DNA of 64,000 nucleotides. Source: Vicugna vicugna (taxonomy: Eukaryota). The stretch is from assembly GCA_013265495.1 (NCBI GenBank), contig MU057521.1:1252335-1316334 (forward strand), given 5' to 3'. Shown one piece after another: positions 1 through 64,000 of this stretch. The translations under genes were made by a program, and so were the position numbers. How positions within the stretch are numbered: the first letter of the stretch is position 1; each line of letters starts with the position of its first letter. Under the pieces are notes generated by a model. That model did no database searches and was not told the origin of the DNA. It saw only the letters and a program-made list of their open reading frames with translations.

Positions 1-819
1 TTTTACCCAATGCTTTTTACCTTTTCTCTATTCCACAGTCAATAGAAGGTTTTGGTACTGCATAGGTTCCTGGGCTAAAGAGGGGAATGGTTATTGCTCT
101 TAGGCCTTTTTCCTGTGTCTGTTTCCATTCCTAATATTGTATCATTAATATTCGCTCAATTCATTTAATTTTTATTGGGTTGCAGTGACTATAGTTAGAT
201 GACAAAAGCATGGTCCCTTGCCTTTCATGATCATGTTTTCTAGTAGAGGAGACAAAATGTAATTTTCAAAAATTTTGTATATTATACTGTGAAAAAAATA
301 ATGTTGAGAAAGGAATATTTACTGAGTTCTCTTTAGGCACAGTTCTAAATGCTTTGCATCTACTAATTTAGTTCATCCTCACATCCTCACAGGTATTTTA
401 TGTTGCATTCTGAGCCACAAAGTCATGCTTCCTCTTCCTATTAAACAGACATGAATATTATAGCAAGTGTTGGGATATAACAGGAAAGCATGACCAATTT
501 GTTATAGACTTAAACATCGTTATGATTACTGAGAAATATTTGATTTTTTCCCAAAGCAAATCTTTCCACTCATGTCCCACAACTTATTGAGTATCTACTT
601 AAGTATATGTATTTTTAGGTATTATGGAGGTCAGAGAATTGAAATATATATGGCCCAATCCTCAAAGTGCATTTATTCTAATATAGATAAGATACAGTCA
701 TAAAAATCAATGTTATGGTACTCAACAGGAACGGCATTTGTAATAATTCTTAGTGTTGAGGAGTGCTTCCGTATATCTCCTTTGATACTCCAGAGCCACC
801 CTCTGGAGAATGACTGTTC

Positions 820-1600
820 AATTTATTTAACGAATTTGTTTAGCTCTTAACTCTGTGCCATCAGTGTTAGCAAAGAATATAATAGTAAGCAAAGCATATG
901 GTAATCCCTTTAGTGATAGTCCTTACAGTATGAAGAAGATCTGCAATCCGACAATTGTAATAAAGTATGAAAAATAGTAATATAAAAGAAGTTCACCTTG
1001 CTTTGGGAACACACAATCAGGGCACCTAACCTAGTCATCAGAATAGGAGAGGTTTCAGGGAAGAAGTGTTATCTAACCTCAGACCTGATGACCGAGTAGG
1101 CGGTTAACCAGGCAAAGAGATCAGAGGAAGAGTGTTCCCACTAAGGGAATACAGCAAGTACAAGGAGAACATGGTACATTTGGTGAGCTAAGAATAATTT
1201 AGTAAGGTTTAAGCAAAGAATGCAAGTGAGAAGAATGACAGGTGCAGTTGGAGAATTAAGCAAAGACTAAGTCATATAAGTTGTATTAACTCATTTTAGA
1301 GAGTTGGAACATGATGGTATCTAAGTTTTAGGGAAGAGTCCTCTTGGGTAGAGGTAACTGGAGGGTAGCAAGACTGGAAGAAAGGACACTAATAGGGTAT
1401 CTATTAGAAGAATCCGAGTAAGAAATGATTGAATTTCCTTTACGGAAAAGAAGTGGATAGATTTGTAAGATAATTAGAAGGTAAAAGATTGATTGGATTT
1501 GGGGGTTAGAAGAAAGAAAGACAAAGGCTGATCTGCACTTTCTGGCTTGAGCAGTTGGATGCATTGTGGCCCCTTCCACTGAAAGAATATGAGAAGAGGA
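820..1600 (-). mobile_element. Old LINE2 fragment
   Basis: Starts with a degenerate reverse complement of the L2 3' end (tttatttaacgaatttgtttagctcttaactctgtgcca), followed by purine-rich L2-like body; boundaries approximate. Confidence 0.55.
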
Positions 1601-2415
1601 ATATAAATGAGCAAACAGGCTCAAGCTTTGGCACATTAACTCCATAATCATAGAAGTTACTGAGGCCACTTCGTGGTGTACACTAAACAGCCTCTATTAT
1701 GTAATTTTTGGTGTTAGCCCTTTTCTTTGTAGATGGAGTACATAAAGTACAACTCTTAGTTATAATATTATGACTACTATTACATAGGAACTGGTGGTGT
1801 TTTAGAAATATAACTGTTTTAACCTTTATTAAACATAAATAGGCTAATATTTTCAATTACAAAAAAATACTTTCTTTACAATATACCAAGAATGTTGAAT
1901 GAGCCTCTTCTTTATTTATCTTTAATTTTCAATTTTTTTATGTGGGTTTCTAACATTAAGGGTTATCATTTTCATTATTTAGATCTGCAGAACTTTAACT
2001 CTTCTCTGCAACATACTAGGTCAACCTTTGTATCCACTCTTTACCTTTCTGGGGCCATAGAGAATTGGGGAGAAAAAAGTCCTCATTTCTGGTCTTGCAA
2101 ACACTGTAGTCGTTGACCTGCCATTCCACTTCAGGTTGAATCCAATCATTTACAAGTCATTCATTCACATAACATCAAGCTGTTTTAAGATGAACAACTA
2201 TTGCTGATTTCTTTTCCCCTGAATAATTCTTCAGTGAATTGACCTTCCCAGTCATTTGTGGCTGAGAAATTCAGTTAACACTTGTAGGGTAGAATTCATG
2301 CAAGAGTAGGAATTGCGTATAGCATGCAACTTACTTTCTCCTTAAATGCCAGTGGTAACTATTTGGTTAATGATTAATAGAAAATGAACTATTTCCGTTG
2401 AATATTTTCTTCTAG

Positions 2416-2491
2416 GAAGTTGTCTCCTGCTTTCCATCAAGCACTACTCTCTTTTTGTCGAATGTCAGCAGACAGTCGTTTAGGATCAGAG
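2416..2491 (+). CDS. RELCH: RELCH coding exon, 76 nt: (R)KLSPAFHQALLSFCRMSADSRLGSE
   Basis: ttcttctag|GAAG...GAG|gtaaat; ends in phase 0, matching the next exon. Confidence 0.93.
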
Positions 2492-3506
2492 GTAAATTAT
2501 ACCAGATTCTTGCAAATTCTTAAAACATTCAGTTTTTCATTTTGGCATCTTATCCAAAAAATAATTGTGATAAGACTCTATTTCAAGTACAAATCTATTA
2601 TTTAAAATAATGCTCTAAGAAGTAGTTCCTAAAATTTTAAGCTTTTAAAGAAGGTTGTTGATTATTTTTGTCTTTGGATTAAAGCTTTGTTTAGTATTAA
2701 AGTGACCTTTTACAGGCTAGTTTTAATTTGTTATGTCTACTGACATGGTTATATGCCTTTCTGTGGTATAAGTTAGAAAACCAATTCAAGTGTACACGTT
2801 TATATTTCAGTTTTTAGTTTACTTCATTTTTTTCTTTCATTAGGATTGGTTGTCTTTGATTGCAGAGTTTATTAGCGCTCAGATTTGTTTTCCTCAAGTG
2901 CTTTGTAATTGTTTTTGCAGGCTCATCTTGAGAGGGTATTTTATTTTATTTTTTTCTCCTATTTTATGTTCACTCCTCCCTTTCTAGCTGTTTTGTAGTT
3001 CATTCCACTTGACCTCTCCTGGGCTTCTGTCCCACAATGTCATTAAGAACATGAAAGAGCTAGAGAATGGTTTGGTTGCAATCTGGTAATTCTCATTGTA
3101 AGACTGGGTCAGCCTCCTTGGGCCTCCCCTTACATCCAGCTTCATTATACAAACTACTCTTTCACCTGAGACAAAGATTGTATCTTTGTGGGCCCCTTTT
3201 CAAGAACAAAATTAAAAACCCTTGAAGCTGCCCCACTCCTGCATTATCCGTATTTGTTCCCAGAACTGAAGCCTAGTAAGCCTCCCTGGCTTCACCTTGC
3301 TTGTCACTGGTGTTTTAAATGCATTTCTGGTCTACAAAAATGTTTATCTTGCTTGGGATCACAGTTGTTGTTATCATCATCATCACAAATTATAATTTGT
3401 GGTGTGTGTTTGGAGCAGAGGTGACAGAATCTAAAGCATGAATTTTAAGTACATCACGCACAGAAATTCTCTAGTATCGTCATGTGTTAATTCTTTGGTT
3501 TTCTAG

Positions 3507-3602
3507 GTGTCTCGGATTGCAGACAGTGAGAAGAGTGTCATGTTAATGCTGGGGCGCTGCCTGCCCCACATCGTTCCTAATGTGCTGCTGGCAAAGAGAG
3601 AG
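3507..3602 (+). CDS. RELCH: RELCH coding exon, 96 nt: VSRIADSEKSVMLMLGRCLPHIVPNVLLAKRE
   Basis: ttttctag|GTG...GAG|gtgaga; 32 open codons. Confidence 0.95.
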
Positions 3603-3751
3603 GTGAGACACATAAAAGTGTTTTCATCCCAGTAATCTCATCGTGTTGTCCATTTTTTGTCATTTTGAAGTTTAGTGTTATATTTTTATTTTGTTAAAGT
3701 CGATTACTTGCAATCATATTCTTACTTTTGTGCATGCATCTCTGCTCCTAG

Positions 3752-3775
3752 AGAATGGTTTTACACCTCTGTCAG
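3752..3775 (+). CDS. RELCH: Putative alternative 24-nt microexon, RMVLHLCQ
   Basis: tctctgctcctag|AGAATGGTTTTACACCTCTGTCAG|gtgagt; strong donor, phase 0/0 inside a phase-0 intron, no stop codon. Confidence 0.72.
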
Positions 3776-5739
3776 GTGAGTTCAGTAAAACTGCATGGTA
3801 TTCATGTTTTTCCAATTTTGCTGAAAGCATCATTAGCTTCTGCAACACTAACTATTACTGTAGGTCCATTTATGTTCCATGAACACTGTCTGTTTTTTAC
3901 ATTGCCAGTTAACTAATTAATTTTATCTCTGCTCTTGATATGATTTGTGATATATCTATAGAAACACTATTTGTATTGAAAATTAATAGGGACTAGTAAT
4001 GTAACTCTTTTCTTAAATGTACTTGTGGTTACCTATTCATTTTAGTTGTATTGTATTTGGCAGTAATTACACTTGTCTTATGATGATAGGATAGTTATAT
4101 TGACTACAATAACTTTTTAAAGTACCTTTTTTGTTTTTCTTGTAGCTAACCTGTTACCAACAAATGCTTTACATATCCAACATAGAGCAGCAAATATATT
4201 TTAGTACACATTGCCTGTGTTATAAACCATAAATACTGTAGAAAGTTATCTTTAGAGTTATATTTAGCCAATAGATTAATGAAAAGTTATCTGTAATTTC
4301 ATTTAAATGACAGTGAGTGGATTTATTTACAAACAAGTTTAATTATTTATTTGGATTATTCAACTTATGACATCAATTTTCCTTTCACAAATTTTTTTCA
4401 GTGGGTTAAGAATATTTTAGAATGTGTCATAAAAGTTTCTTCTGTCATCTTCTTGATATTTACCACTGGTTTTAATCATAAATCATGGGACCTACAGTAT
4501 GATAGATACACAGTGCACTGGCAAACCCGTATAAAGCTTATCCTTAATTATCTGTCTAGCCCAAGAAATTTGTACTGATCCTCAAGAAAGCTTACACGTA
4601 GAGCTTTAAAATTTTTATCCCTATAGGTATTTTTAATTTAAAAAAAGATAAACATGACTGTTTTCTTACTGATGGTTTTATTTTACCTAATATTTTAAAA
4701 CAGTTGTGAGATATTAATAAGTATGGAAATTTTTCTGTCTTGAAGGATCAGTGTCCAATTTCAGATTGTTTTGCAGTTCTGCCTGGCAGAATGGTGTTTG
4801 AGCTTCTTTTCCTTTTTTAGCTTGTAACAATCCGTGCAATGCATTAATGTTTGCATCCCTTTTACTATGTTTCCTTAATATAATCTTTAAAATATCATAG
4901 AAACCTAATTGTTATGAGATGCAGTCTAAGTTTTTTTATTTTAATGTTCCCCTTTTTTAATCATAAAAGACCCTACCACTAAAATCTGATTGTACTGCAT
5001 GAAGTATTTATACATTTGCATCATCAGTAATCAGATATAGTGTATATATGTATATATAAATATATAAACATATTTATATATACATATACATATGTATTTT
5101 ATTTGTGGTATGATGTTTACTTTCCTGGCTGGTTTTAAGTTTTTTATATTTAAAAATATTTATATACTTATAATTTCATGAAGAGTTGATTATTTATCTT
5201 TGTTTAATTATTTGTGCCTTATTCTGTTTTACCAGAAAATTTACCATTTATAATATGCCGGAGTTATATTCCCTCGAAATTAAATTAGTAAATAATGAAG
5301 TATATGTTTTGCTTTTGTATGAAACCAATCCCAGGGCATAAAAGGACAAAATTTTTATTTCATTTCATCTTTTGATATTGGATTACTTTTATTTGATGTT
5401 TTACCCTAGTTCCTTAAATCTATATTTTTTAAAAGGTCTTGTGATTGAAGGCTTTTGTTTTTTATTTCTCAAGTTTTATATATTTTCTTATCAGTATAAG
5501 CCTTTTTATTGATAATGTAAATACAATTAAAGTGTCCCTTAGTAGACTGATTAGCAGTATCCTAGATAATTAAATAAATAAAACATTTAAAATAAGATTT
5601 AAGAGTTTGATTAAATAAAGCATTTGCATGGTTTAACATCTTTTAAATATAAAATGATGTACAGCAAAAACTCATCTTCCCCTTTCCCTGGGCCACCATC
5701 CCACTGCAATAAATTTTATTAGCTTTTCAGTGTATTCTT

Positions 5740-8500
5740 TCAAGTCCTTTGCCCATTTTTTAAATTGAATTATTTGTCTTTGTATTTGAATTGTAAGAGT
5801 TCTTACAATTCTGGATATTAAACCTTATATTTCATTTGCAGATATTTTTTCCTGTCTCGTAGATTGTCTTTACATTGTTGATAATGTCTTTAGCTGGACA
5901 AATGTTTTTCATTTTTATGAAAGCTGATTTATCTGTTTTTTTTTTTTTTTCCTTTCGTTGCTTGTGTTTTTGGTATCAAATCTTAAGAGTCCATTGCCAA
6001 AATGGAGGTCAGGAAGATTTACCCCTATGTTTTCTTCTAGTAGTTTTGCAGCTTTAGCTTTTATATTTAGGCCATTGATCCATTTTGAGGTTTGTTTTTT
6101 TTTAATATATGGAGTAAAGCAGGGAGCCAAAACTTTATTCTTTTCATGTAGTTATGCAAATTTCCCAGCATCATTTGTGGCAGAGAAAGTTGTTTCCCTA
6201 GTGAATGGTCATGGCACCTTTGTCAGAAATCAGTTCAGTGTAGATGTTTGGATTGATTTCTATACTCTCAATTCTGTACCATTGATCTCTGTGTTTATCT
6301 TTATGCCTCAACTACACTATTTTGATTACTATAACTTTATTGTAAATTTTGAAATTGGGAAATATGAGTCCTCCAGCTTTGTTTTGGTTTCTGGGGTTTT
6401 GTTCTTTTTTTAATATTTACCATTCAGGGCCTCTTTGAGTTCCATATGTTTTTAATGCTCAGCTTTGATTTCTGCCATAAAAGTCATTTGAATTTTGATA
6501 GGGATTGCATTGACTCTGTAGATCACTTTGGGGAATATTGCTGTTCTGAACATGAGGTTTTTTTTCCATTTAATGACGTTATTCTCTCAGCAGTGTTTGT
6601 AGGTTTCAGTGTACAAGTCTTTCACTTCCTTATTCAAATTTATTTCTAGGTATTTTGTTCTTTTGGATGCTATCATAAGTAAAACTGTTTCCTTAGTTTC
6701 CTTTTCAGGTTGTTCGTTGCTGGTATATAGAAACAAAACTGATATTTGTGTGTTGATCTTGTATCTTGAAACTCTGATAAATTTTTTTATTAGCTGTAAT
6801 AGGTGTTTGTGGGTTCTTTGAGATTTATATAAAATCATGTTATCTGCAAATAGAGATATTTTGCTGCTTTCTTTCCAATTTGGATAGTTTTTATTTCTTC
6901 CAGTTACTTAATTGCTTTGTCTAGGACTTCCAGTACAATTTTGAATAACATTGTTTTGAGAAAACAGATACCCTTATCCTGTTCCTGATCTTATGAGGAA
7001 AGTTTGCAGTGTTTCACCATTGAGTATAATACTAGCTGGGTTTTTCATAAATGCCCTTTATCATATTAAGGAAGTTTTCTTCTGATCCTAGTTTACTGAG
7101 TATTTTTATCGTGAAAGAATATTGAACTTCATCAAATGCTTTTTCTATATTAATTGAAATAATCTTTTTTTCCCCTTCATTCTGCTGATGTGGTGTAATA
7201 TATTGATTGATTTTTCATATATTGAACCACCCTCACATTCCTGGGATAAATCCCACTTGGTCATGGTATATAATCCTTTTAAAGCATTGTTGAATTTGGC
7301 ATTAGTATCTAATTGTGCATTTTTGCTTCTAAATTCATAAGGAATATTGGCCTGTAGTTTTCTGTTGTTGTGCTGTCTTTGTCCAGTTATGATATCAGGC
7401 TAATGCTAGTCTCATAGAATGTGTTAGGAATTGTTTCTCCTTGTCTGTTTTTTTTTTTTTTTTGAAGAGTTTGAGTAGGATCAATATTAATAAATCTTTA
7501 AATGTGATTTAGAATTCACCAGTGAAGCCATCTGATCCTGGAACTTTTCTTTTGGGGAAGTTTTTTATTACTAATTCAGTCTATTTGCTTGATCTGCTTT
7601 GAGATTTTCTATTTCTTCTTGAGTCAGTTTTGGTAATTTATGTGAGTCTAGGAGTTAGTTCATTTCTTGATTATCTAATTTGTTGGTGAACCATTGTTTT
7701 TGGTATTCACTTACAATCCTTTTAATTTTTGTAAGGTTGTTACTGATGTCCTCTCCTTTATTTCTGATTCTAGTTATTTGCATCTTCTCTCTTTTTCTTC
7801 TTAATCAGTCCAGCTAAAGGTTTGTCAATTGTGTTGATCTTTTCAAAGAACCAGCTTCTGACATTGTTGATTTTATTGTTTTTCTTGTCTGTATTTCATT
7901 TACCTCTGCTCTAAACTTTATTGTTTTCTCCTTCTGCTGGCCTTTAGCTTAGTTTGCTCTTTGTTGGAAGGTTGTTGACTTTGTATCTTGCTGCTTCTTT
8001 TTTTTTTTCTTGCTGCTTTTTTAATGTAGGCATTTACAGCTATAAATTTCCCTCTGTGTACTGCTTATGCTGCATCTCACAACTTTTGGTATGTTGTGTT
8101 TATTTATATCAAAGTATTTTCTAATTCCGTTATTGATCTTTTTGACCCACTGATTGTTTAAAATGTGTTGTTTTAACATCCACATATTAGTGAATTTTCC
8201 TTCCTATTATTGATTTTTAATTTCCATTGTGATTTGGAGAGTATGCTTTGTATGATTTCAGTCTTTTTGAAATTTATTGAGAATTGTCTGTTGCCTGACA
8301 TATGGTCTGCCCTTGAGAATGTTCCGTGTGCCTTGAGAATTATATATATTCTGACATTGTTAGCTCAAGTGATCTGTATGTCTACTGGACCTAATTGTTT
8401 TGCATTGTTCAAGTCCTCTGTTTCCTTACTGATCTGTCTAGATGTTCTGTCCATTATCAAAACTGGGATATTGAAGTCTCCAGCTATTGTTGTAGACTGT
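5740..8500 (-). mobile_element. LINE1 ORF2 remnant (old L1M-type), antisense to gene
   Basis: Minus-strand ORFs 6587..6838 (RYKINTQISVLFLYTSNEQ...KYLEINLNKEVKDLYTETYK) and 5915..6130 (SKWINGLNIK..KLLEENIG) are L1 ORF2p-like; many stops and frameshifts. Confidence 0.9.
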
Positions 8501-11500
8501 ACTGTATTCTTTCAGAGATACTTTCTGCATGTATAAGCAAACTCAAATATATGATCTTTCCATGACTTACACAAATGATGCCAGACTCTATGCACTGTTC
8601 TCCATTTTGCTTTTTTTCCATGTAACATATTTTTGTTTCTTTCTATTTTGGTAGATAAAGAACTTCTTCATTCTTAAGGCTGCATAATATCTGGTCTCCT
8701 GTAGTTTTTAAACATGTTTTAAATTAGGTATTTCAAACTCTATTGACTACACTGTCAGTAAGAAAGACATTTTACATCATGTGCCAGGATATAATTACAC
8801 ATGTAGTTAAAATAAATGTGTTACAAACCAAGTCTTACCTTTATTAATTACCAAAAGTTAAAATGGAATACAATATCAAACAGAATTTTATAAACATTTT
8901 AAAACTAAAGAATACACCTAAATAAACAATTTTAAAAAGAAAAAAAGGTTTTTGTGACCCATTTAATTGATATTATGACCCACTATTTTAAAGGGAGTGA
9001 CATAAGGTTAATTAAAACTGTCTAATAGATTAAATTTTATTTTGTATAAAAATGGAAAGCACAGTCACTATAGATATTAGTATTATTTGTTTCTGGTTTT
9101 TAGAAGAAAAATAACATCCTCACTTAACTTTCAGGTCACAATTACTGAATTTTCCAAATTCAACATACCATATTTTCAAATCAAAAATACCATTGATTGT
9201 AACAATTACATACCTTTGAGAAAGAAGGATTTCCATTAATTTATGACATGCTCTCCATTATAAAGTGCATCTCAATTTCAGAGATGATGAAAAGTGAAAA
9301 AAATTTTCCTATGTTCTGTGAAGTAATGATATTCTCTTTTTACCAACTTGTATTTAAAAAGACATGTATTTATTTTGGGAGAAAAAAAGATGAAATAATT
9401 TTCTGTATATGGCTTATGGAGTAGTTCATACTAATGGGTTGGTTGAGGAACTTGAATTTTTCAAACCAAATTAAAGAATAAATATATTTGTCATTTGATA
9501 TATGTGTATAGTAAATAAGCTAAGGAAGTGGATTTTTCACAATTTCTGCTTTAAATACATTTGAAGGGGAAATTCTATAATTTAAAAGTAAGATTTTTTA
9601 AAGGATTACTTCTAAAAGCATTTTTAAATAGTACACCTAAATTTAACATTCATTTTCATTCTATGCCAAGGAAATACATGGCATCAGCTAGCTAAGTTGG
9701 AAAAGCAAAGTAGAAGCCTGGGCCTGGAATGAGGATGGGGCAAGGTGAAATGGAAAGCGAGGCCACGCTTTCTTTGTAGGATGCTCCAAGATAAGATAGG
9801 TGATGGTTGCACAACACTAAATACACTTAAAAAAACAAACAAACACTGAATGTACACTTGAAATGGATGAATTTTATGATACATAAAATATATCTCATTT
9901 AAGCTGTAACAAGAAAAAAGGCCAAGAAGAGCACCAATTCCCTAAAAGATTTAAAAATAGCTAGTACCTTTAAAGACTTGCTCATCTTCGGAGAAACTAA
10001 ACTTGCTTTTTTACATTGCCATTCGTGGTTGTTCTATGGTAAATTTTTTAACTTAATGTGTAGTAATAGCCCCAGATAATTATAACTGTATGAGAGTAAT
10101 ATAGTAGTATAAGTATAGAAAAGTAGATAACATAGTAAAGTAGATAACCTTGGTCCACCTTCTTTACCATTTAGTGTGTGTATGTGTGTGTGTGTCTGTC
10201 TTGTAATTTTTAGAGTAAATTATATGCTCTTTAGCAGTATCAGAATTGAAAGTATTTTAGTTAGGCTTCCTAAAGAATGAGCCTCAGGAATTATAGGTAT
10301 TAATAATTCTAAGAATAGATATTTTAGCAGCCCTTGAAGTATAAAACTTTTCCAGAGGTGAGTAACCTTGTCTTTTTCTTATGTGAGTCTTTGTAATGTT
10401 TTTTCTTTTTTTCTTTTTTTTATGTATTACTATTAACATCCTCACAAATTTTAACTGAAAATTTAAGTCAGAGGTGTTCACCTGTCAGTAATTGTATTTA
10501 AATTGTAATTCATTATTGCTTAATTCCTAGGCAAAAAACTAGATGAAAAAAATTTTAATAACAACTATGAAAAATTTTTAATGAAGCTTGAATTATAGGA
10601 GATAATTTTAGTGGAACAGTAAGGGCAAGCAATGAACTACAATTTATTGGGCTAATGATGCCTTTAGAGAACTGTAGAATTTTGCTTCTTGACCTGAAGT
10701 ACTCAAGCATTTGCTCCTTGGCGTTTGATCTAAATACGTTTCCTTTTGTGTTTTAGATTACTTTCAGATCTTTGAGCCATTATCTTATCAACATTTCCAT
10801 GCTTTTTTTAATTTTAAAATTTGCCTAATCTCATTTCCTACTTCATTTCTTTTCCTGTTAACATCTAATCATTCATATTGTTTTAGTTCCTTTTTAGGTG
10901 CTCTTTTTTTTCCTTCTGGTTTTGTAGTCTGAACACTAATTTTTAAAGACTAAGAAAGTTAGGTAAAAATATTCATAAAATCAAATGTCATCAACTCTAA
11001 AGACACTTACTCTCTTGAATGTGGTTTCTTTATTGTCATTAGAAGTTATTTTGTTTTACTTCTAAAACTGAAAGGAAAATACTGGAAGTCTTTCCTGTTT
11101 AATTCTGTACAAAATTCCTTGGGCAGGATGGGAGATCCTTCTATGGAAAAAGAACTAGCTTTGTTATTAAAAGTGCAAAAATCAAAATAGTTAAAACCAC
11201 AAGTCATTTCCTTGAGTAAAGTCAAATTACTAAGCCTTTTAGATTAATTAATTCTATAGGCCTTAGAAATATCTTTTTTTAACATGGTAGTAAAGTACTG
11301 GAGTACCTTCTGTAATAGTATTACTACACTGATTTCCTCTGTAATGATCAGTAGGAGATCAATTTTGTATTTCACTTCAACGCACATTTATTGAGTACTA
11401 AGAGGTACTAAAGCATATTTGAAAATATGTAAAATTTCTGTTCCCTTGAAATATGGGCACAGTAACATTTTTATTGGGGGGAGGGTTCCTTTTGGATATA

Positions 11501-11832
11501 ATGTTACCAAAGCCATAGGTACTATGTTACCATGGTTATTATTTCATTCTTAACATGACATTTTAAATCTAACATGCTTAGGATTTTTTAATGTGAAAAA
11601 CTAAGCTTTAGATATGATATCTAATGTTGCTCTCTAATTCTCAATACATTTCTTTTATATTTAATCATTGAAAGATCTAACCCCTATCACCTTGTCTTCT
11701 GAAGAAAACTTTGCTACCACTTTTTAAATGTTTTATTCAGAATTATAAGGAAAGTTTTTTAAAACTAGACATCTTCAGTTGGAGAGATGATACCAAAGGA
11801 AGAATATTGATTCAAATCTATAAATTTATGAA

Positions 11833-12023
11833 TACACTTGACCCTTCCTTAAGCAACACATAAGTTATGAGTACTGACCCCCATGCAATCCAGAAATTGA
11901 GTATAAACTTCCATTCAAACAACCACAGATTGTATAGTACTGTAGTACATGTTTATTGGAAAAAAATCTACATATAAGTGAACCCGCACAGTCCAAGCCT
12001 GTGTTGTTCAAGGGTCAACTGTA
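11833..12023. mobile_element. Tigger2-derived MITE (MER8-like)
   Basis: Termini tacacttgaccctt ... aagggtcaactgta form inverted repeats with TA flanks. Confidence 0.65.
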
Positions 12024-13108
12024 GTGTGAAAATGGTAAATAAGATCTTAAAATAATTAATTCTGATGTGGATGAATTAGTACCTCAGAGGCTTAACAAAG
12101 GGTAAATTCACAGTAAATAATGTACAACACAGCAGATACATACTTACAGAAGTCATTAGTTCAAGAATGGTACAAATAGAGGTGAATAAATAAATGAATG
12201 ATAGAGGAATTAGGGTATTTGGAGCTAGTCATAACTTAGCAACTAAAATCCTTGATGACTCTATCAGGAACAGACTACACTTTCCCCTTTTTGTGCCATC
12301 ATTGACTGGGCCTCTTCTCAGCTCTGTTGCTATAAGAGGAGGAGACCATCTGGCATACTTTATACACTGAGTTACAACTGCCCTAGCCATTAATGTGCCA
12401 GGATGTGCCCAGTTCTCCTTAGCATAGCATATCAATCCAAAACTATTGGCAGTGACTTCCCATGTTTATTAATTTTGCTAGCCATGAATAAAAACAAATG
12501 GCAATATAAATTATTACTAACTGTGACTGAGAAACGTGAAAAGAATGTTTCTCCAAAGACCTAAATTCACAGAATTTTAGAGTTCAAGGAGACAAGGACT
12601 GAAAATGATTTTTCTCCCATATGTCATGTCAACTGAATTAGTTGGTAATAACTGCTGTGTTGAAAAGGCATTTCAAGGCCAACTTTGATCTCAAAAGGAA
12701 AAATTAACAATCTCATTAACAATAGATAAGAAAAATGCAGAATATCTGTGAAGTATTTTTTATTTCTGCACTAGTCTTAATGAATTCTTTTATGTTTCAC
12801 TTGAGGAAACTAAAATCAGGGAAGTTTGTGGTTTTCATTATGTTCTTTGGTACTAAGGAGTAAATCGAGACAGGAGTTCTTCTAGCTCCCAATTCGGTGT
12901 TCTTGTTTGGCACATCTGTAGCCATATTGCAGTTAAAAGATTCTTTATATTAATGTATGACATAAACTTCCTCTTTGATTAAGAATCACAAAGCCTCATG
13001 ATTTAAAAAAAGAAAAAGGGAAAGAAAATATAAGGCACAAAGAATAAACAGCAAGACAGTCATTTTGATATACTTGTATTTGAGGTAAAGAAGCTAGTAA
13101 ATATTGCA

Positions 13109-13197
13109 GGGGAGAGTATAGCTCAGTGATAGAGTGAATGCCTAGCAAGCATGAGATCCTGGGTTCAATCCCCAGTACCTGCATTTAAAAAAAAAGT
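13109..13197 (+). mobile_element. tRNA-derived SINE (camelid Vic-1-like)
   Basis: GGGGAGAGTATAGCTCAGTGATAGAG (A box) ... GGTTCAATCCC (B box), A-rich tail, imperfect flanking duplication agaagcta(gta)aatatt. Confidence 0.85.
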
Positions 13198-15098
13198 AAA
13201 ATAAGAAGAAGCTAAATATTATTCTGTATTTTAGACAGAGTGTATATGCATATATTTGAAATTATAGCAAATATCTTACCTACATTTCATAACTTTATCT
13301 TTAAAGAGATTTAATAGGAAGAGAATAGAATAACATAATATAAAAGTATGTATTTAGAGACAGTGGGAAAGCAGGAGAAGACAGGTTAGGAGGAAGCAAG
13401 AAAACCCATGAGAGAGAAAGCTCTGATATGAAGGGAAAGTACAAATAAAATATTTAGGTCCTTTTTGATTTTGTTAGTATCTTTTATAGTAATTCCTTTT
13501 TCATCCTTAGGGTTCTAGTCTAGGTGGGATATACTGATGTGTTCAGAGTATTAGTCTTCTCATTAGTATCATTGGCTCTTAGCACCCTAAATGGAATCCT
13601 CTAAGGACCCTTGGTATTAATGGTCTTCTATCCTAATATTTTATAAAAGGTTGTTTATTTTCTGCTACAAAATCAAGACTTACCATCAAGCATCACATGA
13701 GGTGTCTGGTGAAAACCCTACGTAACAATATAGGATCGATGTATATACTCTGTTCCATTCCCAGTTCAAAATTATTTTCCCTAATTACTTAAAAAAAATT
13801 TTTTTTTTGCTTTTCAGTTTTTCACTAATCTAAAACCTACAGAGATGCCCAAATAGAAAGATGACAGAACAAATGTTTCAGATTTTTTTGCTTTTTAGAT
13901 TTATTTTTAGCTTTTCTTATCTACAGCTTTGTACTTTCAATTTAGATTTATACCAAGTAATTATAATTTTAAAATAATATATAAAGACATTAGAAATAAT
14001 GGAAAAGGACATCTAGTCATTCCTTAAAGTTTCAGTTTCAACTCCTCAAAAAGCATATTATTTGTTTCTAAGGTAGCATCTTCAAAATGGGAAAATATAT
14101 AGGCTTTCCTCAGGGTATCATGCATTATTACATAGTGATCCGTTCCCATTAGCACTTTCTGGTGGGTAGGGAGATAGATGGGAAAAAGAAATGGGAGTAA
14201 TCATTCTACCCTTTTTATTACATCATAGTGACTTCTTTAAAATATCTGCAAAATATTTTTTTTATAAGAGAATTTCTCTTCAAAAATATTTTATCGCTTT
14301 TGGACTTTTATTGCATTAGACTTAAAAATCTGTTCCAAAAATGAAAGGACTAATATCTTTTGAATATATTTTAGAATTTTGTCTTAATTTAATTAAAATG
14401 TGAAACAACTTTAATTTCATTTTCAGGTACTTTGAAAGAGAGAAATAAACTTTTGTCTGTTACTTTCCTTGAAAATGTTGAATTTACCCCAGTGTGTTGA
14501 AAGTACAACACAAAATATTGTTAAAATTTTCCATTTCAACAGAAAGTATATCTAGTGATACTTTGTGGTTGTACTGAGAGCATTTAACACCTGTGGAAAT
14601 GGTCTTCTTTTCTGTTGGCCACTAGGTTAGGTGCTAAGGGTACAAAATTATTAATTATATCTAATCTTGAGAAAGATTAATTGTGCTTATAGAAGTGGGA
14701 GGAGTTTTTATTTTCTGTTACTATTTTAAGTTTTAAAATATGGTTAACTTCTGCAAGTTTTTGTTTAAAAACACTTTCAAAATTAAGACTACTATATCAG
14801 GTTATAGTAAGATGGAATGTTATTGGATTTAAAAACTAATAGACCCTTAGGAAGTACTGGTTAAGAAAAAAATTAGTTGAATCTTAAGTAGCTTTATTAC
14901 AATGTGATCTGCACCTTCTGCACAACAAACACAGAAGTGTTTTCTCTTGAATTATCAACCTTACAGAATTAAAATTTGCTCCTCTATATGCTGAGGTTTA
15001 TTTCATTTTAAATGTCCGTTTAAGAATACTCTGGGGGAAAGAAATAATATTCTGCAATGCATTTTTACTTTGACTGTTCCACCTTCATTTTTCTTTAG

Positions 15099-15211
15099 GA
15101 GTTGATCCCTCTCATATTGTGTACAGCATGCCTACATCCTGAGCCTAAAGAGAGAGACCAGCTGCTCCACATACTTTTCAATTTGATCAAGAGGCCAGAT
15201 GATGAGCAAAG
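15099..15211 (+). CDS. RELCH: RELCH coding exon, 113 nt: ELIPLILCTACLHPEPKERDQLLHILFNLIKRPDDEQ(R)
   Basis: ttctttag|GAG...CAAAG|gttggt; phase 0 to 2. Confidence 0.95.
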
Positions 15212-16529
15212 GTTGGTGTGACGACTTCTTTGGAAAATAAATATAATGTTGACTTACTAATTTTACTAATTTGGCATCATGATTAGCATTTTAATTGGAA
15301 TGCCATCTTTTCTTCCTAATACCTATTTTAACAAACAGGAAATGCCCCATTCATGGTGCTCTGCAATGTTTTCATTCTTGTTACTCCAGTTGCTCATGTT
15401 GAATTTGTACACTTTTGTGTTAAGTTAGCTTTGGTCTTCTAAGTCTTCAAATTCAAAAATATTTCTTTGCTTTTATCTTTCACATTTGATTTCCAAGAAT
15501 TCCTGAATATTCCTCCTTTCCTCACAGATGAACTAGATACAGCGTGGCCTCTTAATGGTTACGCTTTACAAGAAATAAAATATTTAATGTATGAATGTCT
15601 GCATCACTGAGCTATCTGTAAAGCAATTTCTGTGTGGCTAGAAGGATACAGTGTTTTGGTTAGTCCTAAGTCAAATACTCACAACCAGGGGTGATTGAGT
15701 GGAGAAATGAGTTACACCTGAGGGTGGTCGAGGGACAGAATGCATGTCAGGGAGCCTTTTGGGAAGAAGGGGGATTTGATCAAACAACAGTGGTAGATGT
15801 CTGCCCCAGAGAGTAAGATCTTTAAATACTAGGTGAAACTGTACAAGTGTGAACATGAACAAAACATCCTGGTGGGTGGGTAGGTAGACTAAGCACCAGG
15901 TGGATAAGATTGAGCCATTGAAACGTTTTTCTATGTTATAATTTTCTATCTTAATTGAAAAATTATTTTTTATACTTTTGCAAAACAGTAGAATTGTACT
16001 TTATTATTAGGTAACTTTATGTAATTTCAGTACTTTTTTTTACTGTCTGTTACAATTTTTACCTCCTCTGGGAATGTTTGGAGAGTCATAAAAGTAAGCC
16101 ATAATAAGACAAATCAAGCCCAGAATTTAAATACAAGGAATCTCAACTGTGAGAATAAAAAGTCATGTGGACTTTAAAACTCTGTAAGCATGTATCTCCT
16201 TCCTACTCTTACCAAAATATACCTGAGCAAGCGGAGAAACATGTCCTTTCAGGATCTAGTCAAGATTAATCTACATTAGCAGTCTTTACATACTAGTTAA
16301 ATAGAAATGAGGGAAATTCTGTCATACCATTCATTCCAAACCGAAATTTTTCTAGGGACAATTTGATGGTGCTAGATAGGAAAATTAATATCTTATTTTC
16401 TCCTTGAAAAATACTTGGTAACTTAGTTAATTTGTAAATCCACTTGCTACATTATCATTTTTACTTTGCAAGGCAAAAACCTCTCCATCTTTATAGCCCA
16501 TGTCCATACACTCTGCATGTAAAGCTAGC

Positions 16530-16548
16530 AGCTGCCACCTGGTGGCCA
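16530..16548 (-). promoter_or_regulatory. CTCF-binding motif
   Basis: Minus strand reads TGGCCACCAGGTGGCAGCT, a close match to the CTCF core consensus CCASYAGRKGGCRS, within AT-rich intron. Confidence 0.65.
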
Positions 16549-17959
16549 AAAGTACCTTTTAGCCTTACTTCAGGTCAAGATGCACCAGGAATTAAATACT
16601 TATGTTCACACTTAAATCTTTCAGCTTATAGAAATACAGTTATTTATTGAAATAAATTAATAATTTAGTAACTATATATAATAGGAATAACAAATTAATG
16701 AAGCAAAATTTTTAAATTAGCGTATGTTTGACATATAATCAGTTGTTGCTTTTCTTTAGTGAATCTCAGGCTTCCTTGTATCCTAAGAAAACCTTAATTT
16801 TATGCTCAAAAATGGTACACTTTGGCACTTCTTTGCTAACAACCATAACTGACCCCATATTTCTACGACTGTGTCAAATAGTAGTCAAATGGTTCTTATC
16901 CTGTGATTTTTCCATAAAGAGGAATAGTGTTTATTTTTATCATCTCAGGAGCCTTTTTCCAATGCTGTTAATAATCTATAGGCCATCTGACCTTTTCTGT
17001 TTTCAGGTGTATCTCAAACTGTCATATTTTTTAGAATTTTAATCTTTGCTGAACAAGAAGTTTGAGAGGCCTAACATTTTCTTGAATAAATTTGTACATC
17101 TTTAGTATAGTAATGATGAGTCATGATTTAAAGTTATTTCATGTGAAGGTTTTGTACAAGTGTACACTTCTTACATGTGTTTGAAATGCCTAAATTTCCC
17201 CAGAGTTCACTTATTATAAATATCAAATATTCAGAACCTATGCATATAGCTTCTCATTATTTTAAGACACTAGTAAGGATGAATGACTAGATATTAGGAA
17301 ATTTTCAGCGGGAAACAAGCAGCTAAACTGCTGTCTTAAAGCTTGGGAATTTCTTTTCCTCTTTTCTTTTTATTCACTTTGCCTTTCTAAAGTATAAGAA
17401 AATAGAAAAACAAAAGAAATGTTGAGAAATAGTCATAGAAGACAATGATGTAAATAAAAAGGGAAATCAGATAGATAAAAATTACAAGGTTAGGGGGAGA
17501 AGAAACTGCAGTATACAAGGAAGACATTGGCTCAACATTGCCTTTATTGTTGTCCAGATGCCTTTTGTTTGTCATTATTTTTCTCAACTTGAGAGAACAG
17601 TTGTAGCCAACTTGGCTAAACTACATAGAAATGTAAGGTCATTTTTCAGTTTAAATTAAATGGACATATTTTGAGAAACAGCAATGAGCAATGCCTAGGC
17701 TTTTATAATTAGTATGAATTAAACATTCTATTTTGGTTTTCCTTGAAGTTGGCTACTTTGAAATATCTATGGAAAACATACTTTCTTTTTTCATTAGGTT
17801 TTACTGTTTTGAAGTCTTAGACAATCAAAAGTAAAAAAGCTTACAGCTCTGCATTTTAAAGTCATTTTAAATAGAACTTCATTCTGAAGAGTGAAAAGTC
17901 TTATTTAAAATTTTATACTCCTTTGAAGTTATAAATCTGTCAATTCAAATGAAATTATT

Positions 17960-18506
17960 GTATTATTTATATGTTATTCTATAAAAAATTACCCCAAAAG
18001 AAAATGGTTTAAAATAACACTTTTATATTACAGTTTATGTAGTTCAGTTAATCTGGGTCTTCTGCCTTAAGGTATCTTGTAAAGCTCTAATTAAGGTATT
18101 GGCTGGGGTTGTAGTCACCTCAGGGCTCATTGGGGAAGGATTTGCTTCTAAGCTCATTTACATGGTTGGTTATTGGCAGGATTCAGTTTCTCATGGATTT
18201 TTGGACCAAGGGCTTCGGTTCCTCACTGACTTTTGTCCAGAAGCTGCCTTCAGTTTCTTGGCACATGGAACTTTCTAACATGGCAGTGTCCTTCCTCAAA
18301 CCATGCCAGTTGAGAAGGCAGTAAAGAGTTCCACACAGTGGATGCCACAGGTTTTTATAACCTAATCTCATCACTTTGGCCATTATTTTGTTCATTAGAA
18401 GCAAATCATTAGGTCCAGTCTGTACTCAAGGAGATGGGATTGCATAATGGCATGAATACCAGGAGATGGACATCATTAGGAGCCATGTGAGAAGCTACCT
18501 AACACA
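17960..18506 (-). mobile_element. MaLR (MLT1-type) solo LTR
   Basis: MLT1-like motifs (aattaccccaaa, ggctggggttgtagtcacct, ggcaggattcagtttctc, ggcatgaataccaggag); tg...ca ends. Confidence 0.7.
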
Positions 18507-18958
18507 GTTATCTTGGGTGCAATAACAAAAATTCTGATTTAAGAAATATCATTTTACTAATATGACATCACAGTTTTTAATTGTAGAAATACTGGGAAAA
18601 TAATCATTGATTGCTTTAGTAGCTAGAAACTCAAGTTCATTAGAAACTGAATCATTAAACTTACTCTAATCTAAGAATGCATATGTGAGAGGTTACTTTA
18701 GGAGGGTTTGAAATTCAGCTTCACACCAGTACAGAATCCCTTCACAGCATCTCACAAATGGTGTTGCCACTGCTGGAGGGATGAGTCTTAAGAAACTCAC
18801 TCTTTTGGTAGCAGCCTATCCGTTGTTGGAAAAGTCTAATTTGATTGTACAAAAATATTATACTTCATGTTAATTATAGCTGACTTCTTATAACCCTTAG
18901 TTCTAGTTCTATTTGCTAATACAAACAAAAGTCTTTATTCATTTGTATTATTTTTCAG

Positions 18959-19049
18959 GCAAATGATACTGACAGGTTGTGTGGCATTTGCACGTCATGT
19001 TGGACCAACACGTGTAGAAGCTGAACTTCTACCGCAGTGTTGGGAACAG
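18959..19049 (+). CDS. RELCH: RELCH coding exon, 91 nt: QMILTGCVAFARHVGPTRVEAELLPQCWEQ
   Basis: tttttcag|GCAA...CAG|gtaaat; phase 2 to 0. Confidence 0.95.
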
Positions 19050-19224
19050 GTAAATAACTGTATTAGCTTTTCCCTAGCTTTTATATTCTAATTTATTATA
19101 AATGCTCATATTATCTTTTTAAAATACTGTTAGGAAATATGCGGGATATAAATTACACTGCTATTTCTGTAACCCAGCACAATAATTTAATAGTGCTTAA
19201 GAATGCTCTGGGATGCCTTGCTTT

Positions 19225-19500
19225 TATTCATTCTTCCAACAGATATTTAGAAAACACTAGTTCCAGTGCCAGGTACTGTTGTCCCTAGGAATATGGTAGT
19301 GAATAAAAGACAGTGGCATTCTGGTAGGGAGGTAAGAGAAAACAAATAAATGAAATGATGTCTTGTAGTTTATAACTATGTAGAAAAAAGCAGGGTAAGA
19401 GATGGAGAGTGATGAGAACACTATTTTAGAAAAGGTGGTCAGGGAAGGACTCTCTGAGGAAGTAGTGTTTAGGCAAGGATCTGAATCAAGTGAGATATGA
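19225..19500 (-). mobile_element. LINE2 3' fragment
   Basis: ttattcattcttccaacagatattt...gtgccaggtactgt...ggtggtcagggaaggactctctgagga is L2-like. Confidence 0.65.
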
Positions 19501-20274
19501 AATGCAAAAAATACAGAAATTGCTGAGTTCAAGGATCTGAATCAGGTCGAGATATAAAATCCAAAAAAAGATAAAAAAACTGATGAGTTCAAGGGAGAAG
19601 CGTGTGTGTAGGTAGGTAATAGAAATAATACCTTGTATATATTATATGCTTATATATATTATAAATATATACAGGATATAAAGTGTAAACATTTGATGTA
19701 AGAGGATTATATATTTATAATTCAACTCACTATTTACTGACAATACTTTTGGTTTTGTATTGAATTTTAGTTTTCCAGTCCTTTAGAACTCAGAATCATT
19801 GACTTTCTAGACTAAGTGTTTATGTCATTAAGCAACTTACTCTTCCATCTTAAAAGGATGGATCTCTTACTTATGAAGACAAATTCCATGGCCTTATTTA
19901 TATGAGCATTGTCACTTATTCTTAGGAAAAACTACTAGTCTCTGGAATACTGCTAAAGTATATGATCTTTTAGAATTCTATTCCAATTTCTTTGCGTATT
20001 CAGTTTTTTCTTTAAAATTTAGTGGAGTCATATCTCGATTCAGTATTTGAAGGGAACATTATATAAAGTCATATCTAGATTATTCAGTATTTGAACTGTC
20101 ACATTATCTCTGACAGTCCCTTATGTCCTTTAAAGATTATAGTGCATACTAATTTAAGGTAAGGTTCTAATCATTAAAAGTCAGATTAATTTGGAAAAAC
20201 ATATACAATGTTGAATTTACAATTCTGTACAGTTATACATATGTATGTGTATTTTTTTAATAGTTTTTACATTT

Positions 20275-20810
20275 TACTTTCTTTTAAGTTTTATTGAGAT
20301 TTAATTCAGATAGCATATAATTCACCTATTTAATGTGTACAATTTAGTAGTTTTTAGTATATTCAGAGTTGCATAACTATCACCACAATCAATTTTAGAA
20401 CAATTTTATCACCCCCAAAAGAAGTCCCAACCCCTTGAATTGGTTCTCATAGTTCAAGATTATTTGGGCTATTCTCAGTCCCTTGAATTTCCATATGAAT
20501 TTTAAGATCAGCTTGTCAGTGTCCGCAAAGAAGCCAGCTGGAATTTTTATAAGAATTCTGTTGAATTGGAGAATGTTGCTATCCTAATAGTGAGCCTTTC
20601 AATCTGTGAATTTAGGATATCTTTCCACTTACATAGGTCTCAAAATTTCTTTCAACATTATTTTATAGTTTTCTGAATATAATTTATGTACTTTTAAACT
20701 TTATTCTTGAATATTTTATTCTTTTTAATACTATTGTAGATATAATTTTCTTTATTTTGTGTTTGTTCATTGCCAGTATATCAGAATACAATTGATTTTT
20801 CTGTGTACAT
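20275..20810 (-). mobile_element. LINE1 fragments (3' end plus ORF2 piece)
   Basis: ttttattgagatttaattcagatagcatataattcacc... and ttccatatgaattttaagatcagcttgtc are typical antisense L1M sequence. Confidence 0.7.
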
Positions 20811-21790
20811 TTAATTTTGAGGCTCACTGAGCTAGACTAAAGAAAAGCGAAATAAAACCTTACATATAGCATACTGTGACATTCAAACCATTTTGTTTTG
20901 AGATTACCATTTCTGGATTAAATTTAATTCAGAGATGTCAGTTATCAACGTCTCTACCACCACCTCTTCTGTAACCTGAGTGAAACATGGATATCTGTCA
21001 AGCCGCCTACCTCCAGTTTGTTGCCCAGTAGATTGCTACATAATTTCTTTTCTTAATTTTAGGCATCCAATACATTAATGAATTATGTCACCTTTTCATA
21101 TGGGAATATGAGAACAGATATACTTCTTTTCCAGTCAAAGAAAGATTTATATTCTATGAAGAAGACATATGGGAACAAAACCCAGTATGTGTATGTGTCA
21201 TTTTTTTTTGTTATTTTTTTGTTATGGTTCAGTGTAGTCATTACAGTGGTAAAACCCCATCATCTTGCATATGCAAACAGGAATGGCTTGAAATCTGCTT
21301 ACTTTAAAAACAAAATCATAACACCAGTCAGGGGCTCTGGTTAAATCTTCAGTTAATTTACTTCCTAATCCCTTAGGTTAAAAAAGAGGACTATGAATCA
21401 TTCCTGGCACATATTATAGACCATATCAATAAATATCCAGAAGCTGGGTTTTTCCAAATTAAGAAATATACTAATGTTACTAGGGAAGGAGAAAGTTGCT
21501 CCTGACATCCTAGGGAAAGCTTAGTCTTAGGCAAGCCTACAATCTCTAGACATCTTGCCAAATTTTCATCTTTGCTTTATCTTCTTTCTCTTTAACAGAT
21601 AACCCCTGTGACCTCACTTTTTAGGCTCTCCCTGATTTCCTTAATCTTGATCTAGGTATAGGGATCCCCAAAAGTGGAAAAGGAAGAAGCTTTATTGCAT
21701 TTTTAACAGGATTTGTGGTGAGAAATATTTCTCTTTTGGAGGAAGGGAAGATATGTTGTTTATACTTGGTTTATTTATTTTTCACTCTAG

Positions 21791-21862
21791 ATTAATCACA
21801 AATACCCTGAAAGAAGACTACTTGTGGCAGAGTCCTGTGGAGCACTGGCACCTTACCTTCCT
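21791..21862 (+). CDS. RELCH: RELCH coding exon, 72 nt: INHKYPERRLLVAESCGALAPYLP
   Basis: cactctag|ATT...CCT|gtaaga; 24 codons. Confidence 0.95.
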
Positions 21863-22082
21863 GTAAGAATTGTAACTTTTTCTTTAAAACCTTTTTTGTC
21901 TTTTTTTAACAATAGAGAAACCTTTTTTCAGGTGTCTTATACCTTTTCATCCAAATTCTGTCCTATCAAAGGAAAAAGATGAGCCAAAGAGAAAAAGACT
22001 CACGTTGATACCCTGTGGCATTGCAGACAGATTGGTACATTAACCATTGATTTTGCATGAGCATAAATCTATTAAACTGGAT

Positions 22083-23192
22083 CAGCAGTTCTCAAAGTGT
22101 GTTCTGAGGACCTTGGGTGGGGGGTTCCTTGATCCTTTCAAAGAGGCCCATGAGATGAAAATTATTTTCATAATAATATTAATGTTGTTTGTCTTTTTCC
22201 CTGTGTTGACATTTACACTGTTGGTGCAAAAGCTGTAATGGGCAACAATTCCAGTGCACTGATCAAGGCAGTGTCACCCAAATACACTGATAATGATTGT
22301 GTTCTTCACTGTCATGCACTCACAGAAAAAGTCAGTTTCACTCAAAAATGAGCTTGGTGAATCAGTAAAATTATCAATTCTAGTATATTTTGACCCTCAG
22401 TGTGCATCTTTTTAATATTCTATGTAACAAAATGGAAGGTAATGTCATCAAGTCCTTTTGCTGCGTTCTGAACTACGATGGCTGTTTGAAGGAAAGCAAT
22501 CGAATAATTTGAGTTGTGAGCTGAACCAGCTGCTTTTTTTGTGGGATACCGATTTTACGTGACAGACCACTGAAAAACAAGCTTCACGTATTCGGACTTG
22601 GGTATTTGGCAGACATTTTCATGAAAATGAATGAAATGGAGCCTGTCACTTCGAGGAAACAAGTAGACAGCATTCACTGCCAATGATAAAATTAGAACTT
22701 TTAAGTGAGAACAAGAATTTTGCAAAACTTGTATCTACCACTGTGAGCTTGACAGCTTCTATTCTTATCAGAAAAGGCTATGAAAATACTTCTCCCTTTT
22801 TCGATTACATGTCTCTGTGAAGCTGGATTTTCTTAAATACTTCAACCAAAATGACATAACACAATTGAATGCAGAGCAGATAAGAGGATCTACCTATATT
22901 CTTTTAAGTCAGACATTTAATAGATTTGCAACAAAATGTAAAAGAACATCATTCTTCTCACTAATTTTTTTGTTTATAGTTTCTTTATTAAAATTATAAT
23001 TTTATTATTCATGTTAACCTTTAATGAGTTTATTAGTTTTTAATAAATTAGTAATTTAAAATTTCTCATTTAAAATTTCTAATAAGATAAATGTCAATAG
23101 ATTTTACCCACCCAAACAAAAGCCATTTGGGAAGCTCATTAATTTTTAAATGACTGAAGGAATCCTGCCACCAGAAAGATTGAGAACCACTG
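22083..23192. mobile_element. hAT-Charlie DNA transposon (Charlie1-like internal deletion derivative)
   Basis: Terminal inverted repeats cagcagttctcaa ... ttgagaaccactg; internal decayed transposase-like sequence (gacttgggtatttggcagacattttc). Confidence 0.8.
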
Positions 23193-23291
23193 GACTGTTG
23201 TGCCCTTTTAGGTATATTCCCATAGGTCCAGGGATAGAGGGATGAGGTGACATCACAAATTTATTTTATTGTAAACAACTGTAGTTTAAAT

Positions 23292-23506
23292 CAGAGCTTG
23301 ACAAAATGCAGCCTGGAGACCAAATCTAGTCCGCAGCCTGTTTTTATAAAGAAAGTTTTGTTGGAACACAACCACACCCTGTGTATTTCCTATGTCTGCT
23401 TTCATGCTGCAACAGCAGAGTTGAGTCGTTTATAAGAGATTTTTTGGCCCCCAAAACCAAAAGTATATACCATTTGGTTTGTTACAGAAAGTTTGATGAC
23501 ACCTGC
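23292..23506. mobile_element. MER58-like hAT MITE
   Basis: cagagcttgacaaa...ccaaatctagtcc...aaagttttgttggaacacaacc...aaagtttgatgacacctg. Confidence 0.7.
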
Positions 23507-25613
23507 CTTAAAGAGTCATTTTTGTAAGATTTTTCTTTAAAAAGGGCACAAAAATTGGAATTATACAACAGTGTATGCACTATTTATGTTGCATTTACTA
23601 TAAACCTCATATTCTTTAGTGAAGAGTAAGAAACCAATAGCCAAGCAGTTGTCTTTTAAAAAACAAAATTTATTATGATTTTTAATTCAGAAAAACATAA
23701 AGAAAAAAGAATTCATAAGTGTCACTTCCAGTAACATTTTTTTATTTTGTTAAAAATAAATTTTTGTATAATATAGAAAAGAATAAAATGAAACTCAGAG
23801 ACTTCCCTGACCCTACTCATTTTCTCCAAAGATATACATCTATAGTTAGTAGTTTTTACATACCAGCTTGCATTTTTATAGCCTGTAAGTTTTTCTTACC
23901 CAGAATTAATCACAGTATATAATGTTCTGTACCCCTTGCATGGGAATCTGTGCATTTTTAAATTTCACAAACTGTTAATACCTCTGTATCTTGCTTCTTT
24001 CAGCATTTGCAATTTTGGTTTTGACAGTGTTAAATTGCCCCCAGCCAAGATAGCACAGATTGTACTCCCATCAACAGTGCATTAGAGTTCTTATTTTCCC
24101 ATACCTCCACCAAGAACTGGGCATAATCAAACTTTTTGTAAAATGTTTTCCTATCTTTTAAGAAAACTGGTATCTTGTTGTTGTGATAATTCTTATATAT
24201 AGTATATGCATGAGTGAGTTTGAGCATCCTATTATTTATTGTTCCGAGACAGAGATAAACATCACGTGCTTGCAGAGAAGGAAACTGTTCTATACTATTC
24301 CTAGTAGTAAGATGCTAAGCAGTATTAATAATGGACTTAATGTTTGTTCCATGGAACTCCACTTGCCTTGTACGTCACTCTAACTGATAACAGTAAAACC
24401 TCAGTGTGGTCATGGCTTCAATAGAGTAATGCCTCCTGACTTGGTCTGTGGGTTCCCTGTAGCATACTGAAACTAACTGCCGCAGTTGCCCTCAGCCTAG
24501 ATCACTGTAAAGCAAATACCCAGCTGAAGTTTACTTACCTCTTTCCTGTTGCCTGTGCTGATATTAACCAAAAAGCCCTTTTAATACACTTTAAGAAATT
24601 TTAGGGGGCAGTTTTTAGCCTAAAGGATAAATAAACAAGGCTATTTCCAAAAGACATATTCACTAACCTAAATATGATGAAAATTTACTAAAATTACATA
24701 TATTTTTGTTTCTAAAAATCAAAACAAAAACTAGGGTATTTTAAAATGTCTTTTAGACCTTACTCTACATACCAAATTGCACTGTAGATTTATGAAAATG
24801 GTCATATCCTTTTATTTGAACTATTATATATAAAAATGACCTAAACAAGTTTAGGTCTAAAAAATTTTATAAGTTGATCAAATTACAATAATGGTACAAA
24901 AAAAGGAAGGAAGGGCAAGAACTTGTGTAACAGTAAGTGGCGTTTATTCTAATCTCAGACATTAATTAGGATAAAACTATGGGGAAAAAAGTGAAATTAA
25001 GACACAACAGTGATTGACATTATATTAAATAGTAGCATCTAAGAATAGCAGTGCAGTTTTTTAAAAGCACTTTTAAAAGTTTACTCTCAGATTTTATCAT
25101 TCTGTTTGAATTTTTTTTCTCAGTTCTTCAAAAAATAGGAACATCAGGATTTTATGTTTCCACACTCCTACCCCAGGCAGATGTTTTAATTAGCAGAGTG
25201 ATTTTTGTAATCCCTCCTGGGTGCTCTTCTCTGCATTGCACAGGTAGTGGCAGGAGAGTCACTGTTTATAGCAGAATAGTGACTGTTGATTTGCCAAAAA
25301 TACACTGTGAAGATTGGAGGAATTGGTACATATTTAGTAAAAATATAAATACATGCTGGGAGATGATTAAACCAAGTTCAGGGTAGATAGTATCTTTAAA
25401 GAGGGAGATTGGAAGAAGAGAGAGAGAGTAGAAGAGAATGATGCTTTAGCTGTATCTGTCATGTCTTGTCTTTCAAAAATGAAGACACAAACATAGCAAA
25501 ATGTTAATATATATTTAATGTGGGTTTTAAATACATGGATATCTGTCATATTTTCTATACTTTTCTGCTGCTGGTCTAATTTAATAATAAAACATGTTCT
25601 TGTTTATTTTCAG

Positions 25614-25754
25614 AAAGAAATCCGCAGCTCCTTGGTTCTTTCAATGTTGCAACAGATGTTAATGGAAGATAAGGCCGATTTGGTAAGAGAAGCTGTGATC
25701 AAAAGCCTCGGTATCATTATGGGATACATTGATGATCCAGACAAATATCAACAG
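25614..25754 (+). CDS. RELCH: RELCH coding exon, 141 nt: KEIRSSLVLSM...IDDPDKYQQ
   Basis: ttttcag|AAA...CAG|gtgtgt; 47 codons, within ORF 25518..25772. Confidence 0.95.
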
Positions 25755-26235
25755 GTGTGTTTTTCAGAATGAATCTCATTTATTCCATTATAAAATTCCA
25801 GATAGGATAATACTCCAAATCTCTGGTTCAGATACCCTATAGTGGGGATGACAGGTGTGTTAGCCTTAACCAGTTGAAGTTGGCTGCCTGGTTTCAGTTC
25901 CTCAATTCTGAGGAGAGAATACTTTGATTCATTTATAGTATCTGCCACAGCTTTGTGGCAGGAAATTGGCAATAGACATGCCATGTTACCACCCTTTCTC
26001 TTTGATTTCCCCATCAATGGATACATGACATTTTTGTTCAGGGAAATTGGGAAGGGTAGGATTATGTATGGCTTTCTTTCTGGCTTAAAATGTCTGCTAG
26101 ATGTACTGCAATGTATATTATGTTTTATTGTGTTTTTAAATTTTTTTCCATACTTTTTTTCTCCTCCTTTTTCAGTTTTATTAGGCAGAATTTAATCTCT
26201 TTTAAGTCTACATTTTGCTTGTTTCCTTTTGGCAG

Positions 26236-26400
26236 GGTTTTGAATTGTTACTGTCGGCCTTGGGTGATCCCTCAGAAAGAGTAGTTAGTGCAACACATCA
26301 AGTATTTTTACCAGCTTATGCCGCCTGGACTACAGAACTTGGAAATTTACAGTCTCATCTTATACCTACATTGCTGAACAAGATTGAAAAACTTCTCAGG
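26236..26400 (+). CDS. RELCH: RELCH coding exon, 165 nt: GFELLLSALGDPSERVV...KIEKLLR
   Basis: ttttggcag|GGT...AGG|gtaagt; 55 codons. Confidence 0.95.
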
Positions 26401-28220
26401 GTAAGTGCTTCCTTTAGTATATAGTTAGCAGAAATTTAAATGATATGTTCTAAGGCAATGTGGGGGGAACAAAGACAGAAAATACCACCTAACTGAACAT
26501 TCTGGTAAATTACCCGTTAAAGATTCTGTTGGTCTGAAGGCAAGGGTGATTTGAGGAGGTTTAGCTTGGCTGAAGCCAGAGCAGAAAGGGCATGATCTGA
26601 CTTTGTTAAATGAAATAGCACCTTTGTGGCACTAACTTGTACACTATTCACAATGCTACCTCTTCCTAGCCTCTTCTGAAGACTTAACTATTTTAGGTAA
26701 AGTGTCAGCTTCAGTTCCCCAAATGCAGAGATAACTAAAATATGAGTCTCTAAAGCTTTCTTATTTACACAATGTCAAATTGCTTTAACTTTATTTCACA
26801 GCTATAGTTCATGTCCTCACTTTTTAAAATGAACTTTCTGTTCTCCCCCAAGTAAATGAATTGAAGAAAAGTTGAAGAAACGATAGAAACTTCTTGGTCT
26901 AATTTTTGTACTTAGGAAAAAAACCTTCTGGACCTTTTTAGAGTCTAGAAGAAAAACTAACATTTCTTTAATACCCGTTAATTATTTACCATTAAGGCAG
27001 ATACTTAATATATAAAACTTATTATTTCATTCTTGTAACCCTTTGAATTCTATTTTGATTTTTGTGTTGAAACTGAGTGTTTATGTGACTTGCTCAGGGT
27101 CCCACAGCTGTCAAATGACAGAACCAGGATCTGATATCAGTCTCTTGCTCTTTCAACCCCCCAATTTTAAAGAATTTATAAGACTCTTAATGTATTTTAC
27201 TATTCTGTAGATAGTCTTATGTGTATATGCATGTATTCATTTAGTTTAAAAATTGGCCCTTTTCTCTATAAAATTTCAAAATAGGTGTTTAAAAAACTAT
27301 AAATAGACAACTGGACTGAAGTACTTGTTGTTATGAAACCTAGGGAATTCAAGTGTTTTTTTTTTAATGTTCACATTCCTTCTATCTGAGAATTTATCCA
27401 TACCCGGTTTTTCTTGGTCCATTTCATAACACGGCTAATTCCACATTGCTGCTAAACATAGCTGCAGTATTCAGCACACGTGGTAATTCTTCCATCAAGA
27501 AATTAACTAATTTAGAACTTGATAGTAAATAGCTAATATATCTGGTATTTCTGGCATAATTGTTATTTATAATAGAGTAATGACATCTCAAGTGGATGTG
27601 AACAGCAATAAATGCTTTCATCTCTAATGATTCTATTTTTCACTGTAATACTCGGTTTCTGTGTACCATACTGATCCTTTCACTCCCTTTTTTCTTTCTG
27701 TTATCTCTTTCGTTTCCTTTTGAAATTTCTTTTCCTACATTTTATCTGTAATTCAGTTATTTCAAAATGCTTTCAATGCTGACAAATACAGTTGTCACCA
27801 GATCTATTACAGGAGTTAGGAAGCAGGAGAGAGAGTAGCAAGTACTGCTGCTGGAACAGTTGAGCGTTTAAAATGATTCCTGTGGCTCACTCTAATTTCT
27901 TTAACCAGACTTATAAAATTTCAAAAGATAATACCCTCTTAAAAGAAAAAAGCCTATAAAAGAAGTTCCACACAAATGAAAATGACTGATGTTCACCCTA
28001 AAGTTTTCCACATAAAAGATTCTATTACTTACGCAGTGCCTTAATGCTTCTTCGCATTTTCATGCTCAGAGAATTAAGATTCATGGACATCTCCATTATG
28101 TGTTATGCTGTGAGTCTAACATACATGTCCTTAAATGCTTTATTATTTGCTACAGAAAGGAAGATCATAAATATGTAATTTTGAAAGGCTAAAATTAGCT
28201 TCCACCTCCTTATGTTTCAG

Positions 28221-28368
28221 GAAGGAGAGCACGGGCTGGATGAACATAAGCTTCACATGTATCTGTCTGCCTTGCAGTCCTTGATCCCATCTCTCTTTGC
28301 ATTAGTGCTACAGAATGCACCTTTCTCCAGCAAAGCCAAGCTTCATGGTGAAGTGCCACAGATAGAAG
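28221..28368 (+). CDS. RELCH: RELCH coding exon, 148 nt: EGEHGLDEHKLHMYL...GEVPQIE(V)
   Basis: tgtttcag|GAA...GAAG|gtactg; phase 0 to 1. Confidence 0.95.
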
Positions 28369-29457
28369 GTACTGAACTTAAATTATGGAAGGAAGATGTA
28401 GAATATTAACAGCTAAGCCTCCCAAAGAATTGTTTATGATTAAAATTATAAAAAATCACTCTATTGACAGCATACTTACTAAAATGTATTATATGTGTAC
28501 AATCTCATGGTCGTAGATTGTATGATATCTAAGGTAAACTATATGGCTTCATCTTTTATGGGTAAGGCTCTTGGTGTTATTTTAAAATATTTATACTTTC
28601 TTTTCATTTTTAATCTAGAGCCTTTTTATAACCTTTTTTTTCAGTGTTATAAATCAAGAAAATACATGTTTTCTTTTCATTAATAGAGCTGAATTAATAG
28701 TTACCAGTGCCAGTTTATGAAGCTTTTCATTTCCACTTTCTTTATATTTTTTTCCCCCAGCTAGTTCATCTTATTTTCAATAGGGGAAGGTAAATGTAAT
28801 TACTCTTTCCTACTATGTCTTTGATAGGAGTATAAGCATATGCAGCTTAATTGTCTTTTTTCCCCTAAAGTAGGAATATAATTTATTTTTAGAAATAAAT
28901 GAAATTGAAAGCAAAAGCCAGTAATTCCTTAGCTCAAAGTCCAGCTAACCAGTAACTTGGCACTTGGTAGCCCTACTGTACCCAACCCACAGGATGGATG
29001 TCTGTAGACAAGTTATCACTGTGCATGAGATCCCTTTGCAGCTTCTTCAGATTTGTGAAATTATACATGTCTCTTAAAGGCTTCTGAAAGACAAAAGAGT
29101 TATAACATCGAGAAAAATCAACAATGTTTTTAGAATTGCAGTTTTCATATAAAGTAAACTGGGCTACCTAAAATCTTTGGGATATAAAGCATTATGTCCA
29201 AGAATGCACAAAGCGCAGCATTAAAGTGGTTTATAGTGTCTGAATGCCAGTTTTACTTGGAAAACTGAGAATGGATAGGGAAGCGTTAGATTAATGATGT
29301 TATTGAGGAGAATGAAAATTCAAACTTTTAAGATGAGTCTTCGTGAAGCACCCACAGCTGTTCACTTCAGTTCCACTCTTTCACTCATTAAGGCACTTCA
29401 TCTGCCTAGGGACTTTCCCACCTTTCTGATTCCCTCTCTTTTTTTTTTTTATCTTGC

Positions 29458-29920
29458 TGTATTGTCTTGCTAGGGCTGCCATAACGAAGTACCGTAAACT
29501 AGTGCTTTAGCAACAGATGTTTATTGTCTCACAGTTCTGAAGGCTAGAAGTCTGAAATCAGGATATCAGTAGAGTTGGTTCCTTCTGGAGGCTGTGAGGG
29601 CAAAGCTGTTTCATGCCTTTCTCCTAGCTTCTGGGGGTTGGCCGGCAGCGTTTGGTGCTCTTTGGCTTGTAGATGCATCACCCCAATCTCTGCCATCATC
29701 TTCATATTCCATTCTCCCTGTGCGTGTATGTGTCCAAATTTCCTCTTTGTTTATAAATTCAGTTATATTGGATTAGAAGTCTACGCTACTCCAGTATGAC
29801 CTCATCTTATCTAATTATATCTGCAACAGCACTGTTTTCAAATAAGGTCACATTCTGAGGTTCTGGGGGTTAGGACTTCACATATGAATTTTTAAGGAAG
29901 ACACAGTTTAACCCATAGCA
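29458..29920 (-). mobile_element. MaLR (MLT1-type) solo LTR
   Basis: tgtattgtcttgctagggctgccataac...tttattgtctcacagttctgaaggctagaagtctgaaatcagg...ggttaggacttcacatatgaattt. Confidence 0.85.
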
Positions 29921-31834
29921 TTTGCTATCATTCATTCGTTCATTTAACAAGTAATTCTTCAATATTGCCTATTGCCAAACACATGCTAGAGATTAGATAG
30001 AAAATTTTCAAAGCTGCTTTATCATCCTGAACATATTCCTTCTAACATTTATGTGACCTTTCCTTGTGATTATGTCTTTATCATGCCAAAAATAATCTTT
30101 TATTTTTAGTTCTCATTGACTTAATTTGACTCTGACTTTGAACAGTAGCTATAAATGTTGTTGTTATACTCACATGTAGGTATACAATGCATTTATTAGA
30201 AATGAGAAAATATTATATCCTTATTTAGAGTCTATATATATATGTATGTCTGTATGTCTGTTTATATATACAATTGTATAATTTGGGATGCAGTTTACTG
30301 TAAGTGAAGATTCATTTGTGTTCTCTTAAATTAATGGAAGTTCCACAGCACTAGCTAATATTTACGTCAGACACTATTTTCAATGGTTACACTCATGAGT
30401 AAAATAGACAAAAATCTCTGCCATCATAGAGCTTACATTCTAGTGAGAGGGAAATACATTAAAGACTTAGAGTCATAACAGCTGTTATTTTGCTGGATTT
30501 GGATAATTGTGGCTATTTTTGACAATAAAATGATAGTGTTTTGCCAGCCTGTTAAAATGGTATTCTGGGGACCTTTCTGTATCGTTATGTTAGATGTTCA
30601 AATTTTTAAGTCTTCTTAAATAGAATAATGTTTTGAAGTTCCTGAACCATTCTGATTGCTTATCTGTTATAACTGAGTTATCCAAGTAATTTGTTTATTT
30701 CCTGACCTTGTTCTGCTTCTGTTGGACCTAGCTTTAAATCTGTGGACTGCACTTTTCATACAGTAAATCTTGACATATCTATTTTACTTTTAACTATTCC
30801 TCTATTTTCCAATAGTTTGTCAGTACTTTTGAAGAAATAATATACATTTCATCATAATATAGCAGATTGTAACCAGTATGATCTAACTGTGTTAGAAATT
30901 ATATCAGATATGCTTTGACATGCTATAGAAATATGAAGTACAGATACATACCCTCACCATCCACATCTGTTTGATTCCTAGGTTGAAATAGTGACAGTTC
31001 AAGCAGAAACCTCAGATAGTATGGGATACCATGTTACCTAAATTCATTGATTTACTTGTGTATTATGATAGCTAATAGGAGACTTTAACAAGCAAGGGAT
31101 AACCTTCATTTGTACTTAAGATATTGTTAAAAGCCTTGGGCCACATAGGAAGACAATAGTATCTTGTCTTTGAGCATTTTTATAGTTATTTCATGTTTTC
31201 TGAAGTTTAATCATTATCATTAGGCCACTAATATCTTTTGAGAAAGTGCTGCATCTTTATTTGTGTTTTTTTAGTGTGTTAACCTCTATGCAGGAGTTAC
31301 TGGGCCATTAGGAATTTCTGACCAACAGTTAATGAGCTGTTAGTAGCATTATTCACTTAACAGCTATCTAAGACATAGTCTTTAATAAGCTGGGATCTAA
31401 CTATGATTTATAGGATCATAAATGTTATTGATATGTTTGAATTTTAAAATGTATTAGTGTATGTTAGTGTTTTATTTATGTAATTTTAAAAGTAATTTTT
31501 TTCAGTTTTCCCCCAAAACTTTTAAAGTGTATATATAAGTCTGTGGTTATAATATTTATAGTACATTTTCCTTTATCTTACTGGTCATTGTTTTAATACT
31601 TATTAACTTAATGTTTATCAAACTTTTTAAAATAAAACATTTAGTATTGGAATTTAAATACTTAAAAAGCCTATTTAGCTCAAGCTTCAATGTATTTTGT
31701 GTCATTATTCTCTGGTATAAAGCAGTTTTTCCCTGCTATCAACCTGCTAGTTTCTTATTCCATGAAGGAATCATATTTACTATTGCATTGACATAGACAG
31801 TCTGGTGGTATTACAAATATTTCTGGTTTTTTTA

Positions 31835-31996
31835 ATTTTATTTTTTCAATTTTTTTTAAGCTTTTTTTTTTCTAGGAAGGAGGAGGTAATTAGGTCTATC
31901 TTTTTTTTTTTTTTTTTTTTAAGGTACTGGGGATTGAACCCAGTACCTCACGCATGCTCAGCACGCAATCTGCCACTGAATTGTATACCCTCCCCC
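31835..31996 (-). mobile_element. tRNA-derived SINE (Vic-1-like), antisense
   Basis: Reverse complement reads GGGGGAGGGTATACAATTCAGTGGCAGA...GGTTCAATCCCCAGTACC-poly(A)-ACCTAATTACCTCC-A tail; near-duplicated flanks atttctg(g)tttttt. Confidence 0.85.
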
Positions 31997-32193
31997 ATTT
32001 CTGTTTTTTAAAAACCAAGTTCAGATCCATATTTTAGCTGAGCTTTTATATTTGAGCCAATTTTAATTTAACCTGAGTGAAATTTTACTCTTTATTAGCA
32101 AGCTGTTTCCTAACAGTATTTGTTTAACTATTTATTTAGTCTCAAAATCTGCTTAATTTTTGAGTTTTGTTAAATTATTCACACGTGACAATT

Positions 32194-32387
32194 TACAGTT
32201 GACCCTTAAACAATAGGAGTTTGACTTGCACATGTCCACTTGTATGTGGATATTTTTCAGTAGTTTATACTGTCGTACTGCATGGGCCGTGATTGATTGA
32301 ATTTGTGGGCGTGGAGGCACCTGATACAGAGAGCTGACTGTAAGTTATAGGCAGATTAACCCCCAAGATGTATAGGCGTCAACAGTA
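32194..32387. mobile_element. Tigger2-derived MITE
   Basis: tacagttgaccctt ... gcgtcaacagta imperfect terminal inverted repeats with TA flanks. Confidence 0.65.
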
Positions 32388-32559
32388 TTTCTTTTTCTTC
32401 ATAAAAGTGATTTAATTAATATTTTAAATTTTATATTTAAAGTCTATAATAAGTTAAATAAATATCAGGAGGCAGAATCTTACTTTTCTTTTTGACAGAA
32501 TGGCTAATTTTCCAAACTGCCATTTTCCATGTGATTTATTTTGCTTCTGTTGTTTACAG

Positions 32560-32716
32560 TGACTAGGTTCCCACGGCCTCTGTCGCCTCTTCAAGATGTG
32601 TCTACTATTATTGGAAGTCGTGAGCAATTGGCAGTGCTACTACAACTTTATGATTACCAGCTGGAACACGAGGGTACAACAGGCTGGGAGAGTTTACTTT
32701 GGGTTGTCAATCAGTT
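32560..32716 (+). CDS. RELCH: RELCH coding exon, 157 nt: TRFPRPLSPLQDVST...WESLLWVVNQ(L)
   Basis: tgtttacag|TGACT...CAGTT|gtaagt; phase 1 to 2. Confidence 0.95.
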
Positions 32717-33328
32717 GTAAGTTACTACCTCTGTATTCATTTGATAAGCCTCAATCAGTTGAATGGAAAATAGCTCACCATATTTAGCCTGGGCTCCAAG
32801 AGAAAAATATAACAAAACATTTTTTAAAACAGCAAAACATGACTTGGCATCATCTATGGTAAATATCTTTAGGAGAGGAGATTTATATCACTGGATATGT
32901 AATTATCCATGAAGATGGTGCTGCTGTGTTATGTCAGAAGGAACTATCTACTGCCTTATTGTCTAAAAGTAGTGATGGATTTTAAACTACATCCAGACTT
33001 CTCATTTTTGAGGCTAAAATGGATGCCATGTTAACCGAGCTCTTGTGTGAAGCATCAGATACATTGATTTGAGTCTCATAAGTCCATACTCAGAACTCTA
33101 CTATTAAGATTTCATATATTTTTATGGCAGTTGGTTAAAATTTAAGTTTATAGAATATAAACTTAAGACTTATTCGAAGGGTCCCAAACAATTCCTTTGC
33201 ATTCCAGTTTTAGTGGTTATGAAAAGCAGAACAGAAGAGGATGTTAAATTTGCATTTTTTCAGAAATTGGCAAGGAAACACTGATTTATTTGTATCCCCT
33301 GCCTATTTTTCTTTCCTTTCATATTCAG

Positions 33329-33452
33329 GTTGCCACAACTTATAGAAATAGTTGGCAAACTTAATGTTACTTCAACTGCCTGTGTCCATGAATTCTCCAG
33401 ATTTTTCTGGCGCCTTTGCCGGACATTTGGCAAAATTTTCACAAACACTAAG
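33329..33452 (+). CDS. RELCH: RELCH coding exon, 124 nt: LPQLIEIVGKLNVTST...GKIFTNTK
   Basis: atattcag|GTTG...AAG|gtaaaa; phase 2 to 0. Confidence 0.95.
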
Positions 33453-35268
33453 GTAAAAACTTGTATTCCATGTTTTCTTATATGCAAGAAACAGAACTAT
33501 AATGGGTTAATTAATGCTAGAACAGAGTAAATAAAAGCATGAGTCCTTTTTTTTACTCATTATCTTTTAATATTTTAGAAAACCATGATAGTAAAAGAAA
33601 ATTCTTGTCAGTAATTCTTATCTTTACTGATTTTCCGAAGGTGATTTAGCCAAAGCTTAGTTTGTATCCAGATTTGGATATAAGATCTACTCACTGTGGG
33701 TATATCTCAAAGCTTTCCAGCATAGGAAGTATCAACTAGGGGACTCAACTGCACTGCTTTGAATGTGCTTCTGGTATTTTACCAGCTGCCACAGAAACAG
33801 CCATTTTACTCAGCATGCTTTGGTCAAAACATCAGCTGATTATAGAACCAAAGCAACTTGTATGAAATACTTGTTACAAGGATACCAGCTCTTGGAAGAG
33901 CATAGGCACTTGAGATGAATGCTCCATATTTCAGTCACTACCAAAGGTATTATTTGTGACTTTTGCCTATCCAGGTTATTCTGTATTTTTAGATATTAAA
34001 ATTGGAATGTACTGAGGTCCCACTTTCTTCTTAAATCTTGTTAATCTATTTGTCTTCATAGCATATTGTATTGTTAAGCCAGCTTTTTAGAGATCTAATA
34101 AAAACATAGAAAGATGTAGTTGCTATAATCAAATATTAATCAAGACACTTAAAAGGTAAGAATTTTGTGCAGTTCCATACTATTAAATCTGTAGTTATTG
34201 AAACATAAAGGAAAACTGTTTCGTATAGCAAATTGGGCAAAATTCAGAAAATGACTTATGACTGTTATATTTGTGTCCTGTAATAAAGCATTTAATTTAT
34301 CTGGTCTTAATCTTTTCATGTATGAAATGAAGAAGTTGCTTCAATGTCTTTTAGTTCTGTAAGTCTGATTCTGTAGATCAATCTTTTCACAGTGGTGTGC
34401 ACCTCATTTGAAACTGAATTCGTAAATTGATATGCTTGACTCACCAATAGGAGGGCAAAAACCAGACCTTGATGTTACTTGTAGAAGAAACAAAATCATT
34501 TTACATTTTTCACTAACTTCTAATTAGCAAACAAGTATAATTTGATTTTACTGGTATCGCTACTGGCAAATATTGTTTGATATCCCAAAGGAAGTAGCTG
34601 TTATTTTTTTTACAAAGGCAATTAGGAGTCCACTTTAGTATGTAACAGTTAAGTGGTTGACTTCAGTGGCCTGAAATTTGAAGTCTGTGATAATGTTAAT
34701 AGTAAAAAATTGAAACAAGCATTTGCTCTAACATAAGATTTTAAAATTAAATTCTGTATTTGATGTTTACAATTAAATTCTGAGGAAGTTGAAATAAGAA
34801 ACTAATCTAAGCAGATGGGTATCACATGATGAATAGGTTATTTATTGAATACCCTAAATGAGTGGAATTTTATTTTCATTCCTTTCATATACAGCAAATG
34901 TTATTTTCAGTAATTCTAATCATATAATATCTACCTAAATAACCTTTCTGTCATCAAGTTTGGTTTTAAGAGGTAGTAATTTCCAGAATTTAAAATCATC
35001 TTGGAAATTATTTTAGTGACTTAAACTAAAGGCCTGCTGACCTGAATTGATTTTTAAAATATTTTCTCTCTAAAGGTATTGTGATTTTCAGTAGCTTCAC
35101 TCTTCTTTTTTCCTATGGCTCTTAAGAATGTTATGTTTTTGACCACTTGAATCAATAGCATATAATGCAAAATAAATACGGAAATAGTCATCGTAATAGC
35201 AGCAGTTGTACGCATTGATTGGTCTGTTGAACTTGAGACTTTTTTCATCTTTTCTTTGGGCTGCTCAG

Positions 35269-35317
35269 GTAAAGCCTCAGTTCCAGGAGATTTTAAGGCT
35301 GTCTGAAGAAAATATTG
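35269..35317 (+). CDS. RELCH: RELCH coding exon, 49 nt: VKPQFQEILRLSEENI(D)
   Basis: ctgctcag|GTAAAG...ATTG|gtaagt; phase 0 to 1. Confidence 0.93.
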
Positions 35318-37288
35318 GTAAGTTTATGCATTATTACTTTTAAAAAACAATTGAATCTCTTGGCTCCAGAAAAATACTTTATTCATGACATGCAAATTAT
35401 ATAAATAAATTAGCAAGTACAATTAAAAAGGAAAATGTATACTGTGAGGTCCTTGGTTTTACAGCTCTGTCAGATCTAATATCCTTCCCATGAGGTGGCA
35501 GTAAGATTACTCTTTGTCAGTTTGATTGTAAATATCTACCTTCACTGTAATCAAACTGACTGAAGGCTGAGCTTCTCAAACTGAGATTTGAACCATTGTA
35601 GGTTTGAAGTGGTGTATTCAGGATAGTGAACAGTAGAAAGTAAAGAGCATCCAATTCATAATTAGTTACTGAAAACTTTTAAAAATTAAAACAAATGTAA
35701 TCAAATAGAATGCAAGGTATACATATATGTTTTTAAAATGAAACATGAGATTTTAAAGAAACTACAGGCTTTAATGAGCAGCTCCAGCCCCTCTTTTCAT
35801 AGTTTTCACTCATCTGTCCTAAGAATTCTAGTTATAGCACCATTGGCATAAGAACTCATTTATGTGTGGATCCTAGGTCCCTGCATATTTTTTAACTTGG
35901 TTGATTTTGAATATATAAATAATTCTTATCTCAGTCCTACCTTAATGGTTTGATTTGAGTGATCTAGAAAACTCCATTTTGGGCTGTCCTCAGAGGTATT
36001 AGAGCATGAAAAAATGATTCCTTTTAAGTTTGAAAACAGTGAGAGTTTTTGGACAAATGCTTCCCAAAGTTTATATTTAATAGCTTTCTAAGGGGTTTAT
36101 GTTTGGAATACCTAATAGTTGGTATTATCTTTTTAGTTAGTTATTAATTCTGATGATAAATTAGTAAATAATATTTACATATTTTGGAAACTGATAGCTT
36201 TTAGGATTATTAGCTATGAATACTTAGCTGTTCATATAGGAAGTGATTATTAACCAATGTATATGCAGTCTACATCTATGAATTCAACTTAAGCTTGTTT
36301 CTAGCCTCAGATTTACCTCTCAACTCCTATAGTCACACTCAGCCAACATCAGTACTCCCAAAAGAAAAAGTTCCTCTTACCAAGAGACTAAACAAACCTC
36401 AAATACTACTAATTGATGTGAAAATGGAATTTTTGCTAAAAATTCCTTCAGGGCATTTAGTTAAATACATCTTTGCAACTCACTTATTTATTACTTTCTG
36501 AAAAGAACTTAAAACCATACAAAAATAAGGGGGAAAGTAATTTTTTAAAAATTGAGTACATAAAAGCAAATGTAAAGCACTTAAAACATTGCCTAAAAAT
36601 CAATAAATGAGGTGCTATAAATAACTACTGTTATTATCATCTCTGGAACTTTTTGAACATTATCCACACATGCTGCATGAGAAAATCTCTTACGTTACAT
36701 TAGTCAGGCACTAATGTTACAGGCACTCACCTGTGATTGGATGCTTTTCCTCCCTCTGCTTTACTTAGCCTCCCTACTGCATGAAAATAATCAGGGTTCT
36801 GTCCAGCTGAAAATCCTCATACAGGATGCAGGAAGAGTACTGGAAACTAGGTGGTATCCATGTCTGGAAGCAGGTTACATAATGTCTATCTAGTGCCTCC
36901 TGTCAGCTGTGTGCCTTTACATTTTACTGAATACTGCCAACTGAAAGAATGAATGTATGAAGACCTACTTCAGTGGGCACTTGGGAAAGTCTGAGAGAAA
37001 ACTCTGATTTCTGATTATGCAAATAAGAGCAAAGCATCTCATTTGGGTTATTAAAATTTTTCCCATCTATCAAAAATATTTATGCTAATGGCCCTTGTGA
37101 AAGTATTAAGTTTTGTTTTTACTACCACCAGTGGATATATATTTTAATTAAAATATTTGCCAAAGTAATGATAATATTTATTTGTAAGACTTGTAACCGG
37201 TTGGAATTTTAAATATAATTTGCATTGTGACTTTTTGCTTTACATTTATGGCATACTCAGATTTTTAAAATTATTTTAATGATTTTAG

Positions 37289-37368
37289 ATTCCTCAGCAG
37301 GAAATGGGGTCCTCACTAAAGCTACAGTCCCCATTTATGCAACAGGAGTCCTTACATGTTATATTCAG
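37289..37368 (+). CDS. RELCH: RELCH coding exon, 80 nt: SSAGNGVLTKATVPIYATGVLTCYIQ
   Basis: gattttag|ATTCC...CAG|gtaagg; phase 1 to 0. Confidence 0.94.
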
Positions 37369-37760
37369 GTAAGGGAGAAATTCTTTTACTGGAAAATGTA
37401 AAAGCACTTTCTATTGAGAAAGATACCTGATATTATGTCTTTTAATGTGTGTGTGAGTGAAAATGTTACCCATAAAGGAAAACTATTTATTTATTCATTT
37501 TATTTAACAAATAATTTATAGGGGAGAGCATATTTCAATAATAAATCTCATTAAAATCTCGAACAAATTTTAGTGATTGTGTGCTTAACATTTTGTTCAA
37601 AGTGTTAGATTGCACTTATTTAACAGTTTCTTTGTGTTTCATTATAATTTTTTTCATTAATAACGAAGCACATGTGTTAGATGAAGCAGACTACAAAATG
37701 CTATAGAATACTGTTCATTTTTAGCAAAGTACTTTTTATTAATACTTTATTATTCTTAAT

Positions 37761-38201
37761 TGTTACTATGTAATAAATTACCCCAAAACATGCCTTATTA
37801 TAGCCTTTTTATTTGCTCACTGGCTTTGCTCAGCTAGGTGTTTCTTCTGCTGGTCTTGCTGGTAGTCACTTGTGTTGCTGCATTCACTTGGTTGGTTGGT
37901 AGGAGGCCCAGCTAGTATGGCTGAGCTTCAGTATCCATGTAGTCTTAGGGCCTCTCTCCGTCCACCGTGGCCTCCGGAGCAGCAGAGCCAGACTCATTAC
38001 ATGGTGGCTCAAGGCTCCCAGAATTGCAAAAGTAGAATCTGCTAGGCGAAGGCCTGAGCCTCAAATTAGCACATCACTACCACTGCATTCTTTTGGTTAA
38101 AGGAAATCACGGACCCAGCCCAGAGTCAAAAAGAGGGGACTAAATGAGAGCCTGAACGAGCTGTGGCTCACTGGTGGTCACTGATATAACAGACTACCTC
38201 A
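37761..38201 (-). mobile_element. MaLR (MLT1-type) LTR
   Basis: tgtaataaattaccccaaaac...ttacatggtggctcaaggctccca...ccactgcattcttttggttaaagg. Confidence 0.65.
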
Positions 38202-40027
38202 CTCTACTTAATATTGTTTTAAGTAAATAACATGTGATGTGTATTAAGCATATCAGTCACTTTTAAGAGTGAGGCAGTCCCACCAGTGAGGTGAAAATAT
38301 GGGCTCAAGACAAAGCAATTTATAAAAATTAGAATGTGTAACTCAAACAGGAAGACCTTTTTCCCCAAATTTCCCCCATTAATACCTAACTTCTTTTGCC
38401 TTTTGAATTCAAAATACAACAGTTTATTACATTCTTCTTCCAAAACAGATTTGAACCATCTTACAATATTAAAATTTAGTTCTACAGTATCAGACGATAC
38501 TTTGCAATAGAAGCTGCAGTTCCGTTACAGTACAATATTCTTTTAAACTTTTCTTTTCTGTACTAGTTTCTAAGACTATCTCATAATGTAGATACACACA
38601 GAATCTCTGTGTTTAGAACATTTTAAATCATGTGACCTTAATAGGTTGTCTCTATTGTTCTTAAATTCATGGAGGTTAAGTCCTAGCACATTGCCAGGCA
38701 CAATAGTATGAATGCTATTTTCCTCTTTAATTTTGGAAGCTGTTCCAATATAATAACAGTGTGATGTTGATATTTTTCTCTCTCCTTTTTAACCTCTGGC
38801 AGTGGTTAGGATATTGATTTTGACCATAAATAGTATTTTGAAGCATAATGAAGTACAAAATACAAAGTTTGCCTCATAGTAGTACCTCAGTGATTAGTTA
38901 CATAAGTGAATAAAGATATATTTTTTGAGTCACTATATGAAATTCAAATATATAAAGAGATAAGAAGTTTTCTGCTAGTCACAAAATGTGAATTGAGGTA
39001 GCTGTCACAGATTGCCAGGGTCACTTGTTTGAGGAAGCACACACTAGCTGTTAATATTTTTCTTGCTAAACCAAATTTTCTGTTAGGGTAAATCACTGCC
39101 CTGTTTGATAAACAAAAACTATTTTAAATCAAATATACAAGCAGTATTACTGTCTTGAGATTTTTAAATCGAGAAAAAGTATTTTAGTAAATTTTCAAAT
39201 CAAAAGAATCCATGCTCATTTAGAAGTATATTTCGTAGCTCTTATTTCACACTTCAGTTTTTTCATTTACAGTTTTCCGAATTTATATATACGCTGTGGT
39301 TAATAAGCAACTAAAAATGACTGAAATGTCTATTCCAACATAGCTCTGTTGCTGGTTTGTCAATGTCTAAGTAGACTAGCATTGTATAAAACTGCTGTAT
39401 CCATCCTTTATTCAGGCTGATCATTACTTTTGTCAATCCGTTATCTCCACCGAATTCTGAATTAATCTGACCATGTAGAAAAAAATGGTAGGTGGTAATC
39501 CAGTCTTCCTGATGGATCTGTTGATATGTACAGAAGCCGTTTATTGTTGACCTAATATAGCCCTAAAGACAAAAAACCTGACTCTACTTTATTATGTATT
39601 TATTTCCTGGTAGAATGTCAGACTCCTTTCCTATACAAATTCAGGTTAATTTAACATAGTTATTTTTTTAACTCTCCAAATTTAGCAGGCTTGCTTTTTC
39701 TAACATATTCTTTAATAAATAGAGTGCTGTGTAAGAAAAAGAAATATTTTCTGATTGTCAAAATAATGGTTTGTTAAAGAAAGATTGAAAAATAAAGATT
39801 ATTTTTTAATCAAGGGTGCAGCTATTTCCTTTAAGAGCATAATGGTCTATATTTTAGCAATTGTGCAGCTTCTCACCACTAATAATTTCTCAGATATCAA
39901 TTTTCTACTGTTAGTAGAATAAATGTTTTACTAGTTTGTATTTAACTATTTAGAGCCAAAATTAATGAAAGCTAAAATTGATAAAATAGGTTTTAATAAA
40001 AGAATATACCTTACTATGTTTTAAACC

Positions 40028-40244
40028 AGAACTATCTAATCAAACTTTCTGTAGTGATGGAAATACTCTTATCGGTATCTTAGCTATCCAATAAGGTAGC
40101 CACTAGTCACACATGTCAGTTAAACAATTTGAATTGTGACCAGTGCAACTAAGGAACTGAATCTTTTATTTTACTTAATTTTTAGCTTAAATTTAAATAT
40201 AAATAATTACATGTGGTGAGTGGCTACCATATTAGACAGCACAG
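40028..40244. mobile_element. MER3/MER33-like hAT MITE
   Basis: aactttctgtagtgatggaaat...ggtagccactagtcacacatg...catgtggtgagtggctaccatattagacagcacag, with the characteristic internal inverted repeat. Confidence 0.75.
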
Positions 40245-40451
40245 GTCTAAATCTATGAATCAAGATTGTCTTTGTCCTTGTACCATTGTGATCATAAATA
40301 TGCTTAATAAATAATATTTAATAAAAATGCTTCCAAAGTAGGATATTTTCCCACTTAACTTGGTAAAATTTTCTAATTATAGATAGGAAATTATCGTTTT
40401 AGCGCTACTTGATTGCTTGTAAATTCATTATCAGTCTTTTTCCTCTTGTAG

Positions 40452-40558
40452 GAAGAAGACCGAAAACTGTTAGTTGGATTCTTAGAAGATGTAATGACCT
40501 TGCTTTCATTATCTCATGCTCCTCTTGATAGCCTGAAAGCTTCTTTTGTGGAACTGGG
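40452..40558 (+). CDS. RELCH: RELCH coding exon, 107 nt: EEDRKLLVGFLEDVM...KASFVEL(G)
   Basis: ctcttgtag|GAA...CTGGG|gtaaaa; phase 0 to 2. Confidence 0.95.
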
Positions 40559-41520
40559 GTAAAAATTACAGCTTATAGTTTTTTGAAAGTTATATAAAGT
40601 TTTAAAATTGGATTTGTAGAGTACATATTTTCAGTCTGAAAAGACTGGCGTACACACCAAATCTTTTGGTTTTGAGACAAGATTTTTTTTATTTTTGTTT
40701 TTTTGTATTTCTTATTTTCTTATTTTTAATATTTTGTAACCAATTGTAATAAAAGAATGGGGTAAAGAATACAGACATATGTCTTCTTTGAAGCAATTGG
40801 AGAAATAAAATCAAGTACAGATTTGAAGAAAATTTAGTATCCCAAAACTGAAAAAGGAGCCACAAGTGAAAGCCAGCTCACTGGGCTCCTTTTTGCATTC
40901 CATTTGATTTGCTTAGTCCTTCATAATCATATCATCTAGCTGCTTATGTAGTTTTGTCTCATCCTTTCTGAAAACAGGATTTATGTTTTATTAATAATAC
41001 TATCCTACAATTGGACAGGCTTCGCAGTCAACTTAAACCCTTCCGTACAGGTGATTTGAGTTGTCTTAATTGATCCTACAACAACTATATGGCATAAATA
41101 GGACATGCACTATTCCCCCAGTTTTTATAGATGCAGAAATTAAGACCCACAGATGTTATAACTTACCCATCTGACTCTTAGTCCAGTGTTCTTTTCTCAT
41201 AAGTAATAAATTTTATTTTATCTTTTTTTATAATTTTAACTTCTATGCTACTAAAGAGTTGAAATTTCTATCATCATTGCAAATGATGAACCTAAAAGTA
41301 TAGTTCCTGAATATGCTAAAAGTTTATAGTTTTATAAGGTGATTTCCTTTTTTAAAGAATCTTAGATGTAACTTATTAAAATTGTAAAAAGTAATTCTGT
41401 ATGTTTTGCCAATATTTTCATTGTTAATATTCCTCATAAATGTAGTATTTTTCAGTACACTAGTAAGATTCTTGTGGTTCTTATGGCTTTCACTTTTAGC
41501 ATTGATTTTTTTTCTTTCAG

Positions 41521-41620
41521 TGCAAATCCAGCCTACCATGAGTTATTGTTAACTGTTTTATGGTATGGTGTTGTCCATACTTCAGCACTTGTGAGGTGTA
41601 CTGCTGCTAGAATGTTTGAG
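41521..41620 (+). CDS. RELCH: RELCH coding exon, 100 nt: ANPAYHELLLTVLWYGVVHTSALVRCTAARMFE
   Basis: tctttcag|TGCA...GAG|gtatgt; phase 2 to 0. Confidence 0.95.
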
Positions 41621-42299
41621 GTATGTGTACAAATGTTTCTCTTGGTTCAGATCATAATGATTTTCTTTGGAAGAGGTAATGGGAATATTTCTCAAAAAAA
41701 GAGGGCTTTTCATACTATGTTATGTTGATTATCTTTTATGATGTTGGACAGTATCTAGTTGTGTACTGTGTGATGGGGCAGGAATTTAGCTTTGATATAT
41801 TTCAGAATGTTTTCTAGCCTTATTGGTTTCTTGAATATTATTTCCATTTCTCAGAATTTCTTTTAAATCTTACTTTAATTTCCATCCTATATAAATCTTC
41901 CTGACTATTCTATTTACTGAGGTAAAAGGCTGCCAACTAAAACAATACAGGGTATCATTAAAGTTGTAAAATATAGTTGGATTCCATGAGTAACATTTTA
42001 AAAATCAGTTATTGCAATTATGGAAATACTTATTTTATTGATTACTCCTACTTCATTATTCCCTCACATATCATATCAGGAGTAACAACATCTCTATACA
42101 TTAACTGCCCGTAGACTTAGAAGAGACCCAAGTGTAATATGGAGACTAGAATACTTACCTTTTTATCCATCATAGAGAAAATTGTGTTATAACCTAGTGT
42201 ATGTGGGTGTATAAATATATATATTTCTGGAACTTGTATTTGAGCACCAAATTGGTTTAGAGTGTTTCTTACTGCTATTGAATCTTGCCATAAAGCCGT

Positions 42300-42510
42300 A
42301 CTACCTGGGTTCAGTGTCTGTCTCTGCCACTTAATGCCGAGGTCAGACTTCTCTGTGCCTTAGTTTCCTCATGTATAAAGCGAAGATGATAATAATAAGT
42401 ATCCATCTCAAAGAATTCTTGTTAATATTAAATGAATTAATACTTGTAAAGCCCTTAAAATAGTGTCTGACACATAGTAATAAAAGCTTAACAAATGTTA
42501 ACTATCATTA
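42300..42510 (+). mobile_element. MIR SINE
   Basis: Core ctctgtgccttagtttcctcatgtataaa...tgtaaagcccttaaaatagtgtctgacacatagtaa. Confidence 0.75.
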
Positions 42511-45059
42511 TCACTATTGAGTTCTTTTTTTTTAATCTATGCTGTTACCTCACAAAATAATATAATAGTTTAGGAAACATGTATTTATCCAAACTAAAAT
42601 TGTCCCTAATATGCATGTAATTCTTAAAATATGTTAAAGCCTTTTTTTCCATAAGAAGAATTGGACATTTCTTCCTGAATTTCAGAATTTCTACATAATT
42701 TAAGATAAATTGCAATCTAAAAAATAGACCACTGATCTATTTAAAATATATACCCTCTGAAACTTTTAAATCTATAAAATATATTTGTGGAATCTAAAGA
42801 AAATTCCATTGTTATTGGAAGATTGAAAATTCTCTGTCCATGTTATTCCCACAGTTATTATACATATTTGATCAAAAAGCTAATCACGTGTTGTTTGTCA
42901 AGATAAATGCCAAAATAAAAATTCAGTTAGATGTATAGTGTAAGTTCCTTCTGAGTATAAATAATTTTTAATTATTCAGTATGCTAAAAAGAGTTACTTC
43001 CATTAAAAAGTCTTAGCCTCCTCTTCCCCTAAAAAGAAAAACGCCATCCTACTTCTGTGATCTACTTTTCATAAGACTTTATTCTAAGACCATAAAAGCT
43101 ATTTCTTTTTCTTAAACTGTTTGTTTCTAAAATGTATGTATATACTGGTGAAGCATACCATATAAGTGAAAATAATTTAAATAAATAAAATGAAGCATCC
43201 TTCCTTTTTATTTGTTTTTGTATTTTTTCTGCTTTATTTCTTACATGTGGCTTTTACCTGGTTTTGGTTTCTATGTCTTCTCTCAGTGCTGACTGGAAAC
43301 TATACCTGTGCTTAAGCAGCTTTCAGAGTTCTATCAGATTGATTATTAATTTCTGAGTCTAATTTGGGAGACTTATTTCAACATTTTTTTCAAATTCATC
43401 TATGATAAAAAAGATTTTTACTGAGCATGCAAGTAAAAATCATCAATAGGAAAAATTAAAGTTACCTTGTCAGGGAACCTTATTTCTGAACAAAATTATA
43501 TTAAAAGAGTAATTGTTTCATAAGATTTTTGATACTGATGCTTTACAATTTACAATGCCTGCTTTGCCCCCAAAATAGGTTAATTCAAAATAAAAACATA
43601 AAAAACAGGACACTTAAACTTTTAAATTTTTATAATGTGAGACCAGAAGCTGTTGAGAAGAAAGTAGGAAATGAATACACCAGGAACATAAGATAAGCTA
43701 CTTAGCGAAATTGAACACTAAATTGAGCTCTGAGTTTTCAGACAAAATGGGGAAACCCAATCAATCATGTTATTCTCATTGTTAAGTAAGAGATAATATA
43801 TTATTTCTTGATATAGCAAATTGTTATTGAAATTGATTTATAAAAGAGACTGTTGTGTGACTTCTAGTGTGACATAATGGATTTCCCAAAAGATACAGGA
43901 AAGAACTTCATATAATGATTTCTTACATCACCATAAGGAAATAAGCAGGTAACAATAAGGCAACAATTAAAAGAAGGCATGGCCTTTTTAAGACAGATGT
44001 GACTGAGTCAGTTTTCTAGCTCTACCTCTTTTTGTCTCTGAAGCTCTGGACAAGTTGTTTAACTTCTCGAAGGCTCAGTTTCTTCATCTGTTAAAACATT
44101 GATAATAATTGTACTTCATTGGGTTTAAAAAATCAAATGACAGTGTGTATAAAGTGTGTAATAATTGATAGCTCTTAAATTTTGCTTTCTGAGTTTCTAG
44201 CTTAGTAAAGAAATTAAACTTAAAAACTCCAGGACAATGAAAAATTAACCTGTTCATTAGATTATCCTTTTTTATTTTTTAATGCTTTTTGGCTGGCACA
44301 AGATAGACAGTTCAAGATATACTTTACTGATTCAAATCTAAGCTACCTTATTTATAAAATAATACAGAGAAGAAGAAGGTTTTACTTAATAGTGTTTGAA
44401 GTTCTTTACCATTTGTTTCTACCTGACATCTGTAATGTTTAAGGTAGTTACAAAAGCTCCTTTGTCATTTTATTCCTTTCCAAATTATCTATGGTTCTGT
44501 TGAAGTAAAAATATCTCAGAATACTGAAGTATATCTAAGGTGAATCAGTTGTCAAATAGTAACATTATTGTAAAATTAAAATCTTCACGTAAAAGGAGCT
44601 TTGCTCTCTTATGTGGCTAACGTGCACACGGTGTTGGGTTTTTGTTACTAAAAATTTCATGGCATCTTCCGTCTTCCATAAGGACTAATTCTGTTACAAA
44701 GTGATTAGCATTTAGGGTTAATTTGTGTTTACATTCGGAATTGAGAATGTAGGATTAGGATGTTACCCTTCTCTGTTGAACTCATAAAATTCAGTGATTT
44801 TTATAAACATAAAACAAATACAGCTAAATATTGTTCTCTTGTTCTGTGATTTTGAGTTGGTTGTTAAATGAATCATTTTATGATTAGATTATAGAAGTAG
44901 GTCTAATTGTGTTCATTTTTTTCTTTACTTGAGCTTTTAGAGAAATGCAAAACAAAGAACTATTTGTAGTTAACTACTTGGATCAGCCAAAAACATTTTT
45001 AATTCGTAATTTCATTTTCCAAATACATCACAAATTTTATATCCTTTTAGTAGTCATAA

Positions 45060-45260
45060 TAATTAAACTCACATTTCTTGAATGCCTAGTCTTTGTCAGA
45101 CACAATATTTAAGTATATTATATGCAATTAGTAGCACAATGATCCTTTAAGGTAGATGACATTGTCACCATTTTCAGATGAGAAAACTGAGTTTCAAGAG
45201 ATTATCTAAGGCCACATGACAATAAGTGGAGAGCTAGAGTCTGAACCCAGGTCTGATTCC
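45060..45260 (-). mobile_element. MIR SINE
   Basis: ccattttcagatgagaaaactgag...ctaaggccacatgacaataagtggagagctagagtctgaacccaggtctga. Confidence 0.7.
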
Positions 45261-45846
45261 CACATGAAATAAGTACTTTCACTAGGCTGTACCTTAAGAA
45301 AGAAAGCTATGTGATGTAAAAGGTGGGGAATTTTCATATGTGATCTTTAAATTTACTTGCTATAGAACAATCAGAAGCAGTTTAGTGGTGGCTGCCAGCC
45401 ATTTGAGTTTGGTTTAAAAACAGTCCAGTTTGCACTTTGTTGGTCATAACAAAATTATACCAGATTCATTTAAAGAATTTAACCATAGAACCCAGTGTGT
45501 CTTTTTTCAGCTTCTCTAAAAACAAGAACAAAAGTAAAACTTTATTTTAAAATGCATTTTAATTGGACATGGAAATTGCATAGACTATTTGACCAAAAGT
45601 ACAAACTGCCATTGAATTGGTGACAAACTGGTTCTGGGGACTGCTAGGCTGTTTAAGCTTTATTTTTCTCCTGAGCATTCTCTGCCTTTTTAAAGCACTC
45701 TAGCAGCAATATTTGCTTAGCTTCTAATTTTGGTTTTGCTTTTGTGTTTTCTCTCTTTCTCTTGGTTGTTCCTTTCTTCTTCCCGTGGCATTGTGTTTGC
45801 TCTTTCCATGCATCACCTGTGAATACCCCCTGTGCTGACCAATCAG

Positions 45847-45929
45847 CTGTTGGTGAAGGGGGTGAATGAAACTCTGGTAGCTCAGAGGGTTGTTCCTGCT
45901 CTCATAACTCTCTCCAGTGACCCTGAAAT
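45847..45929 (+). CDS. RELCH: RELCH mutually exclusive exon A, 83 nt: LLVKGVNETLVAQRVVPALITLSSDPE(I)
   Basis: aatcag|CTG...GAAAT|gtaagt; same length and phase (0 to 2) as exon B; 17/27 residues identical to it. Confidence 0.9.
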
Positions 45930-46433
45930 GTAAGTGTCACCCCTGCCTTTTACGTTCAGCGTCCCTTTCAGACTGCGCCTGTCAGGAAATAACCATCAGC
46001 TTTTAAATTCATTGAAGAACAGATTTATCTCTTTAAAATAAAATATTGGATTATGCTTACTTGATTTTAAACTTTATTATACAACTATTCATGTATCCTT
46101 TTTTAAGTCAACCTTCACAGTAAGCCTAATGTGAAGGCCATATATTGAAGAATATATTAGTAGTATTAGTCCTCAATAAACATTTCCGAAACTTAAAACG
46201 TGCTGATGGACTATTTCTTCCAAGCCAAGAAGGGATGCTCTGCTAATCTCACTAACATGTTGTTACCAGTAAGTATAGTGGCATGAACCAAAGGCTTAAC
46301 ATTTTAATGTCTCGTGTGGGTGACTAAACCAAGAAAGGCCAATGAGTCTGCCTGCCCATCCTCAGTCACAGCTAACCCAGTTCTCATTCCAGTTTACCAA
46401 ACCATTTTTTATTGCATGTTGACTGGTTTACAG

Positions 46434-46516
46434 CTGACTCTTCGAGGCATGAGTGAAGCGTTAGTTGACAAGCGGGTTGCTCCGGCCCTTGTTACCTTGT
46501 CCAGTGATCCTGAATT
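46434..46516 (+). CDS. RELCH: RELCH mutually exclusive exon B, 83 nt: LTLRGMSEALVDKRVAPALVTLSSDPE(F)
   Basis: tttacag|CTG...GAATT|gtgagt; phase 0 to 2. Confidence 0.92.
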
Positions 46517-46722
46517 GTGAGTTTCACAGACTGCGACCTTAAGTTATCCTGTCTGTCTTTTTGAGCATTCTTCTTGGTCTGCTTTTTTTTAATTTAATTC
46601 GTCATTGCTAGAGACTAATACAGTATATTTACCTTGTACTTACTTTGATATATATATTTTTATAATAATCGGTTTTTTATCTCTAAGAAAGTTTCAGTTT
46701 CCTTCTTTTTTAATTCTAACAG

Positions 46723-46786
46723 CTCTGTCAGGATTGCCACAATTCCAGCCTTTGGCACTATTATGGAAACAGTTATTCAAAGAGAG
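46723..46786 (+). CDS. RELCH: RELCH coding exon, 64 nt: SVRIATIPAFGTIMETVIQRE
   Basis: ctaacag|CTCT...GAG|gtaaga; phase 2 to 0. Confidence 0.94.
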
Positions 46787-47604
46787 GTAAGAAATGACTA
46801 GAATTTATTTAATCTGTGTACTGTTGAGGTGATGATACCACATTACCATATGGGTATCTAGGGGTTGGGGTCAGGGAGCATCATACCCTTTATTTTATTT
46901 CTTAGTTACAAGCTGGAGGAGGATCTTAGTATTTGAAAATATGATAGCCTACCAAAAGTATATTTTTACATCCTAAGGAAATCTCTAGTCTTTCTTCTCA
47001 ATTAGAAAATTAAGTATAAGCCAACTCTCAGATGTTCTGTTTTAAGCCTATCTGGATATTACAGTTTTGAATAATCCTTCAAACCAGATCTAGTTCCAAA
47101 GGCTTCTCTTATCCAGTAGACTTCTGGATAGTCTACATAAATTCCTGATTGCCAGTTTGCATAAATATGAAGACAGGTTTTGTTAGTTTCACAAATGGAG
47201 GCTAGAAGGTACCTATATTCTTGTCACTGTCATTACTTTGCCTGACATTGATATCAAGCTGCAAGCCATGTAGACTGGCCTTACCTTTTTGCAGCACACA
47301 TCTCTGTGATAACCTTGTATCATGCCTGCTTCAGGAGATTACCAAAGTCTTCTTCCCTAAAAGTGTATCTTGATTCAGAAACTTGCAATTTAATTTTAAG
47401 TTTGTTAGGTTATATCTGCAAATTAACTCTAGAGCACTTCTCAAAATTAGTATCAGAATTTTATTCTTTATTATCAAATTGGACATGCCCTTATACAATG
47501 AAAAACCCTGTACATAAGAAAATAAATTATTTGTGGACATATTACTTAGCCACTTAAATGGAAAATAAGGTTTTCCATCTCGTAGACATTTTACCCTGTA
47601 TATA

Positions 47605-47627
47605 TGTGTGTGTGTGTGTGTGTGTGT
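47605..47627. repeat. (TG)n microsatellite
   Basis: About 11 uninterrupted TG units. Confidence 0.9.
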
Positions 47628-48250
47628 ATCTATATGTGTATGTATAAATTGTTTTATAAAATTTTTTATCATAAAGGTTTCTTATAACAAAAATTAAACA
47701 ACTTTGTTAGTCGTGGGAAAAAATGTTTTCTGTTTTTTCACTTACATGTTTCACTGGTGGAGCAAAAAAAAAGAACACATCTTTTTGCAAAGCTTGCAGT
47801 CTTGGCAGAATTTCAACACGTTCTTAAATCCTAAAATAAAAATGTCTTTTAGGGAAATATGAGTAAGATGTAAGTCATTAATGACTCATTGCTTTCAGAA
47901 GGTGAATAAGTGGGTAACTTATGCTATGATTTTTTTAAGAATTATAATTTAGATACAACATCGTCATACATCTATCTTTTTTCCTAAATATTGTGGGGTC
48001 TTTTTTTGTTTTTTTACAGTCTGTCAGGGAATATTTGTGTTTTTAAAAAACAAAAAATGAATTAACAAGCATAAACAAAAATGTAAAACCTTTTCTGTGC
48101 CTAAAGACTAAACAAGTACTTATTTAACTCAAAATTTCTGTTATTATGTTGATATAAGTCATTTGAATCTAGTGCTGGAAGCCATGTTTTATGTGTATCT
48201 TTCTCTTTAATAACGCCACTCAATTTGACTGTATAATATTCACTTTTAAG

Positions 48251-48389
48251 TTGCTGGAAAGAGTGAAAATGCAGCTGGCTTCTTTCCTGGAAGATCCTCA
48301 GTATCAAGACCAGTATTCTTTGCATACAGAGATCATAAAAACATTTGGTAGAGTTGGGCCTAATGCAGAACCAAGGTTCCGAGATGAGT
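48251..48389 (+). CDS. RELCH: RELCH coding exon, 139 nt: LLERVKMQLASFLEDP...EPRFRDE(F)
   Basis: cttttaag|TTG...GAGT|gtaagt; phase 0 to 1. Confidence 0.94.
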
Positions 48390-48646
48390 GTAAGTTGCAT
48401 TTTTCTACCTTTTTTCCTGAATTACAATGTAAGAGCAAAGCCAGAAGCTTTTCTGAGAATTTGTTGTCTGTTAAAGCCTTTCTACACTTTATCTTCCACA
48501 TGTTGAAAGTTGAAAATGAAACAAGTTTGTTACTGTGGATTGATCAGTGTCACTAATACTGAATGGTTTCTTATGCTCCATAGAGATTGCTATAGACATG
48601 TGAAAAGTAACTCATAAACAATTTCAAGTTATTTTTTTAAATTCTT

Positions 48647-48925
48647 TTTTTTTTACATTTTTTATTGATTCATAATCATTTTACAGTGTTGTGTCAAATT
48701 CCAGTGTTCAGCACAATTTTTCAGTCATTCATGGACATATACACACTCATTGTCACATTTTTTTCTCTGTGATTTATCATAACATTTTGTGTATATTTCC
48801 CTGTGCTATACAGTGTAATCTTGTTTATCTGTTCTACAATTTTGAAATCCCAGTCTATCCCTTCCCACCCTCTACCCCCCCCCCCGCCCCGGTAACCACA
48901 AGTCTGTATTCTCTGTCCATGAGTC
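48647..48925 (-). mobile_element. Young 5'-truncated LINE1 3' end with perfect target-site duplication
   Basis: Poly-T start, tttatt signal, L1 3'UTR-like C-rich tract; 17-bp direct repeat tatttttttaaattctt at 48630-48646 and 48926-48942. Confidence 0.85.
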
Positions 48926-51900
48926 TATTTTTTTAAATTCTTAACTATTAATTTCAAAATATTGTTTTTCTTATATGTAGAACTTTTATTTAATTTATTT
49001 TTAAGGACATTTTTATGTGTTTCTTGACACATTCTTATGAAAGATAAGCATTTCTTCCACTTAGAATGCCATTCCATTGTTTTGTATTAAATCATGGCTT
49101 ATACTAAATGATCTGCAAGATTATCTGTATTTTCTGTGGTTTCTTTAGGATCACTTTTACTGTGGGACTCAGCCTTTAAGACAGATTTCTTTGATTGGCA
49201 TCAAAGTATCCAGTAATTTTTACTCCAAAAGCGTAACAGTTGTCACTGTTATGCTTTAGTCCTTTTATTTTTAGCAATTTGACATGCTCTAGAAAGGACA
49301 AGTTTTGCTTCTTAAGTCAGATGGTTTCTAGTACAAAATTGGATTCTCCCATAGACTAGTTATTGCATATCCAACTTGTTATTTTTAAGATAAGAGTTAT
49401 CGACAAAAAGTAGTCAAGATTTGAACTGCAGTGTTCAAAATTTGGTCAGTTGAGTGCATTAACATTTATTGAGCTACAGAAACACAATCACAAGATTATT
49501 TTTCAGTGGGTAATAGTGTTGGTAGAGTGAGAAGAAAATAACAATATTTTGCAATTAGTTAACAGAGAAAGGTTTGGTATTTTAGTTAGCTGTAGGGATA
49601 GTTCCTCATCACAATAACATAAGATTTACAGGTGCTTTGACTAACTCTTTTGAGGCTGTAGTTGCTTTGAAGTGAGGAAAATAAGTCTTGGTTGTTGGAT
49701 TAAGGAATAAGCTAATAGGCAACAGGTCTTGGTGGTTGTCATGTTGAGATAGTAACTCTCTAAAACATGATCTAACCTTTTTATGTACATTCAAAAGAAA
49801 GATTTATGCATCACATGGAAAAAAGAAATTTTCTTTTCATAATGGTCCCAAAGTAACGATTACTATTTGACTTGAGAAAAGACTGAGAATATAAGTTTTT
49901 ACTATTTAAATAGGTGTAGTAGACCATTATCTCTGAGGCCTCCTACAACTTACTGTATACCCACAAGTATGTCTTATACAATCTTTCTTCACATTCTGGC
50001 ACAACCAGACTTTTTTTTTTTTTTTAAGATAAAAACATTTTTTTCTTCTGTATTTACTCCTCAGTCAATTGGCTTCCCTTTTGCTTTAAAACTGTGGCCT
50101 GAGGAATTTAATGTCCTGTATTAATAAGACTAATGGTAGACAAAGTAGAACCCATATTGACAAGGGTGCTGTATTGTTATCTGTCTGTATTTCCAGATAA
50201 TTCCAATTAGGAGTTTAGAGAAAGGACAGAGAATTGCTGGGTGGTAATGTCTTCCTTGGAGTGGCATTTTTGGATATTTGCCTCTCTTTTTCTTAGAGAA
50301 TATAAGACTTTGGTTCATCCAGTGTCCTTTCATCTTTCCCAGCTCTTAGTTATCACAGGACCTTTTGGTCTTTTTTATCTCAGGAGACATTTATTTTATC
50401 CAGAGCATAATACAATTTTTGTCTTTTTGTTTTCCATTTCTTTAACTTTATAAGACTGTCTGAAAATGTTAAATCATACATTGGAGATTTTCTAACTTGG
50501 CAATTTTACATTTTAGATCAGTTTTTTTCAAAAGTCCCTTATTTTAGATCTGATCCCATTTACAAAAAGAGATGACAAAATTCCCTTCACTTTTGCTGTT
50601 GGATCTACCCCAGAATATTTTTTGAAAGTTTATTAAAATCTATTTTTATAAAGTCTCCCATTGATTTATCTTTATTTTGTTTGCGGTTTTGAATCTTTGT
50701 CCCATCTGCCCTTAAGAGAAAAGCTTCTGAAGTGGCCTTATGTTGTGTATTTCCTATTTTCCTTGCCCACCAAAGGTCATTGTAGAATTACTCACATCTA
50801 GGTTAGTAAATCTTTTAACCATTTATCTCTATCTGAGAGGTTAACAATTAAGTGAATTAATTGGTAAGATGTGGTAGCCCAGGATAATACATATATAATG
50901 AAGTATTGAATTCTGTAGTAAATTTCTGTTTATCTTCTGAGATTTAGGAAGATCTTTAATTATAGCCTTTAACTCTCTCTACAATTTAAAGTAACTTGTA
51001 TAGGTTTGTTTTCTAGTTAAGCAGTTTTAAGAGGGTATTACATAATGTGGTTGTTGAATTTCTGAGAAAAACATTGAGGAAAGGATTGCTTGTGTAGGAA
51101 ATCAGAGAAGGAGCAGAATCAATAAAGAAGCTGTGTGTTTATAGATAAAGAAGTATAGGGAAGGTAAGTTTCAGAAGGTTTGGGCAGAAATGAAATAGAG
51201 AATCTTAAAGAGACTAACTTAGAGCCACCATTTTGTTGAGACCTCAGCATGCCAATTGATGAATTGGAGTTTCAGTGAATTCATTGGGATTTCAATGAAT
51301 ATTTGGAGTTTTCTGTCTCCTAATTATTTTTTTAGAGCACCTCTAAAGTATGTAGTTATTATTAATTTTGACAAGTCACAAAGTCCCCTAAAAATGACCA
51401 TTGTTGTCCTAAGTTTTTGTGGAGTTTTTTGCCATTTACTAAGTAAGCATAAAAGTTGTAATTATAGTGCTGGTTTATTGAGGAGGCAGGAGATTTTTCT
51501 AAAAAGAGATTGTATCTTAAAGATATACAAAGTCAGTGTAAACATGAAAGAAGTCACTGCAGTTGGTCAGAAGTATGTGCTTATGAATGCTGTTTTGGGT
51601 TCTCCAACAAAGCAGAACCTATAAAGGGACCGTGATTATCAACAATTTGATAATCTCTGACCCTGGCCATTTCTCCAAGAAACCCTGGTTTTGGTAGGAA
51701 ATGATATTTAGAAAACACAATCTTAGGCAGTAGGGGTGCTCATTGCTACTGAAATGGTTACCATTTCTTGGGCCATCACTTTTATTTTAGCAGTGTGTTG
51801 CTATATTTTTTAAATTTTACACTATTCTTTGAGATACAAGATATTGAGCCCACTGAGTGACTTGAAAACTCAGCCACCAGTGCTACTTGACATTGGTCTT

Positions 51901-52380
51901 TGCTAAGAACTTGAAAAACTAAAGCTAATAATAGTTTTATGAAGTAGTGAAATAATTTGATGTTGAAACAAGTATACTTTATTTATATCTTTTTTTAATA
52001 GCAACAGTAATACCTGATTTTTATAAACTTATTTATAAAGATGATAATAACACAAGGGGTAGGTTGTTTACATTTGTTTATTTGGTTTTCATATTTCAAA
52101 TTGGGAAATTTAATTGCAGTGAAGCCAAATGACCTGTGTACATCCTCATAATTAGGTTATGATGGCATGCTATAATTTATTTCTCCCAAATCCTAGATCT
52201 TTATTCTGTGAAAAACGTGCTTTTTTCCTGAATAAGAAAAGCAAGTGTAAGATGTGGGTAGTCTTTTAAAATCATCCCAGAATTAAAATAAAATTTTATA
52301 AAATAAACTGAAAATTTGTTTTTTTAAATTTATAAGTATGTTTTAGATTAAAATGTAACAATTTTTTTTTCTTTTTTCAG

Positions 52381-52497
52381 TTGTCATACCACATTTGCAT
52401 AAGTTAGCCTTGGTGAACAACTTACAAATTGTGGATTCTAAAAGACTGGACATTGCTACCCATCTTTTTGAAGCCTACAGTGCACTTTCCTGTTGTT
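52381..52497 (+). CDS. RELCH: RELCH coding exon, 117 nt: VIPHLHKLALVNNLQ...EAYSALSCC(F)
   Basis: ttttttcag|TTGTC...TGTT|gtatcctt (U12-type donor); phase 1 to 1. Confidence 0.93.
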
Positions 52498-55400
52498 GTA
52501 TCCTTGCTTTATTAACGTGTATCTATATTTATATAATCACTCTTACAGTGAACCTTGGTTGTTAAAGATTGGGAAGTAGAATTTTTTCCTTCAAGTTAAC
52601 TAAGAAGTAGTTACGTAGATTAAAAATTTGAGTTGATTTGCCCCACTCCTTATTCTAGCCATCTCATAATTTTAAAAGGTAACTTTAAGTCCTCTGTGTT
52701 TATATGTTCTGTAGTTTTAAAAACATTGACTCAAATTTCATCTGTGTTAATCAGCTATATAACCAAGCAAGCAATGAGTTATAGCTGAAGCTTCTGTTAC
52801 TCAAACAGAAGCCTTATAAGTGTCCTGGTGTTCATTTTCAACAACTGTTTAACTGTCTTTATGATACTATGAATATCTCTTGGCGAGATATCACCCATTG
52901 GAAAAATACAGTGCACCTATGGTTAATCATTTGCAGTGATGGTAGAACTGGAGAACCTCAGAGGTCATCTAACCCATGTCAACCACTGCATTTTATATGT
53001 GATTAAACTGAAGCTTAAAGACATTAGTGACTTCTGTTTTTTATAGTTAAAAGCAAAACTGTGACTAGAACAACAAACTTAAGCTATCTTGTTAAATGTT
53101 CTCTTTACTATCCTAGACCTAGTAAAAAAGAAGGAAGTAAAGATAAGGATTGGTAGAGTAAACTCAAGCTTTTGAGCTCTCCCATTAAAAGCCAGAATAG
53201 CTCAAGAAAGGGGAAGTAAGAGATTGAAACAGGAGTTAAAGCCTTAACACTCAGATGGAACTGTAAAAGTACATGCTAGGCAACATACTCCAAGGATTAT
53301 GATTTTGACAGAAAAAAATAACAGTAGAAAAAGTAGAAATATAATGCTGTCTGTTAAGGAGCTATTTGTCCTTTTAGAAATGTTAAAACTTGAAATTGGA
53401 TATACAGTTGAGAACACTTCATTTTGGGAATATTCTACAAATTACCTATTCACGTGGACGATATAAGCCACTTTTTTATAATACAGATTATAAAGTGAGC
53501 AGAGGAACCGTATTTTGATAATTTTGTCTCAGCCATCCATGTATTTTCTATATGTTTAATTCCACTAAAAGCAGAACTTACTATCATTCCTGATTTATCA
53601 TGTTGGCATTTTCAACTTAGAGAAAATAGAGGAAGCAAAAAGAGGAAGTGATAATTCTGAATTAGCAAGGAAGAACTCTTCAGTAATGGAGAAGTGACAG
53701 GACCTTTACAAGAAAGTAATAATGGCGTGTCAGAATCTGGCATGTCAAAGAAAGAAAGCATTAATGTTTATTTATACCTGTTACCTAAACTTTGTGAAAC
53801 TACATGTTTAAAACCTTAAGTGAAAGTTTGTATAAAATCTTACATAGCAGGGAGTTTCTAAAGGAATATGCCTCAGGGAAAGTGGGAAAGTCAAAAGATC
53901 AAAAAATTTAGCTCTATAAACCAAATTTTCCAAGTAGACAAGACAGTGGTTTCTAAAGAGCATAAAAGTCTGTGTAGAAGGAATATTACTGTATATTTAG
54001 GTATATACAGAATATTACTAGAGGAAATATGGTAAAAAGTCTTTGTACTAATACAGTAAGGGGAAGAGGCATGCTAACAATAGGCCCTGTTCAAGTACTG
54101 AAAGTGTTAGTTCTGTGTGAGTCAGAACTTGTACTTGTATCAACAGGGTGATATGCACTAATAAATAAATTCTGCTGTTCCATTGCATCCGGAGCTGATA
54201 AAACACAAGAGTATTCTTTTCAGTACGACATCATATTTTAATAGGGACACAGAAAATCTATATGGTTCAACATTCAGCATAGTATTAAGTCAAGAAATCA
54301 TGTTTAGGAAAAATCTAAAGGACTTTATAAATGTTTAACCTGGAAAAGAAATGACTTAGGGATGAAAAGATAATTTGAGAATTACTTTAAAGATTGTTGT
54401 ATAGGAAAAAGATTAGGCATACTGTTGTGTAACTAAGGTGCAGAGCAAACAGTAACAAGCAGAGGTCACAGAGAGGCCTATTTTGTTTATAAGAAAAACT
54501 TTCTAACTGAGCTGTCTAAAAGTGCAGTGATCTCTCTTATGAATCAGTGAACGTCTTGTCCCTGTCAGCAGTCAGAGGCCTTATGACCATCATTCACAGA
54601 TGAGGTAGAGGTGATTCCTAACATCAGATAGGATTAAATGGCCTCTAAGTTTCCAGCCCCTAATAAAGATTGTGGGATTCCTTGGGGAAAAGAACCAAAG
54701 TAAGTAGAGAGAGAGGAAAGTATCTTCCCTCTCACCGCCAAATAAGGCCATTTTCAGCTTCTCAATCCATGTTCAAATTTCTGTAGATCAGACTCGTAAC
54801 TACTAATCCAACGGTCACTCACAGATGTATCTTGGTGATACTTTCCCATACTCAGAAAATAAGACTATGTAGCCGTTAATTGCAGACCTCTATATATCTT
54901 ACAGGGATTTAGTTCAACCAAATGATGTCTATATTTTTATAACTGCCTGTTTATAAGTCACTGCCTATTTATTATAGGAGCTTTATCTACAAATAGTATT
55001 TACTTATAACTGTATTTTCAAGCCGTAGTTATATATTATATAGATTTTTTACTTAATGGAGTTTATTGTAATTTTTTTTCAGAAAGACTAACGCATCTTT
55101 ATGAGGGAACTCATTTACTGCCATTTTTGCTTTAATATGGTATAATATTAAGTAAGAACTATTTTTAAATAGCTAACAACTATGACAGATGAGAATGTGT
55201 CAGAATTGATGTGAATAAACAAGGTGAATTGTTTTCTCAAGAAATATATCTGCTTTCCTGATTCCTTTCAATGTCAAGATAATCAACTAAAATTCATATG
55301 GCTAGGAGATATAAGTCGTACTTAACTTACATTATTACAGCAAAAGCTGTCTTGCCCAATTCAATCAGGACCAATAGTAGGTCAGTTTAACAGAATGGCT

Positions 55401-56096
55401 AAAGTAAGAAATCAGGAAAATGGTACATACCTAAGATAACTTATTTTAACTTAAAATACATAAATGTAATTTCTTTTACCAATCTTTTGATGTAGGACTA
55501 GGGCATTTCTTTTGTGAGTCTACTGATTAAACATCATCTTTCTTAGATAAACCACATTAATAATACAATTGTCTATGAATTTCAGCTTAAGTTTCTTTAA
55601 AGAGAATCCAGAAACATTTGTGATACTGGGTACAGCATTTTTCTAGATTTTTATATTTTTCTTAATTTTTAACAGTTGTCTCATATACACAATTAAACAG
55701 CAGTGTTTTAAGCAACTGGCCTTTATCAATTTTTCCAAAACTTTCAACTTGGGTTGTGGTGGAGACTTTAATTTTTCTACTTTTCATTCTCATTTAAACA
55801 TCCAATTAAATTACATGATTTAATTTCACCCTTATTATTTCGTATGTTTTTAATTACATATTATGTAATTAAATTATGTGCTTTTAGTACCGTAACAAAG
55901 AGATTTGTGGGAATAAACACAGCTGACTTTCGACAAGGAACTAATTCAACAAATAAGGATCGTGCTGAGGGAAGCCTCTTTGCTCTGAGTGATCGGCGTG
56001 CCTTAGCCATCATTTAAGAGAGCTGCTGCTTTTATATTCTTCTGTAGTTGTTGGACCTACCAGTTTGTTTTGTGTCCTTAACTACCTTGTCTCAAG
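52498..56096 (+). other. U12-type (minor spliceosome) GT-AG intron
   Basis: 5' end GTATCCTTG; branch sequence TCCTTAAC at 56075-56082, 14 nt before the intron end (...ctcaag); reading frame is preserved across the junction. Confidence 0.92.
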
Positions 56097-56185
56097 TCAT
56101 TTCAGAGGACTTAATGGTTAATCACTTTTTGCCTGGTCTCAGATGTTTACGAATTGACATGGAACATCTTTCTCCAGAGCATGAG
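56097..56185 (+). CDS. RELCH: RELCH coding exon, 89 nt: ISEDLMVNHFLPGLRCLRIDMEHLSPEHE
   Basis: ctcaag|TCATT...GAG|gtaagc; phase 1 to 0. Confidence 0.93.
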
Positions 56186-56899
56186 GTAAGCTACTGTGGT
56201 GAGTAAGCCACTGTGATTATCAGTGCCGTGTTCATGTGTTTTAATATCTCCTCTACAGACTCTTATTCCTTTGTGTGACATGTGACTATAATATACTGTG
56301 CTTAATTTTTAAAAATCTAATTCAGTGTCATTTTATGGATTTATTTACTAGTTACAAGATCTTAAGCAACTCCTTTAATATCTTTGAGTCTCTGTTTAGT
56401 TCTCTAAAGTAGGGATAATGTACTCTCCTTTGCTGAATATAATTAGAATTTAATAAGAAAATGTACGTGAAATACTTTTTATCTATAAAATGCTATGCAG
56501 TATTTCTCTGACCATCAACTTTCTTAGAAACAAAATTTCTATTTTGTCTCCATTTTCTCGTAACTCTTTTCATTCTATTTTCCTGTTTCCTCTGAAACCC
56601 CGTTTATCATTTATTTCCTATTCTGTATCTTCAACCTGTTTTTCTATCAACTTTTCTTTAACCTATTATCATGTTTGACTCTCCCCTCTGAAACAAAACA
56701 GAACAGAACAAAAACAAAATCTACCCTCCCTCCCTCAAATCTCTTTTCCCTCCCACCAGTCTACACTCACTCTCTGAACTTCCACACTGTCTGTTGGTAC
56801 ATTATATTTACTGCCATCACACTAATCCAACAAAACTTCTACCTCTAAGATCACTGGTTATCAAAGTGCTACCCTGAAAGGACACTTTTCAGACCTGAT

Positions 56900-58995
56900 A
56901 GGAGTGTAAAGGAGTATATACCCTTTTTGTCCATATCTTTGTCAACACTTGGTATCCTTAAACTTTTTAAATTTGGTAGCTATAAAGTGGTATCTCATTA
57001 TGGTTTTCATTTGCAGTTCTCTGATTATTGTCAAACTTGAGCCTTCTTTGTATGTTTACTGACTAGTTGTGTGCATTAATCAAAGCCTATTTAGGTTTTT
57101 TGCCTATTTTTCCCATTTGGGGTTGACTTTTTTACTCTTCTTTGAAGTTTGTTATATAACTAGAAAACCAGTATTCTGTCAGTTTTGTGTTTTATGAGTA
57201 TCTTCGTCCAATTTGTGATTTTTTTTCACATTTTCAGCTGGTTTGAACACTGATTTTTTTTTTGATTGATCATTTCCAGAACATTATCTCCTTTCTTCTT
57301 AAAATGTTTAATGTTACAGTGTCACAATCAACTTCTTAATCCATCTAGAATTGGTTTTTATGTATGATGTGAAGTAGTGCTTCAGTTACATTGTTTTCAG
57401 TACAGGTAACCAGTTGTCTCATTATTGTTTATTGAACAGTTTGTCATGTCTTTACTGATTGGCAGTGCCAACTTTGTCATAAACGGAATTTCCATGTATG
57501 TCTGTGTCTGTTACTAGGGAACATTCTTTTCCACTGGTCTCTTCCTCAATTATTGTAACATTGATACACTGTCTTCATTACAGTTACCTTGTTAAGTCCT
57601 GAAATCTAACAGGGCAAGTCTAGCACTCTATCCTTTTTTAGAGCTGTTCATGACCTGTAGCTTTTTAATGCAAATTTTAGCGTGATCTTGGTCATGCTAA
57701 AATTTATCTTGATCTTTTTAGGTTCCAGGAAAGATTTCATTCAGGTTCTGGTTGAAATTGAATTGATTCTATAAACTAATTGGAGGAGACATCAACCTCA
57801 TGATTTTGAACCTTCCTATTCAGGATATACTGTATCTTATATTTATTTAGATCTCCTTCAGTTTCTTTCAATAAAGTTTTATAATTTCATCTGAAAAAAT
57901 TGTCACCTTGCAGCTATGATGTTATAATGTTACCTTTTTTAGGATTATATGTTTTTTAACCCTTTTTTCCTGGTGTGTAGAAATACATATTAAGTATGTT
58001 CAGCTCATGTCTGGCCAACTTGAGAAACTCTATTATTAATTCTAATAATAAAATGTCTCTTTTTTGTGTGTATGTTTCAAATGTAGAGAAGTCATCTGTA
58101 AATAATATATTCTTTTCTAGTACTTTCACTTTTTTTTTCCCTTTTCCTTATAATAGGATCTATATTGCTATCCCTTTTTAACTTCTGGCATTCACTTGTT
58201 CCTTGCTTTCTTTATAAAATAGTTTTGATAGTTTATCAGTTTTATTAATCTTTTCAAATATTGAACTTTTGGCTGTGTTGATTTTTCTCTGTTAGTTTCA
58301 TTGATTTCTATTTTCATCTTTATTTCCTTCTGCTTTCTTTAGGTTTGATTTTTTTTTTTCCTGTTTTTCTAACTCCCTAAAGGAGGAAGCTTAGGTTATT
58401 TACTTACTAACTTTTCTGGTACATGAATTAAAGGCTCTAAGTATTCATTCCTTTAGCCGCACCCCATGCATTTGCTGTGTTGCAGCTTCATTACCATATA
58501 GTTCAAATTAGATTCTCATTTCTTTTCTTTATTGATCCATGGATTTTGTTCAATAAGGTGAAGGCAGTTAATTTTATGATTCAGTTCTCCTACGTTTGTA
58601 TCAACTTTTTGTGATCTGCTTGTTCTAACAGCTATTGAAAGACATGTTAAAGTTATGATTGGGAGTTTTCTATTTCTCCTTTTTTTTTTCTTTTTGCTTT
58701 GTATATTTTATAGATGCCCTTTATCAGGTTGAGGAAGTTAGCTTTTATTGCTAGTTCGTTGAATATTTTTATCATGAAGGGGTGTTGGATATTGTCATAT
58801 GATTTTTGTGTGTCAGTTGAGATGGTCACATGGTTATTGGTTTTTATTCTCTTACAATGTTTTATATTAATAGATTTTTAGATGTTAAATCAACCTTTGC
58901 ATTCTTGCAATAAACACCACTTGATTATGGTATATAATTCCTTTTATATGAAGCTGGATTCAGTTTGCTAGTATTTTGTTCAGGATTTTTGCATG
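56900..58995 (-). mobile_element. Old LINE1 (L1ME-like) ORF2 fragments
   Basis: aagtggtatctcattatggttttcatttgcagttctctgatt..., ggattcagtttgctagtattttgtt..., typical antisense L1; highly decayed. Confidence 0.7.
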
Positions 58996-59699
58996 GAAGA
59001 TGGAGTTTATCTATAGAATAGAACAAACAAGAAGCAAGCCTGATTTTCCCCACCTTCCAGTAATGTAGGGTGGGACTGAAAATAGGAGGAGCAGTTAAAA
59101 GTCTTTAAAAGGAACAGACTCCCAGATTCCCTTCCAAACCTTAGTTTTTACTTTCTAGACTTAGGAGATCAGGCATAGCTGAGAGTATGAATGAGGCACT
59201 ATAATGAAAGGAGGGAAATTAAGTCAAATGTATCATTACTGATTAGAAACCTCATTACCTTTCTCCTTCTTGGCTCCAAGAATGGTGGCAGCCAGAATTA
59301 TACCTTCAGCGGGAAAAGACTGACAGAAAGTCTGTGCCAGATTCACCTTAAAGTGATATTATTCATGCATGAAGAGATTCTAATCAACATTTTAGCACCC
59401 CAGTCTTTAGTGGGCATCCCAAGATGACCAGCCATTTGAGAAAATTCGCTTCTGACATCCACAACAGAGATGAAAACATACACACAGGAAAGAGGACACT
59501 GGAAGGAACAGACAATATAGGGAGCAGAAGAAAAAGTACAAAAACTCTCCCAGAAAACACTGATGCAAAAAAATAGCCAAACAAACAAAAATCTATAATA
59601 TGTTAGATAAGAGAATGGGAAAGCAGGAAAAAAATCAGAAGGCCTCCCCATAATCTGCAAGGCACTGGAGAACCCAGCTCCCCTCCTCCTTACATCTCA

Positions 59700-60130
59700 G
59701 GCCTCACCATCTTCCTTCCCCCTTGCTCACTCTACACCCACCACTCTGGCTTCCTTGCTTGAGCATGATAGACACAGTCCCATCTACAGCCTTTGTTCAG
59801 CTTCTTCCCAAGTGTCTACAACACTTACTTCTCATGTCCTTCAGGTTCTTGCTTAAATATTATCCTCTCCATGAAGCCTACTCTGAATACCTCCATGTAA
59901 ATTGTAATATTCTTCATTTTGGCCTCCTAGTACCCCTTACCTTATTCAGTGTTCTTTCTAAAGCCCTTATCATCTTCTGATATATGATTTACCTATTTTT
60001 TGTGTTTGTTGTCTAGAACATAAGAACATAAGCTCTCTGCAGGGAGAGAGTGTTGTCTGTTTAATTTGCTGCATCCTCTGTGTCTAAAACGTGCCTGGCA
60101 CGTAGTAGGTGACAATAAGTATTTGTTGTT
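59700..60130 (+). mobile_element. LINE2 3' end
   Basis: Ends gtgcctggcacgtagtaggtgacaataagtatttgttg. Confidence 0.7.
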
Positions 60131-60750
60131 TAGTGACCTCCATGCACAAATATGGACCAAGAATATTCAGGAGGGCCATCGGGTTTCTGGTGTGGCAACT
60201 GGAGTAGCTTAGATCCCACCACCCTTTGCATTACCTACTGTCTCCCTGCAAGAGTGGTGTTAATGTTAACTCTTAGACACCCATTGTATCCCCGATTTTA
60301 GTAACCACAGACCCATATCTGGCCTCTACTCTAGACTTTAAAGTAGAGCATCTTGCTTTTTGCAACCTGGAAAAAGCAAGGAACAAAGGGACAGAACAGC
60401 TTTTATTGGGAAAATATGTCTGACCATGGTGTCTATATATATATAAAATGTATATAAATTTTACTTTTTTAACATTAGTTGTTGGGAGAATAGAAGTCAG
60501 ACTCGGAAGGAAGGTTAGTGAAAATCAAAGTGAATTATTAAGTTACGTGATGGAGGTCTTTTAAAGCTATTTCTGCACCTAGTCTAGCAATCCAACATGA
60601 ATTCCTTTAACAAAGTCACTGCCAAAACTTTGAATTCTTATTTAACATATTAGCTTCTGGGAATATTTAAAAAATTCAGTTAAAAATGTTAAACCATAGC
60701 ATTTTTCTATGTAAACTGTATTTCACTGAAGTAATTTTTTTAAAAATCAG

Positions 60751-60821
60751 GTTATTTTAAGTTCCATGATAAAAGAATGTGAACAAAAAGTAGAGAACAA
60801 GACTGTCCAAGAGCCTCAAGG
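60751..60821 (+). CDS. RELCH: RELCH coding exon, 71 nt: VILSSMIKECEQKVENKTVQEPQ(G)
   Basis: aaatcag|GTT...CAAGG|gtaaga; phase 0 to 2; the next exon is not found in the window. Confidence 0.93.
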
Positions 60822-61077
60822 GTAAGACATTAATTCTTTTTTAAGGCTTTGTGTTATCCGTAATTTCTGTGTAAATTTTCTATAGGTGGGTATCGTGTTT
60901 TATAATGTGTTACTTTGTACTCATTTATTTGGAAGGCAAGAAAATCCTTTAAATTGACGGTTCTCAAATGCTAATCTATAAACCATCTGGGGAATTTAAA
61001 ATTCAGATCTCTACCTCGTGCTCTGTGCCCTTAACATTCTGAATCAGCCCAGGGAGTCTGTATATTTAAAAGCTTCC

Positions 61078-61635
61078 AACAAAAACACTAGTTTGAAAAG
61101 ATGCATGCACCCCCATATTCATAACAACATTATTCACAACTGCCAAGATATGAGAACAACCTAGGTGCCTATCAGCAGATGAATGGATGAAGCTGTGGTG
61201 TATATCTACAATGGAATACTACTTAACCATAAAGAAGAATTAAATTTTGCCATTTGCAACAACATGGGTGGACTTGGAGGATATTATGCTAAGTGAAATA
61301 AGTCAGAGAAAGGCAAATACTGTATGATATCATTTGTATGTGGAATCTAAAAAATAAACTAGTGAATATAACAAAAAAGAAACAGACTCATAGAGAACAA
61401 ACTAGTGGTTACCAGTGAGGAGAGGGATTGGGGAGGGGCAATAGAGGGGGAGGGGATCAAGAGGTACAAACTATTATGTATAAAATAAGCTACAGGGATC
61501 TATTATACAACACAGGGAATATAGCCAATATTTTATAATAACGATAAATGGAGTGTAACCTTTTAAAATTGTGAATCACTATATTATATGCCTGTAATTT
61601 ATATAATATTGTACATCAACTATGCTAAAATAAAA
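61078..61635 (+). mobile_element. 5'-truncated LINE1 3' end (sense), nested in a MER5-like element
   Basis: L1 ORF2 C-terminal motifs (acaatggaatactac, gccatttgcaacaacatgggtggacttggagg), 3'UTR and A-rich tail; TSD taaaagcttcc at 61067-61077 and 61636-61646. Confidence 0.88.
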
Positions 61636-62509
61636 TAAAAGCTTCCCAAGAAGTTCTGATAGGTAGCAGGCTTTGGGGACTACTGGTGAAAATAGTTCCT
61701 AGAAATTTGTGACAGGAGTTGTAAGATTTAAGTTGATTCCCTGCATAAAGGATTGTAAATTTGTCAACGTTCTAGTCATATGCTTCTAACCAAACTAATT
61801 AGAATTCAAAGATTCAGTGAAATTAAAATATGAACATAAGTGTGAAAGAATAAAGTTGGGTATTTCAGGAGAGGAAGTAATGTACAAATAGTTTATGTGT
61901 ACTCTTGACTCTTACTGAAGTAACCTTGAGCAGTTAATCTTAAATGGACTCTGTTAGGCATAAAAAGCTCAAAGGTGTTTCCTTTGTAAAGCTGACTACC
62001 AGCGATAAGTGTTTCACCGTTTCAGGCTAGGTACACATACGCATAAAGACTCCTCCACACCCCTAGCACACACACACAGACTTCTGCCTCTTACTGGGAG
62101 TCCAGAACCCTTTCCTTAGCCTCCTAGATTGGTAGGAGCTCTTGTATCATTTTAGCAATGGAGAGTTTTAACAATAAAAAACTTTGATAGGTTTCTATTC
62201 TGAACACAAAATCTATAAAATTAATGTTAAAGCAAATAATTCTCATTAGTCATACATTAAATATTAAAATTTATTTGTTGCCTTAGTAGTTTAAAATGTG
62301 AAAGGTTTTTGGATCAAAATTGAGAAAAATTTTATGAGAAATACATTCTAAATGAAATTTCATGAATGAGCATGCAAGAATTAAAAAAGAAAATATCTTT
62401 ATAACTTTCTAAGATTGCTTTAGTTATTTGACTTTACCTTTTAAAAAAAAGTTCATTTTTATAATCTTATTTTTCCCATGATATTCAAATCTTCTACATT
62501 TATTTTTAG

Positions 62510-63370
62510 AAGCTTTATTGTAGAGAATTTCAAATATACAGAAAACTAAACATAATATAATGAATTCCCCTGTACTCAGTCACTCAGCTTGAACAGTTAT
62601 CAATTCAGAGTCGATTTTATTTTGTCTATACCTACTTCCTACCCTCTCCCGTATTCTGGTATGCATCGCTAAAAGGTAAGTGCTATTTTTCTAAAACATA
62701 AACACAGTATCATTATCATACCAAAATAACTCCTTTATATTATTTATTATCTGGCGTTTGTTCAAATTTCTAATTGTTTCATAAATGTCATATTGATTTG
62801 TTGTTTCTTTTTTCCTTACAGTTTATTTCTTTGAGTCAGGATCCAACATTCCGTATATTACAAACGATTACTGCATTTCTTAAGTCTCCTTTAATTCATA
62901 GGTTCCCCTTCTTTTTTTTTTCTCCATACAGTTTACTTGTTGAAGGAAATGAGTCATTTGTCCTGTAGAGGTTCGCACAGTCTAAATCTTGCTAATTGCA
63001 TTTCCCTTGTGCTGTTTAAAATGTTCCTCTCTATTTCCTATAAATCTGATAGTTGAATCTAGATCTAGAGACTTAATCAGAATCAGGGCATGGTTTTTAT
63101 TTGATAAAACTGCTACACAGGAGGAGGTATGTTTTCATTGTGAGGCGAATAATGTCTGCATATCTCCTTTTTTGGTGATATTAACATCTGTTAATGATCA
63201 GTGCTGGATCTACTAACTCTTTAGCAGTTACAAAATATATTACTCTAATTATATTATCCCTTCTTTATTTGTGAGCTGTAAGTCTTCAGTAAAGAAAACC
63301 TTCCCCCATAGGTACTACTGTCATCAAGTGGTATAGTTTATAAAGACAAGATAATGTTCATTTCTTCCTC
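62510..63370 (-). mobile_element. Old LINE1 3'UTR (L1MC/ME-like)
   Basis: tttattgtagagaatttcaaatatacagaaaac...tataatgaattcccctgtac...; decayed. Confidence 0.6.
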
Positions 63371-63533
63371 TTTATGTACCAATTCTGAAAATAACAGATT
63401 GATTTATGCTCTGACCAGAGGCAAAAGGAAAAGAGAAAAGAGATGTCCATGCAGAAATATCTGCACTGTGCAAAGAGACGATAGTTTCAGAAAAGCATAT
63501 TTTGGGAACTGTAATTTAAAGCTAGACCACAGA

Positions 63534-63569
63534 TACCTCCTCTAAAAGTAAATAAGTAAACCTAACCCC

Positions 63570-63594
<25 letters not shown>
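63534..63594 (+). mobile_element. 5'-truncated SINE tail with (TAAA)n
   Basis: tacctcctctaaaagtaaataagtaaacctaa resembles the tail of the other SINEs; cacaga flanks both sides. Confidence 0.5.
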
Positions 63595-63600
<6 letters not shown>

Positions 63601-63694
63601 GTATATGGGAGGATGATAGAAATAAGTCTATAAAGGTAGATGTACACCATTAATAAAGAACTCTGTATGCCACATGGAAGGTTTTGACATCTCA

Positions 63695-63920
63695 TGCCAA
63701 AGTCAGCAAACTTTCTCTGGAAAGACCGTGAATATTTTAAGCTTTGCAAACCATACAGTCTTTGTCACAACTGTGCAACTGGACTCTGCTATCGTAGCAG
63801 TCAAGCAGCTATTGATGGTGTGGAAGTGAACAGGCATGGCTGCATTCCAATAAAACTTTTTTTTACAAAACAGACAACAGACTGGATTTGGCCTGTGATC
63901 CTTAGTTTACTAATCCTTAG
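63695..63920. mobile_element. MER58-like hAT MITE
   Basis: gtcagcaaactttc...gcatggctgcattccaataaaacttt...ggatttggcctg...tagtttactaatcct. Confidence 0.7.
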
Positions 63921-64000
63921 TAACTTTGCTTCTCAGGCTTTAGGGTCCATCAGAATCACCTGGAAACTGCTGAGTGCCATCTCCAGAGTTTTTGATTCAG

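Follow-up and report, generated by a model that had tools for sequence, protein, structure and literature searches.

The DNA analysed here, a window of 64,000 nucleotides (nt) from Vicugna vicugna, carries exons of a single gene in order and on one strand. A protein search with the exon that begins at window position 15099 gave 1207 matches, and those that bear a name are RELCH/KIAA1468. A tblastn search with a seal RELCH isoform of 1198 amino acids (P0115) placed residues 456–1159 of that protein on window positions 2411–60822 in 22 alignments, all on the + strand and including two that form a duplicated exon pair. By homology, the window is the middle and 3′ part of the mammalian RELCH gene. 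Between two of the aligned coding exons lies a third, very short one, and the elements around it are listed here with their position, strand and nature; L001 is a metagenome contig that is compared with the window below.

3507..3602, + strand: upstream RELCH coding exon (VSRIADSEKSVMLMLGRCLPHIVPNVLLAKRE), 96 nt, with 5′ splice site gtgaga
3696..3751, + strand: 3′ splice-site region of the intron, conserved, with candidate branch points, an interrupted pyrimidine tract and the closing AG at 3750–3751
3731..3736, + strand: upstream TGCATG, sharing bases with the first two TGC triplets; kept in L001
3752..3775, + strand: 24-nt alternative microexon, RMVLHLCQ, phase 0/0
3776..3781, + strand: 5′ splice site GTGAGT, identical in L001
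3792..3797, + strand: downstream TGCATG, candidate RBFOX enhancer, starting 17 nt past the last exon base
3847..3852, + strand: ACTAAC (QKI-like core), starting 72 nt after the exon; not conserved in L001
15099..15212, + strand: downstream RELCH coding exon (ELIPLILCTACLHPEPKERDQLLHILFNLIKRPDDEQR), 100% identical in tblastn to residues 523–560 of P0115

The original prediction, made from the letters of the sequence without database searches, correctly called a regulated exon of 24 nt here, and direct reading bore out its coordinates, its sequence and the positions of its motifs. The exon is AGAATGGTTTTACACCTCTGTCAG, with ctag before it and gtgagt after it; its codons (AGA ATG GTT TTA CAC CTC TGT CAG) contain no stop and translate as RMVLHLCQ. 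The upstream exon, which aligns at 100% identity with residues 483–514 of P0115 and corresponds to residues 509–540 of the 1216-residue human protein, ends in the whole codons GCA AAG AGA GAG (AKRE), and the exon from 15099, preceded by tttag, begins GAG TTG ATC CCT (ELIP); the microexon is therefore in phase 0/0 and keeps the frame, so that the predicted insertion of eight amino acids between AKRE and ELIP can be read at both junctions. Its length and its preservation of the frame agree with exons of the SRRM3/4 type, which measure 3–27 nt, and its final CAG together with GTGAGT matches the 5′ splice-site consensus at every position. The microexon also contains an in-frame ATG (3755–3757), at which a fish model (P0024, Xyrauchen X3, 682 residues) is predicted to begin; this start is probably an annotation artefact.

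A pair of splice sites at this spacing carries little weight of its own. The pattern YAG-N24-GTRAGT occurs three times on the two strands of the window, compared with 1.73 expected, and at least three times in 26 of 100 shuffled sequences; the bare splice-site architecture is not beyond chance. The case for the microexon as more than chance comes from conservation and from the protein models, rather than from motif counts.

The protein models contain both forms of the junction. Among the first 120 of the 1207 matches, the eight-residue insert lies between LLAKRE and ELIPL in 24, LLAKRE is joined directly to ELIPL in 74, and the upstream context is a different one in 22, which comprise genomic read-through ORFs and two models without exon 3507–3602; these classes were counted by hand from the printed rows, and one of the 24 insert models starts inside the insert. 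When residues 483–560 of P0115, insert included, served as the query, the 120 matches listed had 97–100% identity at 100% coverage, and the insert itself was read in 24 of them. The canonical human RELCH (Q9P260, NP_065905.2, 1216 residues) is without the insert, and a Pan paniscus model (X5, 1224 residues) that belongs to the same cluster of 318 members has it; the peptide of this model is identical to that of the window and sits at the same junction, whereas the translations of the window exons differ from the model at several residues (RLGSEV versus RLGYEV, for example). Isoforms from one species that differ by the insert alone were found in Phoca vitulina (X4, 1198 residues, versus X5, 1190 residues) and in Narcine (X1 versus X3). 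With both forms modelled in one species, as in P. vitulina, the 24-base exon is a real and alternative microexon of RELCH/KIAA1468, in agreement with the original prediction.

Conservation of the peptide and of the flanking introns

Across the models that carry it, the insert follows the pattern [RK]MV[LIMVA]HLCQ, in which only residues 1 and 4 vary. The variants read were distributed as follows.

RMVLHLCQ: placentals
RMVIHLCQ: koala
KMVLHLCQ: two birds
KMVMHLCQ: two frogs
RMVVHLCQ: cyprinids, a catfish, Astyanax and the electric ray Narcine
RMVAHLCQ: salmonid, percomorph and other spiny-rayed fish models

An emu model was 100% identical to the insert-bearing query, as taken from the alignment figure rather than from its peptide letters. 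The insert is found in six vertebrate groups (placentals, a marsupial, birds, frogs, teleosts and an electric ray), and six of its eight residues have stayed the same, with the first held to R or K, at least since rays and mammals last shared an ancestor. In 12 distant homologues with 26–64% identity, among them lamprey, hemichordate and wasp proteins, the insert is absent and the flanks are joined directly, and the motif that flanks the junction is nearly unchanged in all 12; a second lamprey model also lacks the insert. These alignments indicate that the insert is an addition, on record in jawed vertebrates only, and no remnant of an ancestral constitutive sequence. We also considered an origin before the jawed vertebrates and set it aside, as both lamprey models are without the insert, though isoform models may be incomplete.

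When the exon and its splice sites were searched for as a degenerate pattern, one metagenome contig, L001, matched, and nothing in the prokaryote-genome or viral contig collections. Judged by its sequence, L001 comes from a distant vertebrate and is the orthologous locus, and the comparison of DNA that follows uses this one non-mammalian orthologue, with identities counted by hand from the alignment. The upstream exon 3507–3602 is identical at 86 of 96 positions, all changes being synonymous, and the microexon at 22 of 24; L001 encodes KMVLHLCQ, as the bird models do. The intron is identical at 52 of 56 positions before the microexon (3696–3751) and at 23 of 24 after it (3776–3799), and both flanks are thus better conserved than the neighbouring coding exon. 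Most of the remaining intron can barely be aligned, apart from more conserved blocks farther downstream, and the upstream exon's own flanks are conserved for only about 12 bases, at its 3′ splice site. The bases kept in L001 include A3706, A3724, all three TGC triplets, TCTCTGC, the AG, GTGAGT and both copies of TGCATG. This pattern is the hallmark of a regulated alternative exon, and high conservation of an exon together with its flanking introns, seen here in one DNA orthologue, is also a property of SRRM3/4 microexons. The original prediction had proposed vertebrate conservation of the exon and its splice sites as a check; the exon is conserved from rays to mammals and the splice sites are kept in L001, as are the UGC-rich 3′ splice-site region and the TGCATG pair to which it had drawn attention.

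Regulation of the microexon

The 3′ splice-site region of the microexon resembles that described for neural microexons. Passages of PMC12871342 name UGC, placed upstream of the 3′ splice site, as the motif of SRRM4, describe neural microexons as having extended regions between branch point and AG, and report such microexon regions to be accessible rather than structured. In the window, TGC begins at 3731, 3735 and 3743 (−21, −17 and −9 from the exon start), and TCTCTGC occupies 3739–3745 in the pyrimidine tract before the microexon. Candidate branch points, from consensus reading of the sequence alone, are gattAct (A 3706) and ttcttAc (A 3724), which would put the conserved UGC triplets in an extended region between branch point and 3′ splice site of the kind found in SRRM3/4 microexons. 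The local RNA fold around the microexon is unremarkable (MFE −27.9 kcal/mol, z-score −0.49), in agreement with the accessibility reported in the same source.

SRRM4 overexpression, which the original prediction had suggested as an experiment, has already been published for a human exon of this gene. Supplement file 7 of PMC7935315 gives, for the 24-nt KIAA1468 event HsaEX1018737 (chr18:62232577-62232600), a PSI of 0 in HEK293 cells with GFP and 47.6 with SRRM4, in a list of 314 exons whose dPSI reached 25 or more in each of the two HEK293 replicates. File 12 of the same supplement gives 22.57 and 12.04 for this event in SRRM4-induced xenografts and 0 in uninduced ones; the event is missing from the ‘neurons’ sheet of that file. 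The PSI of 0 in the HEK293 controls of this supplement documents skipping in one non-neural line. HsaEX1018737 comes from the same gene as the window exon, is of equal length and is presumably its human orthologue; we base this equation on gene, length and the single 24-nt cassette, not on coordinates. An alignment of eight RELCH isoform models supports this equation, because it contains just one eight-residue cassette.

Whether the exon had been catalogued, which the original prediction could not tell, can be answered: it is already known as vast-tools/VastDB event HsaEX1018737, as an entry in a published SRRM4 target list, and as part of the isoform models that RefSeq and Ensembl give for many vertebrates. 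Searches for KIAA1468, Relch and 2310035C23Rik gave no match in those supplement files of PMC4387716, PMC7821500 and PMC9303857 that were covered, which are a part of each set, and a text search of the literature gave no paper that discusses a RELCH/KIAA1468 microexon, its control by SRRM4 or any function for the exon. Within a well-described class the microexon is unexceptional, and it is no new kind of element. With the SRRM3/4 neural programme it shares size, frame, conserved flanks and UGC between branch point and AG, and its presumed human orthologue is likewise responsive to SRRM4; however, that programme is one of neural inclusion, and neural-specific inclusion of the RELCH exon was not found in the sources searched. 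The neuron-specific microexon of CPEB4 is also frame-preserving, with 24 nt and eight residues, according to the abstracts of PMC12628316 and bioRxiv 10.1101/2023.03.19.532587, but it belongs to another gene and another structural setting, as the RELCH insert is modelled within a helix of a helical repeat.

SRRM4-type activation is the best-supported mechanism, because the human event responds to SRRM4 and the UGC motifs are conserved. We consider it highly probable that 3752–3775 is an alternative microexon of RELCH (KIAA1468) in jawed vertebrates that is activated by SRRM4 and adds eight residues within the Rab11-GTP-binding fragment of the protein. By default, 3602 would be spliced to 15099. 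Where SRRM4 (and probably also SRRM3) is present, as in neurons, it would bind the conserved stretch rich in UGC and UCUC that runs from the branch point to the AG at 3751, and the bound protein would help the spliceosome to pick out an exon not long enough for exon definition of the ordinary kind, probably assisted by the perfect 5′ splice site and by the conserved downstream UGCAUG of the RBFOX type. Of these steps, we infer neural restriction in Vicugna vicugna, as well as direct binding of SRRM4 and RBFOX to the motifs in the window.

A different weighting of the same motifs, which we consider improbable, would make the exon mainly an RBFOX-controlled cassette that is on where RBFOX is high, in neurons and striated muscle, with SRRM4 as a minor or artificial activator. 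A downstream (U)GCAUG is associated with activation by RBFOX, and an upstream copy usually with repression. The window has a conserved (U)GCAUG in the proximal downstream intron, as RBFOX exons do: this copy of TGCATG is at an enhancer position, 17 nt downstream of the microexon, inside the 3776–3799 block that is nearly unchanged in L001. TGCATG is not enriched across the window (36 copies, 29.55 expected), and with 20 copies on the + strand, or about one per 3.2 kb, two conserved copies 61 nt apart around the microexon are locally unusual. Set beside RBFOX-regulated exons, however, the RELCH exon has its second conserved TGCATG upstream, where RBFOX usually represses; this copy overlaps UGC triplets and so may be conserved for SRRM4 instead, although it could also be an RBFOX repressor site rather than SRRM4 UGC sites. 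Moreover, expression of SRRM4 was in itself enough to produce the change in PSI of the human exon in HEK293 cells recorded in the PMC7935315 supplement, and control by SRRM4 and control by RBFOX are not mutually exclusive. Help from RBFOX through the downstream UGCAUG is thus plausible within SRRM4-type activation, to judge from the motif and its conservation.

Far less probable still is that QKI, acting on the downstream ACTAAC, sets a glial or muscle pattern of inclusion. The original prediction had listed this element, 72 nt after the exon, as a QKI-binding site, and here it did not hold up: in L001 the position falls in a gap with different bases, although the blocks on either side are conserved. 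QKI exons have a conserved ACUAAY, ideally with a UAAY half-site nearby, and no UAAY occurs within about 20 nt downstream of 3847–3852; ACTAAC is also under-represented rather than enriched in the window (30 copies, 13 of them on the + strand, versus 39 expected). This ACTAAC is probably not functional. Finally, the notion of a chance AG...GT pair or of an annotation artefact that spread between automatic gene models and is unused in vivo, which could draw on a splice-site pattern no rarer than chance and on supporting proteins that are mostly automatic predictions, is hardly credible, contradicted as it is by a peptide with substitutions at two residues from ray to mammal, by intron flanks more conserved than the adjacent coding exon, and by the inclusion measured in human cells and xenografts in the PMC7935315 supplement.

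The insert in the RELCH protein

The eight residues enter between residues 540 and 541 of the 1216-residue protein and split IVPNVLLAKRE-ELIPLIL, a motif that is conserved across animals. Passages of PMC5940305 report that RELCH needs residues 497–779 to bind Rab11, that this fragment can bind Rab11a-GTP in vitro, and that OSBP binds residues 904–1142; the insert lies inside the first of these, the mapped Rab11-GTP-binding fragment of 283 residues.

We compared two AlphaFold2 models built from alignments of 79 rows, one of P0115 with the insert (mean pLDDT 75.8) and one of a protein without it (P0111, mean pLDDT 75.0). The helices around the junction are modelled as follows.

P0115, with insert: helix 490–509, loop 510–514, helix 515–534, which starts exactly at the insert
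P0111, without insert: helix 491–507, loop 508–512, helix 513–526

By this prediction the insert makes the second helix about six residues longer at its N-terminal end. Local confidence in the P0115 model is lowest at the insert, where it is moderate (block 511–520, pLDDT 70), and the alignment rows there are mostly gaps. In P0115 the second long helix (515–534) belongs to the run of helices that follows a low-confidence stretch at 371–446, so that the model agrees with the original prediction in placing the insert at the start of the HEAT-repeat region; Pfam detects HEAT and HEAT_2 matches, the first HEAT match lying later than the insert, at 593–679 of P0115. Confidence over residues of about 471–510 was 82, 88, 91 and 82 in the model with the insert and 66, 59, 67 and 75 in the skipping model, a difference that may be noise in this single pair of runs.

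Under SRRM4-type activation, inclusion would put RMVLHLCQ at this junction and make the following helix longer at its N-terminal end, and the likely effect would be a tuning of the Rab11-binding face or of a hinge to the N-terminal half of RELCH, which acts as a tether for cholesterol transfer out of recycling endosomes into the trans-Golgi. We propose tentatively, and as a rather unlikely outcome, that the microexon is a neuron-specific switch on the Rab11 interface of RELCH, which by splitting LLAKRE-ELIPL and lengthening the next helix would change either the affinity for Rab11-GTP or the geometry of the Rab11-RELCH-OSBP tether; any effect of the insert on Rab11 binding is conjectural. If this were true, neurons could use the insert to retune cholesterol traffic from endosomes to the Golgi.

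Other variable regions of the locus

Besides the eight-residue cassette, the eight aligned isoform models differ in four more regions: a 24-residue cassette, skipping of exon 3507–3602, a three-residue DSS difference and an alternative 3′ end. Two models (P0087 and P0104) skip the 96-nt exon 3507–3602 and join ...RLGSE straight to ELIPL; this exon, just upstream of the microexon, may thus also be alternative. The DSS difference follows from a tandem acceptor at 37280–37300, with sites 9 nt apart (ttttag, then ATTCCTCAG, then CAGG). Farther along the gene are two similar exons of 83 nt, 45847–45929 (LLVKGVNETLVAQRVVPALITLSSDPE) and 46434–46516 (LTLRGMSEALVDKRVAPALVTLSSDPE), each with its own AG and GT; a length not divisible by three means that they have to be mutually exclusive. 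Models from duck and koala (P0136 and P0182) contain the 46434–46516 form, and a TGCATG lies 16 nt upstream of it. The long intron between the microexon and the exon at 15099 contains a tRNA match on the + strand (13112–13183; Rfam RF00005, 47.7 bits), which from its sequence could be a tRNA-derived repeat, a tRNA gene or a pseudogene.

Follow-up and report, generated by a model that had tools for sequence, protein, structure and literature searches.

Why should a gene keep, side by side, two exons that encode alternative versions of the same short stretch of protein, and what determines which of them is used? The question is raised by a stretch of 64,000 nucleotides from Vicugna vicugna (hereafter the window), analysed here at its full length. 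On the evidence of its coding exons the gene concerned is RELCH (KIAA1468): exon peptides spread across 21.8–56 kb of the window match annotated RELCH proteins, and the peptides of the exons flanking the pair are identical in the RELCH proteins listed.

The exon pair and its reading frame

A first-pass annotation had described two 83-nt exons of equal phase, 504 nt apart and identical at 17 of 27 encoded residues, forming a frame-enforced switch. Direct reading bore out every particular of the anatomy. The exons of the pair and their constitutive neighbours are as follows.

41521..41620, + strand: constitutive RELCH exon 5′ of the pair, ending ...VRCTAARMFE at a codon boundary
45847..45929, + strand: exon A, 83 nt, encoding LLVKGVNETLVAQRVVPALITLSSDPE plus two bases; the probably ancestral-like version
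46434..46516, + strand: exon B, 83 nt, encoding LTLRGMSEALVDKRVAPALVTLSSDPE plus two bases; the probably derived version
46723..46786, + strand: next constitutive exon, whose first base finishes the codon split across the junction, encoding I when A is used and F when B is
48251..48389, + strand: following constitutive exon, containing the TAG (48349–48351) met on double skipping

Both exons are preceded by AG and followed by GT (donors GTAAGT and GTGAGT), and both are entered in phase 0 after ..ARMFE, the peptide that also stands upstream of both exon versions in annotated proteins. The two peptides (17/27 identical, 23/27 positives, BLASTP E 2e-12 for the pair) are encoded by DNA that matches at 52 of 83 bases; 20 codons differ between the exons, ten of them synonymously, so that silent sites are near saturation and the duplication is old. 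A six-frame search of the 64 kb found that each peptide matches only itself and its twin (E 1.9e-8; next best E 0.39), and recovered no third copy within the window. The pair is thus adjacent, equal in length and phase, significantly homologous and used in separate proteins – the attributes that define mutually exclusive homologous exons from tandem exon duplication. Exon A had been remarked on as missing from the list of open reading frames, and it is missing because the stop-to-stop frame that holds it (45823–45933) is only 36 aa long.

Re-reading the frames confirmed the logic that had been proposed for them. Joint inclusion of A and B yields GAA ATC TGA, an immediate stop; skipping both shifts the frame and leads to the TAG at 48349–48351; inclusion of either exon singly reads through into 46723–46786 and 48251–48389. 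At the level of the reading frame the pair therefore belongs to the frame-dependent subclass, in which joint inclusion and joint skipping are non-productive. Each mRNA would take one of A or B; those with both or neither would stop early, since 83 nt is not a whole number of codons, and would presumably be cleared by nonsense-mediated decay. The idea of a switch enforced by the frame holds with one qualification: the frame sets which products are productive, but it does not set which exon is chosen.

The existence of the switch, its age, its expression as protein and the fact that it can be manipulated are already in print. The supplementary table of PMC8373072 (Martinez Gomez 2021) lists RELCH as event 177 (internal, proteomics 1, last common ancestor Vertebrata) and records the event in the sets of Hatje et al. 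and Lam et al. as well; the catalogued exon peptide is that of exon B of the window, letter for letter. Table S2 of PMC9741552 (Martinez-Gomez 2022) scores both versions as detected, with tissue specific 1 and nervous tissues 1, the enriched version not being named. RELCH is named in the supplements of these two papers and not in the main texts of PMC8373072, PMC9741552 and PMC5740500. The available part of the ASPRING 2023 preprint counts RELCH as one of 14 alternatively spliced repeat events whose conservation extends from primates to teleosts, and that of the SHARCLIP 2026 preprint (10.64898/2026.05.17.725762) reports a RELCH isoform ratio shifted by a structure-targeting oligonucleotide, 'RELCH dock1'. 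The suspicion that both isoforms might already be annotated was thus well founded: beyond being annotated, they have been catalogued with protein-level and tissue evidence and manipulated experimentally.

The best explanation of the locus, to which we assign a probability of about 0.9, is that it holds the known mutually exclusive, tandem-duplicated exon pair of vertebrate RELCH (KIAA1468). The pair is an already known one, and the window adds no new kind of thing. More modest parts may be new – a specific candidate helix in the intron between the exons, and a division of the two versions between two genes in lampreys – and these are leads rather than findings.

Age and distribution of the two versions

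The two versions are distributed from cartilaginous fish to mammals, and A-like and B-like exons occur also in lampreys, as expected of the old exon duplication that had been claimed. Evidence for the breadth of B came from a protein search whose query was the frame running from the intron into exon B. It returned 104 proteins: 99 with the B-type segment only, four with both versions, and one that starts inside the exon. The B-type segment, present in 103 of the 104, is identical to that of the window at all 27 positions in 54 of the 103 and at no fewer than 21 in any. Carriers include mammals, birds, reptiles, amphibians, sturgeon, bichir, sharks, rays, chimaera and lampreys. The four proteins with both versions – from a bird, a cobra, an eel and a trevally – are gene models that read through the intron.

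A search centred on exon A listed the best 120 of 1155 matches, 117 of them new relative to the exon-B search, and in all 117 exon A is identical to that of the window at 27 of 27 positions. Carriers among these best 120 of 1155 comprise teleosts, bowfin, coelacanth, catshark, monotremes, marsupials, bats and human. A single change, N to H, is seen in exon A of the bird model, of the cobra model and of a metagenomic contig (L001) considered below. Decay of one exon in other vertebrates, which the first-pass annotation had named as grounds for abandoning its reading, is not what the proteins show: A is 27/27 in 117/117 proteins among the matches listed, and B at least 21/27 in 103/103. We had entertained the notion that the B-like exon of fish is decaying, and dropped it given that the same TLCSGPE ending is found in the eel and trevally models.

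That each version is used in separate proteins is evident within single species, human and sawshark among others. Human AAH11992 (P0237) is of B type while BAG37793 (P0112) and NP_001333164 (P0230) are of A type, cDNA-derived human proteins existing for each; in the sawshark, isoforms X1, X3, X4 and X6 carry A, and X2 and X5 carry B. Full-length proteins are also encoded by intronless contigs of transcript size – one B-type (P0027, 1149 aa on 4162 nt) and three A-type (P0129, P0181, P0219). These transcript-sized contigs, encoding either type, are spliced mRNAs.

Lampreys carry RELCH as two genes, on different chromosomes and 54% identical to each other. Counted in annotated proteins rather than in lamprey DNA, gene 1 has a B-like exon in 11 of 11 (24/27 to B, 16/27 to A) and gene 2 an A-like exon in 14 of 14 (26/27 to A, 16/27 to B). 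When the exon is masked, a quick likelihood tree groups gene 2 with the jawed-vertebrate genes and leaves gene 1 outside them (SH-aLRT 95), a placement that carries a long-branch warning. Whichever tree holds, comparison of the exon sequences indicates that both versions are older than the split between lampreys and gnathostomes.

The polarity of the duplication is a separate issue. In the acorn worm Glandiceps, the nearest named outgroup, seven of the ten diagnostic positions are as in A and one as in B; in a limpet four are as in A and one as in B. Among 149 outgroup representatives 92 lack a recognisable segment, and the remaining 57 leave the ancestral state moderately clear, with 30 leaning to A, 15 leaning to B and 12 tied. 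In insect-like loci recovered from metagenomes a single version is present, fused to the exon upstream. Exon A is thus probably the ancestral-like copy, and B probably diverged early and then froze: a single exon would have been duplicated in the vertebrate stem, with A retaining the older character and B becoming the diverged copy. The first lamprey matches, being B-like, had suggested the opposite polarity, a view that the second lamprey gene and the sequence of the acorn worm reversed.

Place of the exon in the protein

The exon corresponds to residues 411–437 of the 637-aa A-type protein P0230. In accord with the HEAT-repeat location that had been proposed, Pfam HEAT (PF02985) matches residues 425–454 and so overlaps the exon, scoring 59.2 bits against a cut-off of 23.5; the score in the B-type protein P0237 is 53.4 bits. 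A structure model, which the first-pass annotation had recommended as a check, was built with AlphaFold2 from a 48-row alignment (pLDDT 87.8, pTM 0.83). It is all-helical, with helices at 399–413, 418–433 and 438–454, the last two being joined by an SDPE turn into the helix-turn-helix hairpin that characterises a HEAT repeat within an alpha solenoid. When residues 411–437 are set against the Pfam match and the helices of the model, the exon is seen to contribute the final turn of one predicted helix, the loop between repeats (KGVN or RGMS), all of helix A in the HEAT repeat that follows, and the SDPE turn.

The two proteins differ at ten of the 27 positions and at the junction residue (I or F). 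Within the helix the substitutions are T/A, A/D, Q/K, V/A and I/V at 419, 422, 423, 426 and 430, and on a helical wheel these cluster within 100 degrees, facing away from the strongly conserved L, V, R, P, A, L, T and L, which lie on the other side. In the model, then, the five substituted positions appear to form a stripe on the surface of the helix. Exon A has hydrophobic residues (V and I) at two of these positions, and for this reason the stripe is possibly partly buried. Given that the five substitutions share one face, away from the conserved core, the most likely effect of exchanging the exons would be to alter this surface or packing stripe, and so to adjust either the binding of partners or the geometry of the solenoid.

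Which partner might be affected is suggested by published binding data. RELCH had been introduced as a RAB11/OSBP adaptor, and the available text of Sobajima et al. 2018 (PMC5940305) supports this: RELCH connects RAB11 recycling endosomes to OSBP and cholesterol transfer, RAB11 binding residues 497–779 and OSBP binding 904–1142, the latter a sufficient fragment. In the 1216-aa form of RELCH (P0033) the exon lies at about 990–1016, which by an approximate match of numbering would put it inside the C-terminal, OSBP-binding fragment and outside the RAB11-binding one. An isoform-specific preference for partners is worth testing, because the exon falls within the OSBP-binding fragment and is reported as specific to nervous tissue. 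The available part of a 2025 preprint links RELCH with the Rabconnectin-3 network and, through knockout mice, with hearing loss. The remark that no described functional difference between the isoforms was known agrees with our own search: in the literature on RELCH/KIAA1468 splicing, the old mouse symbol included, we found no paper that tests for one.

Intron conservation, exon choice and related systems

A central issue is how one exon or the other comes to be selected. For comparison at the nucleotide level we used the metagenomic contig L001, which was found with a seven-row alignment of the exon and contains both versions, 657 nt apart. The contig is judged sauropsid-like from its coding sequence: exon A there has the N-to-H change common to the bird and cobra models. 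Identities between the window and L001 are as follows.

45847-45929, exon A: 79/83 identical
46434-46516, exon B: 80/83 identical
46723-46786, constitutive exon: about 51/63 identical
48251-48389, constitutive exon: 115/134 identical
45700-45846, intron 5′ of A: 123/151 aligned columns identical
46321-46433, last 113 nt 5′ of B: 105/114 identical
46517-46620, intron 3′ of B: 80/105 identical; rest of that intron 46/102
46001-46201, middle of the A–B intron: 109/361 identical

Exons A and B are thus 95–96% identical to those of L001, as against 81–86% for the adjoining constitutive exons, and three blocks of conserved intron accompany them.

45693..45846, + strand: conserved block 5′ of A, pyrimidine-rich (CTCTCT and TCTT runs at about 45745–45790), with a weak 3′ splice site; BLASTN block 45693–45999
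46242..46433, + strand: conserved block 5′ of B, with GCATG at 46281–46285 and TGCATG at 46413–46418
46517..46620, + strand: conserved block 3′ of B

Because silent sites and introns alike are constrained, the pattern in these sequences points to regulation at the level of RNA. Pairwise screening of the conserved intron blocks for pairing yielded one candidate structure, identified by its duplex energy and by an RNAalifold consensus.

45956..46000, + strand: 5′ arm of the predicted helix, in the A–B intron
46202..46241, + strand: 3′ arm of the predicted helix, where the conserved block 5′ of B begins

The predicted helix comprises 25 bp in three segments (11, 8 and 6 bp) and would loop out some 200 variable bases. 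Its duplex energy in the window is -50.9 kcal/mol (shuffles -34.3 ± 4.2, none of 300 reaching it), and the homologous arms of L001 give -49.1 (shuffles -30.6 ± 3.7, again none of 300). RNAalifold recovers the helix from these two sequences, with one pair in which both bases differ (U-A to C-G) and two changes of G-U to A-U. The 5′ arm is 58% and the 3′ arm 80% identical between the window and L001; within the 5′ arm an isolated conserved island (45986–45999) stands amid a poorly conserved stretch. No equivalent helix was found in a fish-like contig, L002 (z -0.3). The arrangement of docking site and selectors was not recovered from these sequences: one conserved duplex was found, but no competing partners for a shared site.

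Several other pairings were considered and set aside. A generic inverted-repeat scan of 41621–48250 returned 176 mostly AT-rich pairs, none convincing. The 9-mer CAGACTGCG occurs twice in the window, once 3′ of each exon, but as a selector pair it fails: the copy after A is not conserved in L001, and the best complement, in the conserved element 47778–47888, lacks compensating changes in L001. Pairing of the region 3′ of B with 47790–47805 did not survive the check for compensation in L001. Nor did we rely on an RNAalifold pairing of 45791–45823 with the acceptor of exon B, the block pairs being no better than shuffles. The suggestion that a distant branch point (ACTAAC, 46251–46256) is brought near the A donor by the helix was dropped, the stretch from there to the B acceptor containing many AG dinucleotides.

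Candidate binding sites for regulators lie within the conserved blocks. The TGCATG at 46413–46418, 15–20 nt from the 3′ splice site of B, is conserved in L001, as is the GCATG at 46281–46285. Across the window TGCATG is not enriched (36 observed, 29.6 expected), and the whole of the block around the copy near exon B is conserved, so that conservation of the motif is inseparable from conservation of the block. A CT-rich tract lies 60–100 nt upstream of exon A. By known position rules RBFOX bound at the branch region represses an exon, RBFOX bound downstream activates it, and loss of PTBP1 in neurons releases exons that PTBP1 represses. Table 1 of Han et al. 2014 (PMC3907290) includes a mouse 83-nt exon of this gene, A or B being unspecified, among the top 50 exons predicted from sequence to be repressed by PTBP1. 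In the literature searched we found no report of a response of the RELCH pair to RBFOX or PTBP.

These elements can be assembled into a model in which the conserved flanking introns make the choice of exon. The predicted helix would loop out the variable middle of the A–B intron and bring an RBFOX site downstream of A, by which A would be activated; the RBFOX-type TGCATG in the branch-point region of B would serve to repress B; and the PTBP-type pyrimidine tract 5′ of A would allow loss of PTBP1 in neurons to release A. The model, which predicts that A is the neural form, is one that we would sooner bet against than for. At a more general level the conserved introns, together with the 2026 preprint, suggest that exon choice depends on RNA structure and regulators.

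A different account would have the exons exclusive by virtue of the frame and nothing more: choice would be stochastic or a matter of splice-site strength, decay would clear the wrong products, and the two proteins would be equivalent. The frame logic is indeed sufficient in itself, the searched literature holds no functional difference between isoforms, and 23 of the 27 positions are identical or conservative. Yet both versions have altered very little over hundreds of millions of years (A 27/27 in 117/117 among the matches listed, B 27/27 in 54/103), synonymous sites and flanking introns are better conserved than the adjoining constitutive exons, published proteomics (PMC9741552) scores specificity to nervous tissue, and oligonucleotides directed at RNA structure shift the isoform ratio, according to the available part of the preprint (10.64898/2026.05.17.725762). 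We consider this account very unlikely. Still less credible is that the pair acts chiefly as a poison event, one exon or double inclusion serving mainly to lower RELCH output through nonsense-mediated decay. Regulated unproductive splicing typically shows very high conservation of alternative exons and introns, which is what is seen here, and joint inclusion does stop translation at once; but either exon by itself preserves the frame and, in the model, yields a well-formed HEAT helix, full-length proteins of A and of B type exist among annotated and cDNA-derived sequences, and peptides have been reported for both versions (PMC8373072, PMC9741552).

The serious contender concerns the helix. The conserved introns may contain only enhancers and silencers bound by proteins, the predicted pairing being a by-product of sequence conservation; we put the chances of this somewhat short of even. 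It accords with a comparison of two sequences offering one both-sided change, with the want of an equivalent in L002, and with the failure of the first candidate pairing (3′ of B with 47790–47805) to show compensation. Against it, the duplex beats all 300 shuffles both in the window and at homologous positions in L001, the island at 45986–45999 falls within the 5′ arm, and the 2026 preprint, as far as its available part goes, reports structure-dependent switching of RELCH, though maybe through a different duplex. Returning to the preferred reading – a mutually exclusive pair whose choice the introns would govern – a joint account of history and mechanism can be offered tentatively, as something a little less probable than its negation: the vertebrate ancestor would have had both versions, jawed vertebrates keeping the splice switch and lampreys splitting the versions into two genes; separately, choice in land vertebrates would operate via the 25-bp helix, bringing RBFOX sites beside A, and via another RBFOX site masking the branch region of B.

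The mechanical part of this account has parallels elsewhere. In the FGFR2 IIIb/IIIc stem (IAS2-ISAR) and in RBFOX 'RNA bridges' an intronic stem loops out a spacer and brings distal control elements, GCAUG sites among them, near the regulated exon. By analogy the helix in the window would put the GCATG at 46281 some 70 nt from the A donor. The likeness is one of analogy, and the two sets of exons are not homologous. A closer comparison is with the clusters of SHARCLIP (10.64898/2026.05.17.725762), for which TCF3 E18a/E18b is the worked example and RELCH is among 11 further genes; in the available part of that preprint the choice between two exons responds to oligonucleotides that target duplexes, and the window has a conserved candidate duplex. 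The window helix differs in lying within one intron with no obvious occlusion of a splice site, and 'RELCH dock1' may be another duplex.

With the catalogued event 177 (PMC8373072, PMC9741552) the correspondence is complete – the same gene and the same exon, at an orthologous or identical locus – and there is no difference of substance, the catalogue being silent on mechanism and on isoform function. Finally, the division of splice forms between gene duplicates described in the available parts of Lambert et al. 2015 (PMC4417111) and of the subfunctionalization section of PMC9741552 resembles that of lamprey RELCH, with its B-only gene 1 and A-only gene 2. In lampreys the partition is known here from annotated proteins alone, which sets it apart from those systems; if true, the two-gene split amounts to a natural experiment in which the RELCH isoforms have been separated.

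Lamprey paralogues and the splice switch

Lampreys carry RELCH as two genes that, among the annotated proteins of four species, are 54% identical to each other. Every annotated gene-1 protein (11/11) holds only an exon resembling exon B of the mutually exclusive pair, while all 14 of the 14 gene-2 proteins hold only one resembling exon A:

P0092, P0222-P0229, P0087, P0093: lamprey RELCH gene 1, B-like
P0249, P0418, P0530-P0541: lamprey RELCH gene 2, A-like

Judged from these sequences, the distribution is as if the paralogues had divided the splice switch between them.

Variant and single forms of the exons

Within exon A a single change, N to H at position 7, is shared by the sauropsid-like metagenome contig (L001:2261-2343) and two gene models, one from a bird and one from a cobra (P0001, P0008), the exon being otherwise invariant. 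Teleost B-like exons end in TLCSGPE in place of TLSSDPE, a motif that is invariant elsewhere, and the change amounts to loss of a near-universal HEAT aspartate. This ending is common to the eel and trevally models (P0009, P0010) and to the fish-like contig L002, where the splice sites are intact; the TLCSGPE form looks like a retained teleost variant of exon B and not decay. The insect-like metagenome contigs (L003-L007) have one version only of the exon, ATVGSSSEDVVATRVVPALVTLSSDPD, which lies at the same distance from A and from B (16/27 each).

L002:1197-1279: B-like exon of the fish-like contig
L004, about 2998-3078: single insect-like exon version, ATVGSSSEDVVATRVVPALVTLSSDPD

Since in these insect-like contigs the segment runs uninterrupted from the upstream exon, the intron found 5′ of the vertebrate pair is missing from them.

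Two coho salmon gene models stand apart in their scores, which reach 336 bits over a query region of 61 aa and 505 bits over one of 161 aa. For such short regions these values lie far above all others and suggest that a segment is repeated internally within the models. Only one copy of the A-type exon was found in each.

P0105: coho salmon RELCH model, 1425 aa
P0106: coho salmon RELCH model, 1352 aa

Intronic elements near the pair

Across all 64 kb of the window the 9-mer CAGACTGCG has just two copies, one 40 nt 3′ of exon A and the other 11 nt 3′ of exon B. Comparison of the window with L001 showed no conservation of the copy downstream of exon A, and a conserved complement to the 9-mer, sought in the same comparison, was not found. 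A weakly conserved element (68% over 111 columns) lies mid-intron, between exons 46723-46786 and 48251-48389.

45969-45977: CAGACTGCG, downstream of exon A
46527-46535: CAGACTGCG, downstream of exon B
47778-47888 (L001:4124-4218): weakly conserved intronic element

Additional RELCH partners

A 2025 preprint (10.1101/2025.05.26.656196) reports that RELCH interacts with the Rabconnectin-3 complex (DMXL2, WDR7, ROGDI), and that hearing thresholds are raised in knockout mice. DMXL2, WDR7 and ROGDI are additional partners on which A-type and B-type RELCH could differ.
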